Shown here one piece after another: positions 1-64,000 of a DNA stretch of 64,000 nt. The stretch lies in the sequence record PQ511146.1; one strand, written 5' to 3'. The notes under the pieces are model-generated. The model was not told the DNA's origin and ran no database searches. It saw only the letters and a list, made by a program, of their open reading frames with translations. Within the stretch, counting starts at the first letter, position 1; the number at the start of each line of letters is the position of its first letter. Made by a program: the position numbers and the translations under genes. This DNA comes from Escherichia phage NHEP1.

Positions 1-225
1 TAACAGTGCACCAGACAGAATCCCCTTCATCATCTTTAAAGGTAAGACACTGGGCCGAGTTTTCCAACTCATCAAGTTCTTCTTGTGATAAATAGGTCCC
101 TTCTTCCAGAAGGGCTTTTACCAGAGGGTTCTCACAAAACTCTGCTTCATAAATTGCACCGAGTGTGCAATCTTTAAAAGCTCGGTCATTTGCAACGCAT
201 TCTGGCTTCAAAGTAATTTTCATCT
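1..225 (-). CDS. hypothetical protein, partial (C-terminus beyond window edge)
   Basis: ATG at 225-223 on minus strand preceded by GGAG SD; frame open to position 1; absent from ORF track because truncated. Confidence 0.45.
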
Positions 226-298
226 TGGCGGTCTCCTTAATTATTTAAAATCAACGCTCTGTCTGTGTGGGGTATCTTACATCTACCCCAACTTGTTG

Positions 299-670
299 TC
301 AACGACTATTTTCAATCATCCACCAAGGATCGAGATAAGTTTGTTGACTTTTTGCCCACTGGCAAACTTCATTGTACATCTGGATCTCTTTGTCCGTCAG
401 TTCACGAATAGGCTCATCTATACCCTCATTTTTGTGGTAATCCCAGTCGGCATCGATTTCCCACAACCATGACTTACGATCTTCACGTTTACGCACACAG
501 AAGTCCCCAGGACGGCCTGCCAGTGCATTTAGGAACTCGTTCTCCGCTCGCTCCTGGAGAATACTAAGGAGCAAAACGTTGGAGCATGACCGTAAAATAT
601 GCTTCAGCTCACAATCATCGATCTCAACTTCAATACGTTGCTTGACTGTGTGGGTACCTTTTACTAACAT
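299..670 (-). CDS. hypothetical protein
   Basis: Track ORF 299..697 begins at TTG; internal ATG at 670 is preceded by AGGAGGT SD, so start moved. Confidence 0.55.
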   Translation of the reverse strand: MLVKGTHTVKQRIEVEIDDCELKHILRSCSNVLLLSILQERAENEFLNALAGRPGDFCVRKREDRKSWLWEIDADWDYHKNEGIDEPIRELTDKEIQMYNEVCQWAKSQQTYLDPWWMIENSR

Positions 671-680
671 TCTACCTCCT

Positions 681-875
681 CTAGACGAACTCTGCAAGGG
701 TTGTGTTGTTCACTGCACCGCAGTAGATGGAGTATCCCAACCCGTTAGGGTGTAGAAACCACGGCACACCTTGATCATCCTTCACGTATACATCTCCATT
801 TTCCGTAAAGGGCCAATACTCTTCTCCAAGGGTAAAATACCTACTCATACCTTCAGCCAGATACTTTACTTTCAT
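681..875 (-). CDS. small hypothetical protein, member 1 of a tandem paralog triplet
   Basis: 64 aa; shares motif DDxGxxWF/L...G...G...A.F with the next two ORFs. Confidence 0.5.
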   Translation of the reverse strand: MKVKYLAEGMSRYFTLGEEYWPFTENGDVYVKDDQGVPWFLHPNGLGYSIYCGAVNNTTLAEFV

Positions 876-1099
876 AGATCCTCTTCAACAGCTACAAACT
901 TGGCAAGTAGGGTGGTTCCATAGATATGATACTCACCGTTTGCCAGATGGGAGATAAACCAGGCAACACCGTCCTCGTCTTCGATCATATTGTTTCTGCG
1001 ATCCTCGTCGTAATAAACCTTGTAGACCTTACCTTCTTCAAAGAATGATAGGTCTGTCATCTTCTCTTCTACAAATGTCGCTTTAACCAAAGTTGTCAT
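872..1099 (-). CDS. small hypothetical protein, member 2 of tandem paralog triplet
   Basis: 75 aa; EDEDGVAWFISHLANGEYHIYGTTLLAKF matches paralog motif; overlapping stop/start with neighbours. Confidence 0.5.
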   Translation of the reverse strand: MTTLVKATFVEEKMTDLSFFEEGKVYKVYYDEDRRNNMIEDEDGVAWFISHLANGEYHIYGTTLLAKFVAVEEDL

Positions 1100-1380
1100 T
1101 GATCTGCCTCCTTCTTGTTGAGCCGGAACACTGCAATAATAGCATTTCCAAGATGCAGTGTCAAATCATTTCCCAGATACCATAACATTCCACGGTCATC
1201 TTTAATGAAAGGGTAACAATCCGGTGCCTTCCAGACATTATACACTTTGCCGACCTGAAAGAAATCAGGCCCTGTTGGAATTTTAGTACCGGGCCATACT
1301 TGGGACACCTGAACGCATTCTACCTGCATAATGACAGGGATAGTCATGGAGGTAAATGTTTTTGTTGGTTCTACTACCAT
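1096..1380 (-). CDS. small hypothetical protein, member 3 of tandem paralog triplet
   Basis: Track ORF 1096..1470 overlaps polymerase 3' end; ATG at 1380 preceded by GAGAGGAGA SD; KDDRGMLWYLGNDLTLHLGNAIIAVF matches paralog motif. Confidence 0.5.
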   Translation of the reverse strand: MVVEPTKTFTSMTIPVIMQVECVQVSQVWPGTKIPTGPDFFQVGKVYNVWKAPDCYPFIKDDRGMLWYLGNDLTLHLGNAIIAVFRLNKKEADQ

Positions 1381-1429
1381 AAAAGTCTCCTCTCTGTCTA
1401 ACAACACTTCCGTGTGTTGATAGTTTACA

Positions 1430-4400
1430 TTAGTGACAATCACCCCAGTTACGACCGCACAAGTATTCACCTGTGATCTGGAACGGAACGCCCATCATTT
1501 TAGAAGCCTGCCAGAAGCAATGCACCACCATTTCGCCCACAGGGCTCCAGATAAGCTCAAGCTTTCCGTCATCATTCAAGATAGGATCGTATACCGTATT
1601 TCCATCCTTGTCAACCACTTCGTTTCCGTCCTCATCTTTGCGTGCCTTTTTGTACTTATGACCGTCGAACACATGAAGTTTAGCCTCTTGTTGGGCTTTA
1701 AATGTTTCCAGCTCTTCAATTGTGTCGAAGGTGTATACGGTTTTATACTTAGGTGTGTCAGGCACTTGAAGCTGATATTCGTCATGGTAATAGATAATAC
1801 GACGAACACCCTCATCATACCATCCACGCTTCACCATCTGGTGGTGCATGAGGATTCCGACCAAGTCGCACAACGATGCACCGCCATTTTGCTGATATGC
1901 ATTAAGCAAAGAGTGTTTAGAGCGGGTCCAAATGGCATGCCCGTCAAAAGAGTAGATAAATTTCTTACCTGTTGCTTCCCAGAATTTCTCCAGATCCTCT
2001 TTACGCCCCTTAAGGCCCGGGTTGGCATCCCAGAGAGCATCAATTACTCTCTGTCCAAGTTCTGGAGAGATATCTAGCATATCTGCAACTTTATCTTTTT
2101 GTGCCCCGTACATAACCCCATATGTGACAGGCTTACCATCGTTACGGGAAATCTCCTTGCCTGCTACAGAAGAGTAAGCTTTGGCGTTATTACAGTTACC
2201 GCACACTGCCACTTTACCATTCCTTCTCACAATGATTGCTCCAGAAGGGACGGTAACGCAATAAACCAAAGAACCGCTCACCTCGACAGACTCTTTAGAT
2301 AGTGTCAGCAACCCTGCTCTCTGTTTGCTACCAATCGTGATTCTGTGCTGTACGGAACGACCTTTTTTGTGAATCGCCACCGTATTATTCCGTAAACCAC
2401 ACTGAGTAGCCAGCGCAGACACAACCTCTACAGATTTCTTCCTGCACCCGGCCTGAGAGTAGTAGGCAACTTTTCCACCTTCGGAAGATACCCACCCGTC
2501 CCAGTTAGATAAAGAAGCTATAAACAGGTTTTTAGATTCTTTATCAAGGTCCATCAGGTTGTAGGTGAAATCCTTATTGCTGTCCAAAAACTCAAATACC
2601 CAGGACGGAACGTGGAATTGGAACCTTCTCGCCAGTAAGCCCCCTTTTGTGGTTTTCCCGCTCTGCTCTACATAACTAAGGCTTAGAGCAGAAAAAGTAT
2701 CTAAAAGCGTTGCAACTTTTCTGCCCTTCCCGACCTGAATCCTGCACACGATGCTGCCGTCCTTATTTGTATGCAAGTGCCCATCATCGTGAATAGCAAT
2801 AAGCAAATTAACCTGGGCAGGAGATAAGGTTGTATTCCCATAAAACTCTGCCGCATGGATAAACCTTCTTCCTGAATTAGACCCTTTACCTGCTTTCAGG
2901 TCTTTTGCCAAATCTTCAAACAATTTATTGCTTCTGTGATCCACGGTCAGCATCCTGTGTTGATCTGTAACCATAAAATCCACACTGCTGTTGTGGAAAT
3001 GATACATATCCCCACAATAACTACGCTTAACGTAATTTAATGGAGTAACAAGGTTCATCGACGAGGTGTTGTGATCGTACTGGAACACCTGTGTTCCCGG
3101 ATCAAGATCTTCAAACCTCACCCACCCTTTCTCCGTGAGAATTTGTGTATCTCCTGAATAACAGTGTGCATCGCCGTTACTTACAACATCATAATACAGA
3201 CCGTTGTCAAACTCAAAGGCACCCCAGGCCCCGATGAGCTGCTCTAAGTTGGACCCGTCAATACCGATCTCAAAGTATCCTGGAGGAACACCCCACAGAC
3301 TACGCATCTCTTTACCCATAACCACTTTAGGAGATGGTTTAGGCATGTTTGCACAAATACTATGTTTCTGTCTGGAAGTGTTTGTTAATCCAGAACTTTT
3401 AGCAGGAAGCTTGTGGTCAATCTTCAAACGTGGATGATTAAGAAGACCAGTATCAACCTTATCTTCCTTGATTGGATCAAGGACCGATCTGCGGTTTCGC
3501 AATGATAACCACAAAACGATATCTTTAGCCATCTCTCCGTTCAATTTTTCAAGATTCGGGCACAGGTGTCCAAACGTATCTTTCAGTTGCGGAGAAGTAA
3601 TAAGCGCTCTGGCTTTTCTACGTATCTTCCCAAACACTTCCTTTTTAATCCTTTCTGAGTTAGGGAAGCTTCGGAACTTATGCACAGTTGTCTGGAACTT
3701 GGCATCAGTTTTGTTCCAGAAGTTGATAATTAGATCACAATACTCTGACTCCAAAAGCTCGTCCATATATGCATATACTCGTGCATCAACATCTGCATCA
3801 GGTAAAGCTTTCTTCTTGCTGTCTTTAGTTACATCTTTAGTTCTCCACATTGTTGGGAGCCAACCAGCACTGATCAGGTATCGCTTGATGTCGTCCTGAT
3901 TGCTGATTTTCATAGGTATCTTGCAGTCAGGCATTCGCTTCTGCTGTAGGTCACTTATCGCCTGATCCATCAGCTCTTTAGGTAAAGGGTGTGGTGTAGA
4001 AGTTCCTTTGATATACCCCCTCAAGAAATCAGCCATCTTATCGGGGTCTTTACAGCCCATCTCTTCACACCATTTTATCCCCATCTTACTTACATCCCCT
4101 GTGGAGGTAAATGCTCGCTTAGGAGGAGCTTTGAACTCTAAAGCACTCATGTCCACAGGGTAGCCAAGCTTGTCTTTTAACCATTTCCAACCATTATTGG
4201 AGATTGTCCCATCTTGGTTAAACGGCTTTTCAGGGAACTTAGGCCGCTGAGACATTGATAACTCTTTTAAAGGAAGTTGTGGTTCAACACGATCAGCGAT
4301 CTCTTTCATCCACGCATCGCAACGGTCACGTAAAGCAATAGCCCCATCTATGTCGAAATACACCCCCTGTCGAGCCTGCAGCTCCATCAGGAAGTGCTGT

Positions 4401-5176
4401 AACATGCCTCGGCGTAATGCGTTCTTCCAGGTGATCTTCTTGAAGCCTTTCGGCTTCTCTTTGGCAGGATCGTACATAAAGTTCTGCATGTCAGATTTGC
4501 CGTAGAATACACCTTTTGATTCCGCTACCAACTCCTTCCAGAGCAACTCCTGGATGATAACGTCCTCGAACACACGATCCACATACTTCCACAGTGGAAG
4601 CTCACGCCAGTCATCGATTTGAACTTTCTGGTTACCAAGGGCATAGCCCCATGCCATAAGGCCATGAGGCCCAACAGGCTGCATTTTCTTGGTAACTGGA
4701 TTGAATACTGCGTCCGGACAACCTTTTGGCAAAGGGCGGTCAGGCCACAAGATTCGGCTCATCGCTAACGTATCAAACAGATTAACCGGGTGGTCGTTGA
4801 TAGTCCCCATGCATTTAGGATCACGGAACATATCAAAATGAATACCGGATAATCTTTCCATCAGCATAAAGTCGTAACTGTAGCAGTTATGACAGTTCAA
4901 AGCCGTAGGTGACCAGTCTGAATTGCCTGTAAGCCAACCTTCCAACTCTGAAAAATCTGCTATGCGAGCCTCAAAATCTGTATAAAGGGTCTTCTTTGCC
5001 AGAATGAAGTTCTTAGCTTTCTCCACATCCTCTTCAGAGTAGTGTGTGCGGTCATTTAGAGGAAGGAACAGCATAAAACGGTTCTTATTCAGCTCTTTAA
5101 ACAAACCGCAGTGATAATAAAGATCTGGGTCTTCCAGCAGGCCAGAGGCCTCAAAATCGAACGACCACATGCTCAT
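1430..5176 (-). CDS. DNA polymerase, family A, with N-terminal 3'-5' exonuclease domain; intein-containing precursor
   Basis: 1248 aa; Exo I motif FDFEASGL; Pol A motif A-like IDGSNLEQL, motif B KxxxYGxMYG, motif C YYHDE; AAGGAG SD before ATG at 5176. Confidence 0.9.
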   Translation of the reverse strand: MSMWSFDFEASGLLEDPDLYYHCGLFKELNKNRFMLFLPLNDRTHYSEEDVEKAKNFILAKKTLYTDFEARIADFSELEGWLTGNSDWSPTALNCHNCYSYDFMLMERLSGIHFDMFRDPKCMGTINDHPVNLFDTLAMSRILWPDRPLPKGCPDAVFNPVTKKMQPVGPHGLMAWGYALGNQKVQIDDWRELPLWKYVDRVFEDVIIQELLWKELVAESKGVFYGKSDMQNFMYDPAKEKPKGFKKITWKNALRRGMLQHFLMELQARQGVYFDIDGAIALRDRCDAWMKEIADRVEPQLPLKELSMSQRPKFPEKPFNQDGTISNNGWKWLKDKLGYPVDMSALEFKAPPKRAFTSTGDVSKMGIKWCEEMGCKDPDKMADFLRGYIKGTSTPHPLPKELMDQAISDLQQKRMPDCKIPMKISNQDDIKRYLISAGWLPTMWRTKDVTKDSKKKALPDADVDARVYAYMDELLESEYCDLIINFWNKTDAKFQTTVHKFRSFPNSERIKKEVFGKIRRKARALITSPQLKDTFGHLCPNLEKLNGEMAKDIVLWLSLRNRRSVLDPIKEDKVDTGLLNHPRLKIDHKLPAKSSGLTNTSRQKHSICANMPKPSPKVVMGKEMRSLWGVPPGYFEIGIDGSNLEQLIGAWGAFEFDNGLYYDVVSNGDAHCYSGDTQILTEKGWVRFEDLDPGTQVFQYDHNTSSMNLVTPLNYVKRSYCGDMYHFHNSSVDFMVTDQHRMLTVDHRSNKLFEDLAKDLKAGKGSNSGRRFIHAAEFYGNTTLSPAQVNLLIAIHDDGHLHTNKDGSIVCRIQVGKGRKVATLLDTFSALSLSYVEQSGKTTKGGLLARRFQFHVPSWVFEFLDSNKDFTYNLMDLDKESKNLFIASLSNWDGWVSSEGGKVAYYSQAGCRKKSVEVVSALATQCGLRNNTVAIHKKGRSVQHRITIGSKQRAGLLTLSKESVEVSGSLVYCVTVPSGAIIVRRNGKVAVCGNCNNAKAYSSVAGKEISRNDGKPVTYGVMYGAQKDKVADMLDISPELGQRVIDALWDANPGLKGRKEDLEKFWEATGKKFIYSFDGHAIWTRSKHSLLNAYQQNGGASLCDLVGILMHHQMVKRGWYDEGVRRIIYYHDEYQLQVPDTPKYKTVYTFDTIEELETFKAQQEAKLHVFDGHKYKKARKDEDGNEVVDKDGNTVYDPILNDDGKLELIWSPVGEMVVHCFWQASKMMGVPFQITGEYLCGRNWGDCH
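2195..3163 (-). mobile_element. intein (about 323 aa) in DNA polymerase between motifs A and B, with putative LAGLIDADG-type homing endonuclease
   Basis: Begins CYSGDTQIL (block A, Cys1 codon at 3163-3161); TxxH block B (VTDQH); LLIAIHDDG and IASLSNWDG resemble LAGLIDADG; ends ...VAVCGN with +1 Cys; motif B resumes right after. Confidence 0.7.
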
Positions 5177-5234
5177 ATACAGTTCTCCTTAAAGGGGAGG
5201 CGGTTGTACTACCCCTCCCACTCTTGGTTAAACA

Positions 5235-7313
5235 TTAAAAAGGTGTTTCGTCGTCTTCAAAACCAGGAACGTGGTTAGAGGACGGATCATCATACTGAAG
5301 GTCTTCCTGTGTGTCAACAGGGTTAACAGCAGGGGTTATAACCTTATCAGCCACAACCTTGCCCACAGGTGTTTCTACAACTGCATGCTCCTGATCCTCA
5401 AACATAGCCTGAGGTCTCCAAACAACCTCCCCACCTTCCCCGTCTGTAAACATCTGCATTTCTTTGTCCCAGTACCAGTTGCTGGCATCATAGAACTTGC
5501 CTGTGTGGGGATCCATAACTAGAGTGTCCGCAATACCTAAGGTTTTTGCTGGGCGGTTTTTAAGACCTACCAGTCGGACACGTCCACGGGAACGATCCAC
5601 CATCTCCTCTGCCTCTACCCCGACAACCACCCAGCTAAGTTGCTCCAATCCGGCACTACCGCGAAGGTTCTCTTTTCGTACAGGGTACCAGAAAGGTAAC
5701 GGATTTCCATCCTTATCCTTCGGAGGTACAATCTCTGTGCGCTTCAGGTGAGCAATCACCAAGATAAACACATTAAACTGCTTACAGAACGCGGCTAGTT
5801 GAGTCATAGCCATGTCAAGCTCTTTACGCTCATCCTTAACATTAAGCCCTGAAATCACCATAGACAGGTGATCCAGCACAATGTAACGGCAGTGATACAG
5901 GCACACCATTTGTTTAAGCTTAGTGATCAGCTCATCTACAGGGATGGAGCCGAAATGCTTGAACACTTTGATTTTTCCGGCCTTGGCCCAAGATTGATGA
6001 ATCTCAGCGTGCTCCTGATCGGTCAGGAACTGACTGGGGTCTTCAACAAACTCTTTAACATCAAACCCCAGCTGGTTAGCGTACAGAGAGTTGATTGCTT
6101 CCTCAGGATCCTCTTCAAGGTGAATCAGGCACAGGCGATCATCCTCTTCATAATCATCAGCTTTAGGGCATGTTGGATCCATCAAGTATCTTGCAATGCA
6201 ATGTTCCAGCTTCTTGGCTACAGTTGTTTTACCACCGCCAGACGGGCCTGTCAGCATCATCAAGGTGCCTTTGTGGAGTCCTTTCAGCATCTTCTGCAGT
6301 TTAGGGAACTCTGCACTGATATCTACGCCATTGGAAGTCTTCTTACGAAGAGATTCAATGGAGAAGTCTTCTAAATCAGATACAGCATCAGGCACATATT
6401 TGACTGGGTGACGGAACATGTTGACAATATCTTCCAGCTTTTTAGCCTTCAGCATGTCACGAATATCTTTTACACCATCAGGGTCGTTTACCTCACCCGG
6501 GTATTCCACGTGGTAAACGTTATCAGCCATCAAAAATGCTGCGATATTATGTGTGGCTTCAACACCTTTAATAACGTGTTTTTGCTTCTCTACCTCGTTA
6601 GCTGCATCGTTGTCCATTGCAAGGACCACTGTTCCGTAGCTACGGATAAATTTCTCATTGTTCGCAAAAGTGTCTACGGCGTTTGCACACCCACAGTTAA
6701 TTCCAACAAAAGGCAGGCATGGTTTTCCTGCCAGATCCCCGCCGTTGATAACTGCATCAATCCCATCCTGGACTTCTTTAGCCCACTGCTTCACCTTCGC
6801 TGGGGCTTTAGCATTGGTGAGAATTCCTTTTACTTGTATCTGATATGCAGCCTGCCACGCTGCAATAACATCTCCTTCTCCCTCACAAACGTTAATCTGC
6901 TTACGGTTGTTGGAGGATGCACACAGCTTTTGACCAAACATCTGGGAGTTGGCCTTTACTATGCCAACAACCGAGAAATGGCCCCTTTGCTCTTTAGGGA
7001 TTGTCCAGTCACGCTTTTTAAAGCCAGATAGATTACCGTAGCGGTCATAATACGGAAAGTAGGTGGCAGTAACAGTTACACCATCCTCTTGGGATAGCGA
7101 TGATCGTACACCAAAATATTGTGCAGCCATCAGTCCAATATTTTGTTGTGGAACAGGGACAATTTTAGTGTTTTCTAAAACAGTCTCCACAGTTTCAACT
7201 TCTTTTTCATCACGATAGTCTCGTTTCACACTCCCCCCACTTTTATACTTAGTTGCTTTCGGGTTTGGCTCACCGAAACGGTTGTATGCAGATGCCATGA
7301 ATTTACTGCCCAT
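5235..7313 (-). CDS. DNA primase/helicase (TOPRIM-like N-terminal region plus DnaB-like ATPase)
   Basis: 692 aa; Walker A LTGPSGGGKTT, Walker B-like YIVLDHLS; acidic VLAMDNDAANE region N-terminal of the ATPase; AAGGAG SD. Confidence 0.7.
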   Translation of the reverse strand: MGSKFMASAYNRFGEPNPKATKYKSGGSVKRDYRDEKEVETVETVLENTKIVPVPQQNIGLMAAQYFGVRSSLSQEDGVTVTATYFPYYDRYGNLSGFKKRDWTIPKEQRGHFSVVGIVKANSQMFGQKLCASSNNRKQINVCEGEGDVIAAWQAAYQIQVKGILTNAKAPAKVKQWAKEVQDGIDAVINGGDLAGKPCLPFVGINCGCANAVDTFANNEKFIRSYGTVVLAMDNDAANEVEKQKHVIKGVEATHNIAAFLMADNVYHVEYPGEVNDPDGVKDIRDMLKAKKLEDIVNMFRHPVKYVPDAVSDLEDFSIESLRKKTSNGVDISAEFPKLQKMLKGLHKGTLMMLTGPSGGGKTTVAKKLEHCIARYLMDPTCPKADDYEEDDRLCLIHLEEDPEEAINSLYANQLGFDVKEFVEDPSQFLTDQEHAEIHQSWAKAGKIKVFKHFGSIPVDELITKLKQMVCLYHCRYIVLDHLSMVISGLNVKDERKELDMAMTQLAAFCKQFNVFILVIAHLKRTEIVPPKDKDGNPLPFWYPVRKENLRGSAGLEQLSWVVVGVEAEEMVDRSRGRVRLVGLKNRPAKTLGIADTLVMDPHTGKFYDASNWYWDKEMQMFTDGEGGEVVWRPQAMFEDQEHAVVETPVGKVVADKVITPAVNPVDTQEDLQYDDPSSNHVPGFEDDETPF

Positions 7314-8067
7314 TAATTCTTCTCCTTACTGCAGGCTCGTTTGCTAAGAATACAGCTCTTGCCCAGCCACGTGGTGTAAGGCTTCGAATCATCTTCGTCC
7401 TTGCACTCTTTCCACCTAGCTTAGCGTGTTGCATGGAATAACCACTAACCGCATCAACTATTTGCGGGACAGGTTTTGTGGCGGGGATTATAAATCCATT
7501 GCCTATCCAACCGCAAGTTATTTTTGGGTAGGCATCACGTGGAGCTATAAATTCAGGAAACCATGGGTTTACATCATCCTCTGGTAAATACCCACCATAA
7601 TCCGAAGGATGAAAACGGTAATCAGGTTTTCGCCACAGTGTTGACATAACTCCTACAGGGTTCTCTACATGCCACGGGCAATCGTAAATCTCTCCCAACT
7701 CTTCTGCAACCCGAGCATCTTTCACAGCATTAATTTGGATCAGAGGATCCTTAGCCAGCTTTTTCTTAAAGTGTGCAGCTCCGGATACTGCTAAATGCGT
7801 GCACGGAGGAAATGCAAGAATAAAGTCTGGAGCCGGATACATGCAAAAAGTTTCTTGAGGGAACCATGGATCAATCCAATAATCCACATAGTGAATGTTA
7901 GGATGATCGGTTATCACCTCTACATAACTACCGTGGTCAGCACCTTCTGCATTAAAGCACAGGCACAGGTACCCAGCTTTTGCCCAGTCAATAACTGCAC
8001 CACCGGACCCGTCAAATAGACTCCACACGACACCTTTGTGGTAGTGTTCTTTGTAGATAAATTTCAA
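7303..8067 (-). CDS. DNA (cytosine-5)-methyltransferase-like protein
   Basis: Motif I SLFDGSGG (FxGxGG), motif IV-like FPPCTHLAVSG (PPC), motif VI HVENPVG (ENV) in canonical order; track start GTG at 8097 lies in a terminator hairpin, TTG at 8067 follows AGGAGA SD (start uncertain). Confidence 0.5.
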   Translation of the reverse strand: MKFIYKEHYHKGVVWSLFDGSGGAVIDWAKAGYLCLCFNAEGADHGSYVEVITDHPNIHYVDYWIDPWFPQETFCMYPAPDFILAFPPCTHLAVSGAAHFKKKLAKDPLIQINAVKDARVAEELGEIYDCPWHVENPVGVMSTLWRKPDYRFHPSDYGGYLPEDDVNPWFPEFIAPRDAYPKITCGWIGNGFIIPATKPVPQIVDAVSGYSMQHAKLGGKSARTKMIRSLTPRGWARAVFLANEPAVRRRINGQ

Positions 8068-8083
8068 TTTGCTGTCTCCTAAT

Positions 8084-8112
8084 GCAAAAAGCCCCACCCT
8101 TTCGGGCAGGGC
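8084..8112 (-). terminator. rho-independent terminator after the 8119..8601 gene
   Basis: Minus-strand transcript GCCCUGCCC-GAAA-GGGUGGGGC followed by UUUUU. Confidence 0.55.
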
Positions 8113-8118
8113 ATAGTG

Positions 8119-8601
8119 TTAAACCCGGATACCTATTGTATACTCGGTGGATACCAATGTCAAATCTAAATTTAAAATTTCTTGCATCTCATAGTATGCG
8201 TCCAGGGTGAGATACATTTCACCATCCTTTTCTACATACTTGTCAAGGTGTTTTAGGCACTTTGGATAGCTATCAAGGGCAGCCTTTAGGCACTCAAACT
8301 CCGTGCTGTTGATGAATCCTTCCATCTTGGCTACCCGTTCCGGAGTAACGATAGCACTGTAGTGAGATTTAGCTTCCTGAATGCAATGGGTCCAAGCATC
8401 AACTTTCTCTTCGAAAAGTCCGAAGAACTTCTTCTTGGTGAGCTTCAGATTCTTTAAGTGCTTAAGAACTCGGTTGCCGATTACAGACACATCACGAAAC
8501 TTAAGGATCACTTTGTCAATATCCTCGCGGCCTATTTTCACAAAGCAGGCCTCACACATTTCAGGAGAGGCATAGCCTACTTTCCACATAAAATCTGACA
8601 T
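8119..8601 (-). CDS. hypothetical protein
   Basis: 160 aa ORF; AAGGAGGG SD 7 nt upstream of ATG. Confidence 0.6.
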   Translation of the reverse strand: MSDFMWKVGYASPEMCEACFVKIGREDIDKVILKFRDVSVIGNRVLKHLKNLKLTKKKFFGLFEEKVDAWTHCIQEAKSHYSAIVTPERVAKMEGFINSTEFECLKAALDSYPKCLKHLDKYVEKDGEMYLTLDAYYEMQEILNLDLTLVSTEYTIGIRV

Positions 8602-8613
8602 AGCACTCCCTCC

Positions 8614-9012
8614 TTATTCCTGAAAAGCAACGATATCGTATGAGCTTGCAGACGAGCCGGGGGAAGAGTGACTCCAGTCTAGATCATCAGAGAAGTCAGC
8701 ATACTGTGCACCACTCCGCAGTTTATATTTTACCCACTTACCTGGTGCAGGGTTTTCACCACCCTCCCATACTTCCCAACCTTCTGGCAAGCCGTTATCT
8801 TGGGAGTAACCATCAACTTCACTAGTGATCTCTGGGTTTGGCACCAAGATCCATGCAGGCTCTTCCTTCTTAGCAAGTGTCCACACAATGTATGTGTCTG
8901 AGCAGGAGCATGTCAGTAAAGTATACCCACTGTTCAGAACTTCTGCAAGCTCTTTTTCAGCATCTTCTAATTTGGTTAGGTGGTATTGGATAATCTTCAC
9001 ATCTGTAATCAT
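8614..9012 (-). CDS. hypothetical protein
   Basis: 132 aa ORF; AGGAGG SD upstream of ATG. Confidence 0.6.
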   Translation of the reverse strand: MITDVKIIQYHLTKLEDAEKELAEVLNSGYTLLTCSCSDTYIVWTLAKKEEPAWILVPNPEITSEVDGYSQDNGLPEGWEVWEGGENPAPGKWVKYKLRSGAQYADFSDDLDWSHSSPGSSASSYDIVAFQE

Positions 9013-9314
9013 TAGAAGCCTCCTACTTCTTCAGCAAATGCTGCCGCTGTCGTCGCTGCATCCAGATAGGACTCTAGTTCACGTGCTGCACGTTTGTAAA
9101 TCGAGTGGCGCAGATCGTTTGGTAACTGGTGAAAATCCACCTCTTCTCCGTTGTGGTAAACATGCACATCAGTAATCTGTCTAAATCCATAATAATCAAC
9201 ATCAGAATCACGGCACTCCAGATCTGGCAACTGGACAACTGCCTGAGCCTCTACAGTGAGCATATCGTCAAGTTCGAAATCGATTTCAAAAGTGTATGGT
9301 TTATAACGCTTCAT
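9012..9314 (-). CDS. hypothetical protein
   Basis: 100 aa ORF; AAGGAG SD upstream. Confidence 0.6.
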   Translation of the reverse strand: MKRYKPYTFEIDFELDDMLTVEAQAVVQLPDLECRDSDVDYYGFRQITDVHVYHNGEEVDFHQLPNDLRHSIYKRAARELESYLDAATTAAAFAEEVGGF

Positions 9315-9373
9315 TATTCGGTGTTCTCCTTATCTTGTGTGAAGAGTAGACCTCTCCTTCGATATTTTAAATA

Positions 9374-10717
9374 TTACTCTAAATCTTCTTCTGAGTCAAG
9401 CTTATCTTTCACAGCTAAATTAGGGGCAAGTTTGTAATAGCGAAAGCCCCCACCGCCTTGCCAGTTTACAGATTTAGAAATACCACTTTGATCTTCACCA
9501 TCGATCACTTTTTGCAAGCGTGGAATAATATGGGTATGACAATGATCTCCTAGCTCAACCGAGATCCAACGTCTTTTCATCTTGTGAGCTACAGCAGCAG
9601 TAGTTCCAGAACCACCAAATGAATCCAATACTAAATCTCCTTCTCGCGTACACATTTCTAAAATCCGCTTCAAAAGCGCTTCAGGTTTTTTTCCATTTTT
9701 GAAACTAACGCCCCCTTCATTTGCTATTCCATTCCAACTAATGTCAGTCCAAACATCAGTTATTAGTTCAGCAGGCTGCATCTCACCGTCAATTTCCAAA
9801 AGCCTGTTGGAATAAAAGACCATTTGCCTACCATTTGCGATATAAAAGCCTTCGACATCCTCATTTGGATGTACATAAACCTTATCCCTATCTTTCTTTG
9901 ACTTCTCGATAGTTTCTTTTCTCTTTATTTTGGCACCACCGCCAATTGCAACGGATTGAAATACACGTTCTGCATTATCAATTGCAAATTGTGCTAATTC
10001 ATCATCAAATGTATCAGGCAGTTTTTTCTTGGCTTCTTTTGTATCTTTATAGCCATTGGCCTTTGCAAACGCATCGGCAATACCGCACCACGTCCAACTT
10101 TTATAATGGTCATCTGGGTTTAATAGATATTTGTTATATCCCGTATCATACTCTTTAGGTATATAGATTTTGTTAAGTGGTTTCTTGGTACGATCTTTTG
10201 CATATACAAGCAAAAAGTTTGCTGTGGAGAAAACTGTAGTTCCTGTTGCCTTAAAGCCTGAAGGGCAATTTGTAGTCATCGATATGGTATTTAACTGATT
10301 TGCACGACCAAAAATCTCGTCCATCAAGACTTTTAAATAAGCCATTTCGCAGTCATCTAAGTGAACGAATATCACTCCATCATCGCTTAGCAGATTACGA
10401 ATTATTTCTAATCTGTCCCGCATTAAGCCCAGCCAAAGGGAGTGCTCCAGGCTATCATCGTAGTGCTCAAAATCCCTTCCGGTATTGAATGGCGGGTCTA
10501 TGTAAACACACTTCACTTTGCCTGCATACTCTTGCTCTAGTGCCTTCAATGCCAGTAAGTTATCTCCAAAAATCAGTTTATTATCAAAAATATCGTTTTC
10601 GGTCACCTTTTTACTGGCGTGATAAGACTTGCTCGAATCTTCTAACAAAATGTGAGGCTCTAGCTTTTTGCGCTCGTTCTTACCTATCCAGGTAAGTTCT
10701 AATTTGGTTTTACTCAT
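9374..10717 (-). CDS. DNA methyltransferase, N6-adenine/N4-cytosine beta class
   Basis: 447 aa; motif IV IDPPF precedes motif I DSFGGSGTT (beta-class order). Confidence 0.85.
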   Translation of the reverse strand: MSKTKLELTWIGKNERKKLEPHILLEDSSKSYHASKKVTENDIFDNKLIFGDNLLALKALEQEYAGKVKCVYIDPPFNTGRDFEHYDDSLEHSLWLGLMRDRLEIIRNLLSDDGVIFVHLDDCEMAYLKVLMDEIFGRANQLNTISMTTNCPSGFKATGTTVFSTANFLLVYAKDRTKKPLNKIYIPKEYDTGYNKYLLNPDDHYKSWTWCGIADAFAKANGYKDTKEAKKKLPDTFDDELAQFAIDNAERVFQSVAIGGGAKIKRKETIEKSKKDRDKVYVHPNEDVEGFYIANGRQMVFYSNRLLEIDGEMQPAELITDVWTDISWNGIANEGGVSFKNGKKPEALLKRILEMCTREGDLVLDSFGGSGTTAAVAHKMKRRWISVELGDHCHTHIIPRLQKVIDGEDQSGISKSVNWQGGGGFRYYKLAPNLAVKDKLDSEEDLE

Positions 10718-10743
10718 CGTTTGGTGCTCTCCTTAGTTTTTGT

Positions 10744-10761
10744 GGGGAGGAGTGCCTCCCC
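10744..10761. other. perfect intergenic hairpin GGGGAGG-AGTG-CCTCCCC
   Basis: 7-bp GC-rich inverted repeat between methyltransferase start and upstream gene stop; no U-tract on the coding (minus) strand. Confidence 0.4.
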
Positions 10762-10778
10762 TTTATACTCACATCTTA

Positions 10779-11120
10779 CTACTCAAGGTCTTCAGAGTCA
10801 AGCTCAAAAAGAATCAAACTGTGCATGCCTGCAGAGAGATCAACACACCCTGCAACAATAAGGGTTTGATAGTAAGGTTCAGCACCCTCAATATCTTCGT
10901 TAAAATCCACAACAAGGTAGTCACCTTTGTTAAAGGTGTATTTGTCCGATGTAAACGCAAAACCTGCCCAGTCCCCTACTGCAGGATCTTTATCAGTCAC
11001 CTTTGTTAGCAGTAGATCTTTTTCACGAGATCTTTTAGTAAAATCGTGAATCACAACATCCTTCTCTTCAGGAGTCGGATTGCCACACACGTAGTTAACG
11101 ATATTTCTCCACAAACTCAT
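10779..11120 (-). CDS. hypothetical protein
   Basis: 113 aa ORF; stop overlaps start region of next gene. Confidence 0.55.
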   Translation of the reverse strand: MSLWRNIVNYVCGNPTPEEKDVVIHDFTKRSREKDLLLTKVTDKDPAVGDWAGFAFTSDKYTFNKGDYLVVDFNEDIEGAEPYYQTLIVAGCVDLSAGMHSLILFELDSEDLE

Positions 11121-12487
11121 ACGTCCCCCTTTTCTGCTCTAGTTTCAAAATCTTTCCTGACTTTCTCGTCTAAGCCAGGGAAAGTTGTATTATAAAACTC
11201 TACGACTCTCGGGTCAACAATAATATCCACCTCTCTTAATGGACGCAACAAGTTTATTCCTTGTATCGTCTTAACCCGACTCAAGGCAACATACGTCATT
11301 CCGGGAGAGAAAGCTCCGTTCTTTCCGAGGTCTAGGTTGTAACAATCTAACGTAAGTCCTTGACTTTTATGCGATGTTACTGCGTACCCAGATTTCAAAG
11401 GAAGTTGCTCATAAGACCCGATCACAACCCTCTCTATGAACTTCTCCATCTTCCTTTCGGCAATATTGTACCTCTGGGAAGGTTTGTACTCGTTATTCTC
11501 CCACAATCTCGGCTCAATTTCAACCTGTGTCCCGTCTTCCAGCTCAACCACCACAGACTTGGTCTTGAATTTTACCACTGTGGCGCGTGTCCCGTTGACA
11601 TAGTACGGAACTTTATGTGTCGGGTCAACATCGTTTGAGGTTATCATAACCTTCATCCCTATCTTCAGCCTCATTTCCTGCTCCACAGGCAGTGTGGAGG
11701 GGAACTTACCTTTCATTTTACCAATGTAGGTCTTCTCTGGGGCCTTGATGGCATCATAGAAACGTCTGTTCACCTCCTCTGCTTGCTTATTGGTGGCACA
11801 GATGGTCAAGGCATCTGTTGGGACACCACCATGATAGCAACGAGTGTTAAGCTCTGCTACAACCTCTTTTATGCGACGACCTTCACGAACACAGTTCAAC
11901 ATTGTGGCGAAGCGAACAGATTCCTGACGGAACTGGTCTACTAATGCTATATTGTGAAGATTAAGATCCTCCCAAGATTTTGTATAGCAACACAGGTCTG
12001 TGTGGTAGAAGTTGAAGTAGGCTTCTTTCTCCATAGAAGAGACAACTGGGGGTGCTTGGTAGAAATCTCCAAACAATAGCACCTGAATGCCTCCGAAAGG
12101 TTTGTCATTTTTCCGAAGAAAGCGGAGTTTTCTATCCATCTCTATGAACTTGTCAGCACGGATCATAGAGATTTCATCGATAATTAGGATGGTAAATGCC
12201 TTGCTTTTCAGAGGCTTTGCTGTTTTTGCCCTTATTGCTGTCCAGTCTGACTCCATGCTCACACCTGCGGCAAGATCGAAAGTTCGGTGCGCTGTTGCTC
12301 CATTAACGTTTAAAGCGGCTACCCCTGTCGGGGCAACCGTTATGCAAGAGTCTCCATACATGGACTGGATCATGTTGATAAGATATGTCTTCCCGGTTCC
12401 ACCGGGTCCACTTACGAAGACATTCTCACCACTCATGATTGCAACAAGGGCAGCATCTGTGCCTACATCGTACTGCCCTTTTTCCAT
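11117..12487 (-). CDS. SF1 DNA helicase, Dda/RecD/Pif1-like
   Basis: 456 aa; Walker A GPGGTGKT, Walker B IIDEISM, C-terminal SHKSQGLT and YVALSRV motifs. Confidence 0.85.
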   Translation of the reverse strand: MEKGQYDVGTDAALVAIMSGENVFVSGPGGTGKTYLINMIQSMYGDSCITVAPTGVAALNVNGATAHRTFDLAAGVSMESDWTAIRAKTAKPLKSKAFTILIIDEISMIRADKFIEMDRKLRFLRKNDKPFGGIQVLLFGDFYQAPPVVSSMEKEAYFNFYHTDLCCYTKSWEDLNLHNIALVDQFRQESVRFATMLNCVREGRRIKEVVAELNTRCYHGGVPTDALTICATNKQAEEVNRRFYDAIKAPEKTYIGKMKGKFPSTLPVEQEMRLKIGMKVMITSNDVDPTHKVPYYVNGTRATVVKFKTKSVVVELEDGTQVEIEPRLWENNEYKPSQRYNIAERKMEKFIERVVIGSYEQLPLKSGYAVTSHKSQGLTLDCYNLDLGKNGAFSPGMTYVALSRVKTIQGINLLRPLREVDIIVDPRVVEFYNTTFPGLDEKVRKDFETRAEKGDV

Positions 12488-13692
12488 TACGCCTCCTCGT
12501 AGATAATGTCGATAGTATTACCGTCGCGGTCAACCACGTACTCAATTGGGTCGCCATCTTTGCGTGATTCTGGAGCTACTACGATTTCGTAGCGGCATGC
12601 ACGGCACTTGGCGCTGTTGTGTTGGTAAGGTACACTAACTACATCAGCAGGGTCAACCATGACCGTCATCACAGTTCCGTAGCTCTTTGCATACTCTTTG
12701 CTGGCACAGTGCAGGCCATAAGAGCATGCAGCTTCCGGATCATCCTCTACAAAGTTACGGGGCATGGATACAAAAGCTCCCTGGTATTGTGGGACTTTAC
12801 CACTGTGCCAATCCACCCACTTGTCGCCGTTAAACTGAACCCCTTTGTAGCAAATGATTCGACCATCTTCTGCAATCTGAATGTCGTTTGCCTGCATAAA
12901 ATCGTAGAGCATGTTTACAGATTTTGCAGAAGGATTGCGTAGCAGGCGAACGAGGAATTTCACATAGCGGTCATCCAGTGTTCCGTCTGCATAATCTTTC
13001 TCAATTTTCTTTGCAATGGTGGATCGCATCTCTACACCGTAGTAGTAGAGCTTACCATCTTTCATGATCAGGTTGTCTGCAAGTGTGGTGAACTCATTCT
13101 TGCGTTCCAGCCAGACAAGGATTTCACCAATTGCCTCGTCATATTCCTGAACAGAGATATGGTCGAAGACTTTCTGGTAAACTTCCTCACTTTCACTGCG
13201 GCGAATTTCAAAAATACCTTCGTTGCAGGTGATCTGGAGGAGTTCCCCGCAAATAACCACCAAAGGCTCGATGCTTCGGGTCTGTTGCTGAGACACACTG
13301 CTCACCACCTCCAGCACCGGGTCTTTTACTTCTACTAAAGGTTCTTCTGACTTGATTGCTACCCCAGTGAACCCTACACCGTGAACAACACACAGTGGAT
13401 ATACCACACCCCAACGTTTAACGGAACCTTCTCCTGAATCTAAGATCATGGCGTACTTACCGTTATCTTCCAGCCCATATCGAAATAAACGGGCCTCTTC
13501 ACGGGTTTCAAAATCCTCACGGGTGTAGCAGACGCTGTCACGGTCAGGATCGAACAACTCTGGGGCACCTACTGCCAGTGTCCAGGTTGTGTTACCTTTC
13601 TCAATAGCGCATGTGAAACCCTTCTTCTCAAGCTCTGCACGGCGGTCACGTGCTTCTTTACGAGTTTTGAAATGTTCGTAGATGAAAATCAT
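12487..13692 (-). CDS. rIIB-like protein (tentative)
   Basis: Directly downstream of GHKL-ATPase gene; C-terminal region (MLYDFMQANDIQIAEDG...DVVSVPYQHNSAKCRACRYEIV) resembles my recollection of T4 rIIB; start moved to ATG after AAGGAGA SD. Confidence 0.45.
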   Translation of the reverse strand: MIFIYEHFKTRKEARDRRAELEKKGFTCAIEKGNTTWTLAVGAPELFDPDRDSVCYTREDFETREEARLFRYGLEDNGKYAMILDSGEGSVKRWGVVYPLCVVHGVGFTGVAIKSEEPLVEVKDPVLEVVSSVSQQQTRSIEPLVVICGELLQITCNEGIFEIRRSESEEVYQKVFDHISVQEYDEAIGEILVWLERKNEFTTLADNLIMKDGKLYYYGVEMRSTIAKKIEKDYADGTLDDRYVKFLVRLLRNPSAKSVNMLYDFMQANDIQIAEDGRIICYKGVQFNGDKWVDWHSGKVPQYQGAFVSMPRNFVEDDPEAACSYGLHCASKEYAKSYGTVMTVMVDPADVVSVPYQHNSAKCRACRYEIVVAPESRKDGDPIEYVVDRDGNTIDIIYEEA

Positions 13693-13702
13693 CTTGGTCT
13701 CC

Positions 13703-15685
13703 TTATTTGATGTTATTCTTTGTATCAATCAGTTCACGGTATTCAATCATAGCAGGAGTGTCCCAATATTTCAAGCCTACATGCTTCAAAAGTGGATATT
13801 TCTTTTCCAATCTTGCAATATAGGCCTTCCCGCACTTAACCCGGTTGGCGATTAAGATTTTGGCACGATGATTTAGCTCACCGTACTTCCACGTGGTGCT
13901 ACCTTCCCACTTGTGGAAATGTGGCCGATAACTTCCAAAATCCTGCATGGGGATAATTTTACCTAACTGTCTGTACAGGCTGTCATATGAAGTTTCATTT
14001 GCTGCGCGAGTTAGTAAGAATTTCCAAGCATCCTCTTTCAACAAATGTTCCACATTCTTCTCTGTAACATATTGGCAATCAGGATCAGTCCAAAGCAGAC
14101 GAGATTCCGACACCAGGTACAGATCTTCCCCTTCAGGAATCTGGAGTGCCGCACGCACACGGTCATAATCTTGCTGGTAGATGTTGCTCATCTGCCCTAG
14201 CCAACAACTTCCGCGTTGGATATCCCCCTCATACGGTATGCAGTGCTTAATCTTCCTGAACTCTGCCTTAGTAATACGCTCACGCCGGAAGTAACCATCC
14301 TTCTCAAGTTTTTTAACCCAATAGCCTGGTTCGTAACGGGTTTTGGTTTCACCTTTCTTCGTAGGTCGGCGTGGAAGCTCCGATAACAATTTGACCGTAT
14401 CTGCAAAAAACGGATGGTGTGCCGCCTCTTTAAACTCTTTCACCAGATCCGTGTTACGGCAATAGAAAACGTTGCGTCCGGTAATCTCGCTTAAGTAGTT
14501 ACACTTATTCCGGTTATATTTGCCGTCTCCGTCGTTAAATACTAAATAAACTCCCCGTAAGAATTCTACCTTTCCGTAGCAGGCGTAACCTATGCGGCCT
14601 TTATTTAAGCCGCCAGCGAAGATCTCGCAGTCCCCCAAATTTCCTAGCCCTGTTTCTTCCCAGCGGTCATACATAAAATTCTTACCGAAGATGTGCCCGA
14701 ACACTCCACTGTTCTTCATCATCTCGCGTGCTTCTGAGGATGTTTTTGCTGTCTCCAGTTCTGCAACAACTTCTGCTCCACGAAGGCGAATGCCTTCTTT
14801 GACAAAAGCTTCCAAACGCTCTTGGAATCCACCATCGTCGTGACCTTCTATGGTCCATTCACGCCCTGGGTTAATATTGCAATCTCCGATAGGGATCTCT
14901 ACACAAATTGCAGGATAATCTATTAGTGTCTCCAGGAACTTAGAACGGTAAGGTTGGTGACCCATTACCACACGACTCTCGTCAGAGCTGGTATAACCCT
15001 TCAGGATGGTCATCTTCCAACCATCTTTTTCATAATAATACTGCGCCTCTACTTTGTCTCCCTCCAGCATCTTGCTCGTCATCGGGTCGGTGACAGTGAA
15101 CGGAAATTTTGCATAGCGCAGGCATGATGCAATAGCGGTGCGATATTTCAGAACATGCTCTTTCTTAACATGAAACTGAACTTTTACCCCGTTGTGCTCT
15201 TCAGTCTTCCGCTCACGGATCTTGGTGACATTTGGGATACCCTGGTCCAAGAACAATAGGTATGTGCTTTCCACACCGTTGTGCACACTGATTACATCGA
15301 AAGTGTCCACCATACTGAACGGGGCCTTTGAACCAACACCTTTATTGCCTACCAGAGCGTTGCTGTTGCGCTTGGTTGACTCTCCGAGGTTCATGAAGGT
15401 GTTGCGGACCATCTCTTCTGACATGCCTAATCCAACGTCCTGCACAAAGAAGTATGGTTCAAGGTCTGTAGGAGAGTGAATGATGATCGGAACATCACCC
15501 CGTCCAGACTCAACATGGGAGTCCACAGCATTGAAGATCGGTTCACGGCAGCTTGCCAGCACCTTATCTTCATAAATCCCTTTGATGATTAGCCCAAAAG
15601 TCTCTTTGTTCAGAGAAATTGATCCCCTGGTTACCTCCATATTCCCAGTTAGCACCGCTTTAGTTTCACTGCTGTTTACAATCAT
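13703..15685 (-). CDS. GHKL-family ATPase, rIIA-like (tentative)
   Basis: 660 aa; Bergerat-fold motifs FNAVDS (N box), DVGLGM (G1), GNKGVGSKA (G2) in N-terminal third; AAGGAG SD. Confidence 0.55.
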   Translation of the reverse strand: MIVNSSETKAVLTGNMEVTRGSISLNKETFGLIIKGIYEDKVLASCREPIFNAVDSHVESGRGDVPIIIHSPTDLEPYFFVQDVGLGMSEEMVRNTFMNLGESTKRNSNALVGNKGVGSKAPFSMVDTFDVISVHNGVESTYLLFLDQGIPNVTKIRERKTEEHNGVKVQFHVKKEHVLKYRTAIASCLRYAKFPFTVTDPMTSKMLEGDKVEAQYYYEKDGWKMTILKGYTSSDESRVVMGHQPYRSKFLETLIDYPAICVEIPIGDCNINPGREWTIEGHDDGGFQERLEAFVKEGIRLRGAEVVAELETAKTSSEAREMMKNSGVFGHIFGKNFMYDRWEETGLGNLGDCEIFAGGLNKGRIGYACYGKVEFLRGVYLVFNDGDGKYNRNKCNYLSEITGRNVFYCRNTDLVKEFKEAAHHPFFADTVKLLSELPRRPTKKGETKTRYEPGYWVKKLEKDGYFRRERITKAEFRKIKHCIPYEGDIQRGSCWLGQMSNIYQQDYDRVRAALQIPEGEDLYLVSESRLLWTDPDCQYVTEKNVEHLLKEDAWKFLLTRAANETSYDSLYRQLGKIIPMQDFGSYRPHFHKWEGSTTWKYGELNHRAKILIANRVKCGKAYIARLEKKYPLLKHVGLKYWDTPAMIEYRELIDTKNNIK

Positions 15686-16182
15686 TTATTGCGCTCCTTG
15701 TAGTAGATATGACTCCCGAATTGAGCTGTCCTCTGCATCTTTTTTGCCCATTTCGGTCGTACTTTTGTTGTATGGTAGTGTGTTGCTCCGCCTGTTATAT
15801 CCATAGCCATGTATGCAACATGGTTGTTATTATAGACCTTTAGAAGCATCTTTGCAAGACTTTTAGCGTGATCCCATGAATCTTTTTCTGTCACCTTAAA
15901 AGTTTTGCCGTGGTTTGTCCACGAAAACTGGTTAGGTTGGTAGACAATCTTTCTTATAGTGTCTGGGTATTTGGGGTGAGATTTCCTGTTTAGTGTGGCA
16001 AACCCAGATGCCAGCATACCCATCGTGCCATCCCCTCTAGCCTCCCTGTAGATATTGCATGCCAGAATGTTTTCCTTAGTATCCGACGGCTTGCAGGTGT
16101 GATATACTTTTTGTTTTGGTGCTGCAACAACAGGCAGCGATAAAAATGCGCTCAAAATAATAGCAAAGATCTTAGTTTTCAC
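15682..16182 (-). CDS. cell wall hydrolase, SleB/Hydrolase_2-like, with N-terminal signal peptide
   Basis: 166 aa; signal peptide MKTKIFAIILSAFLSLPVVAAP; NIYREARGDG, NQFS and GATHYH motifs; GTG start after GGAG SD; stop overlaps rIIA-like start. Confidence 0.65.
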   Translation of the reverse strand: MKTKIFAIILSAFLSLPVVAAPKQKVYHTCKPSDTKENILACNIYREARGDGTMGMLASGFATLNRKSHPKYPDTIRKIVYQPNQFSWTNHGKTFKVTEKDSWDHAKSLAKMLLKVYNNNHVAYMAMDITGGATHYHTTKVRPKWAKKMQRTAQFGSHIYYKERNK

Positions 16183-16187
16183 AATAG

Positions 16188-16218
16188 CTCCAAATAGAAA
16201 ATCCCCGCCGAAGCGGGG
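16188..16218 (-). terminator. rho-independent terminator (UUCG tetraloop)
   Basis: Minus transcript CCCCGC-UUCG-GCGGGG followed by AUUUUCUAUUU; downstream of 16232..16612. Confidence 0.65.
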
Positions 16219-16231
16219 TGTGTCTTAGAAA

Positions 16232-16612
16232 TTAATCGTAGTGTGCCAAAATCTCTCCATCGTTGCAAGTCCCCTCTACGAAGTTGTGAAGATTCATGCA
16301 TTCATCTTGATAGAAGAATTTACCGCTTTTCAGCCGTAGACCAAACAACTCCGCATCTCCACGATGGCAAGCCTCTACAAGTTCATAGATTTCATACGGT
16401 AACTCTCCATCGTCATGGAAGAACCCCGCTTTATCGTTGACATAGATGAAGAAATAGTCACTGCTGTCGCAAGCGTCCAGTATTTTAAACCAGATTTCAT
16501 CCACATCTTTTTCTCGGATATCGATCACACAAGTGGAGCTGCATTCGTACTCCTTCTCCGGCTCCTCGGTCAATACCACCAAGTAGTTTCCCCGCTTACC
16601 TACTTTAGCCAT
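16232..16612 (-). CDS. hypothetical protein
   Basis: 126 aa ORF. Confidence 0.55.
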   Translation of the reverse strand: MAKVGKRGNYLVVLTEEPEKEYECSSTCVIDIREKDVDEIWFKILDACDSSDYFFIYVNDKAGFFHDDGELPYEIYELVEACHRGDAELFGLRLKSGKFFYQDECMNLHNFVEGTCNDGEILAHYD

Positions 16613-16621
16613 ACAACCTCC

Positions 16622-17806
16622 TCAAGCTTTAGCTAAAATGGCGCTAAACTCTTCACCAAACTCTTTTACAATCTTCATCAGGTTTGGGTATGCTTTGATC
16701 AGCTGAGCGACGATCTTGTCCCTGCCTTTACCAATAAGTAAGGCATTTCCTAAGGCGTTAGGTTTCATCATCGCCATAAAGACTGAGAATACAAAGTCTC
16801 GGTTCTCATCCTTGAAATTTTCCCAAAGGAAATCAAGGAAGTTTGCCACACAGCTGACAAGATCTTCGTCGGAGATACTTGCATTTTCCATCATATTACG
16901 AATAGCGATACAACCTTCTGACCCCAGAATCCACAAGATGTCTGGCTGCTTAGGACCTACATATTCTTTGCAGCCTCCTGCCATAATCCGACCGATTTCT
17001 GGCAAGTTTCGTTTCTTGGTGTGGTAGGTCCAAATTTCTACCGCTGCAGTGTGACCAATTGCACCTTGTAGAAGGACACGGGCCATAGCGTCAGAAATAA
17101 TACCGCTGTCAAAATCGTGCAGGATGTCAGATGCAGCAACCCAAGATCGCGGTGTGGCAAAAGATGGACAATTAATCTCAGCCATGGCCTCATAATTATC
17201 AATGGCTGATGGGACTCTTTTCAGATATCCAATTACAGAGGAGTGCACCCCATTAAGGAATGCATAGTCCTCAATAAACACCTCTGCACTGCTTGTAACT
17301 TCTACAATGATAAAGCGGTTAGCTAGAGGAGCTTCGAGCGCCGAAAGAACAGCACCGTCTGTAGCACGGTTACCTGCAGCTACAAAAACAGAGCCCTTAG
17401 GAAATGCATAGGTGCCGCACTTGTGGTCGAGCATAATTTGCATTGCAACCTTCTGCAGGTAGTTATCTGCATGAGTAAGCTCGTCTAGAAAGATAATTCC
17501 GCTCCAGTCCGGATCTGCAGGCCAAAATTCTGGAATTGCAAACACTGTACGTGTAGTCCCATCCGACTCTACAGGGATAGGTAGCCCAGATAAGTCAGCA
17601 GGGTCTTTATCTGACAGTCGCACGTCAACAAGGTTGTCATCTCGCTCACCGAACATATTATCAGCGATCTGCTTCATCACCTGACTTTTACCCACACCCA
17701 TTGGTCCCAAAATTAGGACAGATCGGCTATGACGTTGGGCAAACTGAATAATGGCTGGCAACTCACGGACAGTGATTTGACCACTTTCGAATACGTTTCT
17801 TGACAT
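16622..17806 (-). CDS. AAA+ ATPase, MoxR/CobS-like (AAA_5-type)
   Basis: 394 aa; Walker A ILGPMGVGKSQV, Walker B IIFLDELTHA. Confidence 0.75.
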   Translation of the reverse strand: MSRNVFESGQITVRELPAIIQFAQRHSRSVLILGPMGVGKSQVMKQIADNMFGERDDNLVDVRLSDKDPADLSGLPIPVESDGTTRTVFAIPEFWPADPDWSGIIFLDELTHADNYLQKVAMQIMLDHKCGTYAFPKGSVFVAAGNRATDGAVLSALEAPLANRFIIVEVTSSAEVFIEDYAFLNGVHSSVIGYLKRVPSAIDNYEAMAEINCPSFATPRSWVAASDILHDFDSGIISDAMARVLLQGAIGHTAAVEIWTYHTKKRNLPEIGRIMAGGCKEYVGPKQPDILWILGSEGCIAIRNMMENASISDEDLVSCVANFLDFLWENFKDENRDFVFSVFMAMMKPNALGNALLIGKGRDKIVAQLIKAYPNLMKIVKEFGEEFSAILAKA

Positions 17807-18108
17807 TAGTAAAAGTCCTCTACTTGTGTGTAAGTGTTTTCAAAGTTTTCCAAAACAGATGTCACATCGGATCTGTCAATATCGTACACAACTTCCCAGT
17901 TGTATGCAACCCTTTCTGCTGTTGCTTCTTCGGGACTTAACCGCCTACTGGGGTGAAAGAATGTTGGAGTGCACTTTCTTAGCTGTTTCCCGATTTTCCC
18001 ATAACAATACCTGTGGATAATTTTGTCAAAATTTAACTCTTTTTCTGCACAAAGTTCATGTTTCTGGTATAGCATGTTTATTACTCTTTTAAGTGGCCTC
18101 CTTGCCAC
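17806..18108 (-). CDS. hypothetical protein
   Basis: 100 aa ORF in compact minus-strand operon. Confidence 0.5.
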   Translation of the reverse strand: MARRPLKRVINMLYQKHELCAEKELNFDKIIHRYCYGKIGKQLRKCTPTFFHPSRRLSPEEATAERVAYNWEVVYDIDRSDVTSVLENFENTYTQVEDFY

Positions 18109-18114
18109 TACCTG

Positions 18115-18495
18115 CTAGAATGCAGTTCGAATCCAAACAAGGTTTTTATCTGCCCAATCATAAAGGCAAGTCATTGCACTGTTGAATTGCTCGCATGGTG
18201 GATAATCCTCTTCCATTCGGCGCATACCAGAACCTTGAGGGAAAAGACTCATTGCTGCAAACCACGAATCGTAGTCATCCACAGTGTCGAAGTAGTATAC
18301 AACATCCTCCAATTCAGGGTCGAATTTTAAATTATCAGGATCCAGCAGCTCAGGAAACTTGGCACGTAACTTGCCAGCTACGATACTTGCCAGCTCGCTA
18401 ACATGCTTGTTGTCCCAATCTACCAGTTTCCCGTCTTCATCGATGCGTCCTAGCCACTGTTCATGGAGATCAACTGTTGTCTTCCACTGTGCCAT
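18115..18495 (-). CDS. hypothetical protein
   Basis: 126 aa ORF. Confidence 0.5.
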   Translation of the reverse strand: MAQWKTTVDLHEQWLGRIDEDGKLVDWDNKHVSELASIVAGKLRAKFPELLDPDNLKFDPELEDVVYYFDTVDDYDSWFAAMSLFPQGSGMRRMEEDYPPCEQFNSAMTCLYDWADKNLVWIRTAF

Positions 18496-18497
18496 TA

Positions 18498-18755
18498 TCA
18501 GTCTACCTCTTCTTCCCGTTGCAGCTCAAGATACCCATAGGTCTGGATATCTTCAAGGGTGTGAAACTCCCCGTCAGCAGCCAAGGCGCGAACAACTTGG
18601 CGCAAAACTTTATGAGGGACTTCATCCAGCCCTAGATTCAGTGCAGGAAACACCTTATCTAAGTCAACAAAATAAACGAACTGTAGTTCACCAGCTTCAA
18701 AAGGTGTATCTTCAATAAACATCTTCTCGGCATTGGTCAAGATCTGCACTTTCAT
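18498..18755 (-). CDS. hypothetical protein
   Basis: 85 aa ORF. Confidence 0.5.
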   Translation of the reverse strand: MKVQILTNAEKMFIEDTPFEAGELQFVYFVDLDKVFPALNLGLDEVPHKVLRQVVRALAADGEFHTLEDIQTYGYLELQREEEVD

Positions 18756-19111
18756 TATTCTACCCCCTCTTCTTTTTCTTCAGCATTAGTTTCAGTGCTA
18801 CCCCACTCTGGAGTTTCCACCTCGATAGTAAACTCACGCACTACACGGTAATTGCCCATGAAGCGCTCCACTTCTTCAAGGCTTATGGAGAGGCCATTGG
18901 CAACCAAGTCTGCAGCACCCTTCTCTACCAGGTAGTCCAGATTGGCTTCCAAGGCTTCAGGCTCAAACCCTGTCAATGCAATCATATAACCTTCCCCTTC
19001 ATCAGGGAGGGCAATACAGCCCAACTGATTTTCTTTAAAAAAGCAGTGACCATCATTATTGATTGGGTGCTCATTGCAGTAAATAGCTGCACGATAAGTA
19101 ACTTTAGACAT
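18755..19111 (-). CDS. hypothetical protein
   Basis: 118 aa ORF. Confidence 0.5.
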   Translation of the reverse strand: MSKVTYRAAIYCNEHPINNDGHCFFKENQLGCIALPDEGEGYMIALTGFEPEALEANLDYLVEKGAADLVANGLSISLEEVERFMGNYRVVREFTIEVETPEWGSTETNAEEKEEGVE

Positions 19112-19123
19112 TGATAGGCCTCC

Positions 19124-19402
19124 TTAGGCAACTGTCATTTTACATTCTTTGAATTTTAGCACAAGACGGTGATTGTGTCTAGTGTCTAAAAAGATTTTTT
19201 CAACCATCAGGCACACGGTGTAACCGTCCATCTTATTGACAACAAAATCTCCAGGGTAAGGGAGAATGTCACCTGGACTGGGGAAACATAGCCCACTCAA
19301 GAAGGCATCGTCGGTGGTGGATTTAATGGATTTCCACACACTGTCTGCCTGAATATTTTCACCCACATAATATACACTACCACATGCCTTCATCATAGTC
19401 AA
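19124..19402 (-). CDS. hypothetical protein
   Basis: 92 aa ORF. Confidence 0.5.
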   Translation of the reverse strand: MTMMKACGSVYYVGENIQADSVWKSIKSTTDDAFLSGLCFPSPGDILPYPGDFVVNKMDGYTVCLMVEKIFLDTRHNHRLVLKFKECKMTVA

Positions 19403-20298
19403 ATCTCCGCGTAAATTAAACTGGAATCAGTATACTTCTTTAGTGGGTAAATATCCTGTCCATAGATGCCGTCATTAAACACCTCATCTACCCAAAGGCT
19501 ACACTTATATCCCATCATCTCTAAAACACCCATCTCTTCTTCGGTAAACTTATCACCGCTCTTGCAAGATGTCAATACCTCATTCTGTACTCTTGCCACC
19601 TCGAAGCGGTTATTGGCAATATCGCTATTAGCGATCAAATACTCACCCAAAGGGTGTGCGGCATTAAAGATGCACAGTGGACGGTTGACGTAATAGTCTC
19701 CAGGTGTATAAAAATTATTGAGGTCTTTCACTAGAACATTCTTATCAGTCACTTCATTCATAACATCATGCATATCGCACATCTTTATATGTTTGAGGAT
19801 TCCATCCCCCATCACAAAATAAAAACTTGCTGAAACACTTTCGGCATAGATCTTACTAGATCCGTTGTAGTTGTATTTTACTCGGATGCTAACGGGGGTT
19901 TTTCCTGTCGCGTTAGCCATCATCCAAAGAAATGGCAGCTCATACTTCTCCTCTGAGGAAACAAAAGGTGAAGTTGCCAGAGATCGGAAACCTCCAGAGA
20001 AGTTGAAAGTTACAGAACCGCTCCGGCGGTATGATACTGCGTATTCCACTTTTATATCAACATATCCGTTGGAGTAAGTATGCCCTCCATTATCAAGGTA
20101 TGTCCACTTATCGGACCCAGATACCAACCTCCGCTCAATTACCTTCATCACTACAGGGATTAGCGGATTAGTACAAACCGATTTTGAAGTAGCTTTATCA
20201 TCCAAAGCCTCGTAAATTGCAGAAAGGATATCACCTGCTGAGAGATTGGTTGTGATATCTTGTTTCCACCTGGTGCTAAAACTGTTAAGATTTGCCAT
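19399..20298 (-). CDS. hypothetical protein
   Basis: 299 aa; TAGGAGCAC SD before ATG; first gene after divergent promoter. Confidence 0.6.
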   Translation of the reverse strand: MANLNSFSTRWKQDITTNLSAGDILSAIYEALDDKATSKSVCTNPLIPVVMKVIERRLVSGSDKWTYLDNGGHTYSNGYVDIKVEYAVSYRRSGSVTFNFSGGFRSLATSPFVSSEEKYELPFLWMMANATGKTPVSIRVKYNYNGSSKIYAESVSASFYFVMGDGILKHIKMCDMHDVMNEVTDKNVLVKDLNNFYTPGDYYVNRPLCIFNAAHPLGEYLIANSDIANNRFEVARVQNEVLTSCKSGDKFTEEEMGVLEMMGYKCSLWVDEVFNDGIYGQDIYPLKKYTDSSLIYAEI

Positions 20299-20338
20299 GA
20301 GTAAGTGCTCCTATGTTAGTTTTCTTTTGAATGGGTGC

Positions 20339-20367
20339 ACTATATCGTGGATTTAGAGTAAAGTCAA
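20339..20367 (-). promoter_or_regulatory. sigma70-like promoter (TTGACT-N17-TATAGT) for leftward operon
   Basis: Read on minus strand: -35 TTGACT, 17-nt spacer, -10 TATAGT. Confidence 0.6.
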
Positions 20368-20380
20368 CACGTTTTTCAGG

Positions 20381-20409
20381 TTGACATCTTCTCAGGCACT
20401 TGGTAAGAT
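20381..20409 (+). promoter_or_regulatory. sigma70-like promoter (TTGACA-N17-TAAGAT) for rightward accessory operon
   Basis: -35 TTGACA at 20381-20386, 17-nt spacer, -10 TAAGAT; 14 bp from the divergent minus-strand promoter. Confidence 0.55.
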
Positions 20410-20440
20410 TTCTCCACCCACAGAGAACAAGAGACAACTC

Positions 20441-21430
20441 ATGAATCTTGAAAAATATTATACACCAGAAGAGTTAGAGCGCTTGCTCAAAAAATACAGA
20501 CGCAAACAGAATAACGCACGGAAACGGGATATAGAGTTCAACCTGTCATGGGAAGAATATCTCCTATTTGGTAAAAAACTTTTAGGAGAGGGAGTATGCG
20601 ACTATACCCTTATACCTTTCGACATGCACACAGATGAAAACGGACTGGGAAATCCTTTCTACCCATCTCTGGAGCGGATAGATGATGAAGGTCCTTATGC
20701 GGTTGACAATTGTTGTGTGGTGGGATTGAGATGCAACTCCCTAAAGGACTGCCTGGTAGATAAAAAGACCGCAGTCTTGATTAAAGACAAAACTGATCGA
20801 AAAATTGTCCAGCAGATGATGCTCCACCTGAGCGAAGAGCGTATGGAGAAATTGAAAGGTGATTACACTTTTGAAGATTTCATCTTGCAATATGGAACGG
20901 AAGAGGATAAACTAGCACTCTTTGACGAAGAATGGGAGGAAGATATGTCACCGATGCAGGATTTTAAAAACTTCATGGCTAATCGTGGAGCCAACAAGCA
21001 CATTTCTGACATTGTAAACGAGCCTGTAGTAGAGGAGATTGGAGAGATGACGCAACAGGCTTACGAAGAGGAAAAAGAGCCTCAAGTGGTCGAAGAAGAG
21101 CTTACAGAAGAGGTTCCTGCACTGCCTGACGATGTTGAGATTGCCAAAGCTTACACTTTCTATTGCCAGACGTTCTACGATGCAGGTATGAAAGTTGATC
21201 TGTCATTCAGCCAGTTTAAGAGCACATACATTCGAAAATGTTGTGCTTTAACTGGTGAACGTCTCGGTGCCGGACTTAAACCCCTATTAGTTACCGACTG
21301 GAACAAAGGTTTCACCAAAGGTAACTTCATGGTAGTATCTCCAATCATGGAGAAGGCTATGACAGACCTTATGAAGACCACTCGCATGACAATGACCGAG
21401 TTGGCTGGTATTTTCAAGCACGTTAAATAA
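20441..21430 (+). CDS. hypothetical acidic protein with two related Cys-containing segments
   Basis: Track ORF starts at TTG inside the promoter -35; first ATG is 20441; acidic linker EEEKEPQVVEEELTEEVP. Confidence 0.55.
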   Translation: MNLEKYYTPEELERLLKKYRRKQNNARKRDIEFNLSWEEYLLFGKKLLGEGVCDYTLIPFDMHTDENGLGNPFYPSLERIDDEGPYAVDNCCVVGLRCNSLKDCLVDKKTAVLIKDKTDRKIVQQMMLHLSEERMEKLKGDYTFEDFILQYGTEEDKLALFDEEWEEDMSPMQDFKNFMANRGANKHISDIVNEPVVEEIGEMTQQAYEEEKEPQVVEEELTEEVPALPDDVEIAKAYTFYCQTFYDAGMKVDLSFSQFKSTYIRKCCALTGERLGAGLKPLLVTDWNKGFTKGNFMVVSPIMEKAMTDLMKTTRMTMTELAGIFKHVK

Positions 21431-21435
21431 TGACA

Positions 21436-21450
21436 GGGGCCATTGGCCCC
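21436..21450 (+). other. intergenic hairpin GGGGCC-ATT-GGCCCC (possible weak terminator/attenuator)
   Basis: Perfect 6-bp GC stem between stop at 21430 and next start; weak U-tract. Confidence 0.4.
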
Positions 21451-21463
21451 TTCTGGAGTTTTA

Positions 21464-22924
21464 ATGGATAGCAGAAGTTCAGAAATCATTACCGCACAAA
21501 AAGATGATGCCTTGCGAATGCTGCAGGCCGCTCGCATGTACCTTCTTGAAAAGCTGCCGTTTTATGGCACACTGTTGTCAGGGTTGCAGTTCGTAGAAAA
21601 CCACACATGGTGCTCCACTATGGCAACAGACCATAAACGCATCTACTACAGCCCTGAGTTCATTATGGGGTTGGCAGATGAGCGTAAAACCATTCTTAAA
21701 GCATCTCTGACTGACAAGCAGTTTGAGATGGCTGAAGTTTTCTATTCCCCAAAATCTGTGAAAGAGGTGGCCTTTCTTCTGTCACATGAGGTGGGGCATA
21801 TTATCTGTGATCATCTGGTCCGTGGTAAAAGCTTTGAGCCGGAACTGTTCAATATTGCTTGTGATCACGTTATCAACACAGGTCTTGTGGTTGACTTTAG
21901 CAAGCCTCCTTGTGTTTTCTTCCCGAAGGGGAAAAGCACTGAGTTCGTAAAAGGTAAGCCTTTTGGCTTCTTAGCTAATTGCTACTGCGACATGAAGTTT
22001 CATGGATGGATTGCGGAGAACGTCTATGCAGTTCTTGATAAACAAAGAGATCAGAATGGCGGTAAAAGTAAGAACGGTAAAGGTGAGAACTCCCAAGGAG
22101 ATAAACGACAAACCGATGATCACATGAGCGGGAACGGTGGCACTAGTGATGATCTTGGAAAGGCTATGGGGTATGATCAGCCGCAACCAGTAATCAGTCA
22201 ATCGGATAAAGATCAGGCCATGCAGGACTCTGGTGACATGTTGGAAGCAGCAATGCAAGCTTCAGGAGGTCGTTGCCCCGAGGCGGTGCGCGAGTTTGTC
22301 AAAAACAGAGGCAAGCCTGTAATCAATTATATAGATATTATTAAGCAACGTATGTTATCTAAAAGAAAGGCTGAGTTAACCTACAGAAAACCTGGTCGCC
22401 GATCTGGGTCTTTGACCACCACAATGCGAAAAGTTGGAGCTATAAACAAGAATCAACACGTTATTGTTCCTGGTCGTAATCCGGAAAACACTATAGATAT
22501 TGTAGTGGCTTTAGACGTTTCTGGGTCGATCTCACAAAGAACTTTAAAGAAAATGTTCAATGAGATCACCGGGTTGTGCAATTTGTATAAAGAGTTTAAG
22601 GTTACGATGTTCTGTTGGTCAACCGAGGTTGGAGAGGTTAAAGTATACACTCGCGGTAACATCGATGAGATGATCAACTATGAGGTCCACTCAACATGGG
22701 GCACAACAGCCGCCTGCGTGTTCGAGTATCTTGATGCTAACATACCGAATGCAAAAGATGTCATCGTCCTTACCGACCTCTACTTTGAGCATAACTTTGA
22801 ACAAAAGGCTGTTGACAACAAGTGGAAAAAGTACGATACTTTATGGGTTCTCACCGAAGGGTATAATAAAAATTATATCCCGAGCTTTGGGAAAACTGTG
22901 GAATTAATCGAGTACGCTAAGTAA
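21464..22924 (+). CDS. metallopeptidase-like (HExxH) + von Willebrand factor A domain protein
   Basis: 486 aa; LLSHEVGHIICDH motif; C-terminal MIDAS-like VALDVSGSIS; track TTG start replaced by ATG after GGAG SD. Confidence 0.7.
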   Translation: MDSRSSEIITAQKDDALRMLQAARMYLLEKLPFYGTLLSGLQFVENHTWCSTMATDHKRIYYSPEFIMGLADERKTILKASLTDKQFEMAEVFYSPKSVKEVAFLLSHEVGHIICDHLVRGKSFEPELFNIACDHVINTGLVVDFSKPPCVFFPKGKSTEFVKGKPFGFLANCYCDMKFHGWIAENVYAVLDKQRDQNGGKSKNGKGENSQGDKRQTDDHMSGNGGTSDDLGKAMGYDQPQPVISQSDKDQAMQDSGDMLEAAMQASGGRCPEAVREFVKNRGKPVINYIDIIKQRMLSKRKAELTYRKPGRRSGSLTTTMRKVGAINKNQHVIVPGRNPENTIDIVVALDVSGSISQRTLKKMFNEITGLCNLYKEFKVTMFCWSTEVGEVKVYTRGNIDEMINYEVHSTWGTTAACVFEYLDANIPNAKDVIVLTDLYFEHNFEQKAVDNKWKKYDTLWVLTEGYNKNYIPSFGKTVELIEYAK

Positions 22925-22939
22925 GAGAGGATGGTATTT

Positions 22940-23197
22940 ATGGCAACAGAGGTAGTAATTAAAGCTGAACGCCCAGTTAAAAAAGCTATCAACACGTTCC
23001 CTGTAGGAACCATTGTGAGCATGATTACAGAGTCAGGCCGTGTATCTACACTGCTAATCGTGAAATCTGCATGCTCATCTTGTGTGTGGGCATACGATCT
23101 TGACGAGAAAGAACTGAAAGATTTTGTCGGGGAGCTGAAAGCAACAGAGCTTGACGCTCGTATCGAAGTATTTGGTGAAACTATGAAGGAAGAGTAA
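22940..23197 (+). CDS. hypothetical protein
   Basis: 85 aa; second ATG chosen for SD spacing. Confidence 0.5.
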   Translation: MATEVVIKAERPVKKAINTFPVGTIVSMITESGRVSTLLIVKSACSSCVWAYDLDEKELKDFVGELKATELDARIEVFGETMKEE

Positions 23198-23460
23198 TGA
23201 CTACAAAAATCACTATTGCAGAACCGAAAGCTAACACGCAACCTATCGAAAAGTTTAAATGCGGCGAGGTGGTAACATTTACACCAGATAATGAAGATGC
23301 TAAGATTTTTGCCATGGTAACAGCCGAGTGGATGTGTGACAATACCACACAGGTGCTGCGTTTTGACACCTATCTTACAGATGAAATCAGGAACGACAAG
23401 ATCGTGACTGGTGTGGATACTGAGATCATTTTCTACAAGAGCTTTTTAGAGGGTTTCTGA
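23197..23460 (+). CDS. hypothetical protein
   Basis: 87 aa; start overlaps upstream stop. Confidence 0.5.
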   Translation: MTTKITIAEPKANTQPIEKFKCGEVVTFTPDNEDAKIFAMVTAEWMCDNTTQVLRFDTYLTDEIRNDKIVTGVDTEIIFYKSFLEGF

Positions 23461-23461
23461 T

Positions 23462-23695
23462 ATGGCAAAAATTCGTAAATTATCCAGCAATCAGGTTGTG
23501 AAAGACTTTGAATCTGGAGAGATTCTGTATGTTCGTGATGCAGATGATGAAGGTGAAGATCTTGTTATGCTGGTAGGGCACGCTGAAGACGGATGCATCC
23601 AGGCTGTTTTTCTTGAAACAGCTGTGGTACACTGGATAGAGCTGGACCTGAAAGCACGAAAACCTAAAGCAGAAATCATTATTTACGAAGATTGA
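23462..23695 (+). CDS. hypothetical protein
   Basis: 77 aa. Confidence 0.5.
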   Translation: MAKIRKLSSNQVVKDFESGEILYVRDADDEGEDLVMLVGHAEDGCIQAVFLETAVVHWIELDLKARKPKAEIIIYED

Positions 23696-23711
23696 CAAAA
23701 AGGAGAGAGCC

Positions 23712-24161
23712 GTGTTGAGCAAACGTGAATGCGACAGCATTAGTCTGAATTCCTATAAGAAACAATGGTTTGGGGTAGAAGTTTGCCGACTGCGGCTAGG
23801 CTCCTACTTGAACTTCGTCTATTATGAGAGTGACAGCCGTATCGTCTCTTATGAAGTGTTCTACACTAAGAATACATTCGAGCTGAGACGTAAGGTGGAT
23901 GGCGGGAGATCTACCGCCCAGAATAATTGGGAAACTATTCTACCTCCAGATGTTATAGGAAGCCCCCTGAATGTATCTGAAGATGAAAATCTTATGGTTC
24001 ATGCTATGATGGGACTTGACAGCTTAGAGCTGGCGATCTATGATATGTCTATCGAAGCAGTTAAGCTGGACTACATCGAAAACACTTTAGAGGAAGGTAT
24101 CAAGAAGTTTCTCGGTGAGAAATTGAAAGCCCACTTTCATAAGGAGCTATATCTGTTATGA
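23712..24161 (+). CDS. hypothetical protein
   Basis: 149 aa; GTG start after AAAGGAGAGAG SD. Confidence 0.5.
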   Translation: MLSKRECDSISLNSYKKQWFGVEVCRLRLGSYLNFVYYESDSRIVSYEVFYTKNTFELRRKVDGGRSTAQNNWETILPPDVIGSPLNVSEDENLMVHAMMGLDSLELAIYDMSIEAVKLDYIENTLEEGIKKFLGEKLKAHFHKELYLL

Positions 24162-24403
24162 AGACCCGTAAAGAACGTAACAAGATTTTACCTGGCGCTC
24201 TCGAACACATGATGAAGTGCAGATCTATCTGGCACTCTGCCAAGGAGGGGCAGCATGTGGTCGTGGTTAGTGATAATGCCAACCCATTCGGTGATTATGT
24301 CACCATGATGACTCCATACATCCGCGACGGTGTTGTGGAAGTGGTTCCTTATAACGGTCTGCATGAGAGGCATTTTGAGAGCACTTTGCTAGTGGAGCTA
24401 TAA
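24158..24403 (+). CDS. hypothetical protein
   Basis: 81 aa; ATGA stop/start overlap. Confidence 0.5.
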   Translation: MKTRKERNKILPGALEHMMKCRSIWHSAKEGQHVVVVSDNANPFGDYVTMMTPYIRDGVVEVVPYNGLHERHFESTLLVEL

Positions 24404-24405
24404 TC

Positions 24406-24972
24406 ATGGCGGTCAATGTGGCTTACAACACAGGAAAGCTTGACAGAGACATTGGGTGTCTTGTCCTTTCAGATACAGAGGAGTATTGGGGTTATGGGTT
24501 GCTGTCAGACCCACACCCGAGCAACCTTGTATCAACAGTGCTATATCGCTACGACCCTGTACCAACGGTACACGACAAAGACATTCACGACCTTCGGATC
24601 AAGTGTCTGGAAGATCTTCTGAACAATGGCTGCAACGATCTGCGGGTAGCCAAGGAGAAGCTTACAAACATTCACAAAGAGGAAGTGATGAGCACCCTCA
24701 GTAAGAGATCAGTGCACAAAAAGATGATGCTGAACTTTGCAATGGGTATCTACATGGATGGGTATAAGGGAGGGGATCCGATCCTCAAGCTTCGCTGCCC
24801 AACACTGTGGGAAAGAGTGGTTGACAGTAAGGACGGTACTGCCCTGCTAGAACTCCACACTGCAGGTTGGATTTGGCGGTATGTAGACGGATACCCTCTG
24901 TGGGCATGTGGGCCCGGTGAGTTTGTTGACAGACCTAGCGCGGTAGTGGATTTGCTATTGCAGTTTGAATAA
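24406..24972 (+). CDS. hypothetical protein
   Basis: 188 aa; GGAG SD upstream. Confidence 0.55.
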   Translation: MAVNVAYNTGKLDRDIGCLVLSDTEEYWGYGLLSDPHPSNLVSTVLYRYDPVPTVHDKDIHDLRIKCLEDLLNNGCNDLRVAKEKLTNIHKEEVMSTLSKRSVHKKMMLNFAMGIYMDGYKGGDPILKLRCPTLWERVVDSKDGTALLELHTAGWIWRYVDGYPLWACGPGEFVDRPSAVVDLLLQFE

Positions 24973-25028
24973 AAGGTGAGTTATAAAGCATTCATACACC
25001 TATCAACAATACAACAAGAGAGACTGAG

Positions 25029-25304
25029 ATGACGAAAGAAGAAGCTGACGTATTAGACTTTGCACTAGAGGCTACGCAAGAGGCTCTAGTGTTAGCTTGG
25101 AAAATGAACCAACGTGCTGCAGAATGCAACCGCCGAATCAATGAGATCCTGGGTATGTCTATGTATGATTTCACCATGCATGCTGGAGAGATTCCTGAAT
25201 TAACTGCTGAGATGAATGATCTTGACAATAAAATTAATATCATTCTGAAGACAGCAGAAACAACTCACCAAACCGCCCGTAAATTTATCAACGAGAAGGT
25301 GTGA
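25029..25304 (+). CDS. hypothetical protein (predicted helical)
   Basis: 91 aa. Confidence 0.5.
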   Translation: MTKEEADVLDFALEATQEALVLAWKMNQRAAECNRRINEILGMSMYDFTMHAGEIPELTAEMNDLDNKINIILKTAETTHQTARKFINEKV

Positions 25305-25306
25305 AT

Positions 25307-25780
25307 ATGGACTACAGCTACTGCGGAGAAGAAGTACCTTTTAACTACAGCAATCTCGCCACGAGTAATCCATATGAGACTCGTCACGGCACACACATCA
25401 TTGCTATTGACTTTGATGGAACGTTTAATGCGAGCCCTTTCATCTTCTCCCGCCTTATTAAGGACCTGAAGAAGGAAGGGTGGACAGTCTATCTTGTGAC
25501 TTTCCGATTCATCACTCAAGACAACGTGGACATCGAATACTGGCGCAAGGAGTTAGATGTTGGAGTGTTTTATACTGGAGGCGTTCAGAAGGCCGCTTAT
25601 CTGGCGCAGTTTGATATCTACCCAGACATCTGGGTTGATGATTCTCCAGCTTGCATTCCGGCTAAGAATCAGTTAGAGTTTGCAATGAAGGAGATTGAGT
25701 ATAAGTCTGACGCTAAGCGTAACGGATGGCCCTTTATTATTGAAGATTACCCAGATCCTGAACCGGAGAAAGAACCATGA
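25307..25780 (+). CDS. HAD-superfamily hydrolase-like protein (putative phosphatase/nucleotidase)
   Basis: Motif I IAIDFDGT (DxDGT) near N-terminus, acidic WVDDSP motif near C-terminus; ATG 25307 after GAAGGTG. Confidence 0.5.
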   Translation: MDYSYCGEEVPFNYSNLATSNPYETRHGTHIIAIDFDGTFNASPFIFSRLIKDLKKEGWTVYLVTFRFITQDNVDIEYWRKELDVGVFYTGGVQKAAYLAQFDIYPDIWVDDSPACIPAKNQLEFAMKEIEYKSDAKRNGWPFIIEDYPDPEPEKEP

Positions 25781-25947
25781 AACGAAGATACCATTACGTG
25801 ATGTGGAAGTTATATCATGGTGCTGCTAAGGCTTATCGAGCCGTGTTTGGTAATGACAATCACTGCATTATGTTACACCTTACATCCATTGAGCATCACA
25901 ATGAGTGGATTCGTGCAATCGTAATAGGTGACAAAGACTTTAAGTAA
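25777..25947 (+). CDS. small hypothetical protein (56 aa), not in ORF track
   Basis: ATGA overlap with preceding stop; translation MKRRYHYVMWKLYHGAAKAYRAVFG... ends TAA at 25945-25947. Confidence 0.4.
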   Translation: MKRRYHYVMWKLYHGAAKAYRAVFGNDNHCIMLHLTSIEHHNEWIRAIVIGDKDFK

Positions 25948-25977
25948 AGTATGGCTTTCGAGATGGAGACTGACTAA

Positions 25978-26361
25978 ATGTGCAAGTGTAAATCTTATAA
26001 TTGGAAAGTGAAAGGTGCCAAGCATCCAAATGTTATCGTTGATGTGCCTAAAAAGCTCCGTGACGGCAAAAAACGTGTGTGCCTTGATAAGTGCATGGCT
26101 AAACCTATCATGAGCCTATGGGCGGCAGGATTGAAGACCTTAAACTGCTGCTGTGGTCATAACAAACGCCCACCAAGCATTATCATACCGGAGAATGCAG
26201 ATCCTAAAGCATATGCCAAGATACTGACCCGCTACTACAGCACCTTCTTGATTGGAAAATGGTGCCACGATGAACTCCAGTGGTGGATAGCGTATGGCGG
26301 TCTTGGTGCTGCTTTAGGTTTCCCAGCTTTATCAGATAAATCTGTCAAGGTATCGTCGTAA
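25978..26361 (+). CDS. Cys-rich hypothetical protein (possible zinc-binding)
   Basis: 127 aa; CKCK...C...C...CCCGHNKRP cysteine clusters. Confidence 0.5.
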   Translation: MCKCKSYNWKVKGAKHPNVIVDVPKKLRDGKKRVCLDKCMAKPIMSLWAAGLKTLNCCCGHNKRPPSIIIPENADPKAYAKILTRYYSTFLIGKWCHDELQWWIAYGGLGAALGFPALSDKSVKVSS

Positions 26362-26370
26362 CCTATTTTA

Positions 26371-26388
26371 AGGCCTCAAACGAGGCCT
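26371..26388 (+). other. hairpin AGGCCUC-AAAC-GAGGCCU after 25978..26361 (possible terminator)
   Basis: Perfect 7-bp stem right after stop; no strong U-tract. Confidence 0.35.
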
Positions 26389-26465
26389 ATGCCTTCATAA
26401 ACTACCTGCCTCTGTGTGATTACCCTTCTAAATAAAATACCCTCTCAAATTGCTTAAAATTAAGC

Positions 26466-26494
26466 TTGACATCAACACCAGATTTATATATGAT
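26466..26494 (+). promoter_or_regulatory. sigma70-like promoter (TTGACA-N17-TATGAT)
   Basis: -35 TTGACA 26466-26471, 17-nt spacer, -10 TATGAT 26489-26494; about 30 nt upstream of SD/ATG at 26525. Confidence 0.55.
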
Positions 26495-26524
26495 TATCTC
26501 ATCAACCAAGCAGAGGAGATTGTC

Positions 26525-26932
26525 ATGGATAATCTTGCGAGTGTGAACGTCGAAATTGTTAAACTAAAGTTCTTGGGCTTTCGAGACCCTAATTCTCTAA
26601 CAGCTATACTGATGGATACCCACTTCACACCTGGGAAAGAGTACACTGCCTTCCGTTATATTTGTGGAGATCACGAATCGGCCTATAGTGTGAATACAAA
26701 CCTCGGCGAGGGATATTTCATCAAAGATATCACAGATCACTTGTGGGGTATGTGGGAATTGGTGGAAGAAGAGAATAAATCCCTTCCCAAAGAGATTTGG
26801 GTGCACACCTTCCACACAGGTAAGTTCGGAGGTACGGAACATAAGTCTATCCACTATGAAGAAGAAAGTGCCATCAAACAACAAGCTGTGCTTGGTGGAT
26901 CTGTAGAAAAATTTGTTAAATGCGAGGACTGA
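26525..26932 (+). CDS. hypothetical protein
   Basis: Track ORF 26450..26932 overlaps the promoter; ATG at 26525 preceded by AGAGGAGA SD. Confidence 0.55.
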   Translation: MDNLASVNVEIVKLKFLGFRDPNSLTAILMDTHFTPGKEYTAFRYICGDHESAYSVNTNLGEGYFIKDITDHLWGMWELVEEENKSLPKEIWVHTFHTGKFGGTEHKSIHYEEESAIKQQAVLGGSVEKFVKCED

Positions 26933-26935
26933 GAA

Positions 26936-27136
26936 ATGGCTGATTTTTGTAAAGATTGCTCTGAAGAGTTGTTTGGCTTTGACTGCAAAGATTTGGAAGG
27001 TCTGATCACTGAGGATCAGTGGAAGGAAGGCTATGCAGCACCTGTTATTTGTGAAGGTTGTGGCTATACCTATGTTGACCATAAAGGTAAGCGCGTCAAG
27101 CCGTCTGAAGATGGGGCATGTTGGGAGTATTACTAA
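26936..27136 (+). CDS. small zinc-ribbon-like protein
   Basis: 66 aa; CxxC...CxxC (FCKDC ... CEGCG). Confidence 0.5.
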   Translation: MADFCKDCSEELFGFDCKDLEGLITEDQWKEGYAAPVICEGCGYTYVDHKGKRVKPSEDGACWEYY

Positions 27137-27145
27137 CTATAAAAA

Positions 27146-27172
27146 GAAAGGGGCCATTTGGCCCCTTTTTTA
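27146..27172. terminator. bidirectional rho-independent terminator between convergent transcription units
   Basis: AAAAAGAAAGGGGCC-AUUU-GGCCCCUUUUUU: 6-bp GC stem flanked by A-run and U-run. Confidence 0.75.
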
Positions 27173-27183
27173 TCTACTACTTG

Positions 27184-30100
27184 TTAAAGAGAGAAAGTCG
27201 CGTAGGCTCCCAGACGATACTGCTGATCACCAGGGAACATAACACCTATAGAGGCTGTCCCTAGAATCCTGCCTTCCTTTCCAGACTCCATTCTGAACCC
27301 TACCCATCCGGAACTCCTTGCAGCCTCGATGTTGTCGCTATACCCAAAAGTGGCAAGCTCGTCAACACCAGCTCCAAACAGCAACTGAAGCTGACTTCTC
27401 GGAAGCCCTATAATTTCAGGAATATATGCACCAAAGTACACCATCTGCCCTACCTTAGGACCGCTGCCGTACTCCATCGGCTTGCTTGTAGAGAAAGTCT
27501 TCATACCAGAAGTCCCTGCCGGATTAGGGTATGCCCCGTTTGTTGCTGTGCCTATCCACATTCTCCACTGAGGTGCCATCTGTCTGACAGTGAAAGATGT
27601 TGAAGACGTTTTGCGGCCTGCATCATCCGTAACTACAAACTTTATAGTGACATTACCAGGGGCTTTAAATGTTACCAATCCTGTGGTAGCATCCACTGTT
27701 GCAATGTTAGTATTACTACTTTCCCAAGTCTTTCTAATCCCTGGCACATTGGAAGGGGTAATAGAAGGTTCCTGCATCTGCAGTTTACCGCCCACAATCC
27801 CTATGCCGTTACCTGGATTATACAACGCACCAACTTCATCTACAATGTTACCTGCCTTGAGGCTGTACTTTTTAGAGAAGTTGTAAGTGCCGTTATATGC
27901 GTGTGTCCCTGAGAAGGTTACATCTGCCTTGCCGTTGGAGATGCAAACCAAAGCATACTTCCTGTCAGGCAACTGTGCCCCAGTTTCTGGGTGAGTTTTA
28001 CCCACCTGGAACACGCTCGGGTCAGTAGAGTCGTGGCTATCACTAACAGAGCTTGGACCACCCATCAACTGTGACAAGCAATTCCTTACCCATGTCCAGT
28101 TATTGTCACTGGAGAAGTCTACAGTCAAATCAAACACAACCCACTCATTTGGCTTCCACACAGGTGTTGTGATCAACTTACCAACACCCCCACCCTGAAG
28201 AGTAGGAGATTGTTCAGTGATCAGGGCAGAGTATGCCAGAGTGCCCAACTGCATAGTCTGGCTTGCTGTCCTCACTACCTTAGAATCAGCATCTGTGAAG
28301 TTGTTGATGATCTGGAATGTGCCATAAGTGTTTTTACAGGTAATTCTGGCGTTCAGTGTGTCAATCTTCCTCACATCTGCCATAGCAGTGTTAGACACAG
28401 AGAAGTCAGAAGCTTTAGCTGAGTTTGCTGCAACAGCCGGATCAACGTTGAGGGTTGCGTTGAACTGGCAGGCAGGAGTAACCAGCAGCTTGTTATCACC
28501 TATTTGCTTCCATGAAACACTTTGAACAGGGAGATTCCATTTAATACCTGAGAAAACTTTAGCAACCCTTGGTCCCAGAGCTCCCGTCCTGTTGTCTTTA
28601 CAGCACATGGACATAGTGATCGTTGACGGGGTGGCCTGACCAAACAATTGTTGTGCTTTTGCAGAGGACATGGTGTAGAAATTGTCCTTAACAAACTCAT
28701 CAGCCGCTAACGATCCGTCAGATCTCCACCATTGCACCTGGTACCCAGTCTTATCCCAGCCACCGACCTGCTTTAAGTCCTCCCAAGAGATTTCCAAATC
28801 TCCGGTGGTAGGGTTAATTGCCGCAGTTCCTGGTGTTCCAGATGACCATATTGGGATATCGAACCACGCTGGTTTAACAGACTGCACTGCGTTAGGTCCT
28901 ATTGCAGCAGCAAGTTGTTGACCCATCAATACGCGAGCATCTTTCACCAGACCCCACTCAATCATAGACCCAGAGTAACCCTCTTTCTTATATGCGGATG
29001 ACCCATTCAAGTGAATAAGTCTACTTGTGCCGAAGTTATGTGCTCCACCGCCGTTGTCGTCTGCAAAATTGGTTATGATTCTATCCCTGATGTTTTTCCA
29101 TGCCCTGCCCCCAATCTCGTAGTCATGGTCATAACATCTTTGCAGCGTTGTCCAGCAAATGATCGCCATCCTTCTGCCGTTACTGAAGCCAAAAGCCTGA
29201 TCGTTAAGCTCTCTCCACAAATAGCAGTTAGTGGTCCACATAGCTCTGTGAATGTTGAACCAGTTTATAGACTTGGCTGAGTTATCCCACTGAGTCCCAG
29301 GTAATTCAGGCCACACTGCATTAACCAGCATGTCTTCTGTTCCTGCATCAACCAAGAACCCTCTTACCTTTTTACCCATGCCTACCCTGTCTTTTGCAAT
29401 CCAACTGCCAAACAATCTCAGTTTTGGACCGTAAACAACATCTTCCGGATGCTCAAAAGAGACATACTTCAGATATACTGTAGGGTCACCATAGGTGCCA
29501 TCACAAACAGCTTTGTGCATGTTCTCGCCAAGGTCTAGACGAAGTCCTGTTACAACTTTTGACGTGTCGGTGAATTTGTCTGTTAAATCAAATTCATACC
29601 ACCACCAACCTGCACCCAACAATACCTTCTTACAACGCTGCGCATCTGTATCAGATATTCTCTTATCTCCTGAAAAAGGTGAGTCAGCAAACTGATAGTG
29701 CAGAGCAATTTCAAAAGGATGTGTGGAGGTCCCGTTTTCTGCAAGGACTTGTTTACCTATTAAGTCACACTTAATAATCATCACAACACGTTTGTACCCA
29801 TTTGTTACTGGGATCTGCATAGACATAGATGTCCCGTCCATGTTTGATCTCAGCGCAGTCATGATGATATAAGGATCAACGGCATTACCAAGAGTTTCAG
29901 GCCCTGGAATTATCTTATACTTCTTAACCTGCCCCATGATGTAATCACTGGCGTAAGTTGCAGCCTCGAAGCAAGATCCCCCGTTAGGCAGTTCCCCTGG
30001 CCCCCAGAAAAATGCGCCATAACAGTTATAAAACCACTTGTTAGGGTCGTATTTGTTCTTGAAGGTCTGAACCTCGTTGGCCTGTTTTGTCAAGAAAACC

Positions 30101-32817
30101 TGCGTATCTGTAAAGATTGCAGGGTTTACTCTTGACTGTCGATTAGCATACCCGGTTTGGTTAAACCATTGATTGCAAGAGTAATCCCTCATATAATCGT
30201 AATCAGAGTATTTGTTTGCATCCTCGTTCCAACACATGTTGAGGTTGGTGCCGCCCATGCATACAATATATTCTTCAACGTATTTATCACTTCGAGTGGG
30301 AATTCCTATGAACCATCTGTTAACAGGCTCGTCCCAAGCGGTACGTTCATCTTTAACGCAGATTGCAATCCAGTCATGTGTCCCTGTTTTCTTGCACACA
30401 TCCCGTTTCATACCGTAGTAGAATTCTTTGGTATTTGGCTCAGGTGCGCTTATCAGGTAGCTCCACGCTTGGTCTGCATAGGTTCCGTCAGTGCGTGGGT
30501 CGTGATCAAAGGCGTACATGATGATCCTTTCCCCGCCAAGATGTTCACCAAGAGTAACTTTGATGTTCACATCTCCGTAACCGTTGCGAACAACATCCAT
30601 ATTGTCAATAGAGATGCCTCTAGGGGTGTAGGCAATTTTCAGTGAGTTATCCTCACTGGTGCCCCCAAGTGTAATCCCTATGTTGTTTGTTGTCCCGTCG
30701 GCATATCTTACTGTGGCTTCCCAGCGTATTCCGAAATATCCTGCATCATGGCTGACAATTTTCAGTGTACGAGCACCTGGGTGAGGTTTTCCAGGATCAG
30801 GCCAAGGGTCTGGGTGTTCGTGGACAGTCAACGACGTTCCGTTTTGCTCGTTAACCTGCAACATTTTACCACCTCTGCCGTTAGGGTTGAACTCCCATAC
30901 GGCCTGTGTCTGCACTAAGTTGTTGTAGGTATTTCGTCTCTGATCATAAATCTCTTGGGTAACATCATAAGTGACTGATCCAGCATCCATTCTGTGGAGT
31001 CGGACCATATACGATGTATCTCCTTCTACCGCAGGCTGAGTCCCATTCAGCCCGAAGTATACAGTGTCATTAACATGGAACTGTTTGTTTCTACCGACAG
31101 TATGCCACTTACCGTCAGAAGGATACGCAGGAACTATGGTGTTCCAGTTCAAGGTCCTTGTCGTGTGCGTTCTGCCTGTGCCATGCTTGTCATGATAGGT
31201 TATTTTTACAGAGTACAGGCCACGTCTGTTCACATTCCTGTTATACTGAGTAACAACAACTTCGTTGGCCCCGCCGTGGTTCCAGTTGGTGGAGAATTGG
31301 TAATTTGCATCTGTAACAACCGTACCTGCAGCATTTACCAGTTCAATCTTGTCAATAATGAACGTAGCTCCCTCTGGCTGAGGCTTCAATTTCATCTTGA
31401 CCGTGTCACCAATGTAGATATTGCTAACGCTGCTAACACCGTTAACGTCAAAAATATCATCAACACCCCAACTATCTACTGGGACATTTTTATACCAATT
31501 CTCAGGAACCTCTGTGAACCCTTGACTATTAAGTCTGCCACCAAACAGGTTATTAGAACCTGCAAAACTTCCCCTTGGGATGCCTGACCACCAAAGTTTA
31601 CCATTAACAACAGTAAAGGTCCCTAAGAAACCTTCTCTGTGAATGCCTTGGAAATAAACACTCTCTGTCCAGCTAACTGGGAGGCGTTGCTCAACGTATT
31701 TAGCCGTAGCAAGGGCCTGGTAATGAACAAAATCGGCACGGGGGTTATTGTTTGCAGATTGTGCGCCAATATCGTTGCACAGGTTTCGAGAGAAGCCACG
31801 ATACTGCTTAGTACCATTGTTGAAGAAAATGCCACTTGTGCCGTACCCACGAGCCATTATCACCTCATGGGTGTAGGTTATATTCAAAGCACGCCAGGCA
31901 TCATCCCCCCAAACGTTTTGACCATAAAATACGTTAACAAGTTGTTGGTCATCAGGTCTGTGCATTCTTTGTGTTGCAACCACTGCCCCGTTCGGACCAC
32001 ACATGAATCCTTTCCACTCCTCATCTGCAGGAATGCCTTTCAAATCGTTGCGAGTAATCTGAGCAGGGGGCCAAACAAGGTCGTTTCTACTGTTGTTTCT
32101 CAGAAAGTCGTATCCAGCAATCCAAAAACCTCTAGGCCCACCGAAAATAACAGAGTTGTCATGCACCTCGCAGTTGATACTTGGGTTTTTCCAAGGGCCT
32201 GTTTCAGGATTTTCTGATGTTTCACCAATCTTTACAGGAGTTGCATGCTGGTTCTTATCTACATGTAAAGATCCGTAGGTGTTGTTACCAGACCCGTACA
32301 GGTGTAAAATGCCGTCACCCTCAGCCTCTGCCATAACCCAAACAGTGTTGTTAATACCACCCATTACCTCGATAAGGCGCTCTGGGTGGGTGTCAAGGTG
32401 CAATCCTTGAACAATCTGTTCCGGAAGAGGTGTCCACTCGTTTACGCAAACATCGTTACCACCTGCCGCAGTGGATCCGATAAGACCTGCAGTGCAACCG
32501 ATGTAGAAAAACTGGTTATCAAAAGTCCGGATCACAAACGCACGGTCTGCTCTCCACACATGATCAACATTCCAGGCCGTCTCGCTCGGGTAGTTTATAG
32601 GGTTACGATCCCCAGTGCGACACTCCCCGAACTTGTTATAGCCAGTAATATTAAGCTGACCGTCGTCAAAAAGTATAGCTAAGCTATTTACATAAGCTAC
32701 TGTAGTGCTTGTACCGTCACTGTTGTCTATTGGGTATGACAGAACAGCAAGTTCCTTAACTCCACCCCTCTTATCGAGGAAATGACGACCAAGTTTTAGC
32801 AAAGGGATTGGAAGCAT
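27184..32817 (-). CDS. giant putative virion protein (1877 aa) with N-terminal RCC1-like beta-propeller repeats and C-terminal-region Big_2 Ig-like domain
   Basis: RCC1-like glycine-rich repeats (GYNKFGECRTGD, YGSGNNTYGSLHVD); Big_2-like TWESSNTNIATVDATTGLVTFKAPGNVTIKFVVTDDAG; terminators on both sides. Confidence 0.6.
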   Translation of the reverse strand: MLPIPLLKLGRHFLDKRGGVKELAVLSYPIDNSDGTSTTVAYVNSLAILFDDGQLNITGYNKFGECRTGDRNPINYPSETAWNVDHVWRADRAFVIRTFDNQFFYIGCTAGLIGSTAAGGNDVCVNEWTPLPEQIVQGLHLDTHPERLIEVMGGINNTVWVMAEAEGDGILHLYGSGNNTYGSLHVDKNQHATPVKIGETSENPETGPWKNPSINCEVHDNSVIFGGPRGFWIAGYDFLRNNSRNDLVWPPAQITRNDLKGIPADEEWKGFMCGPNGAVVATQRMHRPDDQQLVNVFYGQNVWGDDAWRALNITYTHEVIMARGYGTSGIFFNNGTKQYRGFSRNLCNDIGAQSANNNPRADFVHYQALATAKYVEQRLPVSWTESVYFQGIHREGFLGTFTVVNGKLWWSGIPRGSFAGSNNLFGGRLNSQGFTEVPENWYKNVPVDSWGVDDIFDVNGVSSVSNIYIGDTVKMKLKPQPEGATFIIDKIELVNAAGTVVTDANYQFSTNWNHGGANEVVVTQYNRNVNRRGLYSVKITYHDKHGTGRTHTTRTLNWNTIVPAYPSDGKWHTVGRNKQFHVNDTVYFGLNGTQPAVEGDTSYMVRLHRMDAGSVTYDVTQEIYDQRRNTYNNLVQTQAVWEFNPNGRGGKMLQVNEQNGTSLTVHEHPDPWPDPGKPHPGARTLKIVSHDAGYFGIRWEATVRYADGTTNNIGITLGGTSEDNSLKIAYTPRGISIDNMDVVRNGYGDVNIKVTLGEHLGGERIIMYAFDHDPRTDGTYADQAWSYLISAPEPNTKEFYYGMKRDVCKKTGTHDWIAICVKDERTAWDEPVNRWFIGIPTRSDKYVEEYIVCMGGTNLNMCWNEDANKYSDYDYMRDYSCNQWFNQTGYANRQSRVNPAIFTDTQVFLTKQANEVQTFKNKYDPNKWFYNCYGAFFWGPGELPNGGSCFEAATYASDYIMGQVKKYKIIPGPETLGNAVDPYIIMTALRSNMDGTSMSMQIPVTNGYKRVVMIIKCDLIGKQVLAENGTSTHPFEIALHYQFADSPFSGDKRISDTDAQRCKKVLLGAGWWWYEFDLTDKFTDTSKVVTGLRLDLGENMHKAVCDGTYGDPTVYLKYVSFEHPEDVVYGPKLRLFGSWIAKDRVGMGKKVRGFLVDAGTEDMLVNAVWPELPGTQWDNSAKSINWFNIHRAMWTTNCYLWRELNDQAFGFSNGRRMAIICWTTLQRCYDHDYEIGGRAWKNIRDRIITNFADDNGGGAHNFGTSRLIHLNGSSAYKKEGYSGSMIEWGLVKDARVLMGQQLAAAIGPNAVQSVKPAWFDIPIWSSGTPGTAAINPTTGDLEISWEDLKQVGGWDKTGYQVQWWRSDGSLAADEFVKDNFYTMSSAKAQQLFGQATPSTITMSMCCKDNRTGALGPRVAKVFSGIKWNLPVQSVSWKQIGDNKLLVTPACQFNATLNVDPAVAANSAKASDFSVSNTAMADVRKIDTLNARITCKNTYGTFQIINNFTDADSKVVRTASQTMQLGTLAYSALITEQSPTLQGGGVGKLITTPVWKPNEWVVFDLTVDFSSDNNWTWVRNCLSQLMGGPSSVSDSHDSTDPSVFQVGKTHPETGAQLPDRKYALVCISNGKADVTFSGTHAYNGTYNFSKKYSLKAGNIVDEVGALYNPGNGIGIVGGKLQMQEPSITPSNVPGIRKTWESSNTNIATVDATTGLVTFKAPGNVTIKFVVTDDAGRKTSSTSFTVRQMAPQWRMWIGTATNGAYPNPAGTSGMKTFSTSKPMEYGSGPKVGQMVYFGAYIPEIIGLPRSQLQLLFGAGVDELATFGYSDNIEAARSSGWVGFRMESGKEGRILGTASIGVMFPGDQQYRLGAYATFSL

Positions 32818-32825
32818 TGTGTTCT

Positions 32826-32858
32826 CCAGATAAGAAAACCGCCCCGTCAGGAGCGGTC
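32826..32858 (-). terminator. rho-independent terminator after the 581-aa fibre gene
   Basis: Minus transcript CCGCUCC-UGAC-GGGGCGG followed by UUUUCUUAUC. Confidence 0.55.
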
Positions 32859-32865
32859 AGATATA

Positions 32866-34611
32866 TTAACGTTGTGCAATAACCACATCCACAATATCAC
32901 CAACACCACAATATGTCAATTGTAGCAAGGTGACACTGTTGGCTTTGTTGTTAATAACAGGAGTAGCCGACAGTATGGCATATTTATCGTGTAAGGTCAC
33001 GTTGTGGCCTACAGCATCCTGAATGACATAGATGATTGCAGTGAACGGGTAAGGTTTATCTTCAGCCGATGTTCCAGGCCATTGCCCTATTGTAAAATCC
33101 CCTTTCGCGTGGACAACATACATATTGGCCTGCCCGTTAGGTGTCCATGTCCCACTAGATGCGTCAGCCTCCTCTAAGTCAAACTCCACCTTCCCTGCAT
33201 GGAAAGCAGGGGCAGTAATAGTTTTACCAGCTTCAATTTCTTGAGAGGTGGTTATCTTGCCACTGGAGTTAATGCCATTACAGACAAAGTTGACATTAGA
33301 GAAGTCTGGCAGCCACCCAGTCACTGTACCTGATATTTCAAGGTTGTGAAGGTAGGTGGTGCCCGTCCCTGCTGCGTTTAAACTAACATCTCCATTTACC
33401 TGCAAGTTTCTGGTAACGTTGCAGTTTTCAGAGTTTGCAGTTGTTGCAGTTAGAGTGGTGGTTGTCAGCTCGGTAATTGCACCTTTGTTGGCTGTAAGCC
33501 CTTCTCCTTCAAAAGTGGCACGCTCATTCACCCTCAGAGTATTTAAAGATATGTTCTGGACAGATGCTGTGCCACGAATGACTATAGATCCGCCAACCTC
33601 TAAATCTCCATTGATCAGTGCATCTCCCGTGCTTTCAATATAGCTAGGGTAGATCATGGTGCCATCTACAGAGTAGGTTATCCCTGTAACGGTGCCTGTC
33701 ACCTCAAGGTTCTTAACCCTGGTGGTCCCATCAACCTGCAATGTCGGTTCGGTGGCTGCCTTCATGGCATTACCGCGAATGTACACGTAGTCAAAAAAGT
33801 TATTACCTAGACCATCAAAATGCACATCGTTGTTATTAGCCACTGGTTTCCCAGAAGTTATAGTGTCAGCTATAGCTCTGTGAGTTGATACTTCATGAGG
33901 TTGCAGCTCTGTGCTTCTCCAGTCTGCATGCTTAGGATCGCTCCACGCAAAGGTTAGTGTAGAAGTATTTGCAGTAAGGATTAGGTTCCTGAAGCGTGCA
34001 GTAGAATCTGCTCCATTAACAGGCCCGTGTAAGGTAAGGGTGCCCCCAACTATGGTGTTGGCAAGTTCTGTAAGACCTTTTACCACCAAAGATCCTACAG
34101 TAACTTTCATCCCCTCCATGGCTTTAAATATGCTATCCACATAGTCAACAACAAACTCTGTGTTTGCTATAGATTCGGACTTATCGTCCATTGGAGGTGT
34201 AGGTACTCTCGGGTCACCTTCGAACCTTGGACTGTTAAGTTTTGCGTAGTATTTTGCCATTACTGCAGAATCGGTATATAATCTCCAGTTCGGAGATCGT
34301 GAAGGATCTGCTGGCATCCTAACCGGGTTAGATTTTGATGCTGCTGGGGCGTACCACCACTGAGTGCCTGTATCCCCTTTAAACTCATACAACTGGTTAA
34401 AAACTGTTGTGGATGCACCATACGCCCAAGGGATTGGTGGCGTTTTAAAATAAAGGGTGTCAAGCATGGCTTTTCGTACCGTAGGGATGGTGGTCCCATC
34501 CTCTACGACAACTTCATCCACAGCGTTACCGTTGACAATCAAGTGCAAACGTTCAGAATCAACAATTACTTGATCTACCGCCTGCTCAAAGCTTGTCATG
34601 TCTTGCGCCAT
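32866..34611 (-). CDS. tail fibre / tailspike-like protein
   Basis: 581 aa; repetitive beta-rich segments (NLEVTGTVTGITYSVDG, NLEISGTVTGW) in fibre gene cluster. Confidence 0.55.
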   Translation of the reverse strand: MAQDMTSFEQAVDQVIVDSERLHLIVNGNAVDEVVVEDGTTIPTVRKAMLDTLYFKTPPIPWAYGASTTVFNQLYEFKGDTGTQWWYAPAASKSNPVRMPADPSRSPNWRLYTDSAVMAKYYAKLNSPRFEGDPRVPTPPMDDKSESIANTEFVVDYVDSIFKAMEGMKVTVGSLVVKGLTELANTIVGGTLTLHGPVNGADSTARFRNLILTANTSTLTFAWSDPKHADWRSTELQPHEVSTHRAIADTITSGKPVANNNDVHFDGLGNNFFDYVYIRGNAMKAATEPTLQVDGTTRVKNLEVTGTVTGITYSVDGTMIYPSYIESTGDALINGDLEVGGSIVIRGTASVQNISLNTLRVNERATFEGEGLTANKGAITELTTTTLTATTANSENCNVTRNLQVNGDVSLNAAGTGTTYLHNLEISGTVTGWLPDFSNVNFVCNGINSSGKITTSQEIEAGKTITAPAFHAGKVEFDLEEADASSGTWTPNGQANMYVVHAKGDFTIGQWPGTSAEDKPYPFTAIIYVIQDAVGHNVTLHDKYAILSATPVINNKANSVTLLQLTYCGVGDIVDVVIAQR

Positions 34612-34620
34612 GATTTCTCC

Positions 34621-34887
34621 TTAAGCTTTTTGCTCTTCGTTTTTAACGTGGTCAGGGTGCTGGCAACCCCACCGGAGCGAGATGAATTTGCTAATAAGCT
34701 GGGGGCAAGCTACCGAAGGTGCGTATATCCACGCATACCATTCAGGAAGCGTATCATTGTACCCCATATGAATAAACACCCCAGTCATCACTGCCATGCC
34801 TATGTTTGACCATAGCTTAGATTGGGACACTTTCGTAGGGTCATCAGATGCCGCAACCAACCCCCATAAAAACTGAGTTAATTTCAT
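34621..34887 (-). CDS. small membrane protein (holin candidate, speculative)
   Basis: 88 aa; hydrophobic segment LWSNIGMAVMTGVFIHMG. Confidence 0.3.
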   Translation of the reverse strand: MKLTQFLWGLVAASDDPTKVSQSKLWSNIGMAVMTGVFIHMGYNDTLPEWYAWIYAPSVACPQLISKFISLRWGCQHPDHVKNEEQKA

Positions 34888-34896
34888 TTACCCTCT

Positions 34897-35940
34897 TTAA
34901 GCATAAGATATGGTGATCCATTGACCGTTTACAAATTTTTGAATAGCACCAGTCCAATAGTCACCTTGATACGGGTGTTTATAGGCGTAATTGCCGGAGC
35001 ACATTACATGCCCAGGGTATACTCTTGATTCTCTGTAGGTGGTTCTGAAACGGTTTGCTATCCTTACATCTTCAACACCCCTACTAGGCATAGGGATAGT
35101 AAGGTTACCACTGCTATCTGCGCTACTACCATTTACCCTGCGGACCACGTTTCTCCCACCAACTGTTGCATATTGACCCCTGGCGGTTTTATCGTTACAA
35201 TCTACTCTTCCACCTATTTGAGCGCTGCCGCAGGATTGTTGTCCATTAACAGTGGCTCTTGGTATCGTTACCGCATTGGCATTTGCAGAGGAGCTTTTTG
35301 CATCATTGCATTCAAGATTTCCTTGGATAGCCAGTCTTGCACGGTTGGCAGTTATAGCATTGAGCTTCATAGCCGAAAACACAGGCTGCCCACCAGAAGG
35401 TTGAAATCTCCAACGGAAACCGTCTATTTGGTGAGAAGGATCATCAAGGTCTGTGCCGTCAGCGCCACCGATGTTGTCCATAATCCAGAAATCCATCATC
35501 GTCTTGTCTGGAGTTATGGTGGTGTATATCGCCGCATTGTCTGTTGACGCAGATGCAAACTCAATTCTTTGAAGACCTAAAGTTTGAGTCTGGATCATTG
35601 TGTCTCCAGTCTTGTCAACATAAAGGTCATCCATTTCTTCAGGCGAGTATACATTGAGAACTTGACGTGCAGCAGCTTTGTCTGGAACGTCTGCCAGATT
35701 ATTAGTGACCCTTAAGAATCTATTATCCCATCCAGGGACAACATCTTCTGTTAAATGCTTTAGCCACGCAGAGAGCATGTGGAGTTCAAAGTTAACAACT
35801 TCACATGCTATCCTTTGTGTCACATCCCAACCTTTCAATCTCTCTTCTTTGTTCGGTTGAGATTTGTTCAACTCTCCTGTATTTTCAAGCACAACATCCT
35901 GATTGGCCCAAATATCGAGAGGGATAACTGGTTTAGTCAT
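34897..35940 (-). CDS. tail fibre protein, paralog A (P2 gpH-like C-terminal tip)
   Basis: 347 aa; N-terminus and C-terminal tip (QKFVNGQWITISYA) clearly similar to 36956..37996; ATG after AGGAGAAC SD. Confidence 0.6.
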   Translation of the reverse strand: MTKPVIPLDIWANQDVVLENTGELNKSQPNKEERLKGWDVTQRIACEVVNFELHMLSAWLKHLTEDVVPGWDNRFLRVTNNLADVPDKAAARQVLNVYSPEEMDDLYVDKTGDTMIQTQTLGLQRIEFASASTDNAAIYTTITPDKTMMDFWIMDNIGGADGTDLDDPSHQIDGFRWRFQPSGGQPVFSAMKLNAITANRARLAIQGNLECNDAKSSSANANAVTIPRATVNGQQSCGSAQIGGRVDCNDKTARGQYATVGGRNVVRRVNGSSADSSGNLTIPMPSRGVEDVRIANRFRTTYRESRVYPGHVMCSGNYAYKHPYQGDYWTGAIQKFVNGQWITISYA

Positions 35941-35974
35941 CACGTTCTCCTGAGAAAATTCCTTAAGGACTATT

Positions 35975-36012
35975 TTAACACTTTAGAGAACAAAATGCAA
36001 GAACGGCATCCT
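35975..36012 (-). terminator. rho-independent terminator between the two fibre cassettes
   Basis: Perfect 8-bp stem GAACGGCA-(4 nt)-UGCCGUUC followed on minus strand by UUGCAUUUUGUUCUCU. Confidence 0.6.
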
Positions 36013-36030
36013 TGCCGTTCTGACCTTTGT

Positions 36031-36345
36031 TTACCTTTTACTATGCTCTACAAGCATGTGTAAAATCTTTTGTACATCAGCTCTGATACCGGAGACATCT
36101 GTCCTGACATCTTGCTTAAGGTCGTTAATATCGGCCTCTAGCTTACTTAGCCGGGTCTCAATAATGGAATCAAGTCTATCTTTTGTAACCATGCTATTTT
36201 TCACTAAAATGAGGTCTTTCTCCAGCTCATCCAGCCTCTTGGAAATGCCTTTCCATTTGGTGTGCCACTGGTTGAAAGCCCATACACAGATCGGGACAAC
36301 GGTACCCATGCAGATACCGTACAGTGCCGCCAAATCCAACTCCAC
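36031..36345 (-). CDS. membrane-anchored coiled-coil protein (spanin- or chaperone-like, speculative)
   Basis: 104 aa; N-terminal TM LAALYGICMGTVVPICVWAF then charged heptad-like region. Confidence 0.35.
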   Translation of the reverse strand: MELDLAALYGICMGTVVPICVWAFNQWHTKWKGISKRLDELEKDLILVKNSMVTKDRLDSIIETRLSKLEADINDLKQDVRTDVSGIRADVQKILHMLVEHSKR

Positions 36346-36356
36346 AACACCTCCTC

Positions 36357-36941
36357 TTAGAGGGTAGGTCGTTCCGGGAAGAAAATGTCAGGGGCTTTAG
36401 ATGTATCTATTTCAAGAAGTTTTACCCTGTACATTTTCAAATCTCTGATGTTGCGTTTTTGGTCATCAGTGAGATCGTATTCAAGGTCAATCATGTCTTG
36501 ATAGGCACCAATTCTAGCAGTAGCCCAAGCAAGTTCTGTCTCTATGACACCCTCTGCCTGTTGAACAAAGAATTCATTGTCTGTGACAAATTCATCACCA
36601 ACTAAACGCAAAGCGTCGTGGTGGAGCATAATGTTTTCTGGTACCTCTTCTTTTTTGGCGATAACCACACGAAGACCTGGAGCAGGCCACAAGGCATCGG
36701 GTTCTTCTGTAGATGTCTTAAGAATACCCTTCTCGTCAACAAGTAGGAAGATACAACCCGGATTTTCTTGTCGTAATGCTCGTGATTGCACATACCAATC
36801 GCCATCATCATTACGTAAAAAATATCCAGTGTATGCCGTGTAATCCTCAACCTCCTGAGGAGTCAACTCCTTGGTCTCCTTGTTGGTGTAGTATTCGCCA
36901 GATCCCGGCTGGTAAAGCTTAAACTCTTGAAGTATTTTCAT
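36357..36941 (-). CDS. tail fibre assembly protein (Tfa family)
   Basis: 194 aa; C-terminal signature RNIRDLKMYRVKLLEIDTSKAPDIFFPERP matches the conserved Tfa motif (...VD.S.APDI.WP..P); directly downstream of fibre paralog B. Confidence 0.65.
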   Translation of the reverse strand: MKILQEFKLYQPGSGEYYTNKETKELTPQEVEDYTAYTGYFLRNDDGDWYVQSRALRQENPGCIFLLVDEKGILKTSTEEPDALWPAPGLRVVIAKKEEVPENIMLHHDALRLVGDEFVTDNEFFVQQAEGVIETELAWATARIGAYQDMIDLEYDLTDDQKRNIRDLKMYRVKLLEIDTSKAPDIFFPERPTL

Positions 36942-36955
36942 GCTAGTCCTCCGAT

Positions 36956-37996
36956 CTACGCATAATTAACAGTGATCCATTGACCATTTACAAGTTTTTG
37001 TAAAGGACCTGCCCAGTAGGTTGAACCACGCATCTCTTTTTTATCACCAAAATGCCAACCTGTGACAACGTAGCCGTTGCGAACTGGAGATTCAGAAACA
37101 CCATCAACAAGTCTTGCACCGATTCTGATATCCTGTACCCCTGTCTGCGGGATGGTGATCGTTACATCGCCGTTACCGTTAGCCGTCACTCCATTCACAG
37201 AGCGCACCACATTTCTGTTACCGACAACACAGTGCTGGCTTCTTACAACCATACTGTCACAACTTGCGCCGCCATTAACATATACTGACCCAGCCGTCAA
37301 CTGACTAGCTACATTGCAGTTGGTGAATGTTGCTGTGCTGCTAATGGTGAGGTTATTACATCGCATGTTATCAACAACTTCAACATTGCCCACCACTTTC
37401 AACAACGCACGATTAGCCGTGATCGCGTTCAGGTACATCAGAGTGAACTCTGGGTTAATGTCCGGCTGAGTTGGCTGGAATCTCCAACGGAACGCATCTA
37501 CTGTAGATGTACCACCATCATCGAACGCCCCAATATTATCACTTAACCCAAAGTCAAGAGTTGTCTTATCTGGGCCAATAGTTGTCTCTATCCAAGCCTT
37601 ATCTGTCTCGGCAGCTTTAAAGTTGATACGTTGCAAACCCAATGGGCCTGTCATTGTATCACCTGTAACTTTTACATACCTGGCGTCTGCCTCTTCCTTA
37701 GTAATAATCCCAAGGTTTCTACGGGCAACAGGGATGTTTAAAAGATCACTCAAGTTATTATCACGTACCAGATAACGCCCTTCTTGAGCGGGGATCTGCT
37801 CGTCAGCAATGTATTTTGCCCAAGTTCCGAGCATATTGAAAATATAGTTAAGTTCTTCACAGGATGGCTTTTGACCAAGATCCCAACCTTTTCTCCACAA
37901 ATCATCAATCGGGCGTAGCCTGTTCTGTCTGTGGGTGTTAGGCAGAACCTGATCCTCCTCTGCCCAAATCTCTAATGGAAAACTAGGTTTTGACAT
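36956..37996 (-). CDS. tail fibre protein, paralog B (P2 gpH-like C-terminal tip)
   Basis: 346 aa; C-terminal QKLVNGQWITVNYA; paralog of 34897..35940. Confidence 0.6.
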   Translation of the reverse strand: MSKPSFPLEIWAEEDQVLPNTHRQNRLRPIDDLWRKGWDLGQKPSCEELNYIFNMLGTWAKYIADEQIPAQEGRYLVRDNNLSDLLNIPVARRNLGIITKEEADARYVKVTGDTMTGPLGLQRINFKAAETDKAWIETTIGPDKTTLDFGLSDNIGAFDDGGTSTVDAFRWRFQPTQPDINPEFTLMYLNAITANRALLKVVGNVEVVDNMRCNNLTISSTATFTNCNVASQLTAGSVYVNGGASCDSMVVRSQHCVVGNRNVVRSVNGVTANGNGDVTITIPQTGVQDIRIGARLVDGVSESPVRNGYVVTGWHFGDKKEMRGSTYWAGPLQKLVNGQWITVNYA

Positions 37997-38008
37997 TTTA
38001 TCTCCTGA

Positions 38009-40081
38009 TTATGAGAAGTCTGGCGGAACAACATCTTCTACATACCCTTTCAGAGCAACCTGTCCCATATGCAGAACAGTAGAATCTCTGGCGGTAACAG
38101 TGATGCTGTCAGACATTACTTGCGGGTATGCCCACACATACTGTTTTACCTCAGGGTATCTATACTCTATGGTTGCCATGTTTCCGCAGATACATCTCCA
38201 TAAAAATTCTTGGTAATTCCTGGTTGGGTCGTAGCCATATACCGGAGCAAGCTCTTTGCTAGGAACGAACCCTGCAAGGTATTGTATTTCAGACGGTTGC
38301 CAACCTAACTTAACGATAGGTATGTTTACAGACTCTTTTGCCTTTTCAATACCGCCCTGCATCACCCAATCGTAGCACTCGGTGCAGAAGAAATCAAGAG
38401 CGCCTGCTTCCTTTTTATATTGGTCGGCAAGGTTCAGTTTTTGCGTAAGCTCGGTTTCCATAATGGTCGGGAAAAACAGCAAAGCTGTCATCTGAGCCGA
38501 TGCAGCATGTGCTTTTATTGCCTTTGAAATAGCTGCAATACGAGCTCCAAGCTTACCACGACAAAATGCTACATACTTGTCATAAACACCGCCAGTTTTA
38601 GGATCGTCAATAGTCCCAATGTCTAGTGCATATTCACCAGTCTCATCATAAAACGCCTGCTTTGTAGGGTAGTCATAAATACAAGGCTTACGAGTATCGG
38701 TATTGAACCACCACCACGGTTCACCAATCTGCATAATCACTGGCAGGTTGTTTCTCATAGCGGCTGATGCAAAATTCTTAAATACTGCAGTAAGGAAATT
38801 CATACCCTCTTCAATGGTTGGAGACAGGAGGTAACTACAAGGCGTATAGCCTGTTTTAGCATAGTTATCGTTCCAGTCTCTCTGGGTCCATTCCAACGGA
38901 CAGGCATCGCTATAAAGCTCAAAGCTTACAGACTGCATAACGTCGAAGTCATGTCGTTTGGCATTGTACATAAAATCATCATGCCATTTATAAGCTGCAG
39001 CGTTTAGAGCTCCTGTTTTGTTTATAGACCATTGGGTTCCTGACCATGTGTAGTCATAATAATGGCTCATACCAACATAATGGTTTATGGTTCCTGTATA
39101 GCCCAGACGCTTGATATTACTCAACACCCTTAAAGGGGATACGTTCCACATATCGTCATATGCTGTGCAGATCCCAACATCGTGTTCTTTCACCTGAATA
39201 TTGTTAAGTTGCATCATTTTCCAGCCTGTGTCCGGCTGAAGAAGATCTAGACGCAACTCACACTCTACATTTTCCGTTCTCGGGTCTGTGCTATTACCTA
39301 CCCAATCTTTAGGCATAAGTGGTATTAGAATCCTTCTCACCTGCCGGGGATCAACACCCATCATGTTGTTGTTCTGGTCCATCCCGACGCAGTCCTCGAA
39401 ATCAATATGAATTTCTGCAACATTCTTATCCTCTGAGATGCTGACAGCATATTGAGCTAAAGGAACATAGATGATTGTACCATCAACAAGGTCTACAGTC
39501 ATAATCATCTTTTCAGGGGTGGAGAAGTTGCTGGCATTGGTTATTGACATTCTGAACCAAAGCTTGGTGTTTCTCATCTCGTAGTGATCATCAAATCCAA
39601 TGCCGAAATGGTCATACTTGTCAACTGTTTCCCAAATGCACCCAGCCATGCCCCCATATGTTCTTGACACTAAACGATTAATACAGCAGTTATTATCCGC
39701 AACAATACAGGTGCTTTCAGTCTGCTGTGTGGTTGTAACCCAGTATCTTGGGTGAAACATTCTCTCCTCAACGGTATCCCAAGATATTCTGTCAAGATTT
39801 TCATCTGAAACTATTGTACATTTCGCTCTTTGTGTTCCAATCATAACCCCTTGGGAGTTTGATGAAAACTCCATAAAGAAGCTCCTTGGCAACCTGTTTG
39901 GCAATTTGTCAACAATTTCTACAGGGATCTCGATACTGGTTGCCCCAACCGGGATAGTTACATCGCCCTCAACATGATCATAATCCCTACCCGGAACTGC
40001 AGTATCCTGAACTGTGCGGTAATGAAACCGTGCAGCCATTGTAGAGTAATCACGGTAAGGTTTAAAAACAGCTGTTGCCAT
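38009..40081 (-). CDS. baseplate/fibre-associated structural protein with N-terminal Calx-beta-like segment
   Basis: 690 aa; DYDHVEGDVTIPVGATSIEIPVEIVDK; positioned after baseplate J/I-like genes. Confidence 0.45.
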   Translation of the reverse strand: MATAVFKPYRDYSTMAARFHYRTVQDTAVPGRDYDHVEGDVTIPVGATSIEIPVEIVDKLPNRLPRSFFMEFSSNSQGVMIGTQRAKCTIVSDENLDRISWDTVEERMFHPRYWVTTTQQTESTCIVADNNCCINRLVSRTYGGMAGCIWETVDKYDHFGIGFDDHYEMRNTKLWFRMSITNASNFSTPEKMIMTVDLVDGTIIYVPLAQYAVSISEDKNVAEIHIDFEDCVGMDQNNNMMGVDPRQVRRILIPLMPKDWVGNSTDPRTENVECELRLDLLQPDTGWKMMQLNNIQVKEHDVGICTAYDDMWNVSPLRVLSNIKRLGYTGTINHYVGMSHYYDYTWSGTQWSINKTGALNAAAYKWHDDFMYNAKRHDFDVMQSVSFELYSDACPLEWTQRDWNDNYAKTGYTPCSYLLSPTIEEGMNFLTAVFKNFASAAMRNNLPVIMQIGEPWWWFNTDTRKPCIYDYPTKQAFYDETGEYALDIGTIDDPKTGGVYDKYVAFCRGKLGARIAAISKAIKAHAASAQMTALLFFPTIMETELTQKLNLADQYKKEAGALDFFCTECYDWVMQGGIEKAKESVNIPIVKLGWQPSEIQYLAGFVPSKELAPVYGYDPTRNYQEFLWRCICGNMATIEYRYPEVKQYVWAYPQVMSDSITVTARDSTVLHMGQVALKGYVEDVVPPDFS

Positions 40082-40767
40082 TAACCCTCCTGTCTAGTTG
40101 CGTTTACTGTAATACTTTCACAATAAATGGTTGTAGTGTCCCAATCAGGTCTTACGTCAGGAACATATAACAAAGTAGCCAGCCCACCAACCCCGAACTG
40201 ATTTTCTTCCCACACTGATCCAAAGCCGAGAGCTGTAGAGTCCCCTTCAAAACCAAAAGCTTGCCCTTGCGACTCCGTAAGACGCAAATGACAAGGCAAT
40301 GGCAGCATATCCAAGATCTGGTCGATAGACTGCAATATGTCAAAGCAAGTTTTTCTAATGTTTATGTCAAACCTGAAATTGTCACCTTTCCACGTATCGA
40401 AATTATCTCTTCCGAACAACTGTCGTAAGGTGGAGATGACATCTTCGCGAGTACCACCTCTTGATGATGCTGCCTGCTGAATAATCAGTGTAGCACGAAA
40501 ATCCGCATCTGAAAGCCCATTCCGAAGAATACCAAGTTGATTACCAACTTCGTCAAGGTATCTTCCGCTGGCATTGTTAAGCAGTCTTCCTTCAGCCAAA
40601 CCTACCAGCATCTTATCAACATTCTCCAACCTTTTAAGGTACACGGTTAAGAATGTGACTAAATTAACCTTCTCAGCCAGAAAATCTCCAGGTAGGTAGT
40701 CAAGACCCCCCTGAACAAAATCTGGCAGAGTGTGGATGTGGTTGACATCCGACTTAATCTCTGCCAT
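40081..40767 (-). CDS. baseplate protein, gpI-like position
   Basis: 228 aa; immediately downstream of Baseplate_J-like gene with overlapping stop/start; assignment positional. Confidence 0.35.
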   Translation of the reverse strand: MAEIKSDVNHIHTLPDFVQGGLDYLPGDFLAEKVNLVTFLTVYLKRLENVDKMLVGLAEGRLLNNASGRYLDEVGNQLGILRNGLSDADFRATLIIQQAASSRGGTREDVISTLRQLFGRDNFDTWKGDNFRFDINIRKTCFDILQSIDQILDMLPLPCHLRLTESQGQAFGFEGDSTALGFGSVWEENQFGVGGLATLLYVPDVRPDWDTTTIYCESITVNATRQEG

Positions 40768-40778
40768 ATCTCGCCGCC

Positions 40779-42269
40779 TTAAATAGTTTGTTGGAAAGTT
40801 ATATTACTTTCGTCGAGGTCAAACACCTCGGTCATGTTTGCAACAATATCGTTTGTAGTGTAAGCTTCGTCAGAGGCTCCTACAGGTTTAACTTGAATTA
40901 CCAATCTGTTAAATCTGCCTATCGACACAGCAGCGGATGCAGCACCTACCAATTGGATATTGTACAACGTATCGGCGACATCCAAGCCGTTAACAACCTG
41001 TAAAAGAGCCTCTACAATGGCATCTTTTTCGGTTGTGGAAAGCGCAGCACCTGAGTAGGTAATTCTTACATCTAGGCGGTAGGTATTTGCCTTGGAGTAA
41101 TAAATCCTTTCAGTCTGACCGTCTGATGTGGTAATATCGTAGAAGATATTCCCATAAGTTCTGTTTGTGCAAGCTATGGTTTGATACAGTGCCTGACAGA
41201 TATCCTCTGTTGCACCACCAAACACCACCACTTGAAACTTATAAGGTGGTATACCTTTCGCATCCGTTTTATCGGTGTTGTTGGAGAACACTCTTACTTT
41301 CTCAACACCTTTCACCTCGCTTACAGCGCTAAGGATTGCAGGACGGGTAGCTTTAGATGTCAGCTGTTTAGTGCTGGAAGCTCTTAAGCGATACTCAGAG
41401 TCTTTCTCAACATCCCTACCCTCATTGAATCTTTCTCGGTTGGTAAGCTTGATAAATCCACTGGGAGTAGGTGACATTGTTGTCACGGTTTCTGCCTCTC
41501 TTGACAGCTCACCAGCCTCGTTAGCGATAACATCTAGGGTGATAGTTCTTTCCCCTACAATCGGGGATACTCTGAAATCTACCCTGCTATTAAGTCCAAC
41601 TTGATCAAGATTCGAATTGTACCCTATCCACAACGTCCCTGTCAACATATCTATCTGAATTAGATCATCATTCAGCAGGGTTGTATTATCGACAATGAAT
41701 TGCTTAATCTCGCCGTAAAAGCTTGGCAAATCAGAAGAGTCCAGAGCCTTATCTGTTAAAACCAGACTTTTTGTTTTGATACTTCCGTCTGTCTGGTTGG
41801 TAATTTGAAAGTTGTATTTCCCAATTCTTAGGTCTGGAGCGTTTATTCTGTGAGCAATAAGATTTCCCGCCACCTGCACATCGTTGCTAAGAACAAAGTT
41901 GCCACTGTCCAGCGTATAAGTTTTGGAATCATAAATCATATTGTACGGCACAGTTGTGTTGATTGTCAACTGGCAGGTACCTGATGATTTAGAACGGCCT
42001 CTTCGGTAAATACCCTGTCTTCCAAGAAGCTCATCCAGGTAAATACCTTCTGCCCCATATAGCGTCTGTGATGCGTATACAGATGCTGCCATAAGAATAA
42101 GTTGATATTCTCGCTCGTTGAAAATAGTGGTCAGCTTATCTGCAACTGAGTTACTTTGTACGTTGAAGTTTTCGCCAAAAGCACGGATCAGGCTTTGCTT
42201 AGTTTCAACGATTAGGTCATTTAGGGTTGGTATAACGAAACCAGCCTCTGTCAATCCATACTTAGCCAC
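40779..42269 (-). CDS. baseplate wedge protein, Baseplate_J (gp6/gp47/XkdT-like)
   Basis: 496 aa; N-terminal GLTEAGFVIPTLNDLIVETKQSLIRAFG, central YRLRASSTKQLTSKATRPAILSAVSEVKGVEKVRVF and C-terminal region fit Baseplate_J pattern; GTG start after GGAGGAG SD. Confidence 0.65.
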   Translation of the reverse strand: MAKYGLTEAGFVIPTLNDLIVETKQSLIRAFGENFNVQSNSVADKLTTIFNEREYQLILMAASVYASQTLYGAEGIYLDELLGRQGIYRRGRSKSSGTCQLTINTTVPYNMIYDSKTYTLDSGNFVLSNDVQVAGNLIAHRINAPDLRIGKYNFQITNQTDGSIKTKSLVLTDKALDSSDLPSFYGEIKQFIVDNTTLLNDDLIQIDMLTGTLWIGYNSNLDQVGLNSRVDFRVSPIVGERTITLDVIANEAGELSREAETVTTMSPTPSGFIKLTNRERFNEGRDVEKDSEYRLRASSTKQLTSKATRPAILSAVSEVKGVEKVRVFSNNTDKTDAKGIPPYKFQVVVFGGATEDICQALYQTIACTNRTYGNIFYDITTSDGQTERIYYSKANTYRLDVRITYSGAALSTTEKDAIVEALLQVVNGLDVADTLYNIQLVGAASAAVSIGRFNRLVIQVKPVGASDEAYTTNDIVANMTEVFDLDESNITFQQTI

Positions 42270-42302
42270 GTCACTCCTCCGGTATGAAAATCTCTACAAG
42301 GT

Positions 42303-42331
42303 ATTTTACCAAATTTTGTAACAATAGTCAA
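42303..42331 (-). promoter_or_regulatory. sigma70-like promoter (TTGACT-N17-TAAAAT) upstream of Baseplate_J-like gene
   Basis: Read on minus strand right after the terminator: -35 TTGACT, 17-nt spacer, -10 TAAAAT. Confidence 0.55.
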
Positions 42332-42336
42332 TCTGA

Positions 42337-42366
42337 GCATAAAAATAAACCCCGCCGAAGCGGGGC
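42337..42366 (-). terminator. rho-independent terminator (UUCG tetraloop) after the 1381-aa gene
   Basis: Minus transcript CCCCGC-UUCG-GCGGGG then UUUAUUUUUAU; same hairpin as at 16203-16218. Confidence 0.7.
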
Positions 42367-42374
42367 TTTAAAGG

Positions 42375-45300
42375 TTAGTCGTGAGACTCGTTCCAAGGTC
42401 CCTGGAAGCTTGAGTTAGAACGACTAACGATCACAGTGGGACAGGAGATTGTGACACCTGTCACGCTAGACGTTGACCACGGTGTGTAAATCTCGATAAC
42501 AATGTCTATAGTTTGTTCACCCAGACCTGTTATCCCTACCGCACACATGCCGTTGTTGTCGTTAAAATACTTCTTGCCAGCAAGGATCTGATGACCAGCT
42601 ATCCATGCATTCAGCTGGGAGCTGGCAAGAGTACCATTCAGTTTAAAGAAGAATGTTACGTTCTTACCCTGACCTGAAACGTTATCTACGTATCTCCACC
42701 TCCAACGGCAAACCCTTTGCCGGGAGTTGTATACTGGAGCACAATCTCCGTAAGTCCTGTGTGCAACAATCGCACCTTCGAACTGGTTAGCACGGATAAC
42801 GGAAGCTTCTACACGTCCACGGAATGTACCTCCTGTTGCATCTATGGTTCCTCTAAAGCTACCGTTGTTGGCATAAACATCCCCACGGAAGGTGCCACTG
42901 GTAGCGTTAACTGCCCCTGTGAAGTTACCTGCACTAGCGTTGATGTTACCTTTCACCCACACATCCATAAACTGGGCGTGCCCGTTCTTGTTAATATACC
43001 AACCGTATTTGTGGTACCCGTTGCCATCGTAGTTGTTTGACGAAATTTCTTGCGCGATCTTGGCAGAAGAGATCGTGCCGTTCTCTATAAAAGCGTCTTT
43101 CAAGAACGCTTGGTTGTTCTTGATTGCGAAAGCAAGGGTTGCTGTTCCATTGCCTGGGTTGTATACCGCAAAGTTGTTTGCGCTAACCATGAAATATGAC
43201 TGAACTTGGCCTCCAGAGCCTTCCATGCCTAACTGGATACCTGCCACATACTTATTCCCTGCGGAGTCTACCTGTATTTTTGTGCCCCATTGAGCATTTA
43301 CTTTGCCCTCTAAGTCGGTCACAGCCTTAGATGTTGTAGCCACTGCAGCTCTGAGTTCGGTCACATCTCCAACATCATCAATAATCTCCTGCTTAGCAAC
43401 AGCAAGTTCTTGACGAATAGCTGACGCTGTGCCATTAATAAGGTCAACAGTAGACTTATTAGTTTCAGAAATATTCGCAGACAATTCTTTCTTAGTCTGA
43501 GTCAGCTTATTATCCAACCCGTTAATGTTATTGGTGTTGGTTGTAATCTGCCCTTTAGCAGTGGTTAACTGCTCAGTCAAAGCTGCCGTTTTCTGATTCA
43601 ATAGGTCAGTTGTGGCCTTGTTGGTGGTAGAAATCAACGTATTAAGATCAGACTTGGCGGTGTTTATCTTACCATCAAGCGTGGTGTAGTTTTTGGACAC
43701 TGTGGCGTTGGTCTGGCTAATCTTCTGGTCAAGAGTCTCAGAAGTTCTGTTCAGCAAGTCCACAGTGGCCTGGTTAGTGCTCAGAATGCTCGCATCCAAC
43801 TCAGATCTTTGAGTATTCAACTTGCCCTCTAGGCTCTTATCACCAGCCAGATAGCCTTTTTCAACATCTCCGATCTGCTCAGTCAACTCTCCCTGTGCAG
43901 CAACCAGTTTTTCATCCAACGCCTCTGTTTTCTTATTAAGAAGATCAGTGGTGGATTTGTTGGTTGACTCAATCAAGGATGATAGTTTAGCACTCTCATT
44001 TTGCAGGTTGTTGGTCAACTCACCTTTCGTTGCTGTCAGCTTGTTATCTAAAGCCTCAGTTTTCCGATTAAGGAGATCTGTAGTCGTTTTATTGGTTGAA
44101 ACAATTAGAGAGTTCAGCTCAGAGCTTTCCTGTGCCAAAGCATCTTCCAATTCACCCCTTGTTGAAACAATCTTCTCGTCCAAAGCTTCAGTTTTCTGAT
44201 TTAACAGATCGGTTGTAGCTTTGTTAGTGGTCTGTATTAGAGAAGTCAGCTTACCACTTTCTTTAGAAAGATCATCTGCAAACTTGTTCTGAGTGGCTAC
44301 CAGTTTCTGGTCTAGAGTGGTAAGCGTTCCATTAACGTCCTGGAAGTTGTCGTGGGTTTCTTGGATGAATATTCCAACCCTATTCCCCAACTGAGCATAC
44401 AGCTTGTCTACTCTAGAGAACTCACCTTCCATGTGGTCAAAAGCCTCGTCAACTCTACCATCCATGTACCTGTTAAGTTCTGTGACACGATTTTCAACCT
44501 CTTCAATAGAGGAATCTAAAGTGCTCATCAACTCTTTATAAGTTTCTGTCTTTTTAAATTCAGCATCTATCTGAGGCATCAAATCTTCAATAGAGGTGTA
44601 GCAGCGTGCAGCGCATTCTATAAACTGAGAACTACCAAAAGCGTTTGTGGTTCGAATATACCAATAATAGATCTTATCGTTCTGCAGACCTTCAGATGTC
44701 CAAGTTGAACCAACACCCATACGAGTGGCTTTTGAAGTAACGGTTGCATCACTTGTGTCTGGCAACCTTGTCATACCAGATGTCCAAAAGTCATACTGGG
44801 TGCTTACACTTGCTAAGTCCCTGCTGTGCGGAATCAAGGTGATAGCAAAGTATCCCTGCTTAACTTCTACAGAAACCGGAGCTTCAGGTGCCTGAATGTT
44901 AAACTCGCAGTACGCTTCTGGAGATACACCACCTTTATAAGATGTTGCAACCACGGTTGCTGTGTATGACCCTTTGGTCAATCCTTCTACACGGACAAAC
45001 TGCTCTACTGTTTGTGCTGTCCAAATAATTTCTCCGTTCTTTCTTACCTGCACAATATTTTGAGCATAAGTTCCAACGTTGTCCCAAGCCAAAACACCAT
45101 GAGTTACTTCCCCAGCTTGAAGAACAGAGTATCTGAAGTTTTGCGGTTGAGCTACGCCGGACGGGGATATCGGAATATCCACATCGCCAGAATCCGGAAG
45201 TTGCCCTGTGGCATCATTCCACTCTTTAGCATCTTGACGGAGTTTTACCTTGACACCGCCCTTTTTGGTGAACTCCCACTCAAGAACCCTCATTTCTTGG

Positions 45301-46520
45301 CCCACTATACCAATACTTGGAAGGTCCATCGTAACGTAACGCCCAGGCTTAAATTTAAAACCCCGCATATTGCAGGTTACTTCAATAATCCTACCAGCTC
45401 TGGCACGTCTTAAGAAGATTGCAGAAACACGCTGAGCTTGATAAGGACTGGTAACAAAGCGATAATCTATATCGATTATCTTTCTTTCTCCATCCTTCTC
45501 TATCCACTCTGGGACAAACACTGATGGAAAATCTGTTTCAGAATATCCTTTAGCCGGACTAGTGAATCTGCCAGTTATTGTGTTGGATCTTTTGTCGAAG
45601 GAGGCTTCAGGATAGATCTTAACCTCACCGCAAACACAGTCCTCACTCAGTGTCATTGTTGCCGGGCCATAGTATGCACCTACCAGCAGACCATATTTGC
45701 CAGCTACATAGCTAAGGTCTGCACCACAAGCTTTCAGCATCTCTGCCATAATGCTTGCTGGTGCTTCATCCATGTCGAACTCGCCATTAATGGTGTAACG
45801 GCGCTCACTGGTTCCGTCCGCGTTTTTTACAGCCTCGTCGCATATGTTGGCAGCTTCCTTGAAGGACTCCCAGTTGATGGTTTCGTCAGGACATTTAAGG
45901 TACGTTCTTAGATAGTCCAGAATCACCAAGGCAGCGTTGTTGGTATACACCTCTTTACTGATACGAGGATCATAACATTTTTTACCAACCTTGACGAGTG
46001 TAACGTTTGGCAACCCAAAAGGAAACTTGTTAGGGTCAAACTTAAAGCTGGCACGTAGCCAACTGATCCCTCTACCTATCATGTCTGGTGACCACGAAGG
46101 GCAGTGTGTGCCCATGAAAGGATCAGAGGTTTTCCTGTCGTTATGCAACTCCCACGATACCAAATCCCCATACGAGGAAATAGGATTACCGTCGATAAGT
46201 ATATCTTCTATACCTTCCAAGGGATGATTGGCAAGAACAATAGCACAATGAAGGGTTCTGTCCCTGTCCTGCTCTAAAAACGCAAGCAATCCAGATGTGC
46301 GTGTCTTCCCATATACTACAGAGCAAGGTGCAGCAGAAGATCTGAGAAGTTTTTGTCTATCTTGTTGACTTCTGTAAGATTTGTTGCCTTCGAAAATCTT
46401 ATCAAGGGTTCTGGTGGTAACAGTGTTCAGGCTGTCAGCCAGAGCTGCCTTGGATGCGTTCCAGTCATAGCTCGAAGATCTTGCAGAAGCAACGATGTTA
46501 TCAATCATTGCAATTGGCAT
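42375..46520 (-). CDS. lambda gpJ-like host specificity / central tail fibre protein with expanded coiled-coil repeat insert
   Basis: 1381 aa; FN3-like segment (APEAPVSVEVKQGYFAITLIPHS ... YYWYIRTTNAFGSSQFIE) and YVAGIQLGMEG... segment resemble recalled lambda J; six 44-57 aa repeats (L[TNS]SLI.[ST]TNK.TTDLLN) between them. Confidence 0.55.
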   Translation of the reverse strand: MPIAMIDNIVASARSSSYDWNASKAALADSLNTVTTRTLDKIFEGNKSYRSQQDRQKLLRSSAAPCSVVYGKTRTSGLLAFLEQDRDRTLHCAIVLANHPLEGIEDILIDGNPISSYGDLVSWELHNDRKTSDPFMGTHCPSWSPDMIGRGISWLRASFKFDPNKFPFGLPNVTLVKVGKKCYDPRISKEVYTNNAALVILDYLRTYLKCPDETINWESFKEAANICDEAVKNADGTSERRYTINGEFDMDEAPASIMAEMLKACGADLSYVAGKYGLLVGAYYGPATMTLSEDCVCGEVKIYPEASFDKRSNTITGRFTSPAKGYSETDFPSVFVPEWIEKDGERKIIDIDYRFVTSPYQAQRVSAIFLRRARAGRIIEVTCNMRGFKFKPGRYVTMDLPSIGIVGQEMRVLEWEFTKKGGVKVKLRQDAKEWNDATGQLPDSGDVDIPISPSGVAQPQNFRYSVLQAGEVTHGVLAWDNVGTYAQNIVQVRKNGEIIWTAQTVEQFVRVEGLTKGSYTATVVATSYKGGVSPEAYCEFNIQAPEAPVSVEVKQGYFAITLIPHSRDLASVSTQYDFWTSGMTRLPDTSDATVTSKATRMGVGSTWTSEGLQNDKIYYWYIRTTNAFGSSQFIECAARCYTSIEDLMPQIDAEFKKTETYKELMSTLDSSIEEVENRVTELNRYMDGRVDEAFDHMEGEFSRVDKLYAQLGNRVGIFIQETHDNFQDVNGTLTTLDQKLVATQNKFADDLSKESGKLTSLIQTTNKATTDLLNQKTEALDEKIVSTRGELEDALAQESSELNSLIVSTNKTTTDLLNRKTEALDNKLTATKGELTNNLQNESAKLSSLIESTNKSTTDLLNKKTEALDEKLVAAQGELTEQIGDVEKGYLAGDKSLEGKLNTQRSELDASILSTNQATVDLLNRTSETLDQKISQTNATVSKNYTTLDGKINTAKSDLNTLISTTNKATTDLLNQKTAALTEQLTTAKGQITTNTNNINGLDNKLTQTKKELSANISETNKSTVDLINGTASAIRQELAVAKQEIIDDVGDVTELRAAVATTSKAVTDLEGKVNAQWGTKIQVDSAGNKYVAGIQLGMEGSGGQVQSYFMVSANNFAVYNPGNGTATLAFAIKNNQAFLKDAFIENGTISSAKIAQEISSNNYDGNGYHKYGWYINKNGHAQFMDVWVKGNINASAGNFTGAVNATSGTFRGDVYANNGSFRGTIDATGGTFRGRVEASVIRANQFEGAIVAHRTYGDCAPVYNSRQRVCRWRWRYVDNVSGQGKNVTFFFKLNGTLASSQLNAWIAGHQILAGKKYFNDNNGMCAVGITGLGEQTIDIVIEIYTPWSTSSVTGVTISCPTVIVSRSNSSFQGPWNESHD
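43390..44290 (-). repeat. diverged tandem repeat array (about 132-bp units) encoding coiled-coil repeats inside the J-like gene
   Basis: Recurring DNA blocks with ...gttggt...gaaa... cores near 43440, 43600, 43940, 44070, 44200; protein repeats LTSLIQTTNKATTDLLNQ / LNSLIVSTNKTTTDLLNR / LSSLIESTNKSTTDLLNK etc. Confidence 0.6.
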
Positions 46521-46957
46521 TAATACCTCCAGACATCAACAACGATAGAATCTTTCATGTCGAACATAAAGATCCCTTTATCACCTTTCGCCCAAATCTG
46601 GTTGTTCCAGAACACACCAGCGGTGAGCCCGTTCAGACCTTCGAAAATAACAATATCACCACGCTGAACCTGTTTAGGAGTATCCAGTCGAGTCAAAAAG
46701 AGATCAAAAATAGTAGGCAGATGTGTGGTTTTGAAACGAAGCATGCACCATCTCTTGCTTTCCAACTCTGTTTTATACGTTCCTTCAAAGTTAGAAAGAA
46801 AATCTGTTCCGTATTGGGCATCAACACACTTAGCCGCAAAAGTGCAGCAATCGTGGAATCCCCATTCAAACGGGATGGTGGCTTCTTCGTCAAACACTTT
46901 CCACAATCTTTCTTGCCAGTCCACTAAACGAGGGTGTGTGCTCATTAAACCTCCCAA
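46520..46957 (-). CDS. tail-associated NlpC/P60-like peptidase (tentative)
   Basis: 145 aa; FEWGFHDCCTFAAKCVDAQYG with candidate catalytic Cys; immediately upstream of J-like gene. Confidence 0.35.
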   Translation of the reverse strand: MGGLMSTHPRLVDWQERLWKVFDEEATIPFEWGFHDCCTFAAKCVDAQYGTDFLSNFEGTYKTELESKRWCMLRFKTTHLPTIFDLFLTRLDTPKQVQRGDIVIFEGLNGLTAGVFWNNQIWAKGDKGIFMFDMKDSIVVDVWRY

Positions 46958-47511
46958 ATGATCGGGCGGCTTGCCACCTGATCCACATATTTAAAAAATC
47001 TGTCATTATCGTTTCTTGAGCTATGGCTCTCCTCTGTGTACCGATAAGGAAAACCTCTTAACCAGCTGTTGAAGATGGAAGATATGGATATGGACAAAGC
47101 ACTATTCTCCCCTGTCTGAATAGCCATGTCTGTTATAAGGCCGTCAAACAAGCCATTGGTTGTAACAGGTAAACCATTCTCCATAGCTGTGATATACAAC
47201 GTGGCACGACAACCCGAATACTCCGTCTTCAGCAGATCACCTACATACTTGGGATCAAACCCGTTCAATGTTGCTACCACAGATCCGAAGTTGGTGGCAT
47301 CTTTCTCAGACACAGCAGTCAATGTTGCTGATCCACCTATCCCTATAAAATGTTGCCCCTCAATCACCACAACACCAGTTCCTGAGCACACCCTGACAGT
47401 CCCTGTTGGTAGCTCTAGCTTTGCAGCAATTAAGATCTCAACACTATCAAGCTCCAGCTTTTCAAGAAATAAATTATCTAATGGCGCTCTAATCATCTTA
47501 GAAATCCTCAA
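46945..47511 (-). CDS. tail tip assembly protein (hypothetical)
   Basis: 188 aa; overlapping stop/start with neighbours. Confidence 0.4.
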   Translation of the reverse strand: MRISKMIRAPLDNLFLEKLELDSVEILIAAKLELPTGTVRVCSGTGVVVIEGQHFIGIGGSATLTAVSEKDATNFGSVVATLNGFDPKYVGDLLKTEYSGCRATLYITAMENGLPVTTNGLFDGLITDMAIQTGENSALSISISSIFNSWLRGFPYRYTEESHSSRNDNDRFFKYVDQVASRPIIWEV

Positions 47512-48088
47512 AGAAGTTGATAACTATATTATCACCTTTTTGCATAGCATCGACTTTTTGCTTAATTTTATAAATATCTCTGATATGAAACCTACCCTTT
47601 GGGGATTGAGTTATTATCTTCATAGTGTCCCCTGCGGCAATAGGTTTTCTAAGTCTTGGAGATATGCTTATAACAGCAGACCCAACACCATCGCTGCGCA
47701 CTGGAGCTGTTACCACTTTCAATTCATCGTTAACAGATATTTTATCCCCAGCTCTGGCTATGTCTCTGTTTGGCTCCCATCCGACCGTCTTCAAAAAATC
47801 GTCGTTACCAGTAGGCCCAAGGGCGATTGGCTCATTAGCTGTTACTGAGTGACCGTACGTTTTAATAAGAAAAATGTTCCCATCTTTATACACCTGATCA
47901 ACAAAGCTCTTAAGCTCTAGCAGTTGTGACTCGCTGATATTGGAAACCGTCAAAGTGCCTTTCCAGTTAGGTGTGGCATAGGTCACTTTTTGCGTTTTAC
48001 CTGTAAACGGACTTTTAAACGTAACAATATCTGCCAGCAGCTCCAATCTGATGTCTGGAAGGTATCTAGGCCTTTCCCATAAAAACAT
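47498..48088 (-). CDS. tail tip protein (hypothetical, distal-tail-like position)
   Basis: 196 aa; first gene after terminator 48148-48180. Confidence 0.4.
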   Translation of the reverse strand: MFLWERPRYLPDIRLELLADIVTFKSPFTGKTQKVTYATPNWKGTLTVSNISESQLLELKSFVDQVYKDGNIFLIKTYGHSVTANEPIALGPTGNDDFLKTVGWEPNRDIARAGDKISVNDELKVVTAPVRSDGVGSAVISISPRLRKPIAAGDTMKIITQSPKGRFHIRDIYKIKQKVDAMQKGDNIVINFFEDF

Positions 48089-48147
48089 TGTGCCTCCAGG
48101 TTAAACAATCATGATAGTTATTTTACCAGATTTTGAGTTAATACGCA

Positions 48148-48180
48148 ATACAAACAAAAAGCCCCCGCCGAAGCGAGGGC
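48148..48180 (-). terminator. rho-independent terminator (UUCG tetraloop) after the 1272-aa fibre gene
   Basis: Minus transcript GCCCUCGC-UUCG-GCGGGGGC then CUUUUUGUUUG. Confidence 0.65.
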
Positions 48181-48187
48181 AAAACAG

Positions 48188-51100
48188 TTACTTCAGTTTC
48201 TCTTGCAGCCCAGTAACAACCTCTGTCAATTTTTTAACCTGTTCCTCAAGGGCGGTTATTTTATCATCCTGTTCCCTACAAACTTGGACAAGCAAGCCTG
48301 TCACAGCTGCGTAATCCACGCTGTAGAATCTTTCCTCTGTTATCAAAGGAGTTCCATCTTGCGTGGGATCAGGAGCCTCTTTCCTTTGCACGAAAGATCC
48401 AACCGCTTCAGGTAATGCTTCCATAACCTCTTGAGCAATTACCCCTGCGTAAGGCATACCATTCTCTTTTAAAGTGTAGGTATAGCCATTCATCTTCCGG
48501 ATAGCTTCTAACGCGTTAGGAATAACTTCTATGTTATCCTTCAGGTCGCGGTCAGAGTTTTGGTTCACGGATACACAGTTTACTGCACCGTTTACAGAAA
48601 GATATCTTGATTTATCCGGCAAGGTACCACAATGCCATACCCAATTTGCTTGAGAATCGTCAAGAACCTTAAACTCCAACACGTTTGGACGATTTCCTGT
48701 GCTGCCGTTGCCCCAATAGTGCATATGAGCGCTATTCGCAGGCATGTTGCCACCGTTATTAGTGACATGGCTTCCAGAAATATATACCTTTAACTCTGGG
48801 GTCGGTATTTCCCCTTCTGGGGTTGTTCCTCCATACCTGAAGCTAACACCGTTACCGCCTGTTTGGGTCCACGGTCCCCAAGTAAAGACCTGCTTCACCA
48901 TATTCCCATAACGTATAAATCTATCGCCGTGATAGGTAATATACTCTTGAACACACCCATTACCGTTATTGGCGTTATTTTGTAACACAATGAGTGTCCC
49001 GGCCTCATTTACGGGATAATGACGATCATTTGTTGCATCATTATTTGCAGGCTGATGGTAAATACCCTCCCACAATCCGTGATAGGTATTAAGGTCTGAA
49101 GTACCAAGGCCTTGACCCCTGTGCTGCATGGCCTTATTCCAGGGGTGATGATTACCACCTTCTATAGACCTGGTGTATAAGTTACTTTGTCTGCCAGCAA
49201 TCTGGAAAGCGTAGTTTCCTGAGAATCCTACAGATAAGCCACCTACAACCATGGTGTCTTGTGGACCGTTAACATTACCAGCTATTATTTTTGACGGGTT
49301 GTTAGGCCCGAACTGGTTGTTCCAGTCTGCACCAGTATGACATACAAAACCACCAGGAGCTGAGAAAGTACCGTCCTTGTTGAAGTTGTAGAATCTATGA
49401 GCTGTGCCTACCACATCACGAACAATAACTTGACCAGCCTCTGGGGTGGATCTGAACTCTGCCTGTCCTTGCAGTCTTGCACCATTACCACATTTAGAGG
49501 TAAAGGTGTTGTTGATCAGATCCTCTGTTCCTTCCGATGCAGCTTGGAACCCTGCGTTAGAGAACAGTGCTTTCCTGGTGGTTTGGCTACCTGGACAAAT
49601 GTAGTTAAGACCATTATACCACATCTCTACAGGAGGCATCTCTGTCTTACTCATCAGAACCATTCTGTCAGGTGTGCCTATATAGTGCCAGCCTGCGCCA
49701 CCCCCAGTATAGAACCCTGATGTTCCCTTGAACTCAGCAAGAGGTCTGGTGTTTGTTACATCATCACCTTTAATTGCAAGACTTAAATTATCTGATGCAA
49801 GAGGGGCGCAAAACTTGACACCATCTTGGTTGTTAGTTACATTCCCTACCTGCCAGTCATTTTCTCTGGTAAATACCTCAAGAACGTTTCTGCTTGCGTA
49901 GATACTAACAGGGAAAGCACGCGCCTCAACATAGAATGCAACATACTCCTGCTTTCCTCTGGTTGGAGCTATGCACCCAAGAATTGCTTTCTCGTTTTGG
50001 TAGAAATTAATAACACCTTGGAAAGAATCCCCCCTATCCGTCCAGCCACCAGTTCTGTAGTGACACTGCAAGGTAGCACAGTTCATAGGGTCATTTCCAG
50101 ATGAAGATCTGGTGACTATAGTAATATCCGTACCTGTCGAAGGGGCGTAATACGGATCTGTTCTAACGATGATTGGGTAGTATTTCCCATCTTCCATCCC
50201 TGCGGTTCTTGGCAGTGTTAAGAAATCTTTTACACCTGCTGCTACAGGAACTCTAAACATATTCTGAGCTTCTGCCAGAGTTGTAACCCCAGTACCACCT
50301 GCTGCCTGAGGTAAAGGTTCCCACTTGGCCTTCCGGTTGTTATAAACACCCCATTCCAGAGTACCATTACCGGATTCATCCATCCCTCCATCCCAGATTA
50401 CCATTTTTGCGGCTTTCTTGGATCCCCAGAACCCTCTTTCTGCTCCTGAACTACGGATCCATTCTCCGAGTCCCCAGTTTGTCAGCTGACCAGTAAGATC
50501 CCCAACCTGCATGTATTTAGGACAGTCTAATACGCCGTCTTCGCGGAAACCTAAATATCTATGGGTTTCAGATCCTTTTGCACCTTTGTGTAGGTGGATT
50601 GTTAACCACGCCTTATTGTCGTTTCTTACCTCGGAATAGATCCTATACCCATGCTCAAGGACACCGTCAGCACTGTATTTGTCCCCGTGAACAATGCCAG
50701 ATGCCGACTTGACATCAGCAGAGCTTTGAGACAGGTAAAGGTGCCCGAAGGTAGGAGAATTCCTAGACCCAAGACCTATGTGCGATCTAAAGGTCTCATC
50801 GTTACGAGGTCTGACCATCGGCTGCCATGCAGTCCACTGGTTTGTGTTGGCCTGATAAGTTCTCAAATACCAAACATCTACGTTAGAGAATGGGTAGTAT
50901 TCCTGACGACAGCCTGTGCCGCCGTTAGCATTGTTCTGCCAAACAATTAGGTGACCCGCACCAGAACCTGCAGGGTAACCATTTGCCTCAGTTGCATTAG
51001 CAGTCATCGGCTGGTAGTATACACCATCCTGATTACCAGTCAAGTTATTGATATTGAAATTTGCCTCAAGGGCTGCACGTTGCTTATAGAAAGCCCCTAA

Positions 51101-52006
51101 GTTAATGCGTGCACCTGCGGCATCTTTGGCCCCTGTACCACCCTGCTCTATAGCAAGAGGTTGCCACGAAGCTGTTTGTTGGTTCCACATACCCCAACGG
51201 CCTGTTGCATCAAGCTGCAAGTACCCTGCCGTGTTTAAATCATCTCCGGCACGGATAACTGTTCTTGTTGGGTTGTTTGCCTCCAGGCGTTTAAATTCGT
51301 CACGAAGTGCTATTCTTTTTGTTGTTGCTACACCGTTGGTTACTGCAATGGTATACATGGCTCCAGAGGTAGCGCCACGGAAAATGCCATCAACAGTTGT
51401 AGTATCACGACGAGATACCACACCGTTCAGAAATTTTTCACCAGCTGCTTCAGAAGGGTAGTTAGTAGTTCTTCCCTCTTCAATAACTGCAGGACCAACA
51501 AAGTTGACAAGGTGAATAACATCACCTACAGTATGCACTGTACCAAAATCTACCCGCTGTGCAAGTGCTTTAGCATCGTTGGCTGTCTGAACAGTAACAT
51601 CCATTACATCCTGGACAGACTGCCCTTCGGCTGTCATGATCATAGATGCGCCAATGGTAGATTCTAGCTCCTCCCTTAGGGACGGGTCAGTATATACCAT
51701 CCACGCAGCGTCAGTAATCCCACCGTCAGAATATGGTGAAGACAGTGCAGGGACAGTGTGTGGAAATTCGCCTTTCCAACGCAGGTATAGATCTTCCTCT
51801 TCGAAGTAGGCAAAATCCATTGGGCCGTTTAACTTACCACCTTCCTTAAAGGAGATTACATGAGAAACAGTCCCATCCACATGGACAACATCGCCAATTT
51901 TTACACGACGGGTCAGGTCTGGTTGTTGAACAACCAGGTAATCATCCTCTGTCACTGCGGTAGTGGCAGGAAGAGATTCAATTCTGACAACTTTAATATC
52001 AGCCAT
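48188..52006 (-). CDS. long tail fibre / tailspike with C-terminal intramolecular chaperone (Peptidase_S74-like) domain
   Basis: 1272 aa; C-terminus SDRDLKDNIEVIPNALEAIRKMNGYTYTLKENGMPYAGVIAQEV then coiled coil; N-terminal 120 aa homologous to 54641..55309. Confidence 0.7.
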   Translation of the reverse strand: MADIKVVRIESLPATTAVTEDDYLVVQQPDLTRRVKIGDVVHVDGTVSHVISFKEGGKLNGPMDFAYFEEEDLYLRWKGEFPHTVPALSSPYSDGGITDAAWMVYTDPSLREELESTIGASMIMTAEGQSVQDVMDVTVQTANDAKALAQRVDFGTVHTVGDVIHLVNFVGPAVIEEGRTTNYPSEAAGEKFLNGVVSRRDTTTVDGIFRGATSGAMYTIAVTNGVATTKRIALRDEFKRLEANNPTRTVIRAGDDLNTAGYLQLDATGRWGMWNQQTASWQPLAIEQGGTGAKDAAGARINLGAFYKQRAALEANFNINNLTGNQDGVYYQPMTANATEANGYPAGSGAGHLIVWQNNANGGTGCRQEYYPFSNVDVWYLRTYQANTNQWTAWQPMVRPRNDETFRSHIGLGSRNSPTFGHLYLSQSSADVKSASGIVHGDKYSADGVLEHGYRIYSEVRNDNKAWLTIHLHKGAKGSETHRYLGFREDGVLDCPKYMQVGDLTGQLTNWGLGEWIRSSGAERGFWGSKKAAKMVIWDGGMDESGNGTLEWGVYNNRKAKWEPLPQAAGGTGVTTLAEAQNMFRVPVAAGVKDFLTLPRTAGMEDGKYYPIIVRTDPYYAPSTGTDITIVTRSSSGNDPMNCATLQCHYRTGGWTDRGDSFQGVINFYQNEKAILGCIAPTRGKQEYVAFYVEARAFPVSIYASRNVLEVFTRENDWQVGNVTNNQDGVKFCAPLASDNLSLAIKGDDVTNTRPLAEFKGTSGFYTGGGAGWHYIGTPDRMVLMSKTEMPPVEMWYNGLNYICPGSQTTRKALFSNAGFQAASEGTEDLINNTFTSKCGNGARLQGQAEFRSTPEAGQVIVRDVVGTAHRFYNFNKDGTFSAPGGFVCHTGADWNNQFGPNNPSKIIAGNVNGPQDTMVVGGLSVGFSGNYAFQIAGRQSNLYTRSIEGGNHHPWNKAMQHRGQGLGTSDLNTYHGLWEGIYHQPANNDATNDRHYPVNEAGTLIVLQNNANNGNGCVQEYITYHGDRFIRYGNMVKQVFTWGPWTQTGGNGVSFRYGGTTPEGEIPTPELKVYISGSHVTNNGGNMPANSAHMHYWGNGSTGNRPNVLEFKVLDDSQANWVWHCGTLPDKSRYLSVNGAVNCVSVNQNSDRDLKDNIEVIPNALEAIRKMNGYTYTLKENGMPYAGVIAQEVMEALPEAVGSFVQRKEAPDPTQDGTPLITEERFYSVDYAAVTGLLVQVCREQDDKITALEEQVKKLTEVVTGLQEKLK

Positions 52007-52011
52007 TCTTT

Positions 52012-52036
52012 CTCCTGAAAGGGGGCAAACAGCCCC
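52012..52036 (-). other. intergenic hairpin GGGGGC-UGUUU-GCCCCC immediately upstream of fibre gene SD (weak terminator/attenuator)
   Basis: 6-bp GC stem between stop of 52042..54639 and AGGAGAAAGA SD of 48188..52006; short UUUC tail. Confidence 0.4.
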
Positions 52037-52041
52037 CTATG

Positions 52042-54639
52042 TTAAAGGTACAATCCACGGTATTGAGCATAAAGTCCCAGACCGCGAAGGATTTCGCCAG
52101 AGTGATAGCCTACCGGATCAGAAACTGCCCAGCAGCCGTTTAAAACATTATCCCCGTTAATGAAGTGGTGCTTTTGCAGTAACTTCATACAGGCTTCTAC
52201 AACAATATCTATTTGAGGTATTGTCTCTGAATACCCGCAAAGACCTAGCCAGCAGCAACCTGCAAGCCATTCACCTACCACCCACATCCTGTCTCCTCTG
52301 TCCTGATAAGAGTATCCTCCAGAGGTGTTAAAGTCTGTAGGTAGATTTCCTGAATGAGATGACTGGAATCTGTTGAGGAACCATGCCCATTTCTGGCAGA
52401 ACAGGAACAGTCTTTCATCAACAGGTTCTTTATGTTTCTTGAGCTCATATATTGTGCGGCACGCAGCAACAAAAGATCTTGACTGGAGCTTAGAGTTATC
52501 TACCATCTCCCACCAACCAGTCAACCCTTCATTACCTCTTTGCCATACATAACGTGAGGCAACTGGACCCTCTGTCTTAAATGTATTATTATACCAGACT
52601 TGAGAGTCGTACAGAAAGCCTATTGTATTTGACAATCTATGGCGATCTATGTTTTCTGCACCCATGCAGTAGACTGCTGGGTATTGCATGCCAGGGTAGG
52701 GCCAATTTGGCTTTTCCTCTAAGAGATAGTTTTCCTTATCTATCACCTTCCCAGCAGGGAACACACCAGGAGTGTGTCTGTATGCTCCTTGCTTGTAGTT
52801 TCTGACATAGCAATCACCAACCTTGGCGGTTGATTCTGTCTTGCTTGCCATCCATACACTAAACCAGATCAGATAAGCATCCCTATCTGCAACATAAAAT
52901 TGCGGCAGCGTGTTGACGCAATACAGATCGAACAAGCCATTGCCTATCTGCCTGTCGCTCAGACTGAAATCTACAGAGGTAATTCCTTTAGGGTTAGCAA
53001 AGAAAGGTTTAATCTCATCTTCTGTGTGATGAGGTTGTGTTGGGTCTAGTTTAAAATCGCCCAGGGTAAGAGTTTCTGTTATCCATTGCCCGTTAGTAGC
53101 ATATAGATCAGCATACCATAACCAACGGTCTTTGTCAAGAAATTTGACCCTTACCATCTCATCATCTGACCGATAAGTCACTGAGTTTAAAGAAATCTCT
53201 CTTCCAAAATTGAAAGTTACCTTGCCTCTTACTATGTTGCAACGGGTGAAGTTGTCAGAGTGGTTGTAAATGTCGGTATCATACTGCATACTGACACTCG
53301 CGCCACCGCTTACGGTAATGTTTTCCTCTTTTGGCAAGAGATACGGGTTACCGTCTTTACCAACCACCTCCACGAAATCGGTGACCTTGGCAACTGTCTC
53401 TGTTACCTCTGACCCTCCAAAAGGGACCCCTATCCTATACTGTTTTTTGTTATTGTTGCCATCATTAAGGATGAAATGTGGCTGAAACAGAACCCCTTCT
53501 CCTCCGAAATTCATAACAATTTCAGCATCTCTGCCTATTTTGTATGTAATCCCTTTTTGGATTATTTCGCAAGGCTGGCGTGCGTTCATTCTAAAATTGA
53601 TATATCCGTCACTATCCCTACTCATGACAGGTACTGTTCCTGCAACTAGACAGGTGCCATCTGTGAACGGAGCCTTAATCAACGTGGTCTTTCTAAACAG
53701 TTTGTCGTAGGCATTTATATCACTGAAATTAAGCAGCTTGTTGTAAGATTGCTTAAACGCTGTGTAATACTTTTCCTCACCTGTCAAGGTATAGAGTTGA
53801 TAACAAGCGTCACACCACATTTCTTCCCCGTCCAACTCTGGGGCTTGATTGTCTGCAACCACGTTTATAGGATTTACAATTACAGGGGATCCAGCAGGTA
53901 TCACCGATCCACCCTGCTCTTGTGGCAATCTCACACAGTAGGTTACCTTGTGGCTGCCTGTAACACCCTTATCCTGCAGTTGGATTGTGCCGAACTCTGC
54001 AGACGTATGACCACTATCGGCTATGCTACCATTGGCCCAATAGCGGTTACCATCCCATGCTATATACCACTCAACCCACCAACTTAATCCAGATGTTGTC
54101 CAATTTGGGTTAGCATCTGTGCCGCCGTAAACATCAGAGTCTACAGTGTTTCTTCCTAGCACACCGTTATACGCTTGGAATGCCTTGTCTAAGTATTCTC
54201 CCCATGTCGGGGATCCAGCTGGGATTTTTCCTCTACCATTGGTGAAAGACACCACTACATCTTTAAACCCACCATGTGATGGAACCCCATCTGTGGATAA
54301 CGGGTAGTGGGACAATCTTTGCATTTTACTTTCTACTGCATATACGCCCAGAAGATGACTGTTGTAGGCTTCCCAAGCCTCTTTGGCCCTATCTAGATAA
54401 AAATCGCTTTTTGATGCCCTGTATGCCTCAATGTACCCCAGAATCAACACAGCCTGAGCTTCATGCATTGCCCAATCATTATTTATCTTACTCCCTGACC
54501 AACCTGACGCTATAAGTCCATCCTGGTTTACCAGTTTGTTCTGCGTGGGGAGATTGGTAATGCCTGTGTTGTTATCGAGGCACTTCCTGTGCCCCTCAAT
54601 CATCTGAAATACGTTATCAATGTTGTGTTGAATACGCAT
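52042..54639 (-). CDS. putative tail-associated polysaccharide-degrading enzyme (alpha/alpha-toroid-like, speculative)
   Basis: 865 aa; aromatic/Trp-rich helical segments at both ends with beta-rich middle; own AGGAG SD inside the end of the upstream gene; start 1 nt after upstream stop. Confidence 0.35.
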   Translation of the reverse strand: MRIQHNIDNVFQMIEGHRKCLDNNTGITNLPTQNKLVNQDGLIASGWSGSKINNDWAMHEAQAVLILGYIEAYRASKSDFYLDRAKEAWEAYNSHLLGVYAVESKMQRLSHYPLSTDGVPSHGGFKDVVVSFTNGRGKIPAGSPTWGEYLDKAFQAYNGVLGRNTVDSDVYGGTDANPNWTTSGLSWWVEWYIAWDGNRYWANGSIADSGHTSAEFGTIQLQDKGVTGSHKVTYCVRLPQEQGGSVIPAGSPVIVNPINVVADNQAPELDGEEMWCDACYQLYTLTGEEKYYTAFKQSYNKLLNFSDINAYDKLFRKTTLIKAPFTDGTCLVAGTVPVMSRDSDGYINFRMNARQPCEIIQKGITYKIGRDAEIVMNFGGEGVLFQPHFILNDGNNNKKQYRIGVPFGGSEVTETVAKVTDFVEVVGKDGNPYLLPKEENITVSGGASVSMQYDTDIYNHSDNFTRCNIVRGKVTFNFGREISLNSVTYRSDDEMVRVKFLDKDRWLWYADLYATNGQWITETLTLGDFKLDPTQPHHTEDEIKPFFANPKGITSVDFSLSDRQIGNGLFDLYCVNTLPQFYVADRDAYLIWFSVWMASKTESTAKVGDCYVRNYKQGAYRHTPGVFPAGKVIDKENYLLEEKPNWPYPGMQYPAVYCMGAENIDRHRLSNTIGFLYDSQVWYNNTFKTEGPVASRYVWQRGNEGLTGWWEMVDNSKLQSRSFVAACRTIYELKKHKEPVDERLFLFCQKWAWFLNRFQSSHSGNLPTDFNTSGGYSYQDRGDRMWVVGEWLAGCCWLGLCGYSETIPQIDIVVEACMKLLQKHHFINGDNVLNGCWAVSDPVGYHSGEILRGLGLYAQYRGLYL

Positions 54640-54640
54640 C

Positions 54641-55309
54641 TTAGATAGCTCCTGCTATAATCAGTGCCCCGTACCAAGTTAGCCCGTTGTCGTAGGTTTC
54701 TAACTTGAAAATATCTGTTGCACCAGCTGTAAATGTTAGGATAGGATCTCTTCCGTATGCCCATTTAACATTATCAGGCCAATAGACTTTGTTACCGCCA
54801 GAGGTCTGAGTAATGCATACGGTTATAGTTCTCGCTACCCCTTCAAGACCTTCTGTCTGATTTTCAAAAGAGATTGTGGTATTTGAAGTTAGTCGAACTT
54901 TAAAAGTGTCCGCAACTTCAAGATCCATATCAAGCTGACCACCAATAGATCCGTAATCAACTATTCTGCCAGAAGAAGTTGCAGCAAGCTCCCCAAAAAC
55001 AGACCAGGCTTTTGCAGACACACCCCCAGCACCCTCTACAGTAGAGTCTGGGAGGATTATTTTAGGGTAATCCCCGTTCCACGTGTAGTATCGCTTGGTC
55101 TCTGGGTCATAAGCAAAGTCCTTCTTGCTCTTAAGATAACCGCCCTCTGTGAAATAAACTATTTTAGTAATGCTAAGATCATTGACAACATCATCAATCT
55201 TAGCCTTTCTTGTCCCGTCAGTCTGGTTGACAACCAAGAAGTCATCACTCAAGACTGTTTCTGCATCTTCAAGATCTGGGATTGGTATTGTAGGATAAGC
55301 TACAGCCAT
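54641..55309 (-). CDS. tail fibre N-terminal anchor-domain protein (adapter)
   Basis: 222 aa; DDFLVVNQTDGTRKAKIDDVV...FTEGGYLKSKKDFAY aligns with N-terminus of 48188..52006 (DDYLVVQQPDLTRRVKIGDVV...FKEGGKLNGPMDFAY). Confidence 0.55.
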   Translation of the reverse strand: MAVAYPTIPIPDLEDAETVLSDDFLVVNQTDGTRKAKIDDVVNDLSITKIVYFTEGGYLKSKKDFAYDPETKRYYTWNGDYPKIILPDSTVEGAGGVSAKAWSVFGELAATSSGRIVDYGSIGGQLDMDLEVADTFKVRLTSNTTISFENQTEGLEGVARTITVCITQTSGGNKVYWPDNVKWAYGRDPILTFTAGATDIFKLETYDNGLTWYGALIIAGAI

Positions 55310-55318
55310 GATTTCTCC

Positions 55319-56035
55319 TTAGTTAACATCAATAGCACGACCAGACTGGTTGGCAATAGCCTCATCATTAGAGGTAGCAATAACACCCGAATATTCGCGC
55401 TCATCTGGAGCAAGCGTCCAGGTATTGCGGTTAATGGTTTGTTCTGCATCAGTCATCAGCAGATCTTTATCCTGAGTCAACAGAGAACCTACAGGGATCG
55501 GGTTTTCCATCTCAGGACCAGCATACTGGTTCCACCACGTAGCATCCCCGGTTCTAGGCAACCTGAAGTTGATCAGGTAGTACAGTTTATTAGCCCACTT
55601 AATCCAACCTTCATCATCACACAGAGAGGTTGTCCCAGCATCAGGCTGTGGATAGGTAAACTGGTCAAGACCTACGAAAGCAAGTCTTACAATCTCGTTC
55701 TCTTTGGTAACAACCTCAAAGAACGCTTGGTATGTTCTCGATCTTCGATCCATGGTGGATTGGAAGTTTATGATGTTTAGTACATCCGGCTCTTGTCTTG
55801 CCACTTCCATAATCTTGTTATCAAGAACAGTCTTCATGACCTTCTTACTGAGAAAGTCCATATAAGGGAAGCCAAACAACTCGTCAAAGTACCAGCTCCC
55901 TTTCCAGGTATTAAACCTCATCCACAGGCGCTGGCGCAGACTTACCTGGTTTGAGTCTATCAACTCAAGACCTTTATCTATCGCCAAATCACCTGTCTGT
56001 GGGTCCATCAATATATCACTATAAAGCGTAGCCAT
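55319..56035 (-). CDS. baseplate wedge protein, gp25/GPW-like
   Basis: 238 aa; TWKGSWYFDELFGFPY resembles the GPW/gp25 core motif (...KGSRPFDPEFG...). Confidence 0.5.
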   Translation of the reverse strand: MATLYSDILMDPQTGDLAIDKGLELIDSNQVSLRQRLWMRFNTWKGSWYFDELFGFPYMDFLSKKVMKTVLDNKIMEVARQEPDVLNIINFQSTMDRRSRTYQAFFEVVTKENEIVRLAFVGLDQFTYPQPDAGTTSLCDDEGWIKWANKLYYLINFRLPRTGDATWWNQYAGPEMENPIPVGSLLTQDKDLLMTDAEQTINRNTWTLAPDEREYSGVIATSNDEAIANQSGRAIDVN

Positions 56036-56047
56036 GCAAGCCCTCTA

Positions 56048-56725
56048 TTAGTGCGGTCCACTTGTCTCGCCATCAGGGCAAGAGTGGGTATGACCTTTAT
56101 ATTCTGCATAGAATGAGTCCAAATCCACACCAGCAGCCGTTATAATTCTACCAGACGGGTCTACTGTTGCACCATTCATTCTAATATTCCCATCCACAGC
56201 AGCTCGTAAGTTGGCAGCTCCGTTAGTGAAAGAAAACTCCCCACTACTGTCGCACCGTAATGTCCCGCCAGGTGTTTGAAGCTCAAAATCACCAGAAGGT
56301 GTCAGCTTAAAATAAACCCTATCATTCCATAACTCCACATTATCAGGATCGATCTGCAAAGCGTTCGAGTCTGAATGAACAGAGGTTATTGCCCACCCTG
56401 GAAACAGACCGTGAGTTTGTTGATCGTCGTTATTGTTTTCATTTCTCTCTGAAAACTGCAACCCTACAACATCGCCAGCCTTAATAGGGAGTGTTAACCT
56501 TGCCTTCCCACTGTTTGCAGACATCACCTGGATCGGAACGTCATAAATAAGAGGGTATCTCTCAACATCCCCGTCATCAAACGTGGTTTCAGCTATTGGC
56601 TGTACTGCTGCGGAGGGGATACTGTAATCTACACTGACAACTCTGGCCCTGATACTGGTGTGGTAGTCCCTCATTATTTTTTCTATAAAGGATCTTACAG
56701 CAGCATCTTTCCTATTTATTGCCAT
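56048..56725 (-). CDS. baseplate central spike, gpV/gp5-like
   Basis: 225 aa; C-terminal KGHTHSCPDGETSGPH with HxH metal-binding-type apex motif; adjacent to gp25-like gene. Confidence 0.55.
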   Translation of the reverse strand: MAINRKDAAVRSFIEKIMRDYHTSIRARVVSVDYSIPSAAVQPIAETTFDDGDVERYPLIYDVPIQVMSANSGKARLTLPIKAGDVVGLQFSERNENNNDDQQTHGLFPGWAITSVHSDSNALQIDPDNVELWNDRVYFKLTPSGDFELQTPGGTLRCDSSGEFSFTNGAANLRAAVDGNIRMNGATVDPSGRIITAAGVDLDSFYAEYKGHTHSCPDGETSGPH

Positions 56726-57723
56726 TATACCTCCTCAGTTTTGTCAACAACTCCACCCACTGTTTCCCCAAGGCCAAGCTCTGTAGTGTAATCACCACCT
56801 TCTATGGTGCCCTTATGATGGACTGTGATCACCTTATAGAAGCCTGTGTATTGCCTGCTTTTAAGATAAATGGTGGACTCTGGGAGGATCGCCCCGTTAA
56901 GACATGTGGTTACAGTAAGACCAACATCCTCTCTCGGGTTTTTCTTTTTCTTACTTGTGCCACCTTTCGCAGCAGCTTTAGCTTTTCGTTTTTTAGCAGG
57001 TTCTGGGTTTTTAGGTGTGGGTGATCCGTGCATCCCAGACTCTGCACTTATTTCAAATACAGAGTCCTTGAACCTTTTTCCAACCTTGGTCCAATATAGA
57101 GCACCGTCCTGAACGCTGAATGTTGAGTTTGTCAGCCTTGCAAACCTGCGGAGGTTCTCTGCAGTGTTCCCAGAGAAAGCCATAGAGTATTGTAAAGTCT
57201 GGTTTCCAAAACCAACAACCCTACCTTTTGGCAAGTTCATATCCTTCAGCAGGTCATTAAGCACAGAGTTCAGAGGTGTGCCCTTCTGATAAGACCTTGT
57301 GCTTTGGCACTTAATGATGTTCTCAGTGCCATCCCCAAAGATGAACTTAGTTTTTCTGGTCGGACCTTCCCATCTGTCCTCAACAAACTCTACAGTTCCG
57401 GAGAATATCAACTGGTTCTCATTATCATAGCCAGCCTCAAACATAACTGCAAGAGCATCAGCTTGATGCATATCCAGATAGTTAACTGTATCGTCAGACA
57501 GGTTGTAAACTGTCACATAGCCTTTGTTTGGCTCTTTGGTATTGTCCTTTTGTATGTCAAACTCGATATTGGCAGCACCAGTGTCCGAGCTAATCTCATA
57601 AACTCCGGAATCACTCTCTCCTTTCTTTTCAACAGATTTTGGGATATTGGTTTTTGATTTACCGCCATGCTCTACAGGACGACCAAATAATAATCGCCAT
57701 GTTCTACGTCTGTACTCTGCCAT
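56725..57723 (-). CDS. tail/baseplate protein (hub-like position), hypothetical
   Basis: 332 aa; Lys-rich segment PEPAKKRKAKAAAKGGTSKKKKNPR; between tape measure and spike. Confidence 0.35.
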   Translation of the reverse strand: MAEYRRRTWRLLFGRPVEHGGKSKTNIPKSVEKKGESDSGVYEISSDTGAANIEFDIQKDNTKEPNKGYVTVYNLSDDTVNYLDMHQADALAVMFEAGYDNENQLIFSGTVEFVEDRWEGPTRKTKFIFGDGTENIIKCQSTRSYQKGTPLNSVLNDLLKDMNLPKGRVVGFGNQTLQYSMAFSGNTAENLRRFARLTNSTFSVQDGALYWTKVGKRFKDSVFEISAESGMHGSPTPKNPEPAKKRKAKAAAKGGTSKKKKNPREDVGLTVTTCLNGAILPESTIYLKSRQYTGFYKVITVHHKGTIEGGDYTTELGLGETVGGVVDKTEEV

Positions 57724-58103
57724 TATTCTAACCCTTGCTGTTCCTTGTAAAGATCAACTGGGGTGCCGTATACAAGCTGTAGCTCGGATCTTGCTCCAAG
57801 GTTGTATCTTCCAACCCTGCCCCAATATTGATCATCTTTAAACGACAGCGCCATCAACCTACCTTTCGGTAAATCGTCTCTGTAATGCAGTCCGTCTAAG
57901 ATATCTTGACAAGCTGTTACTTTTCTGGTTACTAAAGGGCTGTCACCTACCGGACCAAGGGATAACCACCAAGACTCATCCCTCTCATTCCATTGCATAC
58001 GCATTTCATACGTTTCATTGTCTAAAACAACACGCATGGTTTGATCGGGAAAGCCGTCAATGTCCCACACAAAGGTGATTATGCACCAATCTTTAAGCTC
58101 CAT
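57723..58103 (-). CDS. tail protein, hypothetical
   Basis: 126 aa; stop/start overlap with neighbours. Confidence 0.4.
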   Translation of the reverse strand: MELKDWCIITFVWDIDGFPDQTMRVVLDNETYEMRMQWNERDESWWLSLGPVGDSPLVTRKVTACQDILDGLHYRDDLPKGRLMALSFKDDQYWGRVGRYNLGARSELQLVYGTPVDLYKEQQGLE

Positions 58104-58114
58104 TGCACGCCCCC

Positions 58115-58999
58115 TTATTTTCCGTTAACTTTGTTGTAGTTTCCCTGCTCAGATGGGACTATGGTAGAAGGTCTTCCATATTCCTGATAATACCAATCCG
58201 CAGCAGATTGAGTAACACCGTTTTCATCCGTCCACATCATAGATTTGTATGGCTGCCACTCTTCTGCGGCATTTGTGGATGCAGTGTCTGCAAATGCCCC
58301 TGTATCCCTCTTGTTACCTACGTTACTGCCATTCTTACAGTCGTTGACAGCACCTTTTTGCTGGGTCTTGCCTACTTTCTTAGGGTTGCTGTATACAGTT
58401 GCATTAACAACCTTGTTCAAGTAGAATGTGCGGAACTCTGTAAGTTCTACATCAAACACCATCGCAGCACCTTCACCAACAGACTTGTTGGCAGAAAGGC
58501 TGGTTATGATGTAGTTCTCAAGGAGTCTTTCCTCGGTAACCAAAGAAACCAACTGGCGCTTATTAATGATCTCAGTCAAAGCCTCCAGTGCAGCGCCTGG
58601 TCGCATAGATGCTGCAGGATTTTTAGAGTCAGTGTTCCTGTCAATGTAGTTTTGCTCATAGATTATATGTGGTGATGTATTTACCCTACCAGTAAAAGAA
58701 AATACACCATCTTTAATTACAGCGTGGTCTGACAGGGTAGATTTATCTTCCACCGCAAACCCAGTTTTATCAACAGAATGTTTGAAAGAGTAGTTCTCAA
58801 CCTGATCGAAGATAATGGCAAGATCGTTAGTAAAGTTTTTACCCTTCATCTCCGTATTGCGACCACCATAGTTAAGACCGCTGACAAACATAGTGTACTT
58901 TACATCGCTTTCAGTTTGCTGCTCTGCCTTTTCAGCCTTTGGAGATTTAACCTCTTGAGGCTTGTACAGGTCTTTTTCATCAACTATATTGCTTGGCAT
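58115..58999 (-). CDS. tail protein, hypothetical (first gene after tape measure)
   Basis: Track start 59026 abuts the promoter -10; second ATG at 58999 follows GGAGAGG SD. Confidence 0.4.
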   Translation of the reverse strand: MPSNIVDEKDLYKPQEVKSPKAEKAEQQTESDVKYTMFVSGLNYGGRNTEMKGKNFTNDLAIIFDQVENYSFKHSVDKTGFAVEDKSTLSDHAVIKDGVFSFTGRVNTSPHIIYEQNYIDRNTDSKNPAASMRPGAALEALTEIINKRQLVSLVTEERLLENYIITSLSANKSVGEGAAMVFDVELTEFRTFYLNKVVNATVYSNPKKVGKTQQKGAVNDCKNGSNVGNKRDTGAFADTASTNAAEEWQPYKSMMWTDENGVTQSAADWYYQEYGRPSTIVPSEQGNYNKVNGK

Positions 59000-59032
59000 A
59001 ACCTCTCCAGGACACTCCGATACCATCTAGAT

Positions 59033-59061
59033 ATTGTATCATAAAATAGCCGTTTTTACAA
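59033..59061 (-). promoter_or_regulatory. sigma70-like promoter (TTGTAA-N17-TACAAT)
   Basis: Read on minus strand after terminator 59065-59092: -35 TTGTAA, 17-nt spacer, -10 TACAAT. Confidence 0.45.
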
Positions 59062-59064
59062 CAC

Positions 59065-59092
59065 CGATAAAATAAAGGGGGCCGGAGCCCCC
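59065..59092 (-). terminator. rho-independent terminator after tape measure gene
   Basis: Minus transcript GGGGGC-UCCG-GCCCCC followed by UUUAUUUUAU. Confidence 0.65.
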
Positions 59093-59105
59093 TATGTGCC
59101 GTTTA

Positions 59106-61442
59106 TTACCAAAGATCTGTTGACATAAAGTTAATATCTTTGTTGTTCTCCCACTCAAGTTTTGCATCAATTATTTTGTTAAACTCGCCCTCATTTATTG
59201 AAATAGTGATTTTCCCATCACTGATCTCTAAAGGCAGCATTTCCATAGTTCTTAATTGAGAAGCAAAACCAGGGCCACCTGGCAACGGAAGAGTACCGCC
59301 AGGTAAGGTGTCCAAAGGATCAACAAACCCGTTACCTCCGGATATAATATCTTTGCGAATCATATCGCTGATAGTATCCAGTTGCTGATTTCTTTCACTC
59401 AGCGGGTTGAAACGGTCATTAAATAACTCTCCGGCACTTAATATTGTGCCGATAATGCCCAGCTTGCCAAGTATGCCAACTTTACCACCAGGTGTCTTGA
59501 GGCCACCTCCACCTTTTCCTGCTGCGCCGCCACCACCAGATCCTTCTGCAGTGGCTGCACCTGCTGCTCCAGCTGCACCTCTTAGAGAACTAAGGAATTT
59601 AAAGGTTTTTACAAGCATGGATGCCATGACAAAACCTTTTGTCAGGGCGTTGACGACCAGCATGATGGCAGCAGCAAACCCTGCCCATTTAGCATAGCTA
59701 AAGGTGTCATGAAGCTCTTCAGAATATTCCTTCGTCTTAGCTGTTATGAATCCCCATTTAATCCCCCATTCAAGGAAAAACATGCGGATCTTGACTATAG
59801 TGTTGTTCAGTTCACCAACTACCCAGTTAAGACCTCTCACAAACCCGCTAACAAAATCACCAGAGGCATCCCACACAAATTGCAAAGTCTCACCAGTGCG
59901 GATCAGTGTATAATAGAACTCTGTTAGTTCGTCAGCCCAACGGGTGAACAGTTTCTGACGGGACAGTTCGATGAAGGTTTTCAGTCTGTTTTCTGCCAGC
60001 ACGTTAGACTTCTGCATTCTCTCATAACCAGCTGCAGATGCCTCGTTCATGTACTTAGCCACATACTTCATGATCTTGGCTGTTTTAACCTCACCTTTCT
60101 TCATCATGTCCATGAACTGATCCATGGAGAGTTCAGAAAGACCAAAAGCCTCTTTGGTGGCCTTGATGAAAGGTTCATATGCCCCAGGTAACGCTTCAGC
60201 AAGTTGTTGCTTAAGTTCTTCGGACATTACCTGTCCTTTACCAAGCATTTGCTGGATTGCCATAATACCGCGCTGGTATTTTACCTCATCCGCACCATAA
60301 GCAGCAGCATACTGTGAGTATGCAGAGAATAGCTCATGGACCTCTTGGTTCGTCATCTGATTTTTGGCGTTCACCGCCATCTGAGAATAACCCTGAAGAC
60401 CAGATTTGAGATCAAAACCAAGACGCATGGCCTCTTGCTGGACAAACGCAACTTCACTGTTGGCTTTGTTTGGATCTCCAGTAACAGCAGTAAGAGCAGC
60501 ACTTGCCCCCTCCATCATGTGACCGGATCTGTTCACCGCAGCAAATCCAGAAAAAGCTGTATACGCAGCTGTTGCATTAATAACAGATCTACGTAAGTCT
60601 CTCAGGGCATCGCCTAGTGTAAGCGTTTGGCTGGTGGCGCTTTTAAACCCAGACTGCAGAGCTGACAGGTGGGCGTTAAAGGTTGACTTTTTCATCTCTC
60701 CGCGAGCAAACCTGGACTCTAACTCAGAGTATCCTGGCAAGCTTCCACGGAATCCGGCTCCATACTTGGCAGAAAGTCTTATCGCAGAGTTGTATAGGTG
60801 GGTTCTCCTTGCCTCACGATCCGACATAAGCCTATTATCCATACCAGCTTTACTGTCCCTTCTTAGCTGCCTATGGTAACGGTTCATAGCCGCTGTCTGA
60901 GCTTTCACAAGATTAGGGTCGGAAGCCACACCACCCATGTTAGGGTTACCGGGGATATATTTGAAAGATTTGGCATTAGCCAAAACTCTTGCCTTAGGTG
61001 CCTTATAACCACCGTAAGACACTGGTGCAGATTTGGCAGCCTTTTTGGCCTCTTTAGCTTGCTGCTGGTAGAACTTACGCATCCTAGCCATTTCTGGATT
61101 TTTAGCGGTAAGATTACCCACAGCTTGTTTACGTCTCGCGTTCTCCCTACGTTCTATTGCAGCCCTTACTGCAGCCTCTTTCTTGGCTTGTGTTACGCTC
61201 TCCCTGTGCAGTTTAGCATTTGCCTGAGATTGCTGTCTGGCAACCCGCTGCATTGTTTGCTGGGTTTTAACAGCCACTGCCTGCCATCTACTCATTGGGT
61301 TGGCTGAGTTAAAATCCTCGCCCAGTTTCCTGAACTCCCTCCCAATACTGCGAATTTTCTCTACAGCTTTTTTGTAGGAGGAGTTCTCTATCTCAAAGCC
61401 AATCTTGTTGACTGTTGTGGCAACTATTTTGTTTGTAGCCAT
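59106..61442 (-). CDS. tail tape measure protein
   Basis: 778 aa; helix-rich, Ala/Gln/Lys-rich, Gly-rich segment (GAAGAAGAATAEGSGGGGAAGKGGGG) with hydrophobic stretches; directly downstream of G/GT chaperone pair. Confidence 0.8.
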   Translation of the reverse strand: MATNKIVATTVNKIGFEIENSSYKKAVEKIRSIGREFRKLGEDFNSANPMSRWQAVAVKTQQTMQRVARQQSQANAKLHRESVTQAKKEAAVRAAIERRENARRKQAVGNLTAKNPEMARMRKFYQQQAKEAKKAAKSAPVSYGGYKAPKARVLANAKSFKYIPGNPNMGGVASDPNLVKAQTAAMNRYHRQLRRDSKAGMDNRLMSDREARRTHLYNSAIRLSAKYGAGFRGSLPGYSELESRFARGEMKKSTFNAHLSALQSGFKSATSQTLTLGDALRDLRRSVINATAAYTAFSGFAAVNRSGHMMEGASAALTAVTGDPNKANSEVAFVQQEAMRLGFDLKSGLQGYSQMAVNAKNQMTNQEVHELFSAYSQYAAAYGADEVKYQRGIMAIQQMLGKGQVMSEELKQQLAEALPGAYEPFIKATKEAFGLSELSMDQFMDMMKKGEVKTAKIMKYVAKYMNEASAAGYERMQKSNVLAENRLKTFIELSRQKLFTRWADELTEFYYTLIRTGETLQFVWDASGDFVSGFVRGLNWVVGELNNTIVKIRMFFLEWGIKWGFITAKTKEYSEELHDTFSYAKWAGFAAAIMLVVNALTKGFVMASMLVKTFKFLSSLRGAAGAAGAATAEGSGGGGAAGKGGGGLKTPGGKVGILGKLGIIGTILSAGELFNDRFNPLSERNQQLDTISDMIRKDIISGGNGFVDPLDTLPGGTLPLPGGPGFASQLRTMEMLPLEISDGKITISINEGEFNKIIDAKLEWENNKDINFMSTDLW

Positions 61443-61454
61443 GCTTTCCTCATA

Positions 61455-61491
61455 ATAAAAAGGGCCAGATCCCAGAAAAGGAATCCGGCCC
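61455..61491 (-). terminator. stem-loop with U-tract between chaperone genes and tape measure gene (attenuator-like)
   Basis: Minus transcript GGGCCGGAUUCC-(loop)-GGGAUCUGGCCC followed by UUUUU, then GAGGAAA SD of tape measure. Confidence 0.45.
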
Positions 61492-61496
61492 TTAGA

Positions 61497-61745
61497 TTAT
61501 CCTCTCCTGCGTTTAGCTTTCGCAGCAGCTGCGGCAGCCCTCTGCTCCCGCTCCATTTCCCTATTTTGGACGGTATCTAGGAATTCTTCGATATCAAGAT
61601 ACTCACAGAGTTTCAGGAAATACGCCATATCTGCAAGATTTAGCGATTCAAAATTTTCCCCTTTGAAATTCTTGAGCACCCTGCACCAAAGAAAGTCGAA
61701 CCAGTTAAGTGAACTGTTCTTGGCTGCCCACTCACTGGCCCTCAC
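61497..61745 (-). CDS. tail assembly chaperone T segment (expressed as G-T fusion by -1 frameshift)
   Basis: 82 aa with GTG start; its frame is open about 38 codons upstream, overlapping the end of 61757..62230 in the -1 frame. Confidence 0.55.
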   Translation of the reverse strand: MRASEWAAKNSSLNWFDFLWCRVLKNFKGENFESLNLADMAYFLKLCEYLDIEEFLDTVQNREMEREQRAAAAAAKAKRRRG

Positions 61746-61756
61746 AACAACCTTGC

Positions 61757-62230
61757 TTATTCCTGCTCTTCCGGAGCCTGATCCAGATTGTTCACCTGCT
61801 GGATCATACCCATCTGCTGTAACATCTCCAGAAGGCTTCCTAAACCGTCTTGTGTGAAAAAACAGCCGTAGTTAACCTCCAGAACCTTACCTGCCAGCTT
61901 AATCATCTCCAGCAGATGCCCTGCAAACACAACATCAGGGTTAAGCTTATCCACACCATCCACGGTAATATCTTCGAACAAGATTTTAAATAACTCTTCA
62001 ATAGAGTTATCATCAAGTTCTTGAAACAGGTAAGCCAGGGCTGTAGGAAGGACCTCTGCCATATTCTGACCACCTGAGAGAATAGATCCGCCGACAGCTC
62101 CTAGCGGGACAGCTACAATCTTACCGATTTTAGGCATGTTTTTCATTGCTTTCATCGGTCCCCAGTGGGTGATCACAAAGTTGTGCCCTGCTAAATCAAT
62201 CTCTGTTGTAGGTCTAAAGTTTATAGCCAT
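61757..62230 (-). CDS. tail assembly chaperone (gpG-like)
   Basis: 157 aa acidic protein immediately upstream of tape measure; contains slippery heptamer. Confidence 0.65.
   Translation of the reverse strand: MAINFRPTTEIDLAGHNFVITHWGPMKAMKNMPKIGKIVAVPLGAVGGSILSGGQNMAEVLPTALAYLFQELDDNSIEELFKILFEDITVDGVDKLNPDVVFAGHLLEMIKLAGKVLEVNYGCFFTQDGLGSLLEMLQQMGMIQQVNNLDQAPEEQE
61856..61862 (-). other. programmed -1 ribosomal frameshift site (slippery heptamer U UUU UUC)
   Basis: In-frame T_TTT_TTC at codons Cys123-Phe124-Phe125 of chaperone gene; -1 frame open from here into 61497..61745. Confidence 0.55.
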
Positions 62231-62273
62231 TTTATAGCATCCTTATTAGTCATGTTGTGCACCATATTTGTGT

Positions 62274-62302
62274 ATTTTACCATGATTATGGTGCATTGTC
62301 AA
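62274..62302 (-). promoter_or_regulatory. sigma70-like promoter (TTGACA-N17-TAAAAT) upstream of chaperone/tape-measure genes
   Basis: Read on minus strand: consensus -35 TTGACA, 17-nt spacer, -10 TAAAAT. Confidence 0.6.
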
Positions 62303-62341
62303 TTTAACCTTTCAAGCAATCCAAAAGAGTTTGTCAAAACC

Positions 62342-62374
62342 ATAAAAGCAAAAAGCCCCACCCGAAGGTGAGGC
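62342..62374 (-). terminator. rho-independent terminator (UUCG tetraloop) after tube gene
   Basis: Minus transcript GCCUCACC-UUCG-GGUGGGGC followed by UUUUUGCUUUU. Confidence 0.65.
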
Positions 62375-62392
62375 TTATACTAAAGTGTGCCC

Positions 62393-62866
62393 TTAGATAA
62401 TACCTGCAAGACCTGCGAGGCCAGTGAGAGCACCAGTGATGTTGTCACGGTTGAGCCATGCATCCAGAATACCGATATCCCAGTCCAGCTGACCTACTTC
62501 GGTTCCGTAAGTGAGGTCAGGCTGTTTTTGGATCCAACCGATTGTGGCAATACCAGGACCCTGGCTACCTTCCAGTAGAACCGGGAAGAATACCAGACCA
62601 GTAATAGATGCCTGTTTCTGCCAGTCAGAAAGGTAAGCGTTCCATACAGAAGTGTTCTGCAAAGACACAGTCATAACACCAGATTGGTTACGAGACAGGG
62701 CTGCAGACATTTCGCCATCCACACCAACATGAGGGTAGATGTTGTCTTCGTTTCTTGAAACAACAATCTTGGTGTCAGCAGCGAAGCCAGTGACACGCTG
62801 CTGCATCAGATACAGTTTGACCTTTTTAGGGTCATAAGCATAAGGAGTTAAAATTTGAGTTTCCAT
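62393..62866 (-). CDS. tail tube protein (putative)
   Basis: 157 aa; positioned between putative sheath and chaperones. Confidence 0.45.
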   Translation of the reverse strand: METQILTPYAYDPKKVKLYLMQQRVTGFAADTKIVVSRNEDNIYPHVGVDGEMSAALSRNQSGVMTVSLQNTSVWNAYLSDWQKQASITGLVFFPVLLEGSQGPGIATIGWIQKQPDLTYGTEVGQLDWDIGILDAWLNRDNITGALTGLAGLAGII

Positions 62867-62876
62867 CTAGTCTTCC

Positions 62877-64000
62877 TTATTCAGTCATTGCAACAGCATT
62901 GGTGGATTTAGAACCAACCTTGTCCAGAAGGACGTTGATCCGGATACGAACGAAGTGCAGGGCGTTGTTATACACCAGTTCTACTTTCACACCTTCCAGA
63001 ACACGAGCAGCCAACTGATTGGTTGGGATCTCTGCACGTTTAGGAACTGTGATGATCGGGTCGTAGAACACATTGTTGTCTTCGTCAAAACCTGTCAGGA
63101 TCGCGCCATTCTTAATGCCGGTATTGATCGGGTTGTTCATCAGAACAGACTTGATAACCGGAAGATCATCATCAGACATCTTCATGCTTAAACCCATATT
63201 GGAGCGACGATGCATGTACCCAAACATGGATTCTTCAGATCTGAACTTGATCCAGTGTGCAAAACGAATAGCGTCTGCATACTGACCTGAAGCACACTTA
63301 CCTTCCCAGAAAGCGCCAACACCGTTAATCATTCTGTAGAAGTTAACGTGGTTTTCCCAAATCGCCATACGTTGAGTTAAAGTCAGAGATGGTGCAATCA
63401 CACCTGGCATCTGTTTTAAGTGCAAGCTGTCACCGTAGGACGGATCGTTGGATGCCATAGCACCTATGATACCACCCTCCGGGAAGTCCTTATCTGCACG
63501 AGGATCGTACATGCCAACACTGTCATATTGTGCAGCTTTCAGTTTGGTAGCGATGTTGCTATCTTTGCCAGTCACATCTTCTGCAGTAGAGTAGACGTGC
63601 AGCTTGTAGTTGGCCTGAGCCCACTTAGCACATGCTTCAATGTCGGTGTGGTCTTCATGGCACAGGAAGTACCAATTGTCCCGCTCAGCATTGATCTTAT
63701 CAACTACTGTAGAAGGTTTTTCAGAATTGGCGATATTCTTGATTGTATAGTTACCAGTATGATAACCAACAGTGCAGTCACCAGTGATGGTGATAACACC
63801 TTCAGAAGCCTCTACAGTGATATCGTTCAAGTTATCATCTGCTTCGATTTTAGTCTTCATTGATTCTGCAATCTGAGTTGCAGCTGTCCCACCAGAGATA
63901 GGAACTATCAAAGAGGTATTGTAGCCACCTTTTGCAATGGTCATTACGACATCGGTATCAGCTGCGGCAGCAATACCTTTAAAATCTACAGTGGTTTTTT
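62877..64000 (-). CDS. tail sheath protein (putative), N-terminus beyond window edge
   Basis: Frame stays open upstream of track ATG (63944) to window end; position before a 157-aa tube-like protein; C-terminal region loosely sheath-like. Confidence 0.45.
   Translation of the reverse strand, partial: KTTVDFKGIAAAADTDVVMTIAKGGYNTSLIVPISGGTAATQIAESMKTKIEADDNLNDITVEASEGVITITGDCTVGYHTGNYTIKNIANSEKPSTVVDKINAERDNWYFLCHEDHTDIEACAKWAQANYKLHVYSTAEDVTGKDSNIATKLKAAQYDSVGMYDPRADKDFPEGGIIGAMASNDPSYGDSLHLKQMPGVIAPSLTLTQRMAIWENHVNFYRMINGVGAFWEGKCASGQYADAIRFAHWIKFRSEESMFGYMHRRSNMGLSMKMSDDDLPVIKSVLMNNPINTGIKNGAILTGFDEDNNVFYDPIITVPKRAEIPTNQLAARVLEGVKVELVYNNALHFVRIRINVLLDKVGSKSTNAVAMTE

Follow-up and report, generated by a model that had tools for sequence, protein, structure and literature searches.

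In phage T7, the small genes downstream of gene 5 encode gp5.5, which binds H-NS, gp5.7, which acts on RNA polymerase, and gp5.9, which inhibits RecBCD; these accessory proteins act by binding host proteins and are not paralogues of one another. Another small phage protein, Gp54 of Escherichia phage Bas11 (JohannLBurckhardt), is non-essential and binds the host immunity protein CapRel directly, clamping it with the beta1-beta2 loop and the barrel core (PMC11578894). It was published in 2024 as an orphan with a rare barrel topology, is known only as the CapRel trigger and is the sole solved structure with this fold (PMC11578894), represented by PDB 9AXB and 9ERV and by the Pfam family PF25180, “Phage antiviral trigger protein Gp54”. 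Residue I25 of Gp54 decides CapRel activation, which even I25V abolishes; close homologues fail to activate CapRel, and the authors suspect that Gp54 inhibits another defence system (PMC11578894).

We analyzed a window of 64,000 nucleotides from Escherichia phage NHEP1 (PQ511146.1), in which three small genes, here named ORF1, ORF2 and ORF3, follow the gene for a family-A (T7-like) DNA polymerase (Table 1). We found that they are genuine ancient paralogues, lying next to each other on the same strand as a tandem array, and each is predicted, from structural models for ORF2 and ORF3 and from sequence for ORF1, to encode an SH3-like beta-barrel of about 60 residues and six strands with the fold of Gp54. 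As with the T7 proteins mentioned above, their genes come immediately behind a T7-type polymerase gene and encode small accessory proteins, a likeness of gene position with no claim of kinship in sequence or fold.

The first 6 kb of the window matched about 120 phage records by megablast with 85-99% identity, nearly all of them Vequintavirus and the closest being S127 BCL3, and by its sequence the window is a Vequintavirus genome, that of an rV5-like E. coli myovirus. In rV5 itself, the genes run on one strand in the order DNA methyltransferase, helicase-primase, DNA polymerase, gp219, gp218, gp217, gp216, a sigma-70 promoter and gp215, and gp216-219 are all annotated as “hypothetical protein”. 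ORF1-3 are syntenic with rV5 gp217-219. In fact, the 760-bp block of the array is collinear in 113 GenBank phage records with 85-99.6% identity, all three genes are kept together in every GenBank vequintavirus (n = 113), and their proteins are 82-100% identical to their counterparts in more than 110 GenBank phages.

Table 1. Position of the three paralogous genes, their translation signals, their neighbours and the related features in other phage sequences.
Sequence	Feature	Position	Strand	Description
Window	ORF1	681-875	minus	64 aa; pI 4.55; rV5 gp217/ORF222; phrog_12802, profile E=9.2e-48
Window	ORF2	872-1099	minus	75 aa; pI 4.4; rV5 gp218/ORF223; phrog_12623, profile E=4.9e-50
Window	ORF3	1096-1380	minus	94 aa; rV5 gp219/ORF224; phrog_12922, profile E=2.7e-67
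Window	ORF2 stop/ORF1 start overlap	872-875		ATGA
Window	ORF3 stop/ORF2 start overlap	1096-1099		ATGA
Window	Shine-Dalgarno-like sequence of ORF1	879-885	minus	AAGAGGA, upstream of the ATG
Window	Shine-Dalgarno sequence of ORF2	1107-1113	minus	AAGGAGG, 7 nt upstream of the ATG; conserved in six vequintaviruses
Window	Shine-Dalgarno sequence of ORF3	1387-1393	minus	AGAGGAG, 6 nt upstream of the ATG (1380)
Window	Candidate sigma-70 promoter	1136-1164	minus	TTGACA/17-nt spacer/TATTAT, TG upstream; consensus scan, 11/12 matches
Window	Family-A (T7-like) DNA polymerase	1430-5176	minus	1248 aa; directly upstream of the array, same direction
Window	Intein-like insert of the polymerase	2195-3163	minus	323 aa (aa 672-994)
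Window	gp216 homologue	299-670	minus	123 aa from ATG at 670; phrog_6273; downstream of the array
Window	ORF with weak array-profile match	26432-26929	plus	E 0.02-0.06
Window	ORF with weak array-profile match	9012-9314	minus	E 0.056
L001	Possible distant paralogue (rV5 gp211)	704-946		81-82 aa
L005	Possible distant paralogue	8457-8705		81-82 aa
L011	Possible distant paralogue	7166-7411		81-82 aa
L005	Ead/Ea22-like gene and 63-aa ORF	5203-5998		200 aa, PF13935 (Ead/Ea22-like)
L011	Ead/Ea22-like gene and 63-aa ORF	3907-4702		200 aa, PF13935 (Ead/Ea22-like)
L005	Extra paralogue	6908-7108		
L017 (4MG)	Slot with DUF551 gene	4590-5146		between polymerase and gp216 homologue
L008 (rV5_ev168)	105-aa ORF3 orthologue	1926-2243		protein P0031
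L004 (Bas11, MZ501085)	bas11_0048	17579-17944		weak array-profile match, E=2e-5
L004 (Bas11, MZ501085)	bas11_0079	27217-27654		weak array-profile match, E=5e-4

ORF1-3 are real genes under purifying selection. Each of them covers its whole PHROG profile. Each also has a ribosome-binding site of its own, and consecutive genes overlap by their stop and start codons, which fits coupled translation of the three. The start of ORF3 was placed at the ATG because of the Shine-Dalgarno sequence in front of it and because phrog_12922 has exactly 94 positions and was matched end to end; a longer form of 124 aa starting from a GTG at 1470 was rejected, since it would overlap the polymerase gene. We then computed dN/dS for the genes of the window against five other vequintaviruses. 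The values were 0.09-0.135 for ORF1, 0.14-0.19 for ORF2 and 0.012-0.016 for ORF3, compared with 0.01-0.03 for the C-terminus of the polymerase and 0.08-0.13 for the gp216 homologue, and the constraint on ORF3 (dN/dS about 0.015) thus equals that on the polymerase. Within ORF3, the candidate promoter is found at the 3' end of the gene and precedes the start of ORF2 by 37 nt. Both of its hexamers are invariant in six vequintaviruses with three copies and are lost in L005 and L011, two contigs in which ORF2 does not follow ORF3; coding constraint alone could account for their conservation.

The initial annotation had described three consecutive small ORFs downstream of the polymerase, sharing the motif DDxG(V/M)xW(F/Y)(L/I), and had taken them for a local gene triplication. 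The ORFs are indeed found there, with lengths of 64, 75 and 94 aa and all on the minus strand. The motif is present as well, except that ORF2 has DEDG and the strict form is therefore D[DE]xG[VM]xW[FY][LI]; among the 663 ORFs of 40 aa or more in all six frames of the 64-kb window, its loose form occurs in exactly these three. As for the triplication, the paralogy proved significant, and 4, at least 6 and 7 copies are present at the same locus elsewhere. Smith-Waterman scores of the ORF pairs, compared with 2000 shuffles, gave z values between 5 and 10, namely 7.4 for ORF1-ORF2 (0/2000), 9.7 for ORF2-ORF3 (0/2000) and 5.1 for ORF1-ORF3 (4/2000). BLASTP aligned ORF2 with ORF3 (E=8e-7) and ORF1 with ORF3 (E=7e-4). 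Moreover, we built leave-one-out HMMs from the orthologues of two families with the third omitted and searched 825 ORFs of the window. The omitted ORF was the best non-self match each time, with E=3.3e-4 for ORF1, 8.5e-8 for ORF2 and 2.4e-5 for ORF3. In the alignment of the extended family, the invariant columns hold F, G, Y, D, G, W and F. The paralogues share about 30-45% amino-acid identity and no repeats were found between ORF1-3 at the DNA level, which indicates that the duplications are old and not recent. PHROGs keeps the three families (12802, 12623 and 12922) as unrelated and unannotated.

It might still be supposed that the shared motif is due to chance or composition, or that the ORFs are not genes, since the proteins are short and BLASTP gave no alignment for the ORF1/ORF2 pair. 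The shuffles, the leave-one-out HMMs (E 3e-4 to 9e-8 among 825 ORFs), the unique fold match described below, which ORF2 and ORF3 have in common, dN/dS values under 0.2, the ribosome-binding sites and seven mutually related copies in L005 stand against this supposition, which is already refuted by the tests run and whose probability is close to nil.

The array HMMs found no further convincing paralogues in the window, and the gp216 homologue, which they did not match, is not an array paralogue. Two ORFs of the window gave weak matches to the array profile (Table 1), one of which, that on the plus strand, contains HFTPGKEYTAF, resembling the core FTxGKxY; judged by sequence, these two ORFs could be very remote relatives, or the matches could be due to chance. 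A gene of 81-82 aa about 2 kb further downstream, past the left end of the window, was weakly matched (E about 0.01) by a widened profile at three loci independently and, with rV5 gp211 as one representative, may be another distant paralogue.

The structure prediction and homologue search that had been proposed as further checks gave the following results. The AlphaFold2 model of ORF2, made from an alignment of 11 sequences, has a pLDDT of 92 and a pTM of 0.80 and shows six strands and a short helix within the long beta1-beta2 loop. ORF3 is predicted as a six-stranded barrel of the Gp54 fold, in which the N-terminal tail is disordered and the beta1-beta2 loop (residues about 26-45) is long and invariant. 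Both models match the same unique fold, the Gp54 barrel, and the predicted structure has the six-stranded small barrel and prominent beta1-beta2 loop that define the fold of 9AXB. ORF2 and ORF3 are thus predicted with confidence to adopt it, and ORF1 is by its sequence a member of the same family. The D-x-x-G hairpin lies between predicted strands 3 and 4, and the invariant residues F, G, Y, D-x-x-G, W and F look, judged by the alignment and the predicted strand positions, like the barrel core and hairpin turns rather than an active site. Residues 20-41 of ORF3, including the beta1-beta2 loop, are invariant between orthologues that are 73% identical overall, which points to this loop, the same element that is functional in Gp54, as a probable interaction surface. 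Some ORF3 orthologues have 105 aa owing to an in-frame tandem duplication of 11 aa between strands 2 and 3 (KAPDCHPFIKE-KAPNCYPFIKDD), as in protein P0031, and a small insertion at this place does not seem to disturb the barrel.

Gp54 resembles the array proteins in being a single-domain, mildly acidic protein of about 65 aa, and its gene sits among small genes adjoining the helicase and methyltransferase genes. However, the array proteins share only 12-13% identity with it, and Gp54 is encoded by a single gene of a siphovirus (Drexlerviridae), whereas the array consists of 3-7 tandem paralogues in a myovirus. We took the Gp54 sequence from MZ501085 and assigned it to PF25180, with 116 bits against a gathering score of 27 bits, and to phrog_7421. 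PF25180 gave no match to ORF1-3 (Pfam, E<=1) or to the extra paralogues (E<=5), and a profile search of the PDB sequences gave nothing significant and did not find 9AXB. When the family of 23 sequences was compared with a Gp54 alignment of 12 sequences by hhalign, sequence homology was not established (E=0.015, probability 3%); the register is structurally sensible, with the F-x-x-G and G-x-x-W landmarks aligned, and places K of ORF2 and ORF3 or E of ORF1 at Gp54 I25. Since the fold is known from 9AXB but the sequence match to PF25180 fails, the array represents a sequence family of its own that has the Gp54 barrel and was multiplied in tandem. Other small barrels scored at background and have no sequence motif in common with the array, including SH3-like barrels (RecD SH3, FeoA and eukaryotic SH3), which are five-stranded, and the PliC/PhiA lysozyme inhibitors, which are eight-stranded periplasmic barrels (PliC).

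Homologues of the array are mostly vequintavirus proteins, together with putative distant phage relatives that include repeat proteins. Whether started from the triplet alignment or from a broader one of 22 sequences, word-indexed searches returned almost only vequintavirus proteins, and when 1.8 billion representative proteins were searched exhaustively with the profile, only 19 matches at E<1e-3 were obtained. Those outside the vequintaviruses comprise the single-domain proteins P0059 and P0063 and proteins in which the pattern FTxGKxYxV...DDxG(..W) recurs 2-6 times, namely P0053, P0055, P0058, P0060, P0061, P0064 and P0065, of which P0064 carries a C-terminal DUF3310. The family profile reached the repeat proteins at E 1e-10 to 7e-4, often covering only the N-terminal half of the domain, and there were reciprocal PHROG matches. 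These proteins belong to PHROGs 3523, 3249, 4927, 10169 and others, none of which has a functional annotation. Members of these four PHROGs (P0053, P0061, P0064, P0065) share the core FTxGKxYxV...DDxG..W with the array, but they repeat the domain 2-6 times per polypeptide, sometimes fused to DUF3310, while the array is made of single domains. Direct matches of ORF1-3 to the profiles of phrog_3523 and phrog_3249 are weak (E 1e-3 to 5e-3), and the intermediate P0063, which together with the exhaustive search would link the two groups, matches both phrog_3249 (E=1.8e-6) and phrog_12623 (E=4e-4). In their genomes the distant relatives lie in early or replication regions with many small genes, near Prim-Pol and DUF3310 genes. 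The very long proteins P0054, P0056, P0057 and P0062 (beta-helix, ankyrin, fn3-like) were rejected as artefacts of repeats or composition, with E 0.02-0.3 under the improved profile, and P0066, which looks like a propeller-type repeat, was not counted as a relative.

Searching the predicted structures of BFVD with Foldseek, we obtained many small uncharacterized phage proteins with TM-scores of 0.7-0.8, among them several per Drexlerviridae genome (at least 4 in NBD2), others from the Cronobacter phages CR9 and CS01 and from phAPEC8, and one Enterococcus-phage DUF3310 protein. In Bas11 itself, the array profile weakly matched two proteins, bas11_0048 and bas11_0079, one of which is encoded six genes from gp54. 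The Drexlerviridae may carry several diverged copies of the domain, in line with the multiple BFVD matches per genome.

The number of copies at the locus varies. The 113 GenBank vequintaviruses have three paralogues and no other array content. The rV5-like metagenomic contigs L011-L013 have four (counted by HMM on L011 and taken from the same gene order for L012 and L013), L006 has at least six in an array cut by the contig end, and L005, a contig of 136.8 kb in GCA_012894635.1, has seven. In L011-L013 an Ead/Ea22-like gene and a 63-aa ORF come after the ORF3 orthologue; L005 contains the same two genes, and in the arrays of four and seven copies this insert parts the ORF3 orthologue from the remaining paralogues. 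The ORF3 orthologue is the gene next to the polymerase in every array variant. In L005, the region of the polymerase shares 87-95% identity with known vequintaviruses, but the array has no megablast match. The L005 orthologues of ORF3, ORF1 and ORF2 share 73%, 69% and 50% identity with those of the window, and its four further copies show no more than 22-45% identity to any other copy; one extra paralogue of L005 (Table 1) had no match in GenBank phages by tblastn or in IMG/VR.

Outside the vequintaviruses, Seunavirus 4MG has no paralogue, the place from its polymerase to its gp216 homologue being taken by a single DUF551 gene, and Certrevirus CR3 and Mydovirus KB57 have none either and carry other small genes. 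HMMs detected no homologue of the array after the polymerase in these three phages, whose polymerases are orthologous to that of the window with about 56-63% identity. The gp216 homologue of the window is 39% identical to 4MG_015 (E=4e-20) and is the conserved right-hand border of a variable slot. The slot between the polymerase and gp216 seems to be a site at which small accessory genes are exchanged across genera of Vequintavirinae.

We further considered what the array proteins may do. Scans of ORF1-3 against Pfam and NCBIfam gave no matches and no enzyme family, nor did we find homology to a characterized anti-defence inhibitor. Ten paralogues were examined, and all of them proved acidic to neutral (pI 4.4-6.8); ORF1 and ORF2 have a net charge of -4 to -9, ORF3 of about 0, and none is basic. 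Because the proteins are acidic to neutral and presumably cytoplasmic and their invariant residues look like those of a fold, they are most likely stoichiometric protein-binding modules. By analogy with Gp54 we tentatively prefer, with somewhat less than even confidence, the explanation that the array encodes acidic, non-catalytic binding modules that are made with the replication genes and engage host or immune proteins. The proteins would be made early or mid infection, judging from gene position; each paralogue would present a different surface, especially its beta1-beta2 loop, to a host or immune target, and the binding would mirror the clamp of Gp54 on CapRel through the loop and barrel core. 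ORF3, always found beside the polymerase and invariant in its loop, may bind a partner of a more housekeeping kind than those of ORF1 and ORF2. The direct binding of Gp54 to a host immunity protein offers a precedent in favour of binding modules, and the related domains that appear from their sequences to occur as 2-6 repeats in single proteins, some fused to DUF3310, also favour them. The variable size of the array, the Ead/Ea22 insertion, the swap for a DUF551 gene in 4MG and the absence from CR3 and KB57 speak for an accessory character. The initial annotation had remarked that such arrays in phages often encode host-takeover or anti-defence factors, and a role of this kind may apply here: the Gp54 precedent, the differing gene content of the slot in sister genera and the acidic proteins, in which no catalytic motif was seen, are in its favour, whereas a simple arms race is countered by the purifying selection on all three genes, by the constraint on ORF3 at the level of the polymerase and by the intact triplet in 113 genomes. 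The dN/dS of ORF3 and the fixed triplet look more like a core function than like an arms-race gene and, with the sequence comparison to Gp54 given above, count against the preferred explanation.

An alternative to which we give a clearly smaller, though real, probability is that at least one of the proteins, ORF3 above all, is an accessory factor of the replisome, binding the T7-like polymerase, the helicase-primase or SSB for efficient replication and not acting on the host. The genes for methyltransferase, helicase-primase and polymerase precede the array on its strand, and its distant relatives likewise lie in early or replication regions. Moreover, the dN/dS of ORF3 matches that of the polymerase C-terminus, its beta1-beta2 loop is invariant, and it remains next to the polymerase despite the Ead/Ea22 insertion. 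On the other hand, the orthologous polymerases of 4MG, KB57 and CR3 do without a detectable homologue behind them, 4MG having the DUF551 gene there, the copy number varies from 3 to 7, and Gp54, the only characterized member of the fold, is dispensable (PMC11578894). It is somewhat less probable, and on the whole unlikely, that the paralogues assemble into one hetero-oligomer, a “split” multi-repeat protein whose functional unit is the array. The ATGA overlaps would fit coupled and roughly stoichiometric translation, apparently related domains are found as tandem repeats within single polypeptides, and every GenBank vequintavirus keeps the three genes as a set; nevertheless, arrays of 4 and 7 copies have insertions between their members, the three genes differ greatly in dN/dS, and the candidate internal promoter would uncouple ORF2 and ORF1 from ORF3. 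Small nucleic-acid-binding barrels of the Sm, OB, cold-shock or KOW-like kind, acting on RNA or DNA of phage or host, rank last among these readings and are improbable: such binding is disfavoured by the charge of the proteins given above, and the conserved residues occupy hydrophobic-core and turn positions.

A wider form of the protein-binding explanation would hold that the Gp54-type mini-barrel is a widespread modular phage scaffold engaging host immune sensors, that the array consists of diversified copies neutralizing, or sensed by, different host proteins such as CapRel-type fused toxin-antitoxins, and that the expansion from 3 to 7 copies reflects an ongoing arms race. We consider this unlikely as a whole. 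If it were true, the fold called rare in 2024 would be among the larger unrecognized superfamilies of phage accessory proteins.

The genes of ORF1-3 were already known as hypothetical ones and the fold was known from 9AXB; their mutual relationship and their fold were not found in the databases and literature searched, where we found no mention of paralogy, fold or function in work on rV5 gp217-219, on vequintavirus accessory genes or in the follow-up of Gp54. If the fold assignment is right, the Gp54 barrel is no oddity: a wide range of small phage proteins would be built from it, in three forms, as single genes, as tandem arrays of 3-7 copies and as 2-6 repeats within one protein, and a fold described as rare would seem to be common in the small proteins of phages. 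Three “hypothetical” genes of more than 110 therapeutic-candidate E. coli phages, including rV5, FV3 and several BASEL phages, gain a structural class, which provides testable hypotheses on their binding partners and their detection by immune sensors, and the natural arrays of 3, 4 and 7 copies allow comparison. The analysis of the array reveals no new mechanism.

Two more observations concern the neighbourhood of the array. Sixteen GenBank records (MG0656xx) bear the name “Campylobacter phage”, and in most of them the host is given as Campylobacter jejuni; across the array region they are 85-95% identical to E. coli vequintaviruses, and their assignment to a Campylobacter host looks doubtful. 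The polymerase of the window carries an insert that is absent from the 925-aa polymerase of S127 BCL3, to which it is otherwise 97-99.6% identical. The insert begins with Cys (CYSGDTQILT...), ends with ...VCGN followed by Cys, has a weak Hint_2 match and by these sequence features looks like an intein; in rV5, FV3, FFH2 and EmilHeitz, the polymerase is instead split by an HNH homing-endonuclease gene.

Follow-up and report, generated by a model that had tools for sequence, protein, structure and literature searches.

A probable mobile, self-splicing intein with a LAGLIDADG domain in the family A DNA polymerase of Escherichia phage NHEP1

The family A DNA polymerase gene of the rV5-like coliphage Escherichia phage NHEP1 (record PQ511146.1) carries an in-frame insert of 323 amino acids, which is very probably a functional and mobile intein that combines a self-splicing HINT domain with a homing LAGLIDADG nuclease. 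The stretch of 64,000 nucleotides that was analysed is called the window in the following. Although the find is genuine, it is a rather ordinary one, adding a fresh member to a large family of phage inteins that was known before. That the polymerase core holds an intein with a putative LAGLIDADG endonuclease had been proposed in an earlier note made from the sequence alone, and this proposal is borne out by the presence and absence of the insert among orthologs, by the fold and by family homology.

The continuous polymerase frame of 1248 amino acids described in that note was found again, and its product matches phrog_17 (E 3e-92) and phrog_8888 (E 2.6e-134), each a DNA polymerase. The spliced extein sequence could be aligned with T7 DNA polymerase at E 2.6e-13, and in this alignment the family A motifs A (DxSxxE), B (RxxxKxxxYGxxYG) and C (HDE) are all present in the right order. 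The insert was correctly placed between motifs A and B by the earlier note; the insertion point lies directly after the equivalent of T7 His506. In the precursor, the fingers subdomain would thus be broken right behind a dNTP-contacting His. The first codon of the C-extein is Cys (TGT) here, versus Gln (CAA) in intein-less alleles. The positions of all features are collected in Table 1.

Table 1. Features of the polymerase precursor and its insert, with positions in the window.
Feature	Residues	Position	Strand	Basis or remark
Pol A precursor ORF (N-extein, intein, C-extein)	1248 aa + stop	1430..5176	(-)	ORF list; phrog matches; T7 alignment
N-extein	aa 1-671	3164..5176	(-)	T7 DNA polymerase alignment
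Exonuclease DxE motif, N-extein	aa 6-12			
Polymerase motif A, IGIDGSNLEQ	aa 637-646	3239..3268	(-)	
Last N-extein residues, NGDAH		3164..3178	(-)	T7 N502-H506 in alignment
Upstream co-conversion tract	-10..-1 of N-extein (nt)	3164..3173	(-)	three synonymous differences vs empty allele
Intein (323 aa, 969 nt)	precursor aa 672-994	2195..3163	(-)	precise absence in ~110 orthologs; model; fold matches
HINT splicing domain, N-terminal half	intein 1-105	2849..3163	(-)	
Block A, C1-YSGDTQILTEKGW		3122..3163	(-)	
Block B, VTDQHRML	T66 (B:7), H69 (B:10), R70 (B:11), M71 (B:12)	2948..2971	(-)	
Putative LAGLIDADG homing endonuclease domain	intein ~106-285	2309..2848	(-)	invariant residues; model helices; fold matches
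LAGLIDADG motif 1, helix SPAQVNLLIAIHD-D127-G		2780..2824	(-)	
Block D, VGKGRKV	K149	2714..2734	(-)	
LAGLIDADG motif 2, helix KESKNLFIASLSNW-D222-G		2495..2542	(-)	
HINT domain, C-terminal part	intein 286-323	2195..2308	(-)	
Block F, LVY-C302-VTV-P306-SGAIIV-R313-R314-NG		2216..2269	(-)	
Block G, VAV-C321-G322-N323		intein C-terminal end	(-)	
+1 nucleophile Cys995 (TGT)	C-extein residue 1	2192..2194	(-)	
Downstream co-conversion tract	+1..+48 of C-extein (nt)	2147..2194	(-)	21/62 extein mismatches to closest intein-less allele
C-extein	aa 995-1248	1433..2194	(-)	T7 DNA polymerase alignment
Motif B, RNDGKPVTYGVMYG	aa 1011-1024	2105..2146	(-)	
Motif C, YYHDEYQ		1772..1792	(-)	
Empty group I intron site in motif C, separate from intein	between His1131 and Asp1132	1783..1784	(-)	

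The insert starts with CYSGDTQIL at residue 672 (3161..3163) and ends with VAVCGN at residue 994 (2195..2197), directly followed by Cys995; start, length and coordinates are those of the earlier note. Cys1, the TxxH block of that note (T66-D-Q-H69) and N323 before the +1 Cys are each present, and equivalents of blocks F and G, whose absence would have spoken against an intein, could both be identified. The penultimate His (G:6), which is common in inteins but not obligatory, is Gly322, in agreement with the previously noted VCGN/C junction. Altogether, the usual class 1 helpers Asp F:4, His F:13 and His G:6 are replaced by Cys302, Ile311 and Gly322. From the WCT signature of class 3 the insert has the Cys at F:4 (Cys302), with Met71 in place of Trp B:12 and Cys321 in place of Thr G:5, and it carries Cys1 where class 3 inteins have no position-1 nucleophile. 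The two LAGLIDADG-like motifs mentioned in the earlier note are present as well; they read LLIAIHDDG (with D127) and LFIASLSNWDG (with D222). In the predicted structure they belong to helices at intein residues 115-127 and 208-221, each of which closes at an Asp-Gly pair (D127-G and D222-G). D127, K149, W221 and D222 are invariant in the family alignment (model numbering +3).

The AF2 model of the insert reached a pLDDT of 91.9 and a pTM of 0.90. The best Foldseek matches were the TliVMA intein (E 2e-14), PI-SceI (9e-14) and PI-PfuI (TM 0.70). For the HINT part only, the best match was AceL NrdHF (TM 0.84), and the central domain matched I-DmoI, I-SceI and I-Tsp061I (E ~1e-5, TMt 0.5-0.58), showing a duplicated alpha-beta-beta-alpha-beta-beta-alpha LAGLIDADG fold in one chain. 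By its modelled fold, the insert can confidently be described as a HINT domain plus a LAGLIDADG nuclease. The intein HMM search suggested by the earlier note gave a divided result. The curated models stayed below threshold (Pfam Hint_2 with 23.6 bits against a cut-off of 28.4, TIGR01445 with E 0.058) and the Pfam LAGLIDADG models had no match in the insert, whereas the HMM of the family described below scored 346 bits (E 5e-105), far beyond chance. Because the evidence from fold and family is strong, the weak curated scores do not argue against an intein. The same family HMM detected no second copy elsewhere in the 64-kb window.

Relatives of the insert were collected by an exhaustive HMMER search, used after a word-indexed protein search, for which only the insert served as query, had returned zero matches. 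This search gave 7650 matches in total, 2116 of them at E<1e-10; the exact sequence of the precursor was absent from a collection of 15 billion proteins. Full-length matches at 26-31% identity sit in RNR, NAMPT, PhoH and ThyX of unrelated phages. Signature positions were tallied over 136 family representatives. His B:10 and Cys F:4 occur in all 136, Cys1 in 133 (98%), R or K at the R313 position in 134, the block F Pro in 118 and Arg B:11 in 83, while Trp B:12 occurs in none. At G:5 the most common residues are T (59), S (41) and C (23), G:7 is Asn in 119 and the +1 residue is C in 88, S in 40 and T in 8. As judged from this alignment, the family signature is Cys1, T-x-x-H-(R)-(M/C/V/L), Cys F:4 followed by a V-P kink, R-R-N and (T/S/C)-Gly-Asn. 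The intein of the window shows full-length homology and each of C1, T..H, C-x-x-V-P, R-R-N and (T/S/C)-G-N. At the same Pol A site there are three further clusters, mutually 39-46% identical, that have Lys, Ser or Ala at position 1 and retain His B:10, Cys F:4 and Gly-Asn.

The missing penultimate His had been taken in the earlier note as a hint of a variant splicing mechanism. This part of the proposal is not supported in the form in which it was argued, since Gly is normal at G:6 (123 of the 136 representatives) and published members with Gly splice well; the absent His thus appears as the rule of this large known phage family and not as a peculiarity. A variant mechanism may still be at work, but its source would be C302, the Cys at position 4 of block F that all 136 representatives share and that had been overlooked before, together with the relationship to an intein of proven class 3 type.

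Among characterized inteins, that of mycobacteriophage Bethlehem gp51 (RDF / metallophosphoesterase) aligns from end to end (E 2e-11; 317 versus 323 aa) at ~20% identity. The two share the LAGLIDADG nuclease, Cys1, T-x-x-H-R, Cys F:4 followed by V-P and the Gly-Asn end (C1 / HRV / VWC..VP / TGN in Bethlehem), and differ in host protein and host phylum as well as in the +1 and G:5 residues, which are Ser and Thr in Bethlehem and Cys and Cys in the window. The Bethlehem intein has a toxic nuclease, and its splicing goes to completion and is slowed by the exchange G316H (Kelley et al. 2016, PMC5050341). The closest solved relative by sequence is AceL NrdHF (E 1.8e-4 as a single sequence; PDB 6ZGQ), a proven class 3 intein in which restoring the His by G145H harms splicing (Hoffmann et al. 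2020, PMC7891396). Like the intein of the window, it reads H-R-M in block B and has a Cys at F:4, the C-x-x-V-P (V-P-G) kink, no His at F:13 or G:6 and a Gly-Asn end (PMC7891396). Unlike it, AceL NrdHF has Ala1 and Thr G:5, is obligate class 3, lacks a LAGLIDADG domain and sits in the RNR beta subunit, its two parts being naturally separated by a free-standing GIY-YIG gene. Canonical WCT class 3 inteins (MP-Be DnaB, Msm/Mch DnaB-1) resemble the insert in Cys F:4, phage association and insertion into a replication protein, but have no position-1 nucleophile, carry Trp B:12 and Thr G:5, with His-Asn as their usual end; none was found with the family profile at E<1. PI-SceI (Sce VMA), TliVMA and PI-PfuI have the same nesting of LAGLIDADG in HINT (Foldseek E 1e-14 to 1e-11, TM 0.6-0.7). 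However, they are only 10-14% identical, carry Asp at F:4 and the penultimate His, are bigger proteins with additional regions for DNA recognition and come from archaeal or eukaryotic hosts.

The insert is polymorphic among related phages. As found by the comparison with intein-free Pol A homologs that the earlier note had recommended, six of ~118 database relatives carry it, versus ~110 Vequintavirus phages with a polymerase gene of exactly 2778 nt that precisely lacks the 969 nt. In the empty allele, the insertion site lies between GTAAGTAACGGGGACGCGCAC and CAAAACAATGCTGAGGCATAT; in the intein-less phages ECP2303 and rV5 the surrounding sequence reads GACGCGCAC before and CAAAACAATGC after the site. 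The exteins of the window are nearest to those of intein-less ECP2303 (98-99%). The locus is mosaic: the intein is 99.1-99.8% identical among phages whose exteins are 89-96% identical, and in extein trees intein-plus and intein-minus alleles are interleaved. The 48 nt downstream of the intein show 98-100% identity within the intein-plus phages but 63-67% to the intein-minus ones, and together with the upstream part the co-conversion tract amounts to ~58 nt, including the change from Gln to Cys at +1. Relative to ECP2303, the flanking conversion tract extends no further than 118 nt upstream and 176 nt downstream. Purifying selection acts on the HINT and nuclease parts alike (dN/dS 0.08 against the WM allele, with 0.084 for the nuclease). 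A copy of 76% identity occupies the same site in a divergent viral contig of 139 kb, and no host reservoir of the intein was found among 5,426 complete E. coli genomes. The near-identical intein in divergent exteins, the junction tract travelling with it, its scattered placement in the trees and the low dN/dS therefore indicate that the intein is mobile.

We infer splicing activity because six viable isolates carry the insert at the dNTP-binding site of their polymerase and because its dN/dS is 0.08. The HINT domain would excise the 323 residues and join His671 to Cys995, giving an active polymerase of 925 aa and the free intein. The LAGLIDADG domain of the freed intein, with D127 and D222 as presumed catalytic residues, would then cut intein-less polymerase alleles of co-infecting phages. 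Repair would copy the intein along with ~10 nt on its upstream side and 48 nt or more on its downstream side, by which the Gln would also be swapped for the obligatory +1 Cys.

Two readings depart from this picture in what the insert is or does. It could be an intein that is competent in splicing, with a dead endonuclease, kept by vertical descent and ordinary recombination instead of homing. We consider this quite improbable. The missing Pfam LAGLIDADG match and the small number of carriers, far short of fixation, fit such a history, and general recombination during co-infection could spread an intein without an active nuclease. On the other hand, neither of the two catalytic Asp residues nor the Lys of block D has been lost, all three are invariant in the family, the nuclease is under the same constraint as the splicing domain, and a near-identical intein with a short flanking conversion tract lies in backgrounds that are 4-10% apart. 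Far less credible, with hardly any probability left, is an ordinary lineage-specific subdomain of the polymerase, or a segment removed at the RNA level instead of by protein splicing. The unbroken open frame and the GenBank naming of homologs as DNA polymerase or hypothetical protein are compatible with it, but it is effectively refuted by the orthologs that precisely lack the segment, by full-length homology to inserts in unrelated proteins, by the HINT plus LAGLIDADG fold and by Rfam, which gave no family, intron or other, over 1300..5300 even at E<=1.

If the intein works and moves as proposed, the sequence of its splicing reactions has to be considered as well. With Gly in place of the penultimate His, Asn cyclisation would need help from other residues; by inference this help may come from Arg70 (B:11), as in the homologous AceL NrdHF, and/or from the conserved R313/R314. 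Arg B:11 and Gly G:6 do not covary, Arg being found in 61% of Gly members and in 62% of non-Gly members. Because Cys1 is 98% conserved, a class 1 order is most likely, in which Cys1 would initiate and Cys302 would be an essential helper. A class 3-like or relay route seems unlikely to us, although it has several points in its favor. On this route Cys302, and not Cys1 alone, would bind the N-extein in a thioester branch before handing it to the +1 Cys; Cys1 would be dispensable or an upstream relay station, and the family would form a natural bridge between class 1 and class 3. The Cys at F:4 is more constant than Cys1, the HINT-only profile of the family is closest to the proven class 3 AceL NrdHF (E 1.1e-12, followed by class 2 KlbA with 3.5e-4 and Spl DnaX with 5e-3), far above class 1 inteins, and the same intein is the best HINT-only fold match and shares the motifs named above. 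In addition, natural members with Lys, Ser or Ala at position 1 exist at the same Pol A site. Some inteins with an N-terminal nucleophile are said to take the class 3 route nonetheless (reportedly Tori and Perler, 2011). Conversely, position 1 drifts in canonical class 3 inteins, T-x-x-H (B:7 Thr / B:10 His) is typical of class 1, and this copy has neither Trp B:12 nor Thr G:5. Cys also ranks second at F:4 among inteins in general (PMC4031507), and GN phage inteins were placed in class 1 by Kelley et al. (PMC5050341), where class 1 and class 3 were not distinguished for Bethlehem gp51. Also doubtful, in our estimate, is a two-thiol mechanism for the whole family, either as facultative class 1/class 3 or as an obligatory relay from Cys1 to Cys F:4 to Cys+1, with AceL NrdHF and the Ala1/Lys1 Pol A inteins as offshoots. 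If it were true, AceL NrdHF and these natural Pol A inteins would derive from this family and not from a monophyletic WCT clade, and class 3 chemistry would have more than one origin, reached by way of a viable intermediate. Such a history would run against the view, argued in PMC7664689, that a stepwise evolution of class 3 out of class 1 is impossible.

Apart from this, six deposited Vequintavirus genomes and the present one contain an unannotated intein in an essential replicative polymerase, and records that read 'DNA polymerase' or 'hypothetical protein' mislead on protein length and domain content, as the mature enzyme would have 925 aa. The locus is a clean natural case of what is very probably ongoing intein homing in therapeutic-type coliphages, and this copy, found in an E. 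coli phage that is easy to grow, can conveniently stand for a phage intein family of very high abundance. The catalytic class of this family (Cys1 versus block F Cys) has apparently not been established by anyone, and its nearest solved relative is class 3; settling it would bear on the evolution of class 3 splicing. Inteins ending in Gly-Asn are also attractive for protein engineering, given how quickly and cleanly the AceL relative splices.

We found no description of a polymerase intein in rV5-like phages or Vequintavirus in the literature, including the paper on Pectobacterium phage CB7 (PMC7344957). CB7 belongs to the same subfamily as the phage of the window (Vequintavirinae) and has LAGLIDADG inteins in its helicase and NrdA; its polymerase is reported with HNH-bearing group I introns and no intein (PMC7344957). 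The group I intron site in motif C that is empty in the window is filled in all other intein-plus relatives, with 276, 328 or 842 nt after nucleotide 3393 of the polymerase gene, and these intron insertions match RF00028 at 64.7 and 73.7 bits. Intron and intein each target a catalytic motif of one polymerase gene, and they assort independently.

The polymerase gene of the window was recovered as one continuous ORF of 1248 aa. As the earlier note had claimed, it carries an insert beginning with CYSGDTQIL, at residue 672; since the insert ends with ...VAVCGN at residue 994, directly before Cys995, its length is exactly 323 aa, at the coordinates given in that note. The exact precursor sequence was absent from a large protein collection. 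In an alignment of the spliced extein to T7 DNA polymerase (E 2.6e-13), GIDGSNLEQ corresponded to T7 motif A around D475, the junction NGDAH/C to T7 N502-H506/T507, RNDGKPVTYGVMYG to motif B (R518, K522, Y526) and YYHDE to motif C. The proposed position between Pol A motifs A and B was thus confirmed, and by this alignment the insert lies in the fingers, directly after the equivalent of T7 H506. In the T7 ternary complex of Doublié and colleagues from 1998, this His reportedly touches the phosphates of the incoming dNTP.

Coordinates of the polymerase gene, its insert and neighboring features in the window
Feature	Position	Strand	Size	Remark
Polymerase ORF	1430..5176	-	1248 aa	
Intein	2195..3163	-	323 aa	residues 672-994
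Cysteines around the splicing centre	2192..2260	-		C1, C302 (F:4), C321 (G:5), C+1
Empty group I intron site	1783/1784			after polymerase nt 3393, His1131/Asp1132, motif C (YYH/DE)
Small ORF downstream of polymerase	681..875	-	64 aa	overlapping
Small ORF downstream of polymerase	872..1099	-	75 aa	overlapping
Small ORF downstream of polymerase	1096..1470	-	124 aa	overlapping
ORF upstream of primase-helicase gene	7303..8097	-	264 aa	LFDGSGG, FPPCTHLAVSG

Curated HMMs were weak on the insert (Pfam Hint_2, 23.6 bits at a cut-off of 28.4; TIGR01445, E 0.058), and the LAGLIDADG models in these libraries gave no match. Against PHROG, the insert alone matched the PhoH (1e-18), RNR and ThyX families, unrelated proteins that evidently contain inteins. 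Full-length tblastn matches at 26-31% identity were found in 419 phage records, within genes for RNR alpha and beta, NAMPT, PhoH and ThyX, and when 1.84 billion representatives were searched exhaustively with HMMER, 7650 hits were obtained, of which 2116 had E values below 1e-10. An AlphaFold2 model built from a 19-sequence alignment was confident (pLDDT 91.9, pTM 0.90). Its best PDB matches were the two-domain intein-endonucleases TliVMA (E 2e-14), PI-SceI (9e-14) and PI-PfuI (TM 0.70); I-DmoI and I-SceI were matched by the central domain. Among HINT-only matches, the AceL NrdHF intein ranked first (TM 0.84). Counting from Cys1 (residue 672), the TxxH block and the two LAGLIDADG-like motifs already pointed out in the earlier note are T66-D-Q-H69, LLIAIHD-D127-G and LFIASLSNW-D222-G. 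Both LAGLIDADG helices terminate at an Asp-Gly that does not vary in the family alignment, and the same holds for K149, the Lys of block D. Because no RNA family matched across the polymerase gene even at E<=1, removal of the insert must occur at the protein level. Altogether, homology and fold identify the insert as an intein with a LAGLIDADG endonuclease. Many divergent polymerases from the HMMER search (P0007, P0009, P0014, P0020, P0058, P0123, P0141) also have an intein of this family at the same Pol A site, and other insertion sites of the family include the TGRLSS..PN/QNIP motif, helicase DE/xH motifs, P-loops and TOPRIM motifs.

The C-terminal junction VCGN/C indeed lacks a penultimate His, this position being taken by G322. 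A variant splicing mechanism had been suggested on this basis, an argument that was not supported: Gly is penultimate in 123 of 136 family inteins, and the Bethlehem gp51 intein, with penultimate G316, splices completely, G316H being slower (PMC5050341). In mycobacteriophage class 1 inteins, the penultimate His is often swapped for Gly, Lys or Ser (Kelley et al. 2016, PMC5050341). The Bethlehem gp51 intein (aa 95-411) aligned end to end with that of the window (E 2e-11), both having C1, corresponding blocks B and F and a Gly-Asn end (in Bethlehem T-A-N-H-R-V, V-W-C-L-R-V-P and T-G-N/S). Thus, a member of the family with experimentally observed splicing exists, and absence of the penultimate His alone is no evidence for a different mechanism. 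With R70, M71, C302, P306, R313, R314, C321, G322, N323 and C+1, the window intein is typical of its family. Regarding the four cysteines around its splicing centre, a redox-sensitive disulfide trap is conceivable, although hypothetical.

Residues in 136 inteins (that of the window and 135 relatives of full length, each representing a cluster at 50% identity), numbered after Kelley 2016 and Hoffmann 2020 with G:6 penultimate and G:7 the Asn
Position	Residues
1	Cys 133
B:7	Thr 126, Ser 10
B:10	His 136
B:11	Arg 83
B:12	Met 42, Cys 31, also Val/Leu/Ile; Trp 0
F:4	Cys 136
Four past F:4	Pro 118
R-R-N	117, 103, 98 respectively
G:5	Thr 59, Ser 41, Cys 23
G:6	Gly 123, His 3
G:7	Asn 119, Gln 16
+1	Cys 88, Ser 40, Thr 8

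A feature absent from the earlier note is the invariant block F Cys (C302), which lies at F:4, where class 3 inteins have their branch-point nucleophile (PMC2807308, PMC4031507). Among solved inteins, AceL NrdHF (PDB 6ZGQ) was nearest in sequence to that of the window (E 1.8e-4). A HINT-only profile of the family matched it at E 1.1e-12, followed by the class 2 Mja KlbA (3.5e-4) and class 1 Spl DnaX (4.7e-3) inteins, with Mtu RecA above 0.05 and no canonical class 3 intein with the WCT signature below E 1. AceL NrdHF is a proven class 3 intein with Ala1 and Cys124 as branch point (Hoffmann et al. 2020, PMC7891396). It has Met instead of Trp at B:12, lacks His at F:13 and G:6, and shows a Pro-Gly kink past the block F Cys and a T-G-N end (PMC7891396); these idiosyncrasies are the ones observed in the window intein family. 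Its Arg B:11 forms a hydrogen bond with the C-scissile carbonyl; splicing is slowed by R69A, and G145H abolishes activity (PMC7891396). We infer that R70, and the better conserved R313/R314, may take part in Asn cyclisation. Covariation of Arg B:11 with Gly G:6, tested as a mechanistic corollary, showed no association.

Some family members have no Cys1 at all. Two family inteins stand back to back at the same Pol A site in each of three divergent Pol A proteins from metagenomes (P0011, P0012, P0040), and the first of the two has Lys, Ser or Ala at position 1. Identity among these first inteins is only 39-46%, yet His B:10, Cys F:4 and Gly-Asn are retained in every one. In these tandem pairs, at a D-x-H site, the +1 residue of the first intein is Cys1 of the second; in P0107, another metagenomic Pol A with a tandem at this site, only 'CH' stands between the two. 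Each second intein is either a mini or has a reduced middle domain (139-246 aa).

With its kinship to AceL NrdHF, its members without Cys1 and its invariant Cys F:4, together with a near-invariant Cys1, the family straddles the border between class 1 and class 3. The absolute invariance of Cys F:4 (136/136), the class 3 relative and the natural members without Cys1 argue that Cys F:4 can serve as nucleophile, but we regard a class 3 or relay route as rather unlikely because Cys1 is itself retained in 133 of 136 inteins and the T-x-x-H motif argues for class 1 chemistry. On the conserved residues, a class 1 order initiated by Cys1 is the likelier of the two, a preference that we hold with modest confidence. 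To ask for the catalytic class of so abundant a family, now that a coliphage that is easy to handle offers a member, is worthwhile, if incremental. Neither the intein itself nor its Gly-Asn end would surprise a specialist. Inteins in replication proteins, bacterial DNA polymerase I included, are well documented (PMC4760082), and related Vequintavirinae have many inteins as well as HNH-bearing introns in the polymerase gene (PMC7344957). A literature search found no published account of a Vequintavirus Pol A intein.

By megablast, the window falls among the rV5-like coliphages (Vequintavirus); 118 records matched. The whole polymerase gene was covered in six of them (Mangalyan, JEP1, 241Ecol014PP, YP-6, EPFV3-03/2025, VB-EcoM-WM) and 73% of the query in the others, the simplest intein-less records spanning exactly 2778 nt (3747 - 969). 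As most Vequintavirus records are without the segment, it is clearly no normal polymerase subdomain shared by homologs. The intein is marked in none of the six deposited intein-plus genomes (OR449013, MT740314, OR062943, OQ376695, PV435126, PQ014731; GenBank records L001 and L007-L011). Here, the name given to the 1132-aa CDS is DNA polymerase, DNA/RNA polymerase or hypothetical protein, and the 3' exon beyond the intron appears as a hypothetical protein of its own.

Twelve alleles were compared. The window intein is 99.1-99.8% identical to those of five phages, whose N-exteins (93.5-96.6%) and C-exteins (89-90%) are more distant; the window exteins are nearest to those of intein-less ECP2303 (98.8% and 98.0%), and intein-plus and intein-minus alleles interleave in both extein trees. 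Against ECP2303, the closest intein-less allele, 24 of the 62 extein mismatches fall within -10 to +47 of the junction. Over the 60 nt past it, identity is 98-100% among intein-plus alleles and 63-67% to intein-minus alleles. The empty allele reads NGDAH/QNNAEAYTKVAGREV and the window NGDAH/intein/CNNAKAYSSVAGKEI; thus the +1 Cys required for splicing was imported along with the intein. With the WM allele as reference, which is more divergent (88% nt identity), the intein gave dN/dS values of 0.083 overall, 0.082 in HINT and 0.084 in the nuclease. The Pol A of an uncultivated virus, whose divergent genome measures 139 kb, contains a copy that is 76% identical and has the same junctions; a search of 5,426 complete genomes of E. 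coli yielded none. The intein is mobile, and recently so: together, these observations form the expected signature of endonuclease-driven homing with short co-conversion tracts, in which we infer the cleavage itself.

In every other intein-plus relative, and in some intein-minus ones, the polymerase gene is interrupted after nt 3393 by a group I intron (RF00028, 64.7 and 73.7 bits; records L007 505-740 and L009 505-792, also L001, L011 and L013) of 276 or 328 nt, or of about 842 nt with an HNH homing endonuclease gene. The intein-plus, intron-minus combination of the window was absent from database phages; thus, intein and intron assort independently.

Among other observations, 16 unannotated 'Campylobacter phage' records of 135-143 kb (including MG065635, MG065654, MG065674, MG065690 and MG065682; host C. 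jejuni) were met among phage collection hits. Their polymerase is identical to that of rV5-like coliphages at about 94% of positions, in one case at 78%, and their host attribution looks doubtful. The three small ORFs just downstream of the polymerase have, by eye, a common motif G(K/E)xY...(D/E)DxGxxW(F/Y)(L/I)...G...(I/L)(Y/H) and look like tandem paralogs; relatives annotate their counterparts as hypothetical proteins. In the case of the 264-aa ORF, the two sequences listed in the table look, also by eye, like a C5-cytosine DNA methyltransferase's motifs I and IV.

Follow-up and report, generated by a model that had tools for sequence, protein, structure and literature searches.

A hairpin located between the helicase and DNA polymerase genes of Escherichia phage NHEP1 is not a product of chance: it is maintained by compensatory evolution on the mRNA-sense strand and is very probably a control element for making the polymerase. 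Our favoured reading, held with moderate confidence, is that it would serve as a gene-specific leader operator, through which a sequence-specific binder controls polymerase translation. The window, i.e. the whole analysed stretch of 64,000 nucleotides, derives from an rV5/FV3-like E. coli myovirus (genus Vequintavirus), and the closest sequence match of the locus is phage ECP32 (98.7% identity over 1.1 kb). The locus comprises the following features:

7313..5235, minus strand: DnaB-like primase/helicase gene (ORF list and annotation/Pfam)
5289..5317, minus strand: sigma-70-like promoter TTGACA-17-TATGAT (11/12 consensus matches only)
5237-5235, minus strand: helicase stop codon, 10 nt upstream of the extended stem
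5224..5191, minus strand: whole extended hairpin (MFE fold; covariance-model match 5188..5227)
5219..5195, minus strand: core bulged stem-loop GGGAGG-GGU-AGUACA-ACC-G-CCUCCC (fold; homologous positions covary across genera)
5210-5205, minus strand: hexaloop AGUACA (family consensus NNUACA)
5201, minus strand: 3'-side bulge, G here (1-2 nt in relatives, purine last)
5190-5185, minus strand: polymerase Shine-Dalgarno (SD) sequence AAGGAG (from sequence)
5176-5174, minus strand: polymerase start codon AUG (ORF list; protein identity with the ECP32 polymerase from residue 1)
5176..1430, minus strand: family-A-like DNA polymerase gene, 1248 aa including a putative 323-aa intein, downstream of the hairpin

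The extended hairpin consists of AGAG (5224-5221), a U bulge (5220), GGGAGG (5219-5214), GGU (5213-5211) and the AGUACA loop, followed on the 3' side by ACC (5204-5202), the G bulge (5201), CCUCCC (5200-5195) and CUUU (5194-5191), which leads directly into AAGGAG (5190-5185). Only the 4 nt of CUUU separate the core stem from the SD, which directly follows the extended stem; an 8-nt spacer, AACUGUAU, lies between SD and AUG. The original prediction had described a GGGAGG...CCUCCC stem with inner GGU/ACC pairing just upstream of the polymerase SD, and both the pairing and the position agree with the minus-strand sequence and its fold. To that description we add the strand, a 4-bp basal extension, the 5' U bulge and the 3' G bulge. 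The 58-nt intergenic RNA (5177..5234), whose folding had been put forward as a check, forms a stable structure of -21.9 kcal/mol (z = -2.98), which only 1 of 200 dinucleotide shuffles equals in stability. The same hairpin is retained in a 121-nt context, where the overall z is only -1.04. Our rejection of a chance fold therefore relies on comparative evidence, which is stronger than single-sequence folding.

Two replication genes of the same orientation flank the hairpin, which lies within an operon and not where a transcription unit ends; in rV5, the helicase and polymerase genes are found inside a proposed long leftward transcription unit (PMC3606486). The only Pfam match of the polymerase ORF is a weak one to DNA_pol_A; the polymerases of relatives are annotated as family A or T7-like, and the rV5 genome paper reports a POLAc domain in the rV5 polymerase (PMC3606486). 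In phage Murica, a ribosome-binding site (RBS) is annotated at the place equivalent to the AAGGAG SD. The promoter-like site at 5289..5317 falls within the final 80 nt of the helicase gene. Transcription from it could yield a separate polymerase mRNA in which about 58 nt precede the hairpin. A similar site is present 62-71 nt upstream in other Vequintavirus and in the L011 clade; a comparable one is absent from the Seunavirus and Mydovirus loci compared, and the site is missing among the 33 rV5 promoters in the rV5 supplementary table (PMC3606486).

The polymerase gene and its sequence records show some further peculiarities. The ORF has 1248 aa here versus 925 aa in ECP32 and carries an in-frame insertion of 323 aa (2195..3163, minus strand) between ...SNGDAH and CNNAKAY... 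of the polymerase. This insertion starts with CYSGDTQIL, has a weak Pfam Hint_2 match (23.6 bits) and ends with ...VAVCGN followed by Cys, with GN in place of the usual HN; it bears the hallmarks of an intein and probably includes a homing-endonuclease core. In the rV5 reference record DQ832317 (L003:933-1030), one additional base early in the polymerase gene (GGTCTCTTCG vs GGTCGTTCG) splits it into a 26-aa 'ORF 229' and a 775-aa polymerase without its N-terminus, which is probably a sequencing or annotation artefact. Furthermore, sixteen 'Campylobacter phage' GenBank records (MG0656xx) have 81-90% identity to E. coli rV5-like phages at the locus and are classified as Vequintavirus; one that we examined is marked UNVERIFIED, and the Campylobacter host attribution of these records looks doubtful.

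Helicase-polymerase junctions were drawn from annotated phage records, IMG/VR viral contigs and metagenome contigs. A hairpin of the same architecture, built from other stem sequences, precedes the polymerase SD in the Seunavirus phages 4MG, SSE121, FENT2 and EspYZU12, in Mydovirus (KpS11-like) and Avunavirus (Av-05), and in the metagenomic clades L011/L022/L055, L019, L020 and L069. The common architecture comprises a lower stem of 5-9 bp, a 3' bulge of 1-2 nt, an upper stem of 3-4 bp and an NNUACA hexaloop. Hairpins from some of these lineages read as follows:

4MG: AGGUGGGC-GAC[GAUACA]GUC-AA-GCCCACCU
SSE121: ...GGGU-GUC[GAUACA]GAC-CA-ACCC...
Av-05: AGAUGGGC...GCCCAUCU
L019: UGAGGG-CCGU[AGUACA]ACGG-A-CCCUCA
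L069: GGACGGGC-GGC[AGUACA]GCC-CA-GCCCGUUC
L020: GCUGC-GAC[AGUAUA]GUC-AA-GCAGC

With the covariance model R1, 40 homologous sites were reduced to 15 distinct sequences and aligned for covariation. Double compensatory changes were found in 11 of the 12 pairs of this alignment, and 91.7% of the cells are paired, versus 31-51% when the partners are slid by 1-3 columns. None of 500 column shuffles matches the observed covariation values, although this statistic overstates independence, since the 15 sequences represent about eight related lineages; the slid-partner control preserves relatedness and is more trustworthy, and its outcome is clear-cut. The covariation numbers remain the same in an unfitted MAFFT alignment, and RNAalifold predicts the same structure de novo, with compensation in 10 of 10 pairs. 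The stability of the hairpin lies between -20 and -24 kcal/mol in most lineages. The hairpin combines what characterizes conserved cis-regulatory RNAs in general: helices supported by covariation, persistence in divergent genomes and a constant place next to one gene.

The alignment of 15 sequences contains 17 G.U cells versus 2 A.C cells, and in the window the R1 model scores 38.9 bits on the sense strand versus 9.8 bits on the opposite strand, which assigns the structure to the mRNA-sense RNA. These values bear directly on the idea that the site acts at the DNA level, be it as a replication origin or cruciform, as a palindrome bound by a protein or as a target of homing endonucleases. Such a role could be suspected from the position between the two main replication genes and from the insertion of homing-endonuclease genes within about 15 bp of the site on three occasions, but the complementary strand would fold much worse, the compensatory turnover of both arms is unexpected for a DNA palindrome recognized by a protein, and on manual check the NNUACA loop misfits the -10/-35 arrangement of sigma-70 promoters. 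We therefore regard a DNA-level function as extremely improbable. A sigma-70 promoter with the loop as its -10 element was also considered and rejected: TACAGT/TACAAC is not accompanied by a matching -35, and T6 is missing in Vequintavirus.

The loop is conserved to a greater extent than the stems: conservation in 14 or more of the 15 sequences is seen at 4 of 6 loop columns but at 3 of 24 stem columns (Fisher P = 0.016). The loop always has 6 nt and occurs as AGUACA (seven sequences), GAUACA (five), GGUACA, GUUACA or AGUAUA; only one of the 15 sequences departs from UACA in the final four bases, with UAUA. The upper stem has 3 bp, or 4 bp in L019. The bulge always occupies the 3' side of the junction of lower and upper stem; read by hand, it is G, AG, AA, CA, UA or A. 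Between clades, the stems are completely replaced, while the UACA loop bases and the 3' purine bulge are retained. The hairpin is similarly tied to the SD: its stem ends 0-9 nt from the SD in all lineages, whereas the upstream stop codon lies anywhere between 10 and about 150 nt away. The linkage to the SD is intact in FENT2, where an additional small ORF is annotated between the helicase gene and the hairpin, and in Av-05, where about 150 nt more sequence is found there.

A hairpin that abuts the SD in every lineage might act through its structure only, as a translational insulator or standby platform that keeps the SD from pairing with upstream coding sequence and needs no trans-acting factor. 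Removal of the hairpin and its flank in silico indeed cuts the predicted accessibility of the SD from 0.76 to 0.07 in L004, from 0.40 to 0.11 in L019 and from 0.32 to 0.12 in L013. This effect is inconsistent, however, and is opposite in L006, L007, L008 and L020; moreover, a purely structural role leaves unexplained why UACA is near-invariant and why the bulge position and the upper-stem length are fixed amid complete stem turnover. We consider it improbable.

Three further ways in which the hairpin region might act were rejected. Some MFE folds paired CCAACUG or GUUU with the SD region, as if a conserved 5' flank sequestered the SD, and ensemble SD accessibility revealed no consistent difference between native and shuffled flanks. 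A pseudoknot between the GUACA loop and the UGUAU before the AUG can be drawn in the window; it was ruled out by the replacement of the spacer in AlexBoehm (through an indel) and in FFH2, and manual inspection found no equivalent in Seunavirus, Mydovirus or L019 sequences. Mimicry of a tRNA anticodon loop was dismissed on manual check, as the position equivalent to U33 is unconserved.

The constancy of the loop, the bulge and the SD distance also weighs on the possibility that the hairpin is an mRNA processing or stability element, which would protect the 3' end of the helicase message or mark and protect the 5' end of a processed polymerase message, with the conserved loop and bulge as the site recognized by an endoribonuclease and not by a repressor. 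Its stability in most lineages and its position between two cistrons of a long operon would suit such an element, the phage uses promoter-proximal 5' hairpins of similar composition elsewhere (e.g. 10761..10744), and the single-stranded ACA/UAC of the loop presumably resembles the target triplets of toxin endoribonucleases, which counts for this possibility. A pure stabilizer, however, would not require a particular sequence in loop or bulge, the SD is at a fixed distance whereas the upstream stop is not, no promoter is consistently adjacent to the hairpin, and the stem of 9-13 bp has about half the length of classical RNase III substrates. Processing or stabilization as the main role thus appears rather unlikely to us. 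With a total of only 9-13 bp, the hairpin also falls short of a T7-type RNase III site, in which some 20 bp, largely double-stranded, include an internal loop.

The example at 10761..10744 (minus strand) is a second hairpin of the window, GGGGAGG-CACU-CCUCCCC, located 11 nt before the SD of the gene 10717..9374 and directly after a promoter-like sequence TTGACT-17-TAAGAT (10801..10773, minus strand). It looks like a promoter-proximal 5' stem-loop. The two structures share a GC-rich stem a few nucleotides upstream of an SD, but the one at 10761..10744 is a plain 7-bp stem with a tetraloop that follows a promoter, whereas that of the polymerase gene has a bulge and a conserved hexaloop and in most lineages lacks an adjacent promoter. 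The covariance model of the polymerase hairpin gives no score at 10761..10744.

Among the Vequintavirus sequences compared, the hairpin is invariant, which reveals constraint but says nothing about structure. Between the window and phage AlexBoehm, there are 0 differences in the 40 positions from the stem base through the SD, while the flanking genes diverge by 21%, or by 44.5% at third codon positions (binomial P = 9e-5 and 6e-11, respectively). The spacer between SD and AUG, right beside the hairpin, has a 4-nt indel and 7 of 12 mismatches in AlexBoehm. The hairpin and the SD are under purifying selection within the genus.

The original prediction had also offered a weak terminator of the primase-helicase gene as an alternative, and this part fails. 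Intrinsic (rho-independent) termination or attenuation behind the helicase gene would be in keeping with the GC-rich stem-loop, with the resemblance of the GGGAGG/CCUCCC stem to the genuine rV5 terminators GGGGAGG...CCUCCC(C) + U-run (Table S4, PMC3606486), with which it also shares the intergenic position, and with the three U that follow the stem in Vequintavirus. A U-tract (at least 5 U in 8) is lacking, however: the sequence after the stem is CUUUAAGG here, of which only UUU could count, and UGCAUAGG, CGUUGAGG or CACCGGAG in relatives, and all other genera have UGCAU, UGAAU, CGUUGA or CACC instead of a U-run. Three terminator scans skip the site: it was called neither by the scan of the window nor by ARNold on rV5 (no entry near 1295xx; PMC3606486), and the nearest terminator of the Murica annotators is inside the polymerase gene. 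In addition, the hairpin differs from the rV5-like terminators in its conserved loop and bulge, its link to the SD and its position within the operon, with the essential polymerase gene immediately downstream in the same transcription unit. Termination is hence a very unlikely function.

The hairpin is a single-copy element. In the window, the model finds one strong match (5188..5227, 38.9 bits, E 7e-9), the next best reaching 14.8 bits, and the weaker matches are plain GC hairpins without the loop and bulge. The complete genomes of ECP32 (38.9 vs 18.2 bits) and 4MG (52.9 vs 16.9 bits) likewise contain one strong match each. On these grounds a multi-copy regulon was rejected: whether filters were on or off, the scans of the window and of both complete genomes showed no second copy. 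The hairpin is also clade-restricted and dispensable, as indicated by its absence from several relatives: it is not found in the Vibrio phages ICP1, PWH3a-P1 and F89, in which the helicase stop runs into the SD, nor at the polymerase junction of Serratia ChuuTotoro, L065 and Certrevirus. A scan of Rfam 15 returned chance-level matches to snoZ247 (21.3 bits, gathering score 38, E 0.11) and mir-202 (E 3.1). We found no earlier description of the hairpin in the literature on rV5, Vequintavirus, Vequintavirinae and PVP-SE1, and the rV5 genome paper and its supplementary tables list nothing at the site (PMC3606486).

At the corresponding position, Certrevirus loci (L043, L045, L062, L064, L066-L068 and L131) contain a sigma-70-like promoter, TTGAYC-N17-TAYYCT, some 70 nt ahead of the start of the polymerase or HNH gene. 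Inverted arms that covary between lineages (GGCAU/AUGCC, UUUCGAA/UUCGAAA or UUUUGGAA/UUCCGAAAA) flank its -10 region, and transcripts from this promoter would lack the 5' arm. This arrangement is reminiscent of T4 genes in which a hairpin at the start site forms only in read-through transcripts.

The start of the polymerase gene itself varies among the relatives. The codon homologous to the AUG of the window is AUU in the Mydovirus type and in L020 (L006:2115-2117, KpS11; L016/L017/L040/L056/L063; L020:4150-4152), AUA in FENT2 (L005:1344-1346) and SSE121 (L007:2067-2069), and UUG in L069 and L076. In the KpS11-type loci and L020, there is no ATG, GTG or TTG from the in-frame stop to the exonuclease DxE motif. 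Because of the non-AUG start codon, the start has been mis-called in several relatives, and the deposited annotations begin the polymerase downstream of the DxE motif, which cuts the exonuclease domain. The weak or non-AUG starts suggest that selection acts on the initiation region to keep its output controlled.

Free-standing HNH homing-endonuclease genes have inserted exactly between the SD and the polymerase AUG in no fewer than three separate lineages. These are FFH2-like Vequintavirus (L002:925-1659, FFH2), KNP2-like Mydovirus (L015/L018/L058) and Certrevirus phiTE/POP18 (L042:1-498 with L131, phiTE; L044, POP18), with further loci in L050/L051. The FFH2-like and KNP2-like genes took over the hairpin and SD, whereas those of Certrevirus took over the different leader and SD of that genus. 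The polymerase start overlaps or abuts the HNH stop, an arrangement that is consistent with translational coupling, by which the hairpin would control both genes. As a whole HNH gene separates the leader element from the AUG in FFH2, the KNP2-like phages and phiTE, direct occlusion of the polymerase RBS is not essential, and the insertions mark the leader as a valued expression signal. Together, the non-AUG starts and the HNH insertions fit a tightly managed initiation region.

A leader operator is favoured by the combination of a covarying helix, an invariant loop tetranucleotide and a fixed purine bulge at the 5' edge of the ribosome footprint of one gene, as is typical of translational operators to which a protein binds. 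The original prediction had likened the hairpin to translational operators used for polymerase autoregulation in some phages, and, unlike the terminator alternative, this likeness has gained in substance through the covarying stems, the conserved loop and bulge, the SD linkage and the single copy per genome. As an operator, the hairpin would be a conserved, gene-specific, cis-acting structure in the polymerase mRNA leader, present both in read-through mRNA from the helicase gene and in mRNA from the internal promoter-like site. We infer that its loop and bulge would be recognized by a factor acting in trans, most probably a phage protein. The binding site would lie at the 5' border of the 30S footprint, from where the bound factor would block or adjust the loading of ribosomes on the SD and thereby set the polymerase level. 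Against an operator counts the predicted SD accessibility, which does not change systematically with native context; likewise, we know of no family-A phage polymerase that autoregulates through such a leader hairpin.

The closest parallel is the operator of the T4/RB69 polymerase. Gp43 binds a hairpin just upstream of its own RBS, with decisive contributions of loop bases; the operator, which overlaps the RBS, is a hairpin-loop of 16-18 nt with a UAAC (or UAAA) loop motif that is common to T4 relatives, some of which lack the gp43 operator system (PMC3014915, the review on which our comparison rests). Both elements are single-copy hairpins immediately 5' of the SD of a replicative polymerase, here with a spacing of 0-9 nt in all lineages, and in both the loop bases are conserved, the stems differ among relatives and the distribution is patchy. 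They share no sequence similarity, however: instead of a UAAC loop on a hairpin of 16-18 nt, we find NNUACA on a bulged stem of 9-13 bp, and gp43 belongs to family B (pol alpha-like), in contrast to the family-A-like polymerase here. Moreover, binding and repression have been demonstrated for T4/RB69, while the operator role of the NNUACA hairpin is deduced from sequence. The NNUACA hairpin would thus be a convergent analogue of the T4/RB69 operator family, not a member of it.

By pure analogy with T4/RB69 gp43, the leading candidate for the binder is the polymerase itself when it is not engaged on DNA, a suggestion that we make tentatively. Equally speculative is a fuller scenario, in which a family-A polymerase, or a dedicated phage RNA-binding protein, would repress its own synthesis through the NNUACA hairpin. 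This would amount to an independent invention of the gp43 strategy, combined in some genera with IF3-sensitive AUU/AUA/UUG starts and repeatedly hijacked by homing-endonuclease genes between the operator/SD and the AUG.

An architectural likeness, and only that, also exists to the coat-protein operators of MS2 and PP7, in which the upper stem is short, the loop is conserved and one purine is bulged, so that together they form a protein-recognition surface at a translation start. Those hairpins enclose the replicase start codon or SD and carry their bulge on the 5' side. The NNUACA hairpin leaves the SD free of its stem and has a 3' bulge, and the two systems are biologically unrelated.

The motif is compact (about 35-40 nt of RNA) and has a clear consensus, which makes it suitable for addition to Rfam, for better annotation of gene starts and as a candidate for a portable protein-RNA switch. 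Vequintavirinae are widely used in therapy and biocontrol, so that the regulation of their replication genes is of practical value. If the hairpin is an operator, it would be a second example, arisen independently in evolution, of a leader hairpin that controls the gene of a phage replicative polymerase, this time for a family-A-like enzyme, and would suggest that translational dosage control of the polymerase is a recurrent need in large lytic phages.

Follow-up and report, generated by a model that had tools for sequence, protein, structure and literature searches.

A Dcm-like and a truncated type III Mod-like orphan methyltransferase in the replication module of Escherichia phage NHEP1

Introduction

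The genome of Escherichia phage NHEP1 (sequence record PQ511146.1) carries two methyltransferase genes of different classes close to each other, which raises the question of what each enzyme does to DNA and whether the pair serves to protect the phage against restriction. A first-pass annotation proposed dual genome modification as anti-restriction and suspected that the smaller enzyme might use a different transfer chemistry. Here we analyse a window of 64,000 nucleotides from this record. The window belongs to a Vequintavirus, an rV5/FV3-like E. coli myophage with 97.6% identity to phage S127 BCL3. Both genes are already covered by public annotation, and that phages can carry orphan methyltransferases is an established idea. 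As counter-defence by a phage the pair is unremarkable, apart from one neat point in its evolution. The two orphan enzymes, a Dcm-like C5-methyltransferase and a type III Mod exchanged with Enterobacteria, probably modify the DNA of the phage while it is being replicated.

Results

The two methyltransferase genes are present as open reading frames on the minus strand (Table 1), and the proteins indeed represent different classes, one having a C5-cytosine methyltransferase fold and the other being a beta-class N6-adenine enzyme. Searches with Pfam and PHROG profiles identified a DNA polymerase, a primase/helicase, a Dda/Pif1-like helicase and an rIIB-like gene as neighbors, so the earlier placement of the pair in the replication module was right. 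A motif scan of the 64 kb window revealed no third amino-methyltransferase motif pair. The three small ORFs between the genes belong to families of unknown function and gave no Pfam match; no related phage lacks them, even where the large methyltransferase gene is absent.

Table 1. Features of the NHEP1 methyltransferase locus; positions are those of the window.
Feature	Coordinates	Strand	Details
Compact Dcm-like C5-cytosine methyltransferase gene	7303..8067	minus	254 aa, TTG start
Motif VI ENP, small enzyme	7657..7665	minus	aa 145-147; instead of canonical ENV
Motif IV PPCT, catalytic cysteine, small enzyme	7798..7809	minus	aa 97-100
Motif I FDGSGG, SAM-binding loop, small enzyme	7999..8016	minus	aa 28-33 (264-aa numbering)
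Hairpin and T-run (8091-8112), then AGGAG ribosome binding site (8076-8080)	8076..8112	minus	5' of TTG; GTG 8097 in stem
Three small conserved ORFs between the methyltransferase genes (8119-8601, 8614-9012, 9012-9314)	8119..9314	minus	PHROGs 12900, 11995, 4240
Junction copy B, downstream	9312..9403	minus	last ORF codons, spacer, ribosome binding site, ATG
Orphan, C-terminally truncated type III Mod-like N6-adenine methyltransferase	9374..10717	minus	447 aa
Horizontally exchanged block	9388..10730	minus	93.9% nt identity to 5' 1.34 kb of E. coli chromosomal mod (blastn)
Motif I FGGSG, SAM-binding, large enzyme	9605..9619	minus	aa 367-371; aligns to Mod, CcrM, M.MboIIA
Motif IV DPPF, catalytic, large enzyme	10487..10498	minus	aa 74-77; aligns to DPPY of EcoP15I and H. 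pylori Mod
Junction copy A, upstream	10715..10806	minus	3' end of ORF 10779-11120 (ELDSEDLE-stop), hairpin, ribosome binding site and ATG

The small ORF can be read from a GTG codon as a 264-aa protein (7303-8097). Translation almost certainly begins at the TTG of position 8067 instead, because AGGAG lies 8 nt upstream of it, the GTG falls within a hairpin, and homologues and GenBank annotations begin at the TTG. The hairpin is a terminator-like match whose 9 pairs include 7 G-C pairs. At its 3' end the gene overlaps the start of the primase/helicase gene by 11 nt, and the two are apparently translationally coupled. The small gene occurs at ≥90% identity in 116 Vequintavirus records, with 1,504 phage records overall; it is a core gene of rV5-like phages and a member of a large phage family. 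More than 4,000 homologues were found, and among the matches listed all are ~210-260 aa long. The short length and the PPCT motif, which had been taken as special features, are both family-wide.

Motif conservation was examined in 35 homologues (264-aa numbering). G30 and S31 of motif I are nearly invariant, whereas P97, P98 and C99 as well as E145, N146 and P147 are invariant. Thus the FxGxGG (here FDGSGG) and PPC motifs of the first-pass annotation were confirmed; its ENV is in fact ENP. The motif VIII region reads P-K-I-T-C-G-W against a family consensus PKKTCLW in which K192 and T194 are invariant, and the arginines of the canonical Q-x-R-x-R pattern are replaced by K-I-T. The small protein matched no Pfam or NCBIfam family, PF00145 included; 18 of the 35 homologues matched PF00145 at E ≤ 1, only at profile positions 3-94 of 324 (the motif I-IV region), and three exceeded its 22-bit cut-off. 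The protein did match PHROG 757, 'DNA methyltransferase' (E 4e-87). An AF2 model was confident (pLDDT 86.8) and its top fold matches were DNA C5-methyltransferases, the closest being DNMT3A/B, which confirms a methyltransferase fold in the smaller protein. The N-terminal part aligns to motifs I-IV of DNMT3B and M.HaeIII; for the C-terminal half no sequence-detectable similarity to any solved C5-methyltransferase was found.

The chemistry of the small enzyme can be judged from a characterized relative. The 'Dcm' of phages K42/KarlJaspers (Drexlerviridae) triggers the retron Ec86/Eco1; LC-MS showed that it raised 5mC on msDNA, an effect not seen with a catalytic mutant (bioRxiv 10.1101/2023.08.16.553469). 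The K42 enzyme is encoded by a 711-bp gene and has the key residues C82, E128, K175 and K176, of which C82 is assigned as the catalytic and E128 as a substrate-binding residue (bioRxiv 10.1101/2023.08.16.553469); we verified this numbering on the phage tonijn orthologue. The NHEP1 protein is 54% identical to KarlJaspers Dcm over its full length (235 aa, BLASTP, E 9e-87). Its C99 is the counterpart of C82 and E145 that of E128, the equivalence of E145 to motif VI of DNMT3A being based on the published AF2 superposition of K42 Dcm. A different transfer chemistry is unlikely because so close a homologue yields 5mC, and for the small enzyme the standard covalent Cys-C6 chemistry with SAM, giving 5-methylcytosine, is most likely.

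The target of the small enzyme is possibly CCWGG. For K42 Dcm this specificity was assumed by analogy and tested only via a site mutation in msDNA, in which changing CCTGG abolished sensing (bioRxiv 10.1101/2023.08.16.553469). In the NHEP1 window CCWGG ranks third among the depleted 5-mer pairs, with 99 occurrences observed and 150 expected. Methylation at CCWGG would block EcoRII-type enzymes; it would also expose the phage to detection in hosts with retron Ec86/Eco1.

It is unlikely that the small enzyme departs from Dcm in target or chemistry, by acting on a short or relaxed site, by preferring single-stranded or hairpin DNA, or by using carboxy-SAM as in CmoX, a phage DNA cytosine C5-carboxymethyltransferase (PDB 8yf3; PMC12783734). 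The depletion of CCWGG and the effect of the CCTGG mutation both speak against such a departure, and the product that LC-MS detected for the K42 enzyme was 5mC, not 5cxmC. CmoX itself has 333 aa in the PDB entry, contacts cytosine through conserved E and R residues and is usually encoded beside cmoA and a ligase (PMC12783734), whereas the characterized relative of the small enzyme makes 5mC. The SPPC motif typical of CmoX is FPPC in the small enzyme; R238 may match the CmoX arginine that replaces N304 of HhaI. DNMT3A/B, which use SAM, have an arginine at the same motif X position (GRSWSVPV), and this counts against the carboxy-SAM reading.

The large enzyme was readily classified. DPPF precedes the recognition domain, which is followed by FGGSG, and this order bears out the beta-class assignment made earlier. 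The Pfam N6_N4_Mtase profile covers aa 68-394 (E 5e-44), the PADLOC MTase_III model PDLC03636 matches at positions 2-445 of 575 (E 3e-205), and type III Mod structures in the PDB were retrieved with E 4e-29 (6k0w) and E 4e-24 (EcoP15I Mod). The protein stops at about EcoP15I residue 521, where the methyltransferase domain of EcoP15I Mod ends; the C-terminal domain (CTD) of EcoP15I comprises aa 539-644 (PMC4490356). The large enzyme thus lacks the ~124-aa C-terminal domain that would contact Res, and there is no res gene adjacent to its locus, where the neighbors are small phage ORFs and the Dda/Pif1-like helicase. The gene is an orphan, and its product would therefore work like a Mod methyltransferase and not as part of a type III system.

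An intact large ORF occurs in at least 87 records at 91-99% identity, and its dN/dS of 0.08 indicates purifying selection. Since about 30 of 117 related phages do not have the gene, it is dispensable or accessory within the genus. Short forms of 439-452 aa recur in metagenomes at 61-71% identity.

The origin of the large gene could be traced to an E. coli type III system. The protein shares 95% identity with an E. coli Mod of 567 aa over residues 1-443 of the latter; the recognition region is identical, and no amino acid differs between residues 190 and 352. The E. coli mod gene lies directly upstream of a gene for a 910-aa Res, forming a complete mod-res pair which PADLOC recognized as MTase_III (E 6e-284) and REase_III (E 9e-191). 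Of 5,426 complete E. coli genomes, 29 carry the pair; LS45 and APEC E16002 are examples of strains that have it. In Acinetobacter and Pseudomonas homologues (60-77% identity, ~570-600 aa) mod is likewise followed by a res gene.

The breakpoints are visible as a duplication of a 92-nt phage junction around the large gene, with direct repeats D1 and D3 spaced by 1402-1403 nt. Junction copy A is identical at 87 of 91 positions to the undisrupted junction of phage LL12, which has no large gene. Copy B is more diverged, with 67 of 89 identical positions to copy A and 65 of 87 to the single LL12 junction. The ribosome binding site and ATG that now serve the large methyltransferase come from copy A, and copy B provides its final 9 codons (KLDSEEDLE-stop), which replace the Mod C-terminal domain.

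Discussion

For the large enzyme, a near-copy of an E. coli type III Mod, anti-restriction is the best reading of the sequence. In EcoP15I the Mod dimer is formed by the N-terminal and methyltransferase domains while the CTD touches Res, and Mod2 works as a methyltransferase by itself (PMC4490356). The phage protein, a type III Mod subunit apparently exchanged with Enterobacteria, retains the N-terminal dimerization domain and the methyltransferase core together with a recognition domain that is unchanged, and it has lost the CTD that binds Res in EcoP15I. Because the recognition domain is unchanged and that CTD is lost, the enzyme would be expected to modify precisely the site that a single rare type III system of E. 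coli recognizes, and to build no restriction complex, and the phage would be immune to that single type III system only.

Any protection is probably narrow, since Vequintavirinae are 'exceptionally susceptible' to the RM systems tested (PMC8594841) and the BASEL phages DrSchubert, with the large gene, and HeinrichReichert, without it, behave alike on EcoKI, EcoRI, EcoRV and EcoCFT_II. The proposal of dual modification as anti-restriction is accordingly retained for the large enzyme, whereas the idea of a broad shield is not.

A bolder view of the locus is that the Mod poisons the host type III complex in a dominant-negative manner and that, separately, the C5 enzyme acts on a target other than that of Dcm, for instance a short site, a hairpin or single-stranded DNA. 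We consider this improbable. If true, the phage would possess a dominant-negative anti-restriction protein built from the defence system's own subunit, and the non-Dcm target would explain why retron msDNA is methylated by the compact C5 enzyme and not by host Dcm.

For the large enzyme, a role mainly as a subunit poison, instead of or besides methylation, would mean that heterodimers with host Mod are unable to dock Res. Such heterodimers are possible because of the 95% identity and the retained dimerization surfaces, the N-terminal domain and methyltransferase core being kept and the CTD gone; EcoP15I dimerizes through the corresponding domains and the contacts between the ModA CTD and Res are extensive (PMC4490356). 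However, the methyltransferase domain of EcoP15I ModA touches Res as well (PMC4490356), so loss of the CTD may leave Res binding. Moreover, DPPF, FGGSG and the entire recognition domain show strict conservation at the low dN/dS given above, as expected of an active enzyme and not needed by a decoy, which makes poisoning as the main role distinctly unlikely. That one or both genes are irrelevant passengers, i.e. a decaying mod remnant and a protein that resembles a methyltransferase but has no part in DNA modification, is most improbable: the large gene is absent from some related phages with no obvious consequence, RM sensitivity is equal with and without it, and the small protein falls below Pfam thresholds, but the large ORF is widely intact and under purifying selection, its short forms recur in metagenomes, and the small gene, with invariant catalytic residues, is found in practically every Vequintavirus record and well outside that genus and has a homologue, K42 Dcm, that is active in vivo.

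The preferred reading, two orphan enzymes that mark phage DNA, can be compared with known systems. The small enzyme shares with the canonical C5 enzymes E. coli Dcm, M.HhaI and M.HaeIII (PF00145) a Rossmann-type fold, FxGxG, the PC dipeptide and an acidic motif VI. It differs in being ~100-200 aa shorter and in having no recognizable large recognition domain, ENP for ENV and K-x-T for Q-x-R-x-R, and HMMs detect motifs I-IV only. The resemblance to K42/KarlJaspers Dcm is closer: both proteins are compact (236 aa for the latter and 254 aa for the NHEP1 enzyme), both model as a DNMT3-like fold, and the catalytic cysteine, the ENP glutamate and the first lysine of the KK pair are common to them. 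However, the second lysine, K176 in K42 Dcm, is Ile in the NHEP1 enzyme, the loop that follows motif VIII belongs to the GYSMQH subtype where K42 Dcm has DNPGW, and the phage families differ, NHEP1 being a myovirus and K42/KarlJaspers siphoviruses.

The large enzyme has the beta-class motif order and the N-terminal domain in common with EcoP15I Mod (PDB 4zcf) and the Mod proteins of E. coli LS45 and APEC E16002. Unlike a type III Mod, it lacks the CTD that in EcoP15I docks Res, has no res gene nearby and ends in a phage-derived 9-codon tail. Other phages, too, have taken orphan methyltransferases from RM systems of their hosts (PMC12707154; reviewed by Murphy et al. 2013, PMC3837797), and they use the same strategy of carrying the modification half of such a system to pre-methylate their DNA. 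What distinguishes the NHEP1 enzyme from other phage orphan methyltransferases is that its sequence directly shows which system was the donor, where the breakpoints lie and that the partner-binding domain was lost.

Genomic setting

Every gene across 1430-13728 is carried by the minus strand. The coordinates and the replication-module setting proposed for the two methyltransferase genes in the first-pass annotation were confirmed, with polymerase, primase/helicase, Pif1/Dda-like helicase and rIIB-like genes as neighbors. The 4-kb methyltransferase region is 97.6% identical to that of Escherichia phage S127 BCL3, and 117 records of rV5/FV3-like myophages (genus Vequintavirus) match it at 92-97% identity. 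Public annotations list the small gene as 'DNA cytosine methyltransferase / Dcm-like C5 cytosine methyltransferase' and the large gene as 'adenine methyltransferase / type III restriction-modification system methylation subunit'. Our analysis makes it likely that both predicted enzymes methylate replicating phage DNA, the C5 enzyme producing 5mC and the truncated Mod producing protective m6A.

Features of the methyltransferase region and its surroundings
Feature	Position	Strand	Remark
DNA polymerase	1430-5176	-	
Intein-like insertion	2195-3163	-	323 aa, polymerase aa 672-994
Primase/helicase	5235-7313	-	
Small methyltransferase-like ORF	7303-8097	-	as listed, GTG start
Small methyltransferase gene	7303-8067	-	TTG start, 254 aa
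Hairpin and T-run	8091-8112	-	G+C-rich
Sigma-70-like promoter	8135-8163	-	TTGACA-17-TACAAT (11/12)
Three small ORFs	between small and large methyltransferase genes	-	unknown function
Repeat copy B (downstream)	9312-9403		
Large methyltransferase ORF	9374-10717	-	
Repeat copy A (upstream)	10715-10806		
One small ORF	between large methyltransferase gene and Pif1/Dda-like helicase	-	
Pif1/Dda-like helicase	11117-12487	-	
rIIB-like gene	12487-13728	-	

Some other features of the region were recorded. Among the minus-strand ORFs 8614-9012, 9012-9314 and 10779-11120 there are weak PHROG matches labeled 'DNA ligase' (phrog_10384, E 3e-7; phrog_10936, E 2e-4) and 'DNA methyltransferase' (phrog_1573, E 6e-4); such matches probably come from short shared domains with no evident meaning. 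The intein-like insertion in the DNA polymerase is bounded by CYSGDTQILT...VAVCGN, followed by C, and gives a weak Hint_2 match at aa 672-706. It is missing from the 925-aa polymerase of S127 BCL3, which is 98-99% identical elsewhere. GenBank records named 'Campylobacter phage' with C. jejuni as host (MG0656xx, such as MG065658 'Campylobacter phage C7', MG065682 and MG065662) are 92-97% identical here and possess both methyltransferase genes; from their sequences they look like rV5-like coliphages under a wrong host label.

The small gene and its family

The GTG at 8097 sits within a hairpin stem that is followed by a T-run, and AGGAG is present 8 nt upstream of the TTG at 8067, the start used by homologues and in GenBank annotations (MKFIYK...). 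The stop of the gene overlaps the primase/helicase start by 11 nt. The near-consensus sigma-70-like promoter lies within the 3' end of ORF 8119-8601, and the hairpin with its T-run follows downstream, just upstream of the gene. This odd promoter-then-terminator-like pairing might regulate the small methyltransferase gene.

Searches of the small protein against Pfam, NCBIfam and PADLOC gave no match. It did match PHROG 757 ('DNA methyltransferase', E 4e-87), and a set of 5.8 billion proteins contained 4,178 homologues. A search of clusters formed at 50% identity gave 1,025 representatives; among the matches listed, nearly all are ~210-260 aa long. The short length and the PPCT motif, earlier regarded as peculiar to this enzyme, are thus common to the whole family and not phage-specific. 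By tblastn the gene was found in 1,504 phage records, including 116 Vequintavirus records at ≥90% identity. Other carriers are Seunavirus, phi92-like phages, many Drexlerviridae (Klebsiella, E. coli), Jersey-like phages, Kagunavirus and some T4-like phages, with distant members in Vibrio, Arthrobacter and cyanophages.

An AlphaFold2 model built on 35 homologues was confident (pLDDT 86.8, pTM 0.87). A Foldseek search of the PDB with this model gave 59 matches at E ≤1e-3, and the 50 listed are catalytic domains of DNMT3A/DNMT3B with the prophage methyltransferase 3g7u as the sole exception, so the suspected methyltransferase fold is indeed found. In the 35-sequence alignment the G-S of FDGSGG (motif I), P97-P98-C99 (motif IV), E145-N146-P147 (motif VI), K192 and T194 within PK(K/I)TC(L/G)W, and R238-S-L-T-P-R243 ahead of the final helix are invariant or nearly so. 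Motif VI is therefore ENP and not ENV as originally read. HMM similarity to PF00145, DNMT3B and HaeIII is restricted to motifs I-IV; against the PDB the full-length family profile gave weak N-terminal matches alone (DNMT3B and HaeIII, E 0.4-0.9), a profile of the C-terminal half gave zero methyltransferase matches, and the sole phmmer match, a sperm-tail protein, was by chance. Tool-based comparison did not establish which residues correspond to motifs VI, VIII and X. Our own reading suggests that R238 corresponds to N304 of HhaI, R350 of CmoX and R891 of DNMT3A. The space for a recognition domain is only ~35 residues.

Function of the small enzyme is informed by work on retron Ec86 (bioRxiv 10.1101/2023.08.16.553469). 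Wang et al. isolated escapers in K42, a KarlJaspers-like Drexlerviridae phage, and in 4/4 escapers a 711-bp 'dcm' gene was disrupted. Expression of K42 Dcm was toxic only if the retron was present. High 5mC on msDNA was measured by LC-MS with wild-type Dcm and not with the C82A/E128A/K175A/K176A mutant. KarlJaspers itself has a 711-bp 'Dcm-like C5 cytosine methyltransferase' gene, and in the orthologue of phage tonijn positions 82, 128, 175 and 176 are exactly C, E, K and K. Since KarlJaspers Dcm and the NHEP1 small protein are 54% identical over 235 residues (E 9e-87), the latter belongs, by homology, to a family of DNA methyltransferases whose 5mC-forming activity has experimental support. 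The formation of 5mC by this family disfavors the different transfer chemistry that had been proposed. Modification at the dCMP level or full cytosine replacement is rejected because EcoRI and EcoRV cut these phages in vivo, and it is also contradicted by the DNA methyltransferase fold.

The small enzyme would place 5mC on replicating phage DNA, with CCWGG as the leading candidate site. Altering CCTGG in the msDNA stem abolished defense; CCWGG for K42 Dcm is an assumption by analogy with host Dcm, and a dcm+ host alone does not methylate msDNA (bioRxiv 10.1101/2023.08.16.553469). With 99 sites in the window where a Markov model predicts 150, CCWGG ranks third among the depleted 5-mer pairs, which is compatible with biological relevance of this site. 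The argument is weakened because palindromes are generally avoided, GTAC (0.56) and CTAG (0.55) being strongly depleted as well. It is unlikely that the small enzyme departs from Dcm in target or cofactor. Data on EcoRII resistance of Klebsiella phages do not distinguish host from phage Dcm. No methylome or restriction-digest data for rV5-like phages were found in the literature, and the paper on the rV5 genome is silent on methylation.

The large gene and its probable bacterial donor

The large protein has DPPF (aa 74-77) ahead of FGGSG (aa 367-371), the beta-class order, and matches Pfam N6_N4_Mtase (E 5e-44), H. pylori Mod 6k0w (E 4e-29), EcoP15I Mod 4zcf (E 4e-24) and Mbo45V (E 1e-19). Bacterial homologues of ~570-600 aa (Acinetobacter, Thermomonas, Pseudomonas, Aeribacillus and others) show 60-77% identity over 98% of its length, and a 567-aa E. 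coli protein shows 95%. The E. coli mod gene lies in a defense island directly upstream of a gene for a 910-912-aa ResIII-domain protein, and PADLOC recognized the pair as MTase_III (E 6e-284, full length) and REase_III (E 9e-191). The pair was found in 29 of 5,426 complete E. coli genomes, chromosomal in all; carriers include APEC O1:K1:H7 and cattle and human isolates, and among the carrier strains are LS45, APEC E16002 and E18006, 2014C-3011 and CFSAN004176. In the E. coli locus the pair occupies L004:10001-14464. In Acinetobacter and Pseudomonas a res gene is likewise next downstream of mod.

The donor locus has a conserved layout of a DrmD-like SNF2 helicase, variable cargo, mod and res (L004:4106-14464, the E. 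coli locus; L009:366-9571; L011:1-9538). The helicase matches PADLOC DrmD at E 9e-209, under the NCBIfam cut-off. As cargo, E. coli has AbiD+AbiU, Acinetobacter AAA_21+DUF4276 and Pseudomonas SMC_N/AAA_15+AIPR. The locus may be a composite or hotspot-bearing defense locus and not a plain type III system.

The large protein aligns to residues 1-443 of E. coli Mod, spans positions 2-445 of the 575-position PADLOC model and ends at about residue 521 on EcoP15I Mod. In EcoP15I Mod the methyltransferase domain extends to residue 516 and the CTD comprises 539-644; dimer formation relies on the NTD together with the methyltransferase domain, Mod2 by itself works as a methyltransferase, and Res is extensively contacted by the CTD of ModA (PMC4490356). 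Because the alignment ends before this CTD, the Res-docking domain was lost exactly. The m6A formed by the truncated Mod would thus fall on the recognition site of a single E. coli type III system and shield the phage from that system alone, with no nuclease assembled. That the CTD-less Mod poisons assembly of the host subunits is improbable.

The mod block of phage and E. coli is 93.9% identical over 1,344 nt (window 10730-9388). An imperfect direct repeat of ~92 nt brackets the gene with a period of 1,403 nt. Copy A matches the undisrupted single junction of phage LL12, which is without the large gene, at 87/91 positions. Copy B provides the final nine methyltransferase codons, KLDSEEDLE*, which resemble ELDSEDLE*, the terminus of the preceding phage ORF. 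A 12-nt string, ACACAAGATAAG, is shared without mismatch by copy B and the leader of E. coli mod; it may mark where crossover took place, or else be due to chance. This pattern, together with the broad bacterial spread of full-length mod-res pairs, indicates capture of mod from a bacterium into the phage with target duplication. The opposite route, from phage to E. coli, is less probable: Acinetobacter and Pseudomonas carry full-length mod-res pairs with 60-77% identity, Aeribacillus is among the other taxa that have full-length Mod homologues, and the tail of the phage gene is a copy of a phage junction.

Comparison of the phage and E. coli alleles gave a dS of 0.235 and a dN of 0.020 (dN/dS 0.08), with zero amino acid changes in residues 190-352, which include the recognition domain. 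The gene has thus been kept functional, and it is predicted to share the specificity of the E. coli system. Non-functional passengers are a most improbable description of the methyltransferase genes. Among phages the large gene is limited to Vequintavirus (87 records at ≥80% identity), with ~40%-identical relatives in Campylobacter phages. About 30 of 117 Vequintavirus records, including LL12, SophiaRose, HMD-6 and HeinrichReichert, have a clean deletion-sized gap in its place. The gene is accessory in the genus.

Predicted protection and implications

Any protection would be narrow. In the BASEL study Vequintavirinae were 'exceptionally susceptible' to restriction-modification systems, and its raw data give efficiencies of plating for DrSchubert, with the large gene, and HeinrichReichert, without it, of ~0.6 and ~0.44 on EcoKI and of ~1e-3 and ~2e-4 on EcoRI, respectively; neither phage formed plaques on EcoRV or EcoCFT_II. 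None of these four systems is the donor type III system. We predict that rV5-like phages with the large gene plate on the ~0.5% of E. coli holding that system (APEC O1:K1:H7 and certain isolates from cattle and humans), and that relatives lacking it, such as LL12 and HeinrichReichert, are restricted on these strains. This prediction bears on the choice of Vequintavirus for biocontrol of O157 or APEC.

The region is a clean natural case of a defense subunit recast by a phage as a counter-defense gene, with donor, breakpoints, target duplication and loss of the partner-binding domain all readable in the sequence. With the small enzyme, rV5-like phages have a representative of the family whose Drexlerviridae member triggers retron Ec86, which by analogy suggests a possible liability on retron-bearing hosts. 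Apart from these points the finding is ordinary.

Comparison with known systems

Orphan methyltransferases of bacterial origin are textbook counter-defense in phages (PMC12707154; Murphy et al. 2013), and the small gene belongs, by its sequence, to a known and lately characterized phage Dcm family. Modest additions to this picture are the named donor system, the precise loss of one domain, the visible junction duplication and the finding that the large gene is accessory in the genus. The small protein differs from canonical PF00145 enzymes in two respects, as the Q-x-R-x-R of motif VIII is absent and its HMM similarity stays under the threshold. It differs from K42 Dcm in the loop after motif VIII, which is GYSMQH instead of DNPGW, and in having Ile in place of K176; these differences, too, keep CCWGG at the level of a candidate site. 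Compared with a type III system, the large protein would act like Mod, yet without the CTD and without res.
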